A stretch of DNA of 63,123 nucleotides, the filler included, from Hyphochytrium catenoides (taxonomy: Eukaryota > Protista > Hyphochytriomycota): NCBI GenBank assembly GCA_900088475.1. It is 8 parts of 8 records of this genome, joined end to end, with 100 filler letters (N's around TTAATTAATTAA, not from the genome) between each part and the next. Parts side by side here need not be neighbours in the genome. Positions count along the whole stretch, not along the records: positions 19,353 to 33,271 come from FLMG01002094.1; 7 more parts are not named here. One strand, written 5' to 3'. Under the pieces are notes generated by a model. It ran no database searches. It was given only the letters and a program-made list of their open reading frames with translations, and was not told where the DNA came from. Shown piece after piece: positions 1 through 63,123 of the stretch. How positions within the stretch are numbered: the stretch's first letter is position 1; every line of letters begins with the position of its first letter. The position numbers and the translations under genes are program-made.

Positions 1-15365: not shown

Positions 15366-15410
15366 TCTTATTGGCTCAGCGTCCGGCCGAGACGCGTTTT
15401 GATTGGCTGA
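15366..15410. promoter_or_regulatory. Pair of CCAAT boxes (ATTGG at 15370 and 15402) in the intergenic region upstream of TMEM234
   Basis: TATTGGCT and TGATTGGCT match the NF-Y consensus and lie 32 bp apart in a microsatellite-free, CpG-containing patch. Function is not demonstrated. Confidence 0.3.
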
Positions 15411-15932
15411 AGCTTGACCCTAAGTGCAAGTAGAAACCTAAATGGTCTTTAAATCCTTTGACACATGTAGGATTAAAATCTTGCTTCTTACTTTACCCTC
15501 CAAGGAAGGTTTTAACAGTGATTAGGGCTCTACGATGCGGCGGTTGAAAGGTTAAAGAGAGGGCAGGGCATTGGTTTCTTTGTTCTTCCTTTGGCGGCAT
15601 CCACCATCAGAATAGAAGTGCACTTCATTCCATTTTGATGCGGTTGGATCTCAGTCTGGACATTCTTCTTCTTCTTCTCTGTCTGCACTCTTCGTTCTTC
15701 TTCGTCCGGTCTGAAGCTTAATGCCGCCATTGGCGCCGCAGAGCTGGTCACATCCGCCGCCCGCTGTAGAGTCGATCGCATTTGCAAACATCCCAACTAC
15801 TATCAAGAGACCTGTATCATCATCGGTTTTGGTTCCGTTGTGGTCACCCGTGGGACAACAGCAGACGGCTCCAGTTTTGAGAGCTCAGAGATAGTCACGA
15901 TTTGGCACTAATAGAAAGTGAAGAAGAGGATA

Positions 15933-16247
15933 ATGGCAGTCGAGACGAGAGCATCAGATCTCTGTTCTGAGAAGAAGCCGCAGCGGAAGTCAATAGCTTC
16001 TATCATCTGGGACAAATTCACACAGCTGCCGCAGGTCACGCCACAAGGAGCTATGGTGCCAGTCGATATGGTCTGCTCTCGTCCGTCGTTCTCGTCTGGC
16101 TCTTTAGCTTCCCTCAAGAACGGGAAAAGTCTTCACTTGGACCAGAAGAGTTCGAACTCGAATGAATCAAAGCAGCAGCAGACAGCCGGTAGCTATCCTT
16201 ATCCGAGGTTCGGTCAGGGTGTTATTGAGTCGGCTATGGCGGCGTAA
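15933..16247 (+). CDS. Possible small intronless hypothetical protein (~104 aa)
   Basis: ATG-initiated, non-repetitive ORF MAVETRASDLCSEKKPQRKSIASIIWDKF...; no recognisable family. Confidence 0.3.
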   Translation: MAVETRASDLCSEKKPQRKSIASIIWDKFTQLPQVTPQGAMVPVDMVCSRPSFSSGSLASLKNGKSLHLDQKSSNSNESKQQQTAGSYPYPRFGQGVIESAMAA

Positions 16248-17461
16248 GCCTGAGCATATCTGTGGCATTGCCCGCTGACTAGCGTCTTTCAGACAGAGCC
16301 CAAGCCTCGGGCATATCAAGAGCCTTTGCTGAGTCATTTTGAAGGACGGAAGCTTAAAACTCTGATTGCGGGAGCCCAGCCGGCCAAGCGCATCACCGAC
16401 GTAACCGTGGAGCAGAAAAGCCTGTTTTGAGGAGTGTTGTCTTTGGCAACCTGTGACGCTAGAAGGTCCTTCCGTTGCAAACTCTTATTATTTATTAAGT
16501 CAAGACCTGTACAATGCGAGAGCTGCAACCTTACAGCTCACTCTGTGCATAAGCATATTATATGTAAATTCACCTCCTCCGTAACCGAAGTATGAGTCTG
16601 TTACCTCTGGGGCTTGGGGACGCAGTGCCCAACGCTGGATTCAAAGTGCAGCCATCTGCAGAACGTTGACATTAGCCAATGTAAAGAGATCTAGATGATG
16701 ATCCTTAGCTCATCACTAGTAGGAAGTAAGAACGGCATCTATCGCAACAAAGAAGCAGAAAGCTACGAGAGAGACCTGGTCACGACTTATTTGGCCATCT
16801 CTCTCTCTCTCATTCTCTCTGTGTGTGTGTCTCTCTCTCTTTCTCACTCGTTTTCTCTCTTTTCCTTCCTTTTTCTTCTTTGCTCCTTGCTTGTCTCTTC
16901 GGACACTTGTCTATAACCACCAGAAGTATCCTTTGAAAAAGACTTCAAGTAATCAAAATATCCCTAGTTATCACCTCTGCCTATAGTAAATAAGATCATC
17001 TGCTTTTATCACCTTTACCAAAGGCCAAAATACCATAATCAGTTATCGAGACCCATTGATTACTAGTCCTTATTGAGAGCAAAATGATTTTCAATCATCA
17101 GAACGGGGAGATTCAATGGTCTTGGAAGGGAAGAAAGTCTTGATGACGATTGTCTCTCTCCCTCCTCTTATCCTTCTCTTTCCTTTGCTGCAGACATCTG
17201 CCTCTCTTTCTGTCTCTCTCTCTCGGTCTTCACTCTCTCTTCTCCTCCACTTCTCCGTCTCTCAACCTGCTGGACGCCCTCTCAGTCTCACTTCTCCCGT
17301 CGCTGCGGACGCCGCGTTAATAGAGATCAGCACTAGCTCCTGCTTCTTTCCTTGGCCCTGCCCATTGTCGCATCTTGTCTTCTCCCAAATTGTCTCTCTT
17401 CTCCCTTCTCTCTCTCTCTCTCCCGCTCGCTCTCTTCATTAGTCCCGGTGGAGGAAGAACT

Positions 17462-19076
17462 ATGGCAGCAATCGATGACTCTGTAGACCCGCAAGTGGCG
17501 GAGAACATGCTCTTTGCCGTTCCCAAGAAAGGGAGACTCTATGAACGGGTGGTGAAGCTTCTTGAGGGAGCGGGGTTAGACTATAACAGGGTAAGCGCGA
17601 GAAAATACCTCTCATCTCTTGGCTCTTCTCGCGGTCTCTCTCTCTCTCTCTCTCCTTCTCTCTCTTTCTCGCCTTGCTACCTCCCTCTCGCTCGCTCTCC
17701 AACTCGTCAACCAGCTCCCTTTCTGCCTCTCTCTCTCTCTTAGCTTGGCGCTCGCTCTCTACTCCTGATCTTCCTGCAGCAAGAACCCTGTCCGATCGGC
17801 GCCCTTCTCGCTATTTCTTTCTATGCGTTTCGCCTGTTTGATGGACTTGACAGATCTCTTCTCGTTTCAATCTGCATCAGTTGCTTCTTCTAATCTATCG
17901 CTTTTCATCTAGCTCTCTCTCTCTCTCTCGTACTCTCTAAAGGTCTGCCTTTGGCCCTGTCTCTCCCTTTTTGCTCCAATTTGTCCCTCGTCTCTCTCAC
18001 CTCTTTCTCTCTTTCTCACCATTTCTCTCTCACTCCTTCCCTCTCTCTCCCCATTTTTCTCCCACGTTTGCCCTCTCACCTTTCCGTTTTTTCACCTTTT
18101 CTCTCTGTCACTCTATCCCTTTTCACATGCGTTCCCTATCACTCTTTCTCGTCTTCTCTCTCTTTATCACTGAACTTCCCCCTTCCCCTTCTTTATACCT
18201 TCTCCCCTCCCCCCCTTTCTCTCTCTCTTTCTCTCTTCTCTCTCTCTTCTTTCTCCCTCTTCTCTCCCTCTTCGCTCTCTCTCCCTTGTTCTCGCAGCCG
18301 CCTCGTCTAGATATCGCTCACTGCGGATCTCTTCCAGTCACAATCGTCTTCCTTCCTGCTGCAGATATTGCCAAGTACGTGGGTCAGGGCAACGTGGACA
18401 TGGGAATCACCGGGGAAGACATCATCGCAGAAACCAGGGCCGAGACCGGCTGCGAGGTTAATGTGCTGCAGGTGAGAGGAAGGAGACGGAAGAGAACAAG
18501 ACAAAAAGAGAGAGGGAGAGACAGAGAGACAGAGAGAGGTCGAAAACGATGTCATAAGAAGAGGAGGCAGTGAAGGTGATAAGGGAGGGGACATGAAACA
18601 GAGAGAGACTAAAGAACAAAGGGAGAACCGAGAGTACAGAGCGGCTTCATGCCGCGGGGCTAGGTCTGAGGAGAAGGAGAGGCATCCCTATACTCTCTCG
18701 TCTCTCTCTCTCTNNNNNNNNNNNNNNNNNNNNNNNNNNNNNNNNNNNNNNNNNNNNNNNTCTTTCTCTCTCTCTCCCTTTCTATCACTGACCCCTCTCT
18801 CTCATAGTCTCTCTGCCGTTCTTCATTTCTCACTTTCCTTCATGCCCTATTTCACTCCGCCCATTGCTCTCTAATCCTCCGTTTTCTTTTTCTCCTCCTG
18901 CTATCAGAAACTAGGATTTGGCAAGTGTCGCCTGGCTGTCCAGGCTCCCGTGGTAAAGAACTATCAGGGAGAGAAAGAACTCGTGGGGAAGAGGATTGTC
19001 ACCTCTTTCCCTCATGTCACCCGGGAACACTTTCAAAAGCTAGAGGGCAAAGTAGGAGAGGAAGAGTGCTCCACAA
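17462..19076 (+). CDS. hisG: ATP phosphoribosyltransferase (histidine biosynthesis), 3'-truncated at scaffold end; exons 17462-17590, 18298-18471, 18908-19076
   Basis: LFAVPKKGRL, RLDIA, FLPAADIAKYVGQGNVDMGITGED, LGFGKCRLAVQAP and KRIVTSFP are eukaryotic HIS1/HisG motifs. Confidence 0.95.
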
Positions 19077-19252
19077 GTACGCTTGTCTTCAGCCCATCTT
19101 TCTCTCCTTCATTTGCCTCTCTCTTTTGGCTCTCACACTTTCTGCGTTCTCTTGAAGCTTCTCCTTTCTGTTCACCCAATCGTGTCGTCAAAGGAGACTA
19201 CCTTGTCTCGTCCTTTATCTTCCTCCCTGGCTCTCTCTCTCTCTCTCTCTCC

Positions 19253-19352
19253 NNNNNNNNNNNNNNNNNNNNNNNNNNNNNNNNNNNNNNNNNNNNTTAA
19301 TTAATTAANNNNNNNNNNNNNNNNNNNNNNNNNNNNNNNNNNNNNNNNNNNN
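19253..19352. other. Artificial scaffold linker N44-TTAATTAATTAA-N44
   Basis: Exactly 100 bp; the 12-mer has stops in all six frames; genes are truncated at such joins. Confidence 0.97.
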
Positions 19353-20571
19353 GCACTCGGAAGCTCTCTCAGGGGTCTCCCGCTTGTTGATAAGGTAGTG
19401 TGGCGCCCCTATGTCATCAGTGGAAGCTCCTTCTCCATCACTGGAAGTCCCTTCTCCACAGATGTTGGACTTGGTTTGGAGAGACACTGGTTAGACTCGT
19501 ACGGCATTGAAGCGATCTCTAGTTTCGTTGTGCTTTTCAAATGCGATGACCTAGGGGGAGAATATTAAGTAGATCTGTCTTCACTTGCAGATCTCAGCCT
19601 AATGAGCTGCAGCTGGCATCCATCACGGCTTTACGTTCGTCCTACAGCCCCTTCTGCAGCAGCGTTCTGAGCGCCTGGCTCCGGTTTAAAGCGGGAGGAG
19701 TGAAAGCCCATTACCAAGGACTCATAGATAAAGGCTTGCAGGGACAAGTGGATGATGGTGAGCTGGGCCTCAAGGTGGACTCTTCCTTTCTGTGCTGTCA
19801 TGATTGAAATGATAGCAAAGATGATGCTTTGTCAATTTGTAGGCGGTCAATCTGGGGTCAAGCCTAGGATGGCTATCAGATTGCCGTCTTAAGCAATAAC
19901 TCTTCTTTGGTGTGGCTAAGCTCTGATTCTGTGTAGACCTAACTAACGCCCTGCACCACTTGGAGCATATGGAGCAGTCTCGCGTGATCCAGAAACGGCG
20001 GTTGACTGAAGCTGACTTCTGGCTGGACAATGACGTAAGAAAGAGAAAAGCGAGGAAGACAGATTTGACTGCTTTGCTACTATGCAGCACTCTCGGACCT
20101 TATACGCCCAGTGCGTAGCTTCTCTTGGACTGCGAGCTCCCTTACGAAATGGCTCTATTCATGTCCTTTGCTGCGTACGATTTAACCCCTCCTTTTCACT
20201 GTTGCTCTCTGCCTTCCGTTAACCCTCCCTATCTGGGTACCTACGCTTCCCCTCTGCCCGCACCTCGTCTCTACTGCGCAGATGCAGACAGCTATGAAGC
20301 GGCTCTTTAGCCACAAAAAGGTGTCAGACCTGCATCTGCCCATGCTCAAGGCTCTATTAACAAGGAAATTTTAGAGCCCTCCTCTCACGACAGGTGTGAG
20401 GAGTCTCTAGGAAAGTTCGATCACCAGCAGAAGAACTTGAGACAGACGTAACGACATGAGCTGTGCCATAAAAGGGCAGCCACAGGAACCCATTGTGGGC
20501 AATCCAGTCTCTTCAGATGAAAGAATGCCCTACAATCTTTTTACTAGTCCAGTCGCCTCGTTTGGTAAGCT

Positions 20572-22341
20572 TTACAGGTTACCTCCAGCTCCTAGCTTCA
20601 CGACAGATCCTTTCGAGTTCTCCATCATATCGACGACCTCGGTCCCCGCTATCACTTTGCCAAATACGGCGTGCTTTCCATCGAGATGAGGGAGAGAGTC
20701 GACGACCACAATAAAGAACTGGCTTCCATTTGTGTCCTTTCCTGCGTTTGCCATTGAAAGGGCATACTTCGTGTGACGAAGGCCAAGCGCGGAAGGCTCA
20801 TCCTCTAAAGAATAGTAAAGTGTGAGATGGAGTTGCGGCACTCAACTCTCTAATCAAAGAGACAACAATGGGAAGAAATTGTATACGGGAACAAGAGAAA
20901 GCAAGGAAGAGCGGGCGGACCGGTTAAGACAGACCTGAAAGTGACAAAATGATTATGGATGGCCTTCAAACATTGGATAGTCTCTGAGAGATAAGAAGGG
21001 AGGGCAGCGCATGGGGGAACGGCGGCCCATGAATTGTTGGGCCAAAGAACTGTGTCTTACCGAAATTTCTTCCATAGATACTCATACCACCCGTTCCGTC
21101 TATAGTGCGGCGTAGCAAAGGGAGAAGTAGTGTCAGGAGGAGGTCTATAGCTTGATCTGAGAAGAGATGTAGAAGAGATGCTCCTGACCTCCCGCGGTGA
21201 TGTCTCCGCACTGCACAACAAAGCCTGGTATAATCCTATGGCAAACGTTATCTTTATAGTGAAGGGACTCGTCCACATCCCCTGTCACTAGTGCTCGGAA
21301 GTTCTCAGCGGTTTTGGGAGCAACATCCATAAACAGCTTCAACAAAGCGCAGAGAGATGGAAGTGTCGTAAGCGTGGAGCACCAAGGCAGGGCGAAGAAA
21401 GATATGCCATCGGCAGCAAGCAAGTAGTGATATTGATAGAAGGACAAGAACGAAATGGACCAACAAGTAGAACGCGGAGGTAATATGAAAAATGAAGAGG
21501 TCTAGCTATCGCCAATGAGTTCAACGACAAAATCGGGAACCGATATAGTGTTACATACCTCGATGGCTAATGTTCCTACTGTCACACTGTCAATCTCTAC
21601 ATCAAGCCAGACATACTTCCGCAAAGGCTGCATCTGGTACGTGCCTGCCAGCTTTTTCAGCATTTCTTCTCTTCTCCTCATGCTATGATTCTCCTGCAAC
21701 AGCCATGTTAGGCCGCCTACCGGCTCGCTTATATGAGAGGCACAACATTGAAACAGCAGCACTAGGGTGTAGCGCGCTAAGTGCAGGTGGAAACAAGGAG
21801 ACTATCGACGGGGGCTTACTTCGTTAGGGTTCTCTAGACTATCAAGGTCCTTTAGAGTTTTCAGATGTTCATAGTCTCCGTTCAGGGCTTGACGAAAGGT
21901 AACATGTGAGTTATCAACATAAAAGCAGGTGGAGGCGCATCACAAAGAGGTAAACCCCAAGGTGACAGCCAAGAGACATGAGAAGAAGAGAGAAAATTTA
22001 GCGGAGGGGGAACCCAAGCACAAGAGAAAGACAAGGATGGGAAAGCCGCCAAGGAGAATGGAGTGGCCAAGATTGGACGAGTAACAGGGAAGACCTGGTA
22101 AGGACATCAGAGTGAGAAACGAGCGAAAGTTCTTCACGATTGAGAAAGCCATTCAGGGAGTAAGACCTGTCTTTTCTATCCGCAACGTGCTATTCAGGAG
22201 GGGTGTGGTGGTCCCAAGTAAGTTGTAGGCTATGATGAGGAGAAAGAGACTCGCGAGGCAGTAGACAAGAACACGTTGGAGCGAGTGGCCAGCGCTGTTC
22301 TGCATAGCCTGCCGTAGCCTTGAGGGCCTCGGAGACCTCAT
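20572..22341 (-). CDS. Cyclophilin-type peptidyl-prolyl isomerase with an N-terminal signal-anchor and stalk, 6 exons
   Basis: Domain motifs [51 protein letters not shown] and [12 protein letters not shown]. Exon 1 (22341-~22168) has basic residues followed by [19 protein letters not shown]. It joins in phase through an exon at ~21820-21887. Confidence 0.9.
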
Positions 22342-23387
22342 TGTGAGATCGCTATGCGTCGTGTATCTTTTCTTAGAGGGACATAGCTCCTCACTTCGCC
22401 TCTAGCCTAACTTGAACGACGATATCCTAACCTGCCTCTCGGACAACTAACGCTCTGCCAGCCGGTTTTGAGTAGTTCTACACAGATATCCAGCTAAAGA
22501 GCTTAAGGGTCTCAGTCCTTCTTGGACCCACCTAACCTGCGACTCAACCTCTGAAGCTTGGTCCTAGCGTTAGTGAAGGGTGACTGGGCACGAAGCCACG
22601 CCACTAGCTGCTGATACGTCGATCGCTGTGAGAAGACGCATCAAAGAAGAGAGAAGCTTGCTCTTGGACTTTTGGCTCTTTTGATTCCCTTTGTTTACTT
22701 TGTATGAGGCATGAGGAAGAGACTCGCTCACCTTGTTGTTCAACATGCAAAAGGACTCAAAAGCAGTAATCACCCAAAACACTTGGTAGTTACTGGGCCA
22801 AGGGCTGGAATCAGATCTCCACCGGCATTGATTCTCAATTTTATCAGGGTCTTTTTATTTGTAACACGCTTCAGAGACAAAGAGAGGTACAGAGAGAGGC
22901 CAAAGAGAGAGGAAAGGGGAGAGACAGAGAGAGGGAAAAAAAGAGAGAAATAGGGGGAGAGAGAGACACAGACAGAGAGAAAGACAGAGCAAACAGAAAA
23001 GTCATTGATAATTTACAAGGCGATAGCCCAACATAATAACCGCGGAATCTCTAAAATTCGAACTCTTGAATAATGAAGCTCTGTTGACATTCCAATAACT
23101 CAACCCAACTAGACAGCAGATCGGCGACACAGCTACCTATAGCGGTACCGTCTCTATGTGGGGGTCTTAATCTGGCGAGATTTCTAAGAGGTCTCGATAT
23201 ACTGTGCATCGGTGGCCAGAGAACTCGGGGTACATTCATGGCCGAAGGCGAGTTATTCGCCAGATAGTTGATAGTCTGCCAGATGTCTGCGCTAGTGGCT
23301 CCTCCTGAGCAGACATCTTGATCCTCTGTGGCAGTGTGGGACGCTCTACTATTACTCGCAGTCTCTTGAAAACAGCTACACTGAACT

Positions 23388-25193
23388 ATGGAGGAGCTAC
23401 CAGACACCAGCAAGAAGGAGATATACACATATGAAGCCCCATGGCTCATCTTCGGCCTCAACTGGAGTGTGCGACAGGACAGAACGAATAGCTTTCGGCT
23501 TGCACTTGGAAGCTGCGTCTATGAATATAACAACCAGATCGAGGTACGCTCCCAGCTATAGCTTGCATTTGCCTATGTTATTTAGTGACAAGGTGGTCAC
23601 AGGTAGTCAGACTCAATGACAGCACGAAGTCCTTCCAGAGAGTGGGGAAGTTTGATCATCCCTATCCTGCCACCAAAGTGATGTGGAACCCCGACACATC
23701 CCCTTCCGGCAGGGATCTTCTGGCAACTACTGGAGACTATCTACGTCTTTGGAATGTTTCGGATAGTGGAATTGGACTGGACGCTTTGCTAAACAATGTA
23801 AGCGTACTGTCCAAGTGCTTTACATCTGTTTTGTGGCCGGCTAATGACACATTTCATGGCGCAGAACAAAAGCAGCGAATACTGCGCTCCGCTGACTTCC
23901 TTTGATTGGAACGAGACCGACCCTAGCGTTTTGGGGACCTCGAGCATCGATACGACCTGCACTATCTGGGACCTTAATGTAAAGTTCTAGCGTTTGTGCC
24001 TTACTACTTGGTCAGACAACAGCAGTTCTACGCCATTTAATCTGTTCATCAAGCGCCTTCACTCTCCACGGCTACTTTGCAGCTTTTGGTTTCTGACTCG
24101 ACTTCCTCGATGGTACTGATAACGCGTAGTGTAATCTCATCTTTGTTTACTGTCGTCGTCCTATCCTACCGACCCCACCGGACCGACTGGATGCCGTCTC
24201 AGACAATGCAAGTGCGGACGCAGCTAATAGCACACGACACTGAAGTCTATGACATCACATTTGCACGAGGGAGGGATGTCTTTGCCTCAGTCGGGAGGGA
24301 TGGTTCTGTGAGGATGTTTGATCTCAGGTAACATGAGATCGGACCGATTAGCTGCGTTTCTCTTTCTGTCACACATGTAGTCGGCAGTAGCTTGACTGAC
24401 TTTCTTTTTCCATAGGAACCTCGAGCACTCAACCATTATCTATGAGTCCTCGGATCTTAACCCACTCCTTCGGTTGACATGGAATAAGCAAGATCCCAAC
24501 TACCTGGCAACATTCATGGCTGAAAGCACCAAAACGATTATCTTAGACATAAGGTAAAGCTCGTTGGTTCTTGATCTTGGGCATCCCTGTCAATTGACGG
24601 CATGCCTGATGATGTCATCAGCCTCCTTCGTCGATGACTCTCTTCTAGACCTCGCCCTGCGTAATACCTAGCCCATAACTCTCATGAGTGACTTGATGTT
24701 CCACACTAACCTGTTACTATTTGGGGGGTCCTGCTATCATCTTGGATGCAGGGTGCCATCGTTGCCCGTAGCGGAACTGGAAGGGCATCAAAGTAGTATA
24801 AACAGTGTAGTCTGGGCTCCACACTCATCTACCCATCTATGTACTGCTGGAGATGACTGTCAAGCGCTTATCTGGGACCTCTCGAATCTTCCCAGACCAG
24901 TAGAAGGTATGCGTCGCTTCAACATATCCTCAAAGTACCTTTTTTCCGTTCTTAGCGGGCTAGTCGACAGAGAGAGGGGCAACAATGAAAGTCTCCTGCG
25001 CTTCTACCGCCTTCATTTCTTTCTTTTTATTTGTCCTCTCAAGATGTTGTACACTGACTGTGGTTCTGCCTTTCCAGACCCTATCTTAGCCTACACCGCA
25101 GAAGCAGAGATTAACAACCTCCAATGGTCGTCCGCTCATCCGGACTGGGTAGCAATAGCTTTTGAGAACAGAATGCAGGTCCTGAGAGTTTGA
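23388..25193 (+). CDS. DCAF7: DCAF7/WDR68 (AN11/TTG1/LWD family) WD40 protein, 7 exons
   Basis: [104 protein letters not shown]-terminal MQVLRV*. Confidence 0.96.
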
Positions 25194-25457
25194 TAGAGGT
25201 ACTATAAGGAAAGACACAATAGAATGTTGACAGCGGACCCCACAATAGAGTATCGTTACTACGGCAAAACGAAGCGGCATCAGTAGAGGCCGGAATCATC
25301 GAAGCAAGTTAATGATGACAGAAGACGAGGGTCCGGCTACCTATTGGTATTGGAGCCATCATATCAGAATCAATGCAACAGCAATCGCTCATATAGCAAA
25401 CACACTCCAAGCTTGACGGTAGCTGGTGGTCACAGGTACGGCCTTATGCCCGGGATC

Positions 25458-28400
25458 CTAACTCTTCGAATTCGAAGCCATAATGTGGCTTAACTGTCGC
25501 GTCTCAGCCACCCTGACTCCCGCATCTCTCACAATCCTGATCAGTCGGGCGGCTTGCAAGTGGTACGTCTGGTAGGATTGTATGTGAAGGAGTGCCTCCC
25601 GGCAAAGGACCTGGATCTTTCCTACAGCACTGCTCGTGTTAGAGTCATTTGAACTGGAGGAGAGCGCATCTGTCTCGTAGCCGCTGTAGCCCTCTGACAT
25701 CCATGCAGGACTGCTGCGATCAAGTTGAGCAGCGACTGCGTCAGCTTGATGTTCCTGAGCCGGTGGGTGAGGGGCCGCTTGCTCAGCCTCAACAACCTGT
25801 GTAGCGCCAGCTCCAGTGTTCAGACCCTCATCTGTTGCTAATTCTGGAATGGAGAGGTGTCGGATGGGAGCGCCTGTCATGGTCACGCTAGACAGACGTG
25901 CTGTCCTCTCTTTTCCTTCGTTTCGCCTAGCTGTGTCTTGGTCATTGCTTTGGGGCTTGTCATTTAGTATCGTAGTCAGATAAGCATCGTCCAAGAACTC
26001 GTCTAATGGTGTACGCTTTGCCTGGTTAGCGTCACCCTCTTTCTTTCCTTCTTGATCAACTCCTCCAGCGCTGCTGCTCTCTTTCTGCGTTGCTTCCTCG
26101 TTAGCAGCTTCTGTTCCTCCAGGGTGGCCGCCACTTTCCTGCTCTATTCCCTTGCCTGCTGGCTCGTTGCTCTTTCCTCCTTCCGGCTTCTCTCCGGTTA
26201 CCACTTCCTCTGGCCCTCCCTCAATTTGGGATTGCATGACGCCGTCGCGATTTGCCTCATGCTCTTTGTCAAGTTGGAGGTTTGCTTGGCTCTCAGCTTT
26301 AATCTCTGTAGTGGAAGATGAAGTTGGAAAGTGTTAAGTCTCAAGCACAATGACACTTTACGGCAACGCTCAACAGAATGACTTAGAGACGCGGTGGAAA
26401 CAGAAGCAAGACACGGCGACTAAGGCTCAACAGGAGAAGAGGGGACAAGAGAAGTTTGATCTCTCACAAAAGCTTCTTATACAACCCAGCTCTACCTTGA
26501 ACGATGTCTCCAACATCCATCAGCTCGTCTTTGGCTTTTCTTAGAATATCGAGCAGCTGGATCTCTTCGGGCTCTAACTGAAGATGGGAGTGGTTCTTCA
26601 TTGCGTTTCCTGATTGTTGTGCAGCCTAAAGCACAGATGAGAGATGGTAGACACAGGAAGGAAGACCAGTTAGGGAGGAGGAAGGCTGACCCTTAACTAG
26701 CGCCGAAGCCATGGGAGGAGTCTGGCTGAAGCTAGTGGAGATGAGGTACAGGAGGCTCGTATTAACGGACGTCTAGCGGAGGCCGCCGAGGGATATATCT
26801 CACCTTGCGCTCCCTCTGCTCCTGATAGCAGGTGTAATACTGCACTCCCACAAGCGTGAGGGGTAGTGCCATATAGAATGTCCCAACCATCATTGCCATG
26901 CAAGCCACAACCCTGCCAACTCGCGTTACCGGGACGATGTCTCCATATCCTGTGGTAGTCACACTAGGGACAAAACAAGTCACGAATTGAGGCAATTTGG
27001 AAGAGAAGCGCCAGATCGCTGAACAGAGGAGGCACATAGAGTCATGCAGACCGGTATAAAAGATCTAACCTCGGGTGTAGACATATCTCTGCACCCGACG
27101 AGTAAGAAAGAAGGGGCCTAACACGAGTAGTTACGAAGGTAACAACGGAACGAGAAGCACCAAACAAACAAAATTGCCCTAAAATGGAAAGGATGGGAGG
27201 TTGAGGACAACAGAAGAGAGGGGATTTTCCGTACGTGACAATGGTCAGCCACATCGCATTGAGGATGTTCGGGAGCTTGGAAGGCTGCTTAAAGTCATTG
27301 ACTAGAACTCTTTTGCCCTCACGGAAGCCCAGGTTTGAGCTTTGAAAGCAAGAAGGGCCAGAGCTCTGAATGTAACATGCTGACCCTTGTTCAAGAAAGA
27401 AAAATACCGCCGCGAAGACTTGGACGAGCACATATAGGACGAAGAGCTGCATTTGGAAGACAGAAGCAGGTGTGAAGATGGATTGTAGAGGGCTATTAGT
27501 GGTTGAAGCACTTTACACTGCAGGCACTAGCTGACCGGGTACGGACAGCTTTGTCAGTCCCTCCGCCGTAAATTCCCTAACTTCCAAGCCAATCTTTCTT
27601 GTTTCACCACTTACCGGAACCATTAGACGGCGCATGCAGACTCGGAGAGTGGTGACCAAGAGGTTCATATCTTCCAAGTACTGTTCATGACGAGGTACAA
27701 GACGATGGGAAGGAACGGCAGGGGACTAAGGGCTCAGGAAGGGTGCAAGGAGGCCTTTAAGGCAGAAACATCAAAGGTAAACGGATGATATCCCTCCTAA
27801 CTTCGATCCAACATGAAATGAAACTACCTAGGTAAGACTGTGAATATGCCTGACGAGGCGGAGTAACACTTTGGAAGAAGGGACGACAGTATGCGGCGAA
27901 GAGAAAGGATCGCTACCCGAGTAAACTTCAATAACCTAAAGCACTGCAGCAGTTTGCCCAGTTTGTATGCGGACATACCACCTGGGGCGAAGGCGAAGTT
28001 GATGGCATAGCCGTACACGAGGGAACGTGAGAGCTACGGAAGAGGAAAGCGGAAGGAAGGCAGTTAGGTTGGTTGCCATAGTCAGCGGACCTATTGGCTG
28101 TCTACGTCAATGAACTGGGCAGGGATTGTCTAGAAAAGTAAGAGCATCTTAACCAAAGTGAGACGGAATCCTCAGGACAACAATGAAGCGCAGAGAGAGA
28201 GAGACGAAAGCCCCAGAGGAACATAAGGAATGAGGGTTTGAGGAAGGGACAAAGAAGCGAGAGGATAAGGGGAAAGGAGATAGGACGGCGCTCAGACCTC
28301 TAGGTAAAACGGGACAACCGAGATGGTGTCGACCATTGCATATCCATCCAAGAAGAATTGAACGGTCGACTTCGCCCCAATAAAGCGCAGGAGGACTTCG

Positions 28401-31400
28401 ACCGAAAAGACTGAAGCGAGAGAAAAGATCAGGTGAGATCCCGTCAGAGAAAGAAAAGGCATAGTGGGTTAACAACTAGCTTGGCGACGTCTGAAAAGAG
28501 AAAGGGTAAGTTGTGACCCTTGGAGCACGCGGCGATTTACGCGGCCTCGTGCCCAGAAAGTCTACTGAACCAAAGGTCAAGGCATCATGCTTTCAGAAGG
28601 ACGAGTTCCGCCTAATGAGTACGTACAAACGACGACGCAACAAGAAGTGCAAAGAGGGAAGAATAGGCACCAGAGATGGAGAATGGGCAGGGATGATTCG
28701 CGTCCTACCGCCACCAAACACGAACTCAAAATAGTTCCAATAGTTCTCGAGGCTGACGACAAGTCCGTGGTCTGGCCGGAAAGTATTGCATTCCAGTCTG
28801 AAGCAGATCCCACTTCGTATGCCGGCATTCTCAGCGTATCTAAACGGCTGGCGGCTGGTGTCACCCCACCATGGAGTGCATAGAGAGTCGTGGGACGCAC
28901 TGTTAGTGCGACTTCTCGAAGGTATGTTGAAGGTAGGGGCTTTAAGATAGGTTGCTTTGAGCAAGGCAAGATCAGGACCATCGAAGGTATAAGACGATGT
29001 AGTGAGGGAGTCGCAGTGGCCAGTGGGATCCTAGCCGTCACCTCCAGTGAACTTCAAGCTAACGAAGGTATCAAGCAGCTAACAGAAGCGAGGGATGGAC
29101 CATTCCCAGTTCCTACGGTCAAGAAGAAAATGTGGCCAAATACCTGTCCTCAATGAGCCTAGACAGGGTTGCATTCTTTGGTCCTTGTCTTTCCCTGCAA
29201 GTCAGGGCCTCTGCTTCGCTGGAGCCGAAGTTAAACCCTTGGCCGAAGCAGCTATCACTGTACTCATTTCGCCCGCAGTCAAACCGTAGAGGCTAGGAAG
29301 AAACCGGATAGGCACGCGTGGGAGCGAAAGGCTCAGTGGGTTTCATTCGAGCTCACACGTCTTCAGACCCAACGCTATAGTTTCTCTGAGTGCTGACTGC
29401 TAGTTTTCCAGTCTCAAGAGGTATAGACTTTCCTTTGTCTCTTTCAGACCTCTATCGTGTGTGACACCTATAGAGGAACTGCCAGCTTACCTTTCTCTCG
29501 TAGTCGACGGTATGTGGCTTGTACAAGAAGCAGCCTGGGTCTGTCTGGGCGGTAACGTTGTTGGAGGTACAATACTCATGAACTGCCATGCGGCAGAGAG
29601 GTGTACTTTCTCCCCACGCCTGGAACTCGGGAGCCGACTCCATCAGGAAAATGATACACGAAATGAAGGTGACGCCCTTGATGAGAGTATTCAAGGCACT
29701 ATTGAGGACAAAACATGGAGAGGAGAAGAAAGGGGAAGGAAATGAGAAGAACAAGGTTTCTCGTGAGCCTCATCTTGGAAGTAAGAAGCTATACTTGGAC
29801 AGAGCACTAGTTGGTGGGAAGCGCGCGTAGCCACCACGTGATGGAATGAGGGGAGCAAATGATATCCCACGGAATGGCGCTCGCCGTCTGCGTGGGAGTA
29901 TGGAAGCGAACCAATAGAGGGTCAGCCCACCTGGCCATCCAAGAGGATTCAGGCACTTCCATCAGAAACCAGATCTGTCGCCTAAAGTCTTCCCATCTCC
30001 TTTGCTGCCTCTTTGCGACATTCAACACAAATGACTGGCGCTTCGTGCTTGAAGTGGCGAGGCTAGGACAAGAGAAAGAGAGGCCCACAACCGGGAAGCG
30101 AGAGAGCCGCGATAGAGGAACTTCTTTAGGTCCTAATGCAAGCAATAACTGAAGAGGATACAGGTGTGATAGTGGAAGACGGACGGAGTAGTAGGAGCAC
30201 GAGAGAAGGAATGAGTGCCATAATGGTCAGGGCAACGACCACTTGCAATGCTTGGATACAAAGCAAAGCATTGACTGCTCTCTTAGAAGGGATTAGATTG
30301 AAAACCGCAGGGAGAGGGAGCTGGATAAGTCCAAGAGCGAACAAAGAAGCTAAAGTCTCACAGTGGCGCTTTAGGAATGGCAATTGTGGACATTCTTTTC
30401 TGTAGATCGTAGCCGCGTTTGATTGCGAGCATATCACGCTTGATGCTCTCTCTTCGCTTCAGTACTGCTTCCTTCAGTGTCACCTTTGAAAGAGAGAGAA
30501 TATTAACGTGCGCAGCGGAGCCATCATTGCAGAAAATGATAAGAAGGCAGGGCTCTAACCAACAGACAATTGACGCTAAGAGGAGAACTTTGGAACTTCA
30601 GCCTCAGTCCACTTGAGGACTACATGCTCGCCATAGGACAGGATAAGAGAGAGAAGTCTAATAAGCTGGTACCCGTCATCACACTCTGTCGCTGGACTTT
30701 CCCTATGATCCTGTCTTTTTCTTAGCTAATCTTGCACCAGTGAACTATTCTCACATACCCAAGTAGCTGACGAACTCTGCAGTCCTGAGATGTCTTGGAC
30801 CATTCGGTGATGTTGCCTGACCAACAGCTTTCCCGTCCTCTCGGCTAATGCAATGGTTCTCTTTATATCTTGGTGAGTGCAATCGGGGAAAGAGGTGCGA
30901 AGGTCTAATTCTGTGATAGTCTCCACCATTGCATTCAGGGAATTAGTTTGCGCTAGCCAGCGGTCAGTGATGAAGTCATGGGGCCGGGCACAGGTGTAGC
31001 GTCCTTGATTGGTCATCAGACTGCACGTAAGCGGCTTGCGTAAGTGAGAACTCCAGGCAAGAACGAGAAATAACAGGGGCACCATCAACGTCTGGTCTTT
31101 GGGGCTCTCTCACGTCTAATCGCATGCTATGTCCTTCAAGGTAACTCCGTTGTTTACCTGTGTCCACTCTTCTTCGCCTTTGTCGCATCCTGAGGGTTAT
31201 TGCCTATCCTGGCGGCGTCCACCACGAGGATGCTCTGCTTCGACCACTCAGGGACATGGCCTCGAGGGCTGTTCTGGGAGTTGAGTGGGTCGGAGGTGGT
31301 TCTACTATCGTCCTGCTGCAATTTCGTAGCGGCTTGAAGTGTTCGGGCAGTCAGACGGTTCTAGGGTGGAGTTTGAGAAAAGGTTAGAGAAAGAGGGAAG

Positions 31401-33271
31401 TGGATGAGGCAATGCAGTAGGTCATAAAGCTCAAATGTGCTAGAAAGTCGCAGAAAGTGTGGGTGAGATCGGAAGACAAGTCGTTGAGTTGCAGCGGAAA
31501 GAACGAAACGAGGACAGTGGGCATATAATAAAACCAAGACGGACGTTAGCCACCTTGGATGAAGATGTGGACAGACAGGAACGTCAGGGGATGCAAGGTA
31601 TACTGGAGTCAGACAGATCGATGTGGGGAAGCGACGTACCGTCTCGGCATTCCAAGCTGTTTGAAACTCGTTGCCAATAATGGCAAGAGGGATAGAGAGG
31701 AAAAGCGAGCCCAAGACCATGCCCACAGAGCCCACAAGCTTGCCCAATGGTGTTTTAGGTACGAAGTCTCCATAGCCCGTACTCGTCATACTAAAAGGCA
31801 GTAGGTGAGAGGGGCGACGGAGAGAGGGAGAGAGGACTTCGCTTGCTTGAAAAATGGGACGCAGAGAGAGAGAGAGACACTAGAAGATAAAGTGAAAAGA
31901 AGAGAGGAAAGGAAAGCAGATTAAGGCAACTAATATTCCCTTACGTTGTGACCATAAAGTAGGCAGCATTGAGCACGTCATTGAACTTGCACTCGTCCTT
32001 TCCAATGCGAAGCAGGTCTAGCGTGGAGCAGGACTCCACGTAATAGACCAGTGTGGACATCATCATCACCAAGACGAGGAAACCAAACAGCTAGAAGGCA
32101 AAGAGGAATAGTCAAAGAGAGAACATGAGGTAAGCAATAGCAAAGACTACACAGGAGGGTGATGGCGCGTGTAAAGAATGGTGAGGACGAACCCAGAAGG
32201 ACAGTGAAACAGGGGAACACGTGGAGAGAAGCATTGGCTTGGAATATGAAGCTTAGAAGTGTCAGGAGATAGCCTTACGGCAAACGGCGTACCGGGACTT
32301 TTAATGGCCCTGCTGACTCCTTCAACGTGGTCACAATGATTCTAGCACCCGTCCAGTGCTAGAGAGATCGCCGGAGTTAAGGAAGAAGGATGCAGGCAAG
32401 GTTGGGATGTGGGGATTACTTGTGAGCAGCAAGACCACGGAGTAGAATAAGGGCGGACAGAAAAGAGCCAAGAAGGGCAAACCATTGAAGAAAGAAAAGG
32501 CTGACGAAAAAGAATCAGACAGGGAGACGCACAGAAGAGGGAGAGACAGAACTCTAAACGTGCAATGTAGCAGAGGGCCACAGGTCAGTAGAGGTCAGCC
32601 AGATTGCCACCACTCTCTCTCATTCCATGTTCTTGGATCTCCAGCACCTCTGAACCCACTTCTAATGAGTCCTCACCTTGATCAGTCTAAATAACCTCAG
32701 GATCCTAAAAATCCTGCAGACGCGGATGACCACTCCGAAGGGGCTCGTATCCTTATCGTTCAAGCGGATAAGGCCCGCTCTATCCGCATAGAACGGCACA
32801 AGCGCTAGGAGGTCGAACCAGTTCATCAATAGACGCACAAATGGCTTCTCCTGGCCCTCCTCTGTCTGTCTAAGGAATGGACTGTGGCATAGCGCGCGGA
32901 TAAGAAACTCAAGAGAGAAGGCAATGTTGATGCCTGTTTCTATATCAGTGTACATCTGGGGAGGAAGCCAACCAACGTTTGTGTGTGGGGAAGCAGAAGC
33001 GTGAGGGTTGGTAGGTAGGTTGAGGTTAGCACGATGAGAGACACAAAGGAGGGGAGGAGAAAGTCGTAGTGAGGAAAAGTGGGAGTCCGTGTCGCGATGC
33101 AAGTAGACGATAGAAGAGAGACCTAGAAACGAGAAAGTAGACCATCGTAAAGGGTGATGTGAGTTCAGGAGACAAACAAGACAAAGCGACGAGGAACAAA
33201 GGATAGAGCTGATTGCTCAAGTGGACGGGCAACTGTTCAAGCTTGTACCTCTTGGGTTGGCAGAGTAGGTC
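25458..33271 (-). CDS. Tandem two-repeat voltage-gated K+ channel-like protein (2 x S1-S6, two GYG pore loops), 5'-truncated at scaffold start
   Basis: Repeat I: FSLEFLIR, WFDLLALVPFY, S4 IRVCRIFRILRLFRLIK, pore TMTSTGYGDFVP. In-phase linker exons follow. Repeat II: RRQIWFLMEVPESSWMA, FSVEVLLRF, VDTISVVPFY, S4 KLGKLLQCFRLLKFTR, pore TVTTTGYGDIVP. The acidic C-terminal tail is ORF 25458-26237. Confidence 0.9.
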
Positions 33272-33371
33272 NNNNNNNNNNNNNNNNNNNNNNNNNNNNN
33301 NNNNNNNNNNNNNNNTTAATTAATTAANNNNNNNNNNNNNNNNNNNNNNNNNNNNNNNNNNNNNNNNNNNN
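33272..33371. other. Artificial scaffold linker N44-TTAATTAATTAA-N44
   Basis: Identical 100-bp structure. Confidence 0.97.
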
Positions 33372-34097
33372 AGGGCATCTTATAGCTCTTGAGGTGAGAA
33401 CAAGCACAATGCTCTCCACTCACCAGCAACCGGATCGCGTCCTTCAAGGCTGCCGCTGTGGCCTGTGAGCTCACCAAAGCACGGTAAGTCTTCCCGCTGC
33501 TGGTCGCGATATGAGCATAGAGATCTGCAAAGGGTACGCTGTGAGCATATTAAGCAATGGATGAAGATAAATCTTTGAAACCGCCAATGAAGATATGCAT
33601 TCACCTACTTTGATCTTTGAATGTGAAGGCCTCTTTTCCATCCGCATCCAACTCAGGCTGAGGATCATTGAGATCCATATACTGACGGACGAGGTCTACC
33701 ACCTCTGGATACCTCTCATCAAAGTACTGCTTGAATTCTTCGTCATACTTGAGGTTTAGAACGAAGGCTGCAGGAATCGCTGTACAGGACAACGCCATCG
33801 ACTAGTTGAACACCAAGATAACTTGCTTGACATACTTCGAAGAAGGGCTGACCACGTACCTAACGGGGCCAGCGCAGCAAATGCTACCCTCCTGAGCCAC
33901 CTCCGTCGAGCCTTCTGGGCATTTACCACTGCTGCTGAATCTAGGGCTTCAGGCAAAGGTACCTTAGGCGCCCCTGGTTCTGCCCTCGGTAATTGTTGTT
34001 CGGCAGTGCTTAAACCGCGGCGCGCATACTTCTGACAGGAAGAAGGGAAACTCTTTCTCTTCCAGAGAGGAGCAACACAGCCCAGTCTGCGGATCAT
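33372..34097 (-). CDS. Probable mitochondrion-targeted single-pass membrane protein (Mic60/mitofilin-like N-terminus possible), 3'-truncated
   Basis: Arg-rich, acid-free N-terminus MIRRLGCVAPLWKRK...YARRGLST, then ARRRWLRR|SMALSCTAIPAAFVLNL (TM) followed by KYDEEFKQYFDERYPE. Confidence 0.55.
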
Positions 34098-34456
34098 CTC
34101 TCGCTTATGGCTACGGCCCCAGCAGCTGGGCAGTGAGTGTTCCAGACGAGCGAGCGATTGTTTTGTGAGGATCCCAATCAGAAGCTTCAGAACTCGCTGC
34201 CAAACAAGGAAAAGGAATGCAGAGTGCTCATTTGGCCCACCCAGATTTTCATTATAGACTTATAGGGTTTTATGGGATTGATAATAATCCATTTACTTTC
34301 ATTTATTGGGTATGTTCGGGTACAATGGGTGGGTATTATGGGTAGAGGGTATTCACTGTTGCACCTTCAAGGAGAAGATGCCTGTACTGTCACTAGTTCT
34401 ACCCTTCAAGGAGACGGTGATAGCGATAAGCGGAGGCTACGAAGGCGAGAGAAAGT

Positions 34457-35463
34457 TTAGAGAGCCAGCTTGCGCATTGCCATGAGGGCAAATAGAAGCG
34501 TCATTCCAGTTCCAACGAAAACCAAAGGTAAAGCTATAGCACAGCCGTTGTCCATCTTGTTAAAGAGTGTCTGGAGGCGAAAGAAGAGTCAGCACACAGG
34601 TGGTCGCTGATAAAGGAACAATGTCATCCGCTTTTACTTACCGCCAAGGCCACGAACATGTGGAGTAAGCCTACGAATCCCGCTGAGGACAGCATGGCTC
34701 TCCGATATTTGACAAAGGCAACGACAGAGAGAGCGATCTGCATCACAGAGAAGGCCAGTGCATTTAAGGCTGAAGAGAAAAGATAGGCGTTAAGTGTGAG
34801 CAGCATGGAATCTGTCAGAGGAATCGGGGTATACCTGCGACGACCACTACTGGAAGATTTGTGCATGAATCCTCATAGTGCACTCCGGGAACATTGAGAG
34901 TGTTTGCCAAGAGGCTTCCATACATAATGGTCGATTGCATGATGGCAAAGCCCACCCCCGCTGCTATGCCGGAGCTCAAATCATTCAATGGCAGCTTCAC
35001 GTCAGCTGACGTAACCTCCTTGATCTTGCGCTCAGCGCCTGTATATAGTTTGAATAATAGTATTCGGAAGGCTTCCTGCACAACCACGCCGACGGGTACA
35101 ATGAAGTAAACATTTTCCTGCAGTGGCGTCGTCAGTCCACTCACTCGAAGCATGAAGCCGATCCTACGATAGTCAAGTTGATCCGTACCTTCAGAGGAGG
35201 AATGGCCACCCAGATTATGGAGCAAGCTAACAATGAGACCAGCCAAATAAATGCACTGTCACGGGGAGGGAGTCAGCAGTGGTTTCAGTGACAAGAGGGA
35301 GGTTCTGATCAGGCTGATGGAAGCATCTCATCTCTTACCTCGTGACCGTGATAATCACTAGCTGTGCCCGCTTAGCAATGACGAGGAATAGCATAAATAT
35401 GACCGGACTGAAGGCGATCAGCAGGCAGCCAATGAAGAGAGGATAGTCTATAGCTGGAGCCAT
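34457..35463 (-). CDS. APH1: Gamma-secretase subunit APH-1, 5 exons
   Basis: GCLLIAFSP, SAFIWLVSLL, VVQEAFR, AGVGFA, PG..Y..SC and GLLHMFVALATLFN align with the 7-TM APH-1 family. Confidence 0.92.
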
Positions 35464-36606
35464 TTCGGGATAATTGCAATGTCAAATGTAGCCAAGCTGC
35501 TTCGGACAATCAAAGGATTAGGAGCTCCTTCCTTCTACGCTTGTGAATTTCCAGAGCTGTCAACCCTGATTTGCAAGCCGTGCCGTTACTCAATTCGGTG
35601 ACTTCAAAGGCTAGTAAAACCCAGTCTAGCCAGTGAACTCACAGGGTACTGTCCGGCTTCGTATTGCATCGGGAGATTAAGGGATGTCTGGTTAATCAGG
35701 GTAGTCGGATGGGGCAAATCCACGCGGAGTTCAATGAGGCTGGGGTGGCGCAGCGCTTCAACTCGAAGAAGCTTTCTGTGTCGTTGTGTTGGGGTTGTGA
35801 AGGCTATTTGTTGCTGGCAGAACTTGAGAGGAGACCTCTTCCCGCTTCACCTCCCGGGGGAGATCAGGAGTTTGGCACTTCTGGGAGCTCCTTCTTGTCA
35901 AATGGAGCAGGGGTGACCCTCGGAGCCTTGGGGTAGAGTGTCCCCATTAGGGTCTTGGACAGCTGCCAATAGGGGGTTGGCACCCCGGGTTGATGGCCCC
36001 ACCCCTCCTGAGGATGTTGACACTGCGTATTATTATTGGCTTCGAACTCTGTCTTTTCAGGGCTACAGTACTACCCTTCTCTCTCTCTCTCNNNNNNNNN
36101 NNNNNNNNNNNNNNNNNNNNNNNNNNNNNNNNNCACACTTCTCTGACGTTTTAACCCTCTTCCTCATCCTTTCTCTCTCCTTTTTCTGTCTCATCAATAC
36201 AAGTGCTGGCGTTTTTTACTCTCTCTCTCTTTATCCTCCCGTTCTCTCTCGCTCTCTTCTCTCTGTGCCTGAGGACTATCTTTCATGGAACTCTGTCTCT
36301 CTCATCTCCTACAGTCCTCTACAGCTTCTACGCACTTGGTTCTTATGGGACTGCCCCCGCCTGACCCACCGCATACTTACAATTGCCATCATCGTCCATT
36401 CTCAACTTGTGAGGCCGGCGCTGTGCACGCCTACGACAGAAGAGAAGGGCGGCGGTGCTGTGCTTCCGCCGTCTTCATCGGCGGTAGATAAAGAGAACAT
36501 GGTGCAGAGAGGAAGAGACTAACCGATGACGATGAGAGATATGAATAGATTCAGATGAGCTACCTGTGGTTGTGAGGAAGGGTCCTTCAGCTTGCTTCAG
36601 GGCGTA

Positions 36607-38514
36607 ATGGTGAGACACGCCTTAGGATGGGGCCCCAGGCTTGTATGTCTTCTCGTCCTGATACTAGCCACCGTCGGAGCCGATGACAATGCCTCTTTCT
36701 CTGTCGGTCTCTCCGCTTCTCGGAGAGTGCTGCAGTCCCAAGACAATAATAAGCAGGCAGCGAGCGAGAGTTCTTCAACTGGAAGTTGGTCCTTCGTCCT
36801 GCTACCTGTGCTAGTGGCACTAGAGACAGTCCTATCAGCTGACAATGCAATAGCTTTGGCAGCTATCTCTCGCGGACTGGAAAAAGCCATTGACCAAAAA
36901 AGGGCTTTAGACATAGGTAGGTAGGCTGTCGTCCCCTGCTCTGGGTAATGGTTTCCCCTCGTATCCCCTCCCTTTCTCCTCTCTTTGTCTCTCAGTCTGT
37001 TTCTCGGTCTGTCTCTCTCTGCCACTCCCTCCTCCGTCGATCGGACTATGTCCTAGTCTTGCCCTTGCATATCCGTTTTTTTGGCGATGGAACAGCCAAC
37101 ACTCGTCGTTGTTGCACTTCTTCTTGCTCGATGTATACTTCGAACCTTCTGGGCCTCACAATTGGTCATCGCGCAGGCATTGCCGTGGCTTTTGTTCTTC
37201 GCATACTTCTTATTTATTCAGCTACTTGGGTCATTCATTTCTGGCAAATTGAGCTTCTAGGAGCAGGTGCGAGCCACTCGGTACTAAAGTCTATGAATGC
37301 GCTTTCTGACTGCTTCCCATGGTCTCTTGATGCGGCTCGTTGTCTATTTATTCTGGCACCAATGCCAAGCCTAATGGCCTACAACAAAGGGTCTTCATTC
37401 TTAGTGCTGCGCATAGAACTGTCACCTACACCGCGCTTCCACAAGGCTGACCTTATTTTTCTCCTTCGCCTTCATCCTCAACAATGCTATAGCTCCTTTG
37501 TCTAATGAAGCTCTTCTACCCTCAGGATACCTGCTCTGGCTCGCATTCGACTATTTTTACAAAAATGCCGGGCATCTTGGTGACGAAGATGGGATGGAGA
37601 GCCGGCGGCAAAAATTCTCCACAGTGTGGCAGGCCATACCACGTATCGCCGTCACTGACTTAGCCTTCTCTATAGACAGTGTAACCACGGCAGTTGCGAT
37701 ATCCAAGGACACTTGGGTCGTGCTGCTTGGGGGCGCGTTGGGTGTGTTAGCTTTGAGATTCATGGCTGATCTCTTTATTCGATGGACCAAGGAGTATGTC
37801 TATCTTGAAACTGCGGGGTATGTGGCCGTCGCCCTTGTAGGGGCCAGATCTTGCGGTAAGAGCAATCTGGATGGCAAAAAATGTCTCTTCTTGCTTTGCT
37901 CTCAGGCTCCTTAGACGGTCTTCACCTATCCGTCATTGCTTATAATGTACCGGCATTATATGGCAAGCACCGATCCTGGCTGGTGCTTCATCTGCTGTCC
38001 TAAAGCAAAATATCCTTTTCCCCTCTGATGGACAACTAAGCCTCACCCTTTGTACCTTCCATGCTTTCTGTCTTCACTATGATTTAGACTATCCTTGGGG
38101 GTACCGTCTCACGACTCTGTTGCTATTGTAGGAAAGATCCTTCTACCGTCCAGGGTGGTGCCACAATGGCTCCTTATTATGCTGATCGCTGCAGTATTTG
38201 CCTGGGGGTTTTCGAAGAGACAAGTGGCACTTCCCCTAGGGATGGGCACCAGCACGCCAAAGGGGATTATGAACTCAAGACCCTTCACGCCTTCAAAGCA
38301 GCGTTATGACGGCCACAGGCCTGACAATGTGCCGATACAGCGACCCTCGGTTTCTATTCCACCAGTTCCTACTCTTACACCCCCTCCCACCACATTTCAA
38401 GGTTCTGGCGCTCCTCCAGCCTACTGGAGTGTCGTCAATGGTACGGGGAGATTGGGGGTGTTGACACCCAGTCGCGCCGTACCCAATTCTAACCGCAACT
38501 CCTCAGGTTGGTGA
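36607..38514 (+). CDS. terC: TerC-family (YkoY/MeeY-like) membrane protein with N-terminal signal peptide and Pro/Thr-rich C-tail; exons 36607-36916, 37177-37266, 37526-37855, 38132-38514
   Basis: TerC signatures LETVLSADNAIALA, AFVLRILL, GAGYLLWL, IAVTDLAFSIDSVTTAVA, LRFMADLFIRW, YLETAGY..VALVG. Three phase-1 GT-AG introns. Confidence 0.92.
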
Positions 38515-39120
38515 GAATCTCAACTACCTAACATACTTTCTTAGCCTTTGGAGTTCTTCCGTTGTGACGGACGGAGTTTATGACCGTTGCGCTGTTCGCA
38601 TTCACCTCTGCTATCACCGTGTCAGCTTCATATAATCTTTGTGGACGCCGCTTACACTTTGTCCGACTTGCGCACCCTCACGTGATTTTCTTAAAAGCCT
38701 GGTCTCTACAGCTTCTTAGTGCTAAGCATTTGCGTATAGATGACTGACGTGATCTCGTTTCTTTTCCTAAGTGCCCCTCAAGTACTCGTAAGGACAAGCA
38801 GAGTATCCCGTTGGCTACTTATTTATTCCCCACTAATAGATGAGATTCATGATAGAGGCGTCATCCAGTCCAGACCATAAAGGGCATCACAGGCCTTTCT
38901 CTCTTGATTAAATCAAATGGCTTTACAGGTCTAGAGCATGGTGATCTCGCCCCATCAAATGACATGGCACTGAACACTGCGGTTACCAGCCTTTTGTAGA
39001 CAATTCGTATGGTGATTGACAGACCTATGAGTCAAAGTCGGATTCAGACGAGAAAGTTACCTATTTAGGTGTTGGTGGTTGACGAAAAGAAGGTTAATAA
39101 AACACTTACGTGCTGAGCTT

Positions 39121-39220
39121 NNNNNNNNNNNNNNNNNNNNNNNNNNNNNNNNNNNNNNNNNNNNTTAATTAATTAANNNNNNNNNNNNNNNNNNNNNNNN
39201 NNNNNNNNNNNNNNNNNNNN
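39121..39220. other. Artificial scaffold linker N44-TTAATTAATTAA-N44
   Basis: Identical 100-bp structure. Confidence 0.97.
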
Positions 39221-39567
39221 GTCTCTCTTCCCTTTTTCTCTCACCTTTCTCTCTCTGTCTTTCCTTCTCCCTTCGGTCCGTCTCTCCTCGCTCTCGCGCG
39301 GATAACCAAGTGCTTGATCACACCGCAACTTCCTCTCCTCTCCCTTTTTCTCTCTCCGTAAATCTGTACATGCACGAGTGTCATGTGTCCTACTGGACGG
39401 GAACTTCCAAGACAGAGAAAGAGAGGCAGTCACTGAGGAAAGAGAGAGAAAGAGACGAAGAGCTAGCTGGGGAGTGTGAAGAGAGGAAAGCTACTTAACT
39501 ATTCTCCTCCATGAAGCTCCTGAGGCTGTAGGAGAGAGAGAAAGAGACACACAAGCTAGGCAGGACT

Positions 39568-39694
39568 ATGAAGGTCGGAAGCTATAGAGGCGGAGTCCGT
39601 GTCGGCATAGGTCGGCCCCAAAGAGTCTACTTCCTCTTCTCCATCACTCTCTCTCTCACTCTCTCTCTTTGCGTCTCCCTCTCATCACGCTTTG

Positions 39695-39747
<53 letters not shown>

Positions 39748-40076
39748 AATCCACCTCTCTCTCTCTCAGCCTCTTTCTCTTTTCTTGTCTCACTCTCTCT
39801 CTCTGTTCTTGTCTCCCACTTTCTCTCTCTGTTCTTGTCTCCCACGTTCTCTCTCTCTCTCTTCTTGTCCCTAATTCTCTCATTCTCTGTTTCTCACTCT
39901 CCTTCTCTTCCCCATTCCTCTATTGCGGTTGACATTCCCTTCTGTCCGCAGATCAGCAAGGCAGTCTGCAAGAAAGACGCAACGGCGATGCTCTGCCAGA
40001 TCAGCAGGTAGGCACAGACCATACACGAGCAGCTGAGCTCTCTGTCTTTCTCTCTTATTCTCTCTCTGTCTCTCTC

Positions 40077-40111
<35 letters not shown>

Positions 40112-52427: not shown

Positions 52428-53785
52428 AGAGAGAGAGAGAGANNNNNNNNNNNNNNNNNNNNNNNNNNNNNNNNNNNNNNNNNNNNNNNNAGAGAGAGAA
52501 AGGGCAAAGAGAGAGACGTTCACTCTCCCAAATGGAGAGTTCCGCCTTGGTTTAGGGCAAGCCATTGTCAAATGACAGAGAGGAGAGTGCAACGGAACAC
52601 TGGCACCTCTCACCGGAAAGAGAGAGAGAGAAAAACAGAGAGGGAAACCCAATGGGCTAAGCATTGGCGAACTCGTCTAGGGCTCTCTCCCGTACTGATG
52701 ACACAAGTCTGCCCAGGAGGAAAAGAGGAGAGAAAAGACAGTTTCAAGACGTGCTGGCGGTCTGTTTCTTCACCTCTCTTTCCTCCTGAGGGACAAAGGT
52801 CCTTTCTTCTCTCCTCGATCATGTTTGTTAAATGTTGATTTCTTGGAATAGAGATTGTCTCTTCTGCTGTGGCTTGTTTTTCTTTCTTCGCTGTTGCTCC
52901 GACTCTCTTCTGGGCAGTCTGCAGAGGATTTCTGAGCAGGAAAGAAAAAAGTACAATAACCTGGAAGAGACAGCAGATTGATAACGGAGAGAGAGACCGA
53001 GAGAGAGAGAGAGGGATGTGCGCCTGTATGTCAGGAAGAAGAAGAGGAAAACGAGCGAGAGCAAGAAGAAGAAGAAAGACGAAGTAGAGCTAACCACCTT
53101 GAGAGCTTGCAACAGAGAGAGGAGACATTTATTTAGGCGCTGCGCCTTCGAGGTAGAAGAGGAGAGAGGACCGTTCTTGTCTTATGAGGGTGACATAGCG
53201 AAGAGACAACGACATTCCTAATGCTGAAGAACCAGCAGAGATAGACCGATGGCAGAGAAGAGGAGAGAGTTTATTCCTCTTCCGCGTAGCTCAACTGCAG
53301 AAGCTTTCTAGATCTGAGACATAATCTGCGGGGCCTGCCGTCAGCCTTGTCTTTGACGTGGTACCAGCGGCGGGGTTTCTTCCAGCCACGAAAGGAGGCT
53401 CACAGAAGAAGGACACGAGCAAAGAAAAACGTGTTAGCGTCTTGCTCCTACCTCCTCCAGAGGCTTGCATCATCGCTGGCTTTGGCTGTCGGTCTGACTT
53501 CCGTTCATCCAAGGTGGGATAAGAGACTCACTCCGGCCTGTCTGCTGCTATTGACCATGCAGACCTTCCAACCACTGTTGCTGGGTGACCTGAGGGCTCC
53601 GTCGTGACTAACAGAGAGCTCTGCTTCTTGCTGGGAAAAGCAGCGTTGATGCTGCGCCGACATTGTCCGTGACAATAGTAACGTCGGAGATAGCAGCGCC
53701 GCTGACTTGTATGGGCTCACTCACTCGCTCCAACAGACAGAGGGATCGGGTTAGCTCCATCATCTTCTTACACCTCAACGGGATA

Positions 53786-54696
53786 GGTTTAGGACCTCTC
53801 CACTTTGTTTGGCCTCATGCTGCTGTATAGACGGCTCTCCTGCTGCTTGAGCTGCTGCTGCTGCACCCAGAAGTCCGTCCTCCACACGACGAGGACCATT
53901 TCCTGCTTATTATCTCCTTCCTTGCCCCTCGTTAAGGAAGAACATATGCCTCAGATCCTCAACTTTTCTCTTACCAGAGCTTCACGTAGACGCTGCACTA
54001 GGGCGCCGAGTAGGCTCTCCTCTTCTTCTTCCGGAGGAACGTATTGGGAAGAATCACTAGTAAACTGAAATCTCCCTCGAGGGACTACGGAACGAAGAGG
54101 AGAGCCATATATTTGACCGATTCTTTCTCTACCTTCTTAGCCACCTGGCGAAGAAAGAAGAAGAGGCCATCATCCGCTATCAACCTAAGAAGGGAAGAGA
54201 AGAGATAATCATAGGCCAGTAACAGGGCACACAAAGACGACAAAGTCGCCTTTTCATAGGAGAAGAGGGAGAGAGACACAGAGAGAGAGAGACACACACA
54301 CAGAGGAGACAAACAGAAGAGAGGCACACACACACGCAGCGAGGAGAAAGGCAGATGCGCACGCAGGATGTCGTCGAAGGAGGAGGAGGCACACGACAAC
54401 GAGAAGCTTAGGCCACACCAACAGCTCTCCCTGAGGACGATGGAAGCTATGCTTTACTCTAGTTTATATTCTTCTTAACCCTAGAAATAAAGCTGGGGAC
54501 TCTCTATCATTATAGGAGACACTTGGCCCCTTGCTGTTGTCTAGATTAGGAACGATCCTAGCACGGCCAGCAGGGCCACCGCGCCACCGGCAAGCGCAGA
54601 AGACGAGACCTGAGAGCCCAGGACGGCGGAGGATGGCTTAGAGGTGGTAGCGACGGGCGGGGCGCTAGTGGACGGGGCGGCGGTCGACGGGGTGGC
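53786..54696 (-). CDS. Fragment of an unidentified spliced gene (5'-truncated)
   Basis: Putative GT-AG exons reading ATPSTAAPSTSAPPVATTSKPSS, VAKKVEKES, EEEEESLLGALVQRLREAL and EMVLVVWRTDFWVQQQQLKQQE. The structure is uncertain. Confidence 0.35.
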
Positions 54697-54796
54697 NNNN
54701 NNNNNNNNNNNNNNNNNNNNNNNNNNNNNNNNNNNNNNNNTTAATTAATTAANNNNNNNNNNNNNNNNNNNNNNNNNNNNNNNNNNNNNNNNNNNN
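54697..54796. other. Artificial scaffold linker N44-TTAATTAATTAA-N44
   Basis: Identical 100-bp structure. Confidence 0.97.
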
Positions 54797-56216
54797 GGAT
54801 AGATATAGAGGTGAGCACCTCATAACTCACGCATAGCTCCTTCCCTCCCCACCATCTACCCCTTCCTTCAATCAAGTCCTCTGCGAACCACATGTACATC
54901 CTCATATCCTGACCACATCCTAGCCAAGCGAAGTCGTCCAGAAGGCAGCGACTTTCCGTATCCTCAACCTTCACCTGCCCCACCTCTCTTGCTTTTCTTC
55001 CACGACGAGGTCACTGTACTTACCAGCACCGCGAGGCTTCCTAACAGCAGCTGCAGAGTCGTTATCTGACATAGACTCCCTGTAATGAAAGCCTCAGTCG
55101 GTTAGAGAAGCTCTGAGATTGCAAAGGTAGAGTAGGTGGATGAGAGTTGCATAGTCACGATTCCTGATAACAAGGCCAAGTGAGGAGGAAGGCTCCCAGG
55201 GCAAAAAGTCGTGTTTACCTCTCGTCTTGCTGTTGAGCGGCGTTTTCCATTGTCTGTCTGTGTCTCTTTCTGAGGTTATTTAGGTGTAGTCTCATATAAT
55301 GATTGTGCACCCCAACACTCAGAGCCTTCTTTACTCTTTCTTGCCCAATCACGTACTGGTCCATCCCTTGAAAGACTTGGCCAGGAGTGAGCACGCGGAA
55401 GCTATTTCCCTCCCCGTCTCCTGAGCTGAGCGTAGGAGATGCTCCCTCTTCAGTCGTGGGGGGAAGTGGAGGTGGCGACGAGAAAGATGTGGAGCCTGCA
55501 TGTCCCTTGGACCTACTGTCATCTGGTTCCGCTGTGCTGGGCCTGAGGCTGAGTGCGTAACAAGTTTTGCAGCGCTCGCAGTACAGCGTGCCAGGAACCT
55601 TTTGGCTATCTGTGCAGTGTTCAGAGCAGGTAGAATAAGGGAGAAGGTGCGTTATCAGGGGATCGATGGATGGCAAGCTCTGGTCTATAGAGAAAGAGGA
55701 AGGAGAGCTAGGTGCGACATCACTAAATCCAAGAGCCAAAAAGGCTGCCCATGACCCGCATCTCTTCTATTTCTTCTTCACGCAGCCTTCCCTCTCCTTT
55801 GTTAAGTCTCTTACCATGCGCTCCGCCGCCGGTCGGCCGTGTCACCATCACCTGCAGTTCGCCACGGCACTTTGGACATTGAAAGGGTGGCGGCTGGTGC
55901 GCACTACCGCCTGACGCCGAAGACGCACAGCGACACTGTGACAGGGGCTTCTGTGGCTATTATGGCGGAGAGGAAGAAGAGATCAACACTATTAGAAGGG
56001 TGTAGTCTTTCTTGGAGACACGAGAGCAGGCTCACTACCCGGCTCTAGAGGCCGCTAGATATGATAGCGTCAATGCTGAGTGATTACCTGAGCGTAAATA
56101 TATGAAGATGATGGCTGTAGCTGCCGAGCAAAGCCGTAGGTCAGCACACGGCCTCTACCTAGCCGTAGGTTCCGCTGAGCGTGAAGCTCATTGACCACTC
56201 TACTGACTCTCCGCAT
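54797..56216 (-). CDS. clpX: Mitochondrial ClpX AAA+ chaperone subunit, N-terminal part (3'-truncated)
   Basis: Presequence MRRVSRVVNELHAQRNLRLGRGR, a eukaryote-type C4 zinc finger CPKC...CERC, and LTPGQVFQGMDQYVIGQERVKKALSVGVHNHYMRL, the hallmark ClpX motif. Confidence 0.9.
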
Positions 56217-57848
56217 CCTGCCTCTCTGACCCTTATTGTCTTTGTGTTATTGCGTGTCTCCTGCGTGTCGTTGTCTCCCTTGTTCTGATGCTTCGCCGCT
56301 ACCCTGCCAGTGAAATCAGCGCTACTTATCACGCCAGACTCGTTGCAGATACGCTGCCGAAGTTTTACGACTCAAGCCTCCCAGCACTCTCCTTCTATTC
56401 CAAGGCCTCGTCAGGCAATAGCAATAGAGAAGGCGGCAACGCGGTCAAGCGAACAGCGGGAGCTTCTGTTCCTCTTTGTCAGTTCATCAGGGAGAATGAG
56501 AGAGGAGAGAATGGGGAGGCAGAGCCGCGCTGCTCTTTGTGCGTCTCTCTCTTTCTCTCTCTCCCGTCCCGCTTGTCTCTCGTCTCTTCTTCTCTTTCTC
56601 TCTCTACATCTCTCTAGTAGGAGTTGCACGAGGTTATCTATATCCTTCATGCTCTGTCTCACATGTAAATCACTCTTTTAAACTGAAACCTCCTGTCTCT
56701 CCTTCCTTCTGTCTTGCAGAGATCCTTATCTAGTGACTACTCTGTCTCCCTCTGCTGTAGTGACAAGGGTCTGTTCTCAGCACAAGAATGTTGCGGAAGA
56801 GGAACATTCCTCTCCCTCTCTCTCTTTCCCTTCCGTCCCCTCCTCTCTCTTCTTGTCCTTCCTCCTCTCTGTCTCGATGTCGCTTCAACTAATAAAACCT
56901 CAACACCCATGGAGAATTGTGGGTTTGATGACTAAGTGTGTTAGCCTTTTGTTAACTGTGTTTGAAAGAGCTCGTGGGTGTGAGAAGAGCATTGGGCTTT
57001 TGGTACATACTTATGTAAGAAGAATGTGTCGGTATTACTACTGACAATGTGGCTTAAAGACTAGGATAAAACCTCTCGGTGAACCACAAAGAAGTAGTAC
57101 TATTCTCTGGGTCCCTACTAGCCGGTAGCGGCTCTGTTCCAGATATGTAGTTACGTAGTTACCATAGGCGGAATTAGTCTTGTCTGTGATCTTCGGCAGC
57201 TATGGAATCAGTCGAGACTGGCGGAATACGTTTGAGTTTGTACAGAGAACATCCTCTATGCAGTCGTGTCCTTTGGTGATGAGGAGACAAAGTGAGGAAG
57301 AGATGGGAACTGCCCTAGAGTAAAAACGTAGAAGTACGCAAGTCAGAGCGGGGAGGATATGTAAATCTTGAGTGCGGGCTCGGCGTGAAAGGAAGAGAGG
57401 GACAAAGAAACAGAGGGAGACAGAGACAAAGAGAGAGGACCANNNNNNNNNNNNNNNNNNNNNNNNNNNNNNNNNNNNNNNNNNNNNNNNNNNNNNNNNN
57501 NNNNNNNNNNNNNNNNNNNNNNNNGAGAGAGAGAGAGCACCCAATCATCATACGAGTACTGTAACATGTTGACCCTTGATGGCCGGGGCCTTGAAGGCCA
57601 CTCTCCTGCCTCGACAACGATGGTCCGCCGCCCGCCTGGGGAGCTGGCCCGGCCCACTCTCAGGTCAGCAGCAGCAGTGGCAGCAGAGGAGGGCCCTCAA
57701 CAACCGTGACCATCGGCCCACAAATAGCACTCGGGTGATCACCTCACGCTCTGATCGCCAGGACAGGAGCACCATCCAACACAAAGAGAGAAGAGAGAGA
57801 GAGATTTTCTCTTCGAACCATCAGCTTGAGAAGACAAACTTTGTCCTC

Positions 57849-60296
57849 ATGGCGCATAAGGCGCCCTTCTTCCGCTTTGTTCGATTCTTCTTTCTCTACC
57901 TCGCCTTCTTAGTCCTCCTGCCTACTTCTCACAGTGCTGACCAAACAGACGTGGACTCTGAAGAGCAACTTCTCTCTCCTTCTTCTCCTGCTTTGTTTGT
58001 CTGCCCGGAGAACTCCTATCCTCAAACGGAAGAGCCGCAATCGTTCTCAGACTGCACTTGTGAGGCTGGATATCAGCGGAGTGGGGAGGGTGAAGAGGCA
58101 AGCTGCGACTTCCTCTGCCCAGATCATTCGTCTCCTAAGGATCCGTCCTCTCAACCATCGTCGTTCTCTGATTGTCAGTGTGACGAAGGCTTCACAGCTG
58201 ATCTCTCCGCTGCATCTTCCTCTCTCCCCTCCTGCTATTTTGCATGTCCTGCACACGCTACCTCGTCTGTCTCTCTCTCCGGAGACCTTAGCGGCTGCTC
58301 CTGCCAGCGCGGCTTTACTTTGAATCATGCCTATAGAGCTTGTGAGTTCACTTGTCCAGCCTTCATGGTGCCCAAGCCACACATTCTTCCTCAATCCATG
58401 GAAGATTGTGAGTGCGCTGAAGGCTATGAGAAAGCGGAAGGAGAAGAAGGAGAAGGCGAAGTCTGTCGGTCCCGATACAGTTGCCCCGCCCATTCTTCCC
58501 CTCACGATCACCAGCTCGCGCCTCGGAGCTTTGACGATTGCACATGTGATCACGGCTATCAAAAGATCAGCACACAAGGACCGATAGGGAAAGAGCGGTG
58601 TCATCCTGTCCCTGTCTCTACCTTCGCATGTCCAGAGTTCTCTCGCCCTCATAAGGCAGTGGCTCGAAGCATTGAGGATTGCCAATGCCAGGACGGCTAT
58701 GAGCTAGAAGAAGAGCTCTGTCTACTGAAGAAAGAGATCTATCGCTGTCCTGAGCACGCCTCCTCTCGCTTAGGTGTAGGCAAAGAGAAAAACTTCTCCG
58801 ATTGCGCCTGTGTGGAGGGCTACAGGCCCAAAGCGAAGAAGGAAGAGTGTGAGGAGGTGCTGCCACCTCCACCCTTTGAGTGTCCTGCAGGAACTGTTGC
58901 AAGGCGCTGGCCTCCTAAAGCGCTTGAGGATTGCCTTTGTCCCTCAGGAGAGGAGGTCTCCAAGTGCAAGAGAGAAGAGCGGAAGAAGTTTCTGGTAGAG
59001 AAGAGAAGGCAGTCAGTCTGTCCTCCCTCTTCCTTTCTCGTCCAGTACCCAGTCAAGAACGCGCAGGATGACTGCCACTGCCGGTGGGGCTACCATCGGG
59101 ATACAGCTCATCCCAGAGAGAAAGGAATCAAACGCGAAAAGCTTCCCTTCTGTCTCCCTGACACACCAGGCCTAAATATCTCGACCAATCTGAATGTGTT
59201 CCATTGTCCGCCACAGTCCGCGCCGCTTCATTCTCTTCCAAAAGATCTTAGCCACTGTGCCTGTCAGGGGGGCAGGCGGCTGTCCAAGGTGACCAACCTT
59301 TGTGAGTTCTCCATGGAGGAGGTAAGCGCTCAAAGAGAAGTAGAGAGATACTTTAACGCCAGCCACTGTGAACATAAGGAGCTGCCGGGTGGTGGGACGC
59401 CAAGGGGGAAGACATTCGAGTTTATTATATATAGTAGCAGTAGGATGTGATAGAAGGAGCTATGGGCCGCATCACCAGCACTTGTTTTTGCATCTCTTGT
59501 ACCTCAGAAGCCCTGTCTTCCACTCTTTTCCAGGAAACATGTCTCTTCTTTCTAACCCTACTGTCGGGCCTTCCTCTGGCTTTGACTATCACCTAATAAA
59601 TACCCATTGCGCTGTCTGTATCTTACAGGTCCTGGCCAGTACTCCCAGTAGCGTGGCAGTCAACGGTTCTGAGGTGGCATACCAGCTGGTGGGAGGGAAT
59701 ATTATGGTCACCCAGGGAGACATTGCCATTGGCGAAAGTCTTGGCCTCAATCATCAAGGAGGGCACGTCTTCAAGCTCAGAGGGATGTATGCAGATAAGA
59801 ATCAGAGCCTCTGGAACAACGTAAGAGCTCGAAGATGCGCTTGACACACCTTTCCGGGTGACTGGAGTTTCTTTAGCTTGCATTGTCACCATTCTTTGCC
59901 CCTGACTTGGCCTTGTGTCGTAAGGTCCACTCCTGGCGGTGCCACGTAACCAGCTATTCTGCTTTTCTCCAATGTCCTCCTTCTATCTTGCTTGCTTGGC
60001 GCTCAATCTTCCTCTTCTCCTAATCGTGATTGGCCACTTACTCCGTTGTTGATGGCTTGCTACCGTTGGGGACACCTCTCTCTCGCTATTTAAACTCTCC
60101 TTGCCTGGTCCTGACGGTTGGGCCCTTCCTGCCACAGGAGACTATATGTTATGCCATCGACCCATCAATACGTTCGAAGTCTGAAGTCATTCACAGTGCC
60201 ATGCATCACATCAGGGCCACTACGGGCTTCCAATTCCTAAATTGCGACTCGTCTTCCTCCTGCACGTCTTCAAACGTCTCTCTTTGCAAGGACTAT
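57849..60296 (+). CDS. Secreted astacin-like (M12A) metalloprotease precursor with ten N-terminal 4-Cys repeats; exons 57849-59321, 59629-59820, 60138->60296; 3'-truncated before the zinc-binding motif
   Basis: Signal peptide MAHKAPFFRFVRFFFLYLAFLVLLPTSHSA; 10 x CP...(S/D)CxCxxGY...C; propeptide motif QGDI; then LWNN|ETICYAIDP...IHSAMHHIRATTGFQF, typical of the astacin domain N-terminus. Confidence 0.75.
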
Positions 60297-60396
60297 NNNN
60301 NNNNNNNNNNNNNNNNNNNNNNNNNNNNNNNNNNNNNNNNTTAATTAATTAANNNNNNNNNNNNNNNNNNNNNNNNNNNNNNNNNNNNNNNNNNNN
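60297..60396. other. Artificial scaffold linker N44-TTAATTAATTAA-N44
   Basis: Identical 100-bp structure. Confidence 0.97.
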
Positions 60397-60737
60397 TCTC
60401 TCTCTCTCTCTCGCTCCTCTTCCGCTTCACATCTGCCGGTAGGAATTACACTGGCCTTCCGTTCAACCGCCATCGTGGAATGATACGAAGGGAGAGAAAG
60501 AGAGAAAGAGACGATCACAGGGAAGAACCAACCAAATAACGGCAGATCTTCCTAATAATAACCAACAAGGAGAGTGGTCAAGCGAACTTTTATAAAGTCC
60601 TAGGAAAACAAAGCAAGGCAACACAGCGAAAGCCAACATGCAGACTCGTCAACGGTGTACATAGAGAGAAAATAAGTGAAAGAGAGAGAGTAAAAGAGAG
60701 AGTGAAAAAGAGAGAGAGAGTGTAAAAGAGAGAGAGT

Positions 60738-60782
<45 letters not shown>

Positions 60783-61725
60783 GTTGGGGCATGGCATAAT
60801 TTTTTGAGTTCTTCTCCTCCTTCATTATAAAATGCCATAGTTTGCCGTTACGTCGGGATCATCGCGCTGCCGCTGCCCATCGTCATCTCTCTTACTTCCC
60901 GCGTACAACAGACAACGGATGAAAACATTTTCCGTCTTTCTCTCTCTCTCTCTCTCTCCCTCTTTCTCTCTCTTTTCTCTCTCTAATCTGTTCCCTCTAG
61001 TAGCTGCGGCTTTCTTCTATCCTCTTCTTCACCTCGTTTGCACGTCTTCGGTCTCGCTTTGCTTTCAGTTATAAACAGTTCTCTGTTGTTCTCTAGCGTC
61101 TCCTTTTTCATCAACAGCGCACAGTCGTTTTCTCTCTCTTTCATTCTTTAATTGTTATCCTTTTCTTCTTCTAGATTTTCCTTAGTCTAGTCGAGATTTT
61201 TCTCTCTCTCTTCTTGCTTGTCTCGACTTTCTCTTTCGCACTCGCCGTTGAGTTCCTTCTTTTCATTGTCTCTTCTCTTCTTCTCTGCTTATAATCTATC
61301 CCCAGCTGGTCTTTCTCTCCACATCTCGTCGACTTTTCTCTCTTTCCTGTTCTCCAAAATTTCTCCTCTCTCGTGTCGTTCTTAACTCCTTTCAGTGCGC
61401 AATATTGCATGTTTTCTCTCTTATCTCTTCCTCACTTCTATCCCTCTTCCCATGGTTCCGCTAGCTAACTGCATGCGCTCTCACTCCTCGTACATATCCT
61501 GCTCTTCTCCCATGTCTCTCACTCTCTCTCTCTGTGTATCTCTTACTAATTTATCTCTCTCTCTGCGGTTTAGATTCAACTCTGCCTTCTTCTCTCTTCT
61601 TCTCTTGCGCTGTCGAAAAAAGAAGAGAAAGTTAAAGTTTATGCTGCCAAAGATATTATGTCGATCTCTTCCGATCAATTCACCGCGGTGGAGTTCTGAT
61701 CCCAGTTTCTCTTATTTCTTTTAGA

Positions 61726-61825
61726 NNNNNNNNNNNNNNNNNNNNNNNNNNNNNNNNNNNNNNNNNNNNTTAATTAATTAANNNNNNNNNNNNNNNNNNN
61801 NNNNNNNNNNNNNNNNNNNNNNNNN
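61726..61825. other. Artificial scaffold linker N44-TTAATTAATTAA-N44
   Basis: Identical 100-bp structure. Confidence 0.97.
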
Positions 61826-63028
61826 TAGTAGTAGCGGCGCTCTGATAAGCCTAACCAAGAGGCCTTTCCTTATAGGTGAGGCACCGCACTGTCACCCAAG
61901 AGAGACTTTGCACTCCATCCCATGAATAGCCTGCCGCAAGGGATCGAGCCTGACAATAGCCGTCTCCTGGGATCTTCCTCAGTTCCCGACCCATTGTCTC
62001 CTCGACAGCAGGAAGCTTTAGAAGAGGTGAGGAACTATTTCTTTCCGTTGATGTGTTGTCATAGAAGCTTCCGAGATAAAGGGGACGCGCAGAAGGAGAG
62101 TCCAGGTCCTGAGGTGGGTGCCTACTGCCTTGTTGGCTACTAAACGCTGTCATACTCTCTGTTCGCTCCATACCGCTTCGGGAGTGAGCTTTACCTCCCC
62201 GGTCACGCTCGTTACAGGCGGGTACCGAAGGGTCGGGAAAATTAGCCTCTGGTCGCCCTGTCCTTCCCCCTGGCTCCTTACTAGTTGTCTCCGGTTCAGA
62301 CTCAACAGAGTTCTTTGGCTTCGATAAATCTTCCCGTCTAAAAACTGCGGGCTGGACAGGGCTTGTTCTCGGAGTTTCTATAACGACAAAAAAGAAATTT
62401 ACTTCTGAGTGGCGCATGATAGCAAGGGGATGTCATCTACCTGAGAAGATGTGAGGCTCCACTTTCATGGGCGCACCCCGAAACTCTTCTGTCCAATATT
62501 GTTCCAGCTCTTGCCATGGTTTGTGAATGCCAGCCCCGATATCACGGTTACGGAAGAGCCGAACTCCTTCCATCGCAAGTCTCGGGGTCTGTTTATAAAA
62601 GCCCGGTTTTAGCTTGAGAGCAATAGCTCCATCTCCCAACCACCAACAAGGTCACAAACATGTATAATGGTGTGCTGATGACAGACTCCACCTACCACTA
62701 TCAGTTACCGCTGGCAAGTCCGCTGAGGCAGAAGGTGCAGAACTTGCACTATCAGGCGATAACGGCCGTACAGGCGCTGCTCCAGATGATCCAATTGGGG
62801 TAAAGTAGCAGAACAGTCCTGCTTGTCCGCTAATGCCGTCTTTCGACTTCCAAGAATAGGAGAAGAAACAATAACCCAAACGAAGATGAGAGGAGGATAA
62901 TAGTAAGAACGTGGACGATAGCACAAAGGAATATTATGCGAGAGTTAGGCCTCGTAGCCAACATCAAAAAGTTGGACCACTTCTGCATACCTTCTTCGAG
63001 GCCCCTTCTACTGTTACTCCTGCCTTCA
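61826..63028 (-). CDS. OTU-like cysteine protease (deubiquitinase) domain protein, partial
   Basis: In-phase exons lead through a disordered region to MGRELRKIPGDGYCQARSLA, which matches the OTU Cys-box (xxxDGxC). The sequence is cut by the linker before the His-box. Confidence 0.6.
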
Positions 63029-63123
63029 TTCCAGCAGCTTCATCTAGCGCTTTGGTAGTAGTGGTAGTCGCTTTTTCTTTTCAGTTAAAGCAGCTTTCTT
63101 TCTGGCAGCAGCCCTTTGCATCC

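What the first reader, a model, noticed from the sequence alone, without database searches (positions are those of the whole stretch)
25458..33271. Naturally concatenated two-repeat Kv-type channel (12 TM, two GYG pores)
Seen: two complete S4-S5-P-S6 sets with K+ filters STGYGD (~31770) and TTGYGD (~26945). They are linked without a stop by in-phase exons (31361-31158, 31021-30758, 30483-30362, 30062-29931). Established: canonical Kv subunits have one 6TM repeat and form tetramers. Two-repeat 6TM channels (TPCs) lack the GYG filter, and K2P channels lack voltage sensors. Inference: a dimer-forming, pseudo-heterotetrameric voltage-gated K+ channel. Similar tandem sequences may already exist as uncharacterised protist or oomycete entries; I know of no functional study of this type.
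Basis: partly seen in the sequence, partly recalled or inferred. Interest (0 to 1): 0.75.

Follow-up and report, generated by a model that had tools for sequence, protein, structure and literature searches.

The report
Two-repeat (tandem) Kv-like potassium channel gene
This is a many-exon gene for a potassium channel made of two voltage-sensor-plus-pore units in one chain; it looks real, but this tandem type was already described by sequence analysis in oomycetes, dinoflagellates and chlorarachniophytes in 2020, so this is a new member and not a new kind.

Summary
On the minus strand, 33271 to 25458, lie two Kv-like repeats. Each has an S4 with basic residues every third position, and the K+ filters are STGYGD (31783-31766) and TTGYGD (26956-26939).

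I built a model of 18 complete exons plus the tail of an upstream exon. All junctions are GT-AG, the phases agree, and the model gives 1169 aa before the stop at 25458. S1 of repeat I lies beyond the piece's edge, so 11 of the 12 TM segments are present.

An in-phase exon chain is not evidence on its own: 100 of 100 shuffled linkers also gave one. The case for one gene is homology. A profile of eight proteins that carry both repeats in one chain matches the exons collinearly, repeat by repeat. The matches include signatures specific to repeat II: an 8-cysteine S1-S2 loop and the GKRVL turret. The eight include Saprolegnia, Thraustotheca, Pythium and Pinguiococcus entries and an uninterrupted 981-codon ORF.

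No RNA run was listed, so the single transcript is inferred (about 0.8). Pozdnyakov et al. [quoted passage not shown] The organism is unidentified.

Verdict: interpretation supported; new member of a known kind; moderate interest.

The parts
33249..33271 (-). Tail of the upstream exon (E0, cut by the piece's edge). Last 7 codons read PTLPTQE, then a GT donor. Belongs to the S1-S2 loop of repeat I.
   Evidence: Joined to E1 it reads P-T-L-P-x4-Y, which fits the family consensus P-x-L-P-x4-Y of alignment A1. S1 of repeat I (family HMM positions 1-91) has no match in the piece.
32677..32955 (-). E1: S2, S3 and S4 of repeat I. S4 lies at about 32736-32677, with R-R-R-R-R-K at every third position.
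   Evidence: Pfam Ion_trans 2.1e-9. Family HMM positions 92-187, 46 bits. Best PDB matches are Kv4, Kv3, Kv1.2 and Kv2.1. Splice sites.
32293..32358 (-). E2: S4-S5 linker of repeat I (22 codons).
   Evidence: Family HMM 186-208. Same length and both borders at the same positions as E14 of repeat II.
31945..32090 (-). E3: S5, a turret with two cysteines, and the pore helix of repeat I.
   Evidence: Family HMM 208-249, 35.7 bits. Scores 33.8 bits on the family's repeat-I HMM against 16.3 on single-repeat Kv.
31640..31790 (-). E4: selectivity filter I (STGYGD, 31783-31766) and S6 of repeat I.
   Evidence: Ion_trans_2 2.8e-7. Family HMM 249-299, 59.3 bits.
31158..31360 (-). E5: inter-repeat linker exon a.
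   Evidence: Canonical AG/GT sites, phase 0 to 2. Pyrimidine fraction 0.45, exon-like. Codon log-odds +0.23 in the model frame. No homology support.
30759..31020 (-). E6: inter-repeat linker exon b.
   Evidence: Canonical sites, phase 2 to 0. Codon log-odds +0.12. Flanking introns I5 and I6 are compositionally ambiguous. No homology support.
30362..30483 (-). E7: inter-repeat linker exon c.
   Evidence: Canonical sites, phase 0 to 2. Codon log-odds +0.39; only 6 of 182 null ORFs score as high.
29931..30062 (-). E8: segment just before S1 of repeat II, with the motif MEVPESSWMA.
   Evidence: Family HMM 439-482, E 0.001. Fits the family consensus LLEVPxSSxxA. The exon has no ATG upstream of this motif.
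29491..29698 (-). E9: S1 of repeat II and the start of the cysteine-rich S1-S2 loop (C, C, DPGCF).
   Evidence: Family HMM 480-546, 43.2 bits. Scores 33.8 bits on the repeat-II HMM against 3.5 on repeat I.
29144..29292 (-). E10: S1-S2 loop of repeat II (motif C..C.G.G.NFGS...C).
   Evidence: Family HMM 544-580, 31.1 bits. Scores 31.6 bits on the repeat-II HMM and nothing positive on any other HMM.
28709..28854 (-). E11: end of the loop (ICFRLEC) and the start of S2 of repeat II. The acceptor is uncertain: a site 15 nt downstream has the same phase.
   Evidence: Family HMM 604-636. 13.3 bits on the repeat-II HMM. Splice sites.
28298..28410 (-). E12: rest of S2, and S3, of repeat II.
   Evidence: Pfam Ion_trans 2.2e-4. 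Family HMM 635-676, 30.9 bits.
27917..28033 (-). E13: S3-S4 loop and S4 of repeat II. S4 lies at about 27976-27917, with K-K-Q-R-K-R at every third position.
   Evidence: Weak family HMM match, 678-714, 1.5 bits. Spacing of the basic residues read.
27615..27680 (-). E14: S4-S5 linker of repeat II (22 codons).
   Evidence: Parallels E2: 7 of 16 residues identical in the aligned core, same length and same exon borders.
27235..27446 (-). E15: S5, a long turret with two cysteines and GKRVL, and the pore helix of repeat II.
   Evidence: Family HMM 734-812, 38.4 bits. Scores 35.5 bits on the repeat-II HMM against 6.1 on repeat I.
26804..26963 (-). E16: selectivity filter II (TTGYGD, 26956-26939) and S6 of repeat II.
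   Evidence: Ion_trans_2 1.2e-9. Family HMM 812-865, 71.5 bits.
26496..26625 (-). E17: C-terminal exon a.
   Evidence: Canonical sites, phase 0 to 1. Codon log-odds +0.23. No homology support.
25458..26305 (-). E18: acidic, low-complexity C-terminal tail, with the stop codon at 25460-25458.
   Evidence: It lies in a 291-codon stop-free stretch in sequence of about 51% GC. In phase with E17. No Pfam family.

Best explanation
One gene on the minus strand, cut at its 5' end by the piece's edge, encodes a single polypeptide with two non-identical Shaker-type 6TM units. The chain runs: repeat I (S1 missing here, S2-S6 present), a linker of about 230 residues with no recognisable domain, repeat II (S1-S6), and an acidic tail of about 320 residues. 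[quoted passage not shown]

Inferred mechanism: two chains dimerise, so that four pore domains (I, II, I', II') surround one K+-selective pore. This fixes a 2:2 arrangement of two different voltage sensors and two slightly different filters, as TPCs do for non-K+ pores and K2Ps do without voltage sensors.

Shown here:
- Both repeats carry a GYG filter.
- Both have an S4 with 5-6 basic residues at every third position.
- Both have the S2 F-x-x-E-x-x-x-R and the S3 D of the Shaker charge-transfer centre.
- Both have a 22-residue S4-S5 linker exon of Kv1-4 length.
- Repeat II carries a cysteine-rich extracellular S1-S2 loop of about 130-150 residues that is conserved in the family.

Inferred only: the single mRNA, dimerisation, K+ selectivity and voltage gating.
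For: 1. Two-repeat content: Pfam Ion_trans and Ion_trans_2 match exons of both repeats.

2. Gene model: 18 exons plus a partial first exon, all 18 junctions GT-AG, consistent phases, no internal stop, 1169 aa.

3. Family: an exhaustive search with exon E1 and a word search with hit P0016 recovered proteins of 900-1500 aa, each with Ion_trans and Ion_trans_2 twice and two GYG-type filters. P0016 is an uninterrupted 981-codon ORF on a 3.1-kb contig of 33% GC. Others come from annotated oomycete and ochrophyte genomes.

4. Collinearity: an HMM of eight such proteins matches the window's stop-free segments in one order, HMM 92-865. Repeat I exons fall on repeat I positions and repeat II exons on repeat II positions.

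5. Repeat identity: the repeat II exons sum to 203 bits on the family's repeat-II HMM. They sum to about 79 bits on repeat I and about 100 on single-repeat Kv. The 8-Cys loop, DPGCF, NFGS, the RPEC-like motif and GKRVL are all shared with the family. The repeat I exons sum to 144 bits on repeat I against 126 on single Kv.

6. The exon before S1 of repeat II (E8) starts in phase 2 and has no ATG upstream of its conserved motif.

7. Linker exons have exon-like composition (pyrimidine 0.41-0.50, against an intron mean of 0.62) and positive codon log-odds in the model frame.

8. No gap between linker exons exceeds 300 nt, which leaves little room for a terminator and a promoter.

9. The repeats are only about 30-35% identical to each other, so this is not a recent tandem gene duplication.

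10. The closest solved structures by profile are Kv4.2, Kv1.3, Shaker and Kv2.1 (E 1e-67 to 1e-47); no TPC is among the 60 listed.
Against: There is no transcript evidence: no RNA run was listed for this DNA, and no close relative (over 40% identity) exists in any searched collection for comparative support.

Linker exons E5-E7 have no homology support.
- An in-phase GT-AG chain is found in every shuffled linker.
- The codon statistic discriminates weakly: 6 to 48 of 182 null ORFs score as high.
- Introns I5 and I6 are not pyrimidine-rich, so the exact linker structure could differ.

Repeat I exon E1 scores higher on a panel of single-repeat Kv (55.7 bits) than on the family's repeat I (45.2 bits). 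That panel was partly selected by similarity to E1.

Function is untested for every member of the family. The filters carry T where canonical K+ channels have V or I.
Confidence: 0.8

Rival explanations
1. Two adjacent, separately transcribed single-repeat Kv-like genes in head-to-tail order. The 'linker exons' would be the 3' coding end of gene 1 and the 5' end of gene 2, or not coding at all. Each product would tetramerise, or the two would co-assemble.
For: There is no RNA evidence for a joint transcript. In-phase exon chains arise in all shuffled linkers. E5-E7 lack homology support. I5 and I6 are compositionally ambiguous. In-frame Met codons exist in E7 and E8.
Against: All detected relatives that carry the repeat-II signature (8-Cys S1-S2 loop, GKRVL turret) have it as the second half of a two-repeat chain. 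The window has the repeats in the same order and on the same strand. No non-coding gap in the linker exceeds 300 nt. E8 begins in phase 2 and has no ATG before its conserved motif. The linker exons are compositionally exon-like.
Confidence: 0.1
2. One gene with alternative products. Besides the tandem mRNA, retention of intron 4 would yield a single-repeat (repeat I only) subunit. The intron (31639-31361, 279 nt) is open in frame up to the TAG of its own acceptor.
For: The frame-0 stop-free stretch 31879-31364 runs through E4 and the whole of intron 4 and ends at the acceptor's TAG.
Against: Intron 4 is strongly pyrimidine-rich (0.69) like the other introns, and its codon score is negative. 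An open 93-codon stretch in CT-rich sequence is not unusual. No RNA data were available.
Confidence: 0.05
3. A decaying or non-functional copy (pseudogene) of a tandem channel gene.
For: No expression data. S4 of repeat II matches the family profile only weakly (1.5 bits).
Against: No frame disruption or internal stop across 18 exons. All splice sites are canonical. Every functional motif is intact: both GYG filters, both S4 ladders, the S2/S3 acidic residues and all 8 loop cysteines.
Confidence: 0.03

Closest known systems
[quoted passage not shown]
   Same: Two 6TM Kv-like repeats in one chain. Each repeat has a GYG-type filter and an S4. The repeats share low identity (about 30%) and each keeps its own identity. 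The two S4 segments carry unequal numbers of charges (6 and 5 here).
   Different: That survey listed members from Aphanomyces invadans, Phytophthora infestans, Prorocentrum minimum, Alexandrium tamarense and Lotharella globosa, and it found none in apicomplexans or ciliates. I could not establish whether the subfamily this gene belongs to, the one with the 8-Cys loop in repeat II, was among those analysed. Its loop motifs are absent from the paper's trimmed alignments. The paper reports short and long S4-S5 linkers in the oomycete channels. Here both linker exons are 22 codons long.
Uncharacterised two-repeat proteins found here: P0031 (Saprolegnia diclina SDRG_01798), P0032 (Thraustotheca clavata), P0036 (Pythium oligandrum), P0035 (Pinguiococcus pyrenoidosus) and P0016, P0033, P0034, P0037 (unnamed assemblies)
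   Same: Collinear match over both repeats. Shared repeat-specific motifs: EPC..D.C.F in turret I, LLEVPxSS before S1 of repeat II, an 8-Cys S1-S2 loop with DPGCF, NFGS and RPEC, and a GKRVL turret in repeat II.
   Different: Only about 25-35% identity in the aligned exons. The window gene has a different, non-alignable linker and a long acidic tail. It has about 18 introns.
Shaker-type Kv1-Kv4 channels
   Same: They are the best solved-structure matches for both repeats. S4 ladder, S2 F-x-x-E-x-x-x-R, S3 D, a long S4-S5 linker and a GYGD filter are shared.
   Different: Kv subunits have one 6TM unit, form tetramers and carry an N-terminal T1 (BTB_2) domain. The tandem relatives list only Ion_trans and Ion_trans_2, and there is no PVP motif in S6.
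Two-pore channels (TPC1-3)
   Same: Two 6TM repeats per chain, so a dimer forms a pseudo-tetramer with two different voltage-sensor domains.
   Different: TPC filters lack GYG and are Na+/Ca2+-permeable (established knowledge). No TPC is among the 60 best PDB matches of the family profile. No EF-hand or other Pfam domain was found in the linker.
K2P and fungal TOK1 two-pore-domain K+ channels
   Same: Two GYG-type pore domains per chain, and a dimeric pore with two-fold symmetry.
   Different: K2P (4TM) has no voltage sensor. TOK1 (8TM) has only one S1-S4-like unit. Here both pore domains have their own complete S1-S4.

Membership tests
[quoted passage not shown] 2020) | Two 6TM Ion_trans repeats, same strand, in order | tested here: met
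   Pfam hits on exons of both repeats. Collinear family HMM match over positions 92-865.
[quoted passage not shown] 2020) | Both repeats in ONE polypeptide or transcript | tested here: inconclusive
   A canonical in-phase 18-exon model exists, and relatives are single ORFs. No RNA run was listed, and in-phase chains also arise in shuffled sequence.
[quoted passage not shown] 2020) | K+ filter motif (T/S-x-G-Y/F-G) in each repeat | tested here: met
   STGYGD at 31783-31766 and TTGYGD at 26956-26939. TTGYGD and STGYGD also occur in family member P0033.
[quoted passage not shown] 2020) | First and second repeats each cluster with their own kind | tested here: met
   Exon-wise HMM scores. Repeat II exons: 203 bits on the family's repeat II against 79 on repeat I. 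Repeat I exons: 144 on repeat I against 78 on repeat II. No tree was built, because that would need joined exons.
[quoted passage not shown] 2020) | Low identity between the two repeats (about 30% or less) | tested here: met
   17 of 49 residues identical in filter-S6, 7 of 22 in S5 and 7 of 16 in the S4-S5 linker.
Shaker-type Kv (Kv1-4) | Voltage sensor: basic residues at every third position of S4, with the S2 F/E and S3 D charge-transfer centre | tested here: met
   Repeat I has R-R-R-R-R-K and repeat II has K-K-Q-R-K-R. F-x-x-E-x-x-x-R in S2 and D in S3 are present in both. The Shaker residue positions come from my own knowledge.
Shaker-type Kv (Kv1-4) | One 6TM unit per subunit, homotetramer | tested here: not met
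   Two units per inferred chain.
Shaker-type Kv (Kv1-4) | N-terminal T1 / BTB_2 tetramerisation domain (PF02214) | not testable with these tools
   The N-terminus lies beyond the piece's edge. The tandem relatives list only PF00520 and PF07885.
Two-pore channels (TPC) | Non-GYG filter, with closest similarity to TPC or Cav/Nav repeats | tested here: not met
   Both repeats have GYG filters. The best PDB matches are Kv1-4, Cav repeats follow far behind, and no TPC is among the best 60.
K2P / TOK1 | Pore domains without their own S1-S4 (K2P: none; TOK1: only one) | tested here: not met
   S2-S4 of repeat I and S1-S4 of repeat II are both present.

The most novel reading that the evidence does not exclude
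The gene may come from a eukaryotic lineage in which tandem Kv-like channels have not been reported. No relative above about 36% identity exists among 1.84 billion representative proteins, and the 2020 survey found none in, for example, apicomplexans or ciliates.

It may also define, with the Saprolegnia, Pythium and Pinguiococcus proteins and unnamed marine-assembly proteins, a distinct and ancient subfamily. In that subfamily the second voltage sensor carries a conserved disulfide-rich extracellular domain of about 130-150 residues in its S1-S2 loop. That would make it a built-in heteromeric Kv channel whose second sensor could respond to an extracellular ligand or partner.

Three intron positions are shared between the repeats. 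This would then show that the internal duplication happened in a gene that already contained introns.
Probability: 0.25. Interest if true: 0.55.

Novelty: new member of a known kind. Interest (0 to 1): 0.35.

Why it matters
Tandem Kv-like channels are natural concatemers. They fix a 2:2 arrangement of two different voltage sensors and two different pore quarters around a K+ filter. Electrophysiologists build such arrangements artificially to study subunit cooperativity. In the papers I could search, no member has been expressed or solved.

This locus adds three things:
- A member far from all known ones, with a full exon-intron map.
- Evidence, from three shared intron positions, that the two halves arose by internal duplication of a gene that already had introns.
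- A conserved cysteine-rich ectodomain on the second sensor.

If the host organism is a parasite, the channel has no counterpart in animals or plants. The 2020 paper made the same argument for oomycetes.

Tried and rejected
1. RNA evidence: the look-up of sequencing runs (kind rna) listed no run, so read laying could not be used.
3. Exhaustive protein search with exon E1: the best hit was 36% identical, with no orthologue and no self hit.
4. Word search with the family profile A1: swamped by generic Kv words; it added only P0045.
5. Word search restricted to the repeat-II-specific part of P0016: only the query itself.
6. Exact look-ups of two window ORFs: not on record.
7. Metagenome scan with E1: only relatives of 28-33% identity, L002-L009, so no comparative test of the linker was possible.
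8. Organism identification failed: the Atlas search on the neighbouring WD40 exon was uninformative, and Rfam found nothing. My impression of a coccidian-like genome (CT-rich introns, acidic low-complexity tail, about 50% GC) is untested. The absence of any orthologue in annotated apicomplexans argues against the well-sequenced ones.
9. 'In-phase exons' as evidence: rejected after the shuffle control.
10. Codon log-odds against 182 null ORFs discriminates only weakly, because it mostly detects 'not CT-rich'.
11. AlphaFold2 of relative P0016 with the 8-sequence alignment: mean pLDDT 54.8, pTM 0.47. Only its secondary structure (12 TM helices and 2 pore helices) is usable, and I ran no fold search on it.
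12. Pfam on the linker and tail ORFs: no family.


Full report
WHAT IS THERE. The piece (19353-33271) has about 50% GC and carries three genes:
- a cyclophilin on the minus strand (about 20572-21762);
- a DCAF7/WDR68-like WD40 gene on the plus strand (23388-25193);
- the channel gene on the minus strand, from the piece's edge at 33271 down to a stop at 25458.

Exon-sized ORFs of the channel gene hit Pfam in both halves. Repeat I gives Ion_trans 2.1e-9 on S2-S4 and Ion_trans_2 2.8e-7 on filter-S6. Repeat II gives Ion_trans 2.2e-4 on S2-S3 and Ion_trans_2 1.2e-9 on filter-S6.

GENE MODEL. I used stop-free segments, the DNA itself and a family profile. This gave 18 complete exons plus the last 7 codons of an upstream exon at the very edge (PTLPTQE, 33269-33249, followed by GT).
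- All junctions are GT-AG, most acceptors follow a pyrimidine tract, and the phases are consistent.
- There is no internal stop. The 18 exons encode 1169 aa.
- Joined to E1, the edge fragment reads P-T-L-P-x4-Y, the conserved S1-S2 loop motif of repeat I in relatives.
- Family HMM positions 1-91 (N-terminus and S1) have no match in the piece. S1 of repeat I therefore lies outside, and 11 of the 12 TM segments are present.

IS 'IN-PHASE EXONS' EVIDENCE? No. A dynamic-programming search for any GT-AG, stop-free, in-phase chain across the 1941-nt linker succeeded in 100 of 100 block-shuffled sequences, with similar coding length. Three other statistics help only modestly:
- Codon log-odds, trained on the homology-supported exons, are positive for E5-E8 in the model frame (0.12-0.39 bits per codon). 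They are negative for nearly all intron frames. Against 182 unrelated ORFs of the piece the separation is weak.
- Pyrimidine content separates exons (mean 0.49) from introns (mean 0.62). E5-E8 are exon-like at 0.41-0.50, but introns I5 and I6 are ambiguous.
- No non-coding gap in the linker exceeds 300 nt.

THE STRONG EVIDENCE: A FAMILY WITH THE SAME LAYOUT.
- An exhaustive HMMER search of 1.84 billion representatives with E1 found no close relative. The best hit was 36% identical.
- That search did find several proteins of 800-1750 aa with two or four matched stretches.
- One of them, P0016, is an uninterrupted 981-codon ORF on a 3.1-kb contig of 33% GC. Its Pfam layout is Ion_trans, Ion_trans_2, Ion_trans, Ion_trans_2.
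- A word search with P0016 recovered named relatives of the same layout. They are Saprolegnia diclina SDRG_01798, Thraustotheca clavata 'VIC superfamily', Pythium oligandrum and Pinguiococcus pyrenoidosus. It also recovered three unnamed proteins.

An HMM of these eight proteins (alignment A1) matches the window's segments in one collinear series:

| Region | Window coordinates |
|---|---|
| S2-S4 I | 32967-32680 |
| S4-S5 I | 32358-32290 |
| S5-pore helix I | 32090-31944 |
| filter-S6 I | 31792-31640 |
| pre-S1 II | 30043-29921 |
| S1 II | 29697-29485 |
| loop | 29292-29179 |
| loop-S2 | 28820-28713 |
| S2-S3 II | 28420-28295 |
| S4 II | 28027-27917 |
| S4-S5 II | 27668-27612 |
| S5-pore helix II | 27455-27234 |
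| filter-S6 II | 26965-26804 |

Scored exon by exon, the repeat II exons are specific for the family's repeat II: 203 bits, against 79 on repeat I and about 100 on single-repeat Kv. The repeat I exons sum highest on the family's repeat I (144 against 126 on single Kv). This second result is less distinctive, because repeat I is the more generic Kv half.

The family signatures of repeat II are all present. They are eight cysteines in the S1-S2 loop with DPGCF, NFGS and an RPEC-like motif, and two further cysteines and GKRVL in the turret. The pre-S1 motif (MEVPESS) sits in an exon that begins in phase 2 and has no upstream ATG. The two repeats share only about 30-35% identity, so they are not recent tandem duplicates. 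Together this makes inheritance of an already fused gene the simplest reading. I put one gene at about 0.8 and two separate genes at about 0.1.

HOW IT PROBABLY WORKS (inferred).
- By profile, the closest solved structures are Kv4.2, Kv1.3, Shaker, Kv2.1 and Kv3.1, at E 1e-67 to 1e-47. Cav repeats come far behind, and no TPC is among the best 60.
- S4 of repeat I reads R-R-R-R-R-K and S4 of repeat II reads K-K-Q-R-K-R, in both cases at every third position.
- Both repeats have the S2 F-x-x-E-x-x-x-R and the S3 aspartate. Both have a 22-codon S4-S5 linker exon of Kv1-4 length, which suggests a domain-swapped arrangement (Shaker positions from my own knowledge).
- Two chains would therefore build a pseudo-tetrameric, two-fold symmetric, K+-selective, voltage-gated pore with two kinds of sensor.
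- The filters have T where V or I is usual. TTGYGD and STGYGD also occur in family member P0033.

WHAT IS KNOWN. Pozdnyakov et al. [quoted passage not shown] The species were Aphanomyces invadans, Phytophthora infestans, Prorocentrum minimum, Alexandrium tamarense and Lotharella globosa. They stated that none were found in apicomplexans, ciliates and several other SAR groups. Prole and Marrion 2012 (PMC3283738) listed no such channel in parasitic protozoa. A full-text search found no other paper on these channels and no functional study. The kind is therefore known and this is a new member. I could not tell whether the 8-Cys-loop subfamily is one of the published clades.

LIMITS.
- No RNA run was listed. 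No close relative was available for comparative tests. The organism is not identified.
- The AlphaFold model of relative P0016 was of low confidence.
- I did not search, fold or place in a tree the joined conceptual protein.

Noticed in passing
window 32677/32358, 32293/32090 and 31945/31790, compared with 27917/27680, 27615/27446 and 27235/26963: Three introns sit at homologous positions and phases in the two repeats: S4 | S4-S5 linker (phase 0), S4-S5 linker | S5 (phase 0), and inside the pore helix at VT|T just before the filter (phase 2). The two linker exons are both exactly 66 nt. This suggests that the internal duplication copied a gene that already had introns.
   Followed up: partly
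window 31639-31361 (intron 4): This 279-nt intron right after S6 of repeat I is open in the exon's frame up to the TAG of its own acceptor. If it were retained, the product would be a repeat-I-only protein.
   Followed up: no
window 29698-28709 (E9-E11) and alignment A1: The S1-S2 loop of repeat II is an extracellular segment of about 130-150 residues. Eight cysteines are conserved across the family, with DPGCF, C.G.G.NFGS and RPEC-like motifs. Both turrets also hold a conserved cysteine pair. I found no mention of this domain in the 2020 survey's text or supplements.
   Followed up: partly
P0004 (1748 aa, unnamed assembly, contig 9215 bp): A protein with four Kv-like 6TM repeats. The filter motifs are TVGYGD, TVGYGD, TCGYGD and TVGYGI. 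It appeared among the hits to E1 and has no cyclic-nucleotide-binding domain evident in its sequence. It looks like a four-repeat K+-type channel.
   Followed up: no
P0009, P0014, P0015, P0045 (800-930 aa; transcriptome and metagenome sources): A second, distinct subfamily of two-repeat Kv-like proteins. Both repeats have TVGYG-type filters, there is no 8-Cys loop, and both repeats score as generic Kv.
   Followed up: partly
window 23388-25193 (+) and 20572-21762 (-): The neighbours are a DCAF7/WDR68-like WD40 gene and a cyclophilin gene, both with several introns. The WD40 gene and the channel gene converge, and their stop codons are only 265 nt apart.
   Followed up: partly
window 22889-22966: A purine-rich (AG) 36-nt tandem repeat, 2.2 copies, in the 1.6-kb divergent intergenic region between the cyclophilin and WD40 genes.
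   Followed up: no
L002-L009 (metagenome contigs): Eight environmental contigs encode S2-S4 segments 28-33% identical to E1. I did not examine them for a tandem layout.
   Followed up: no
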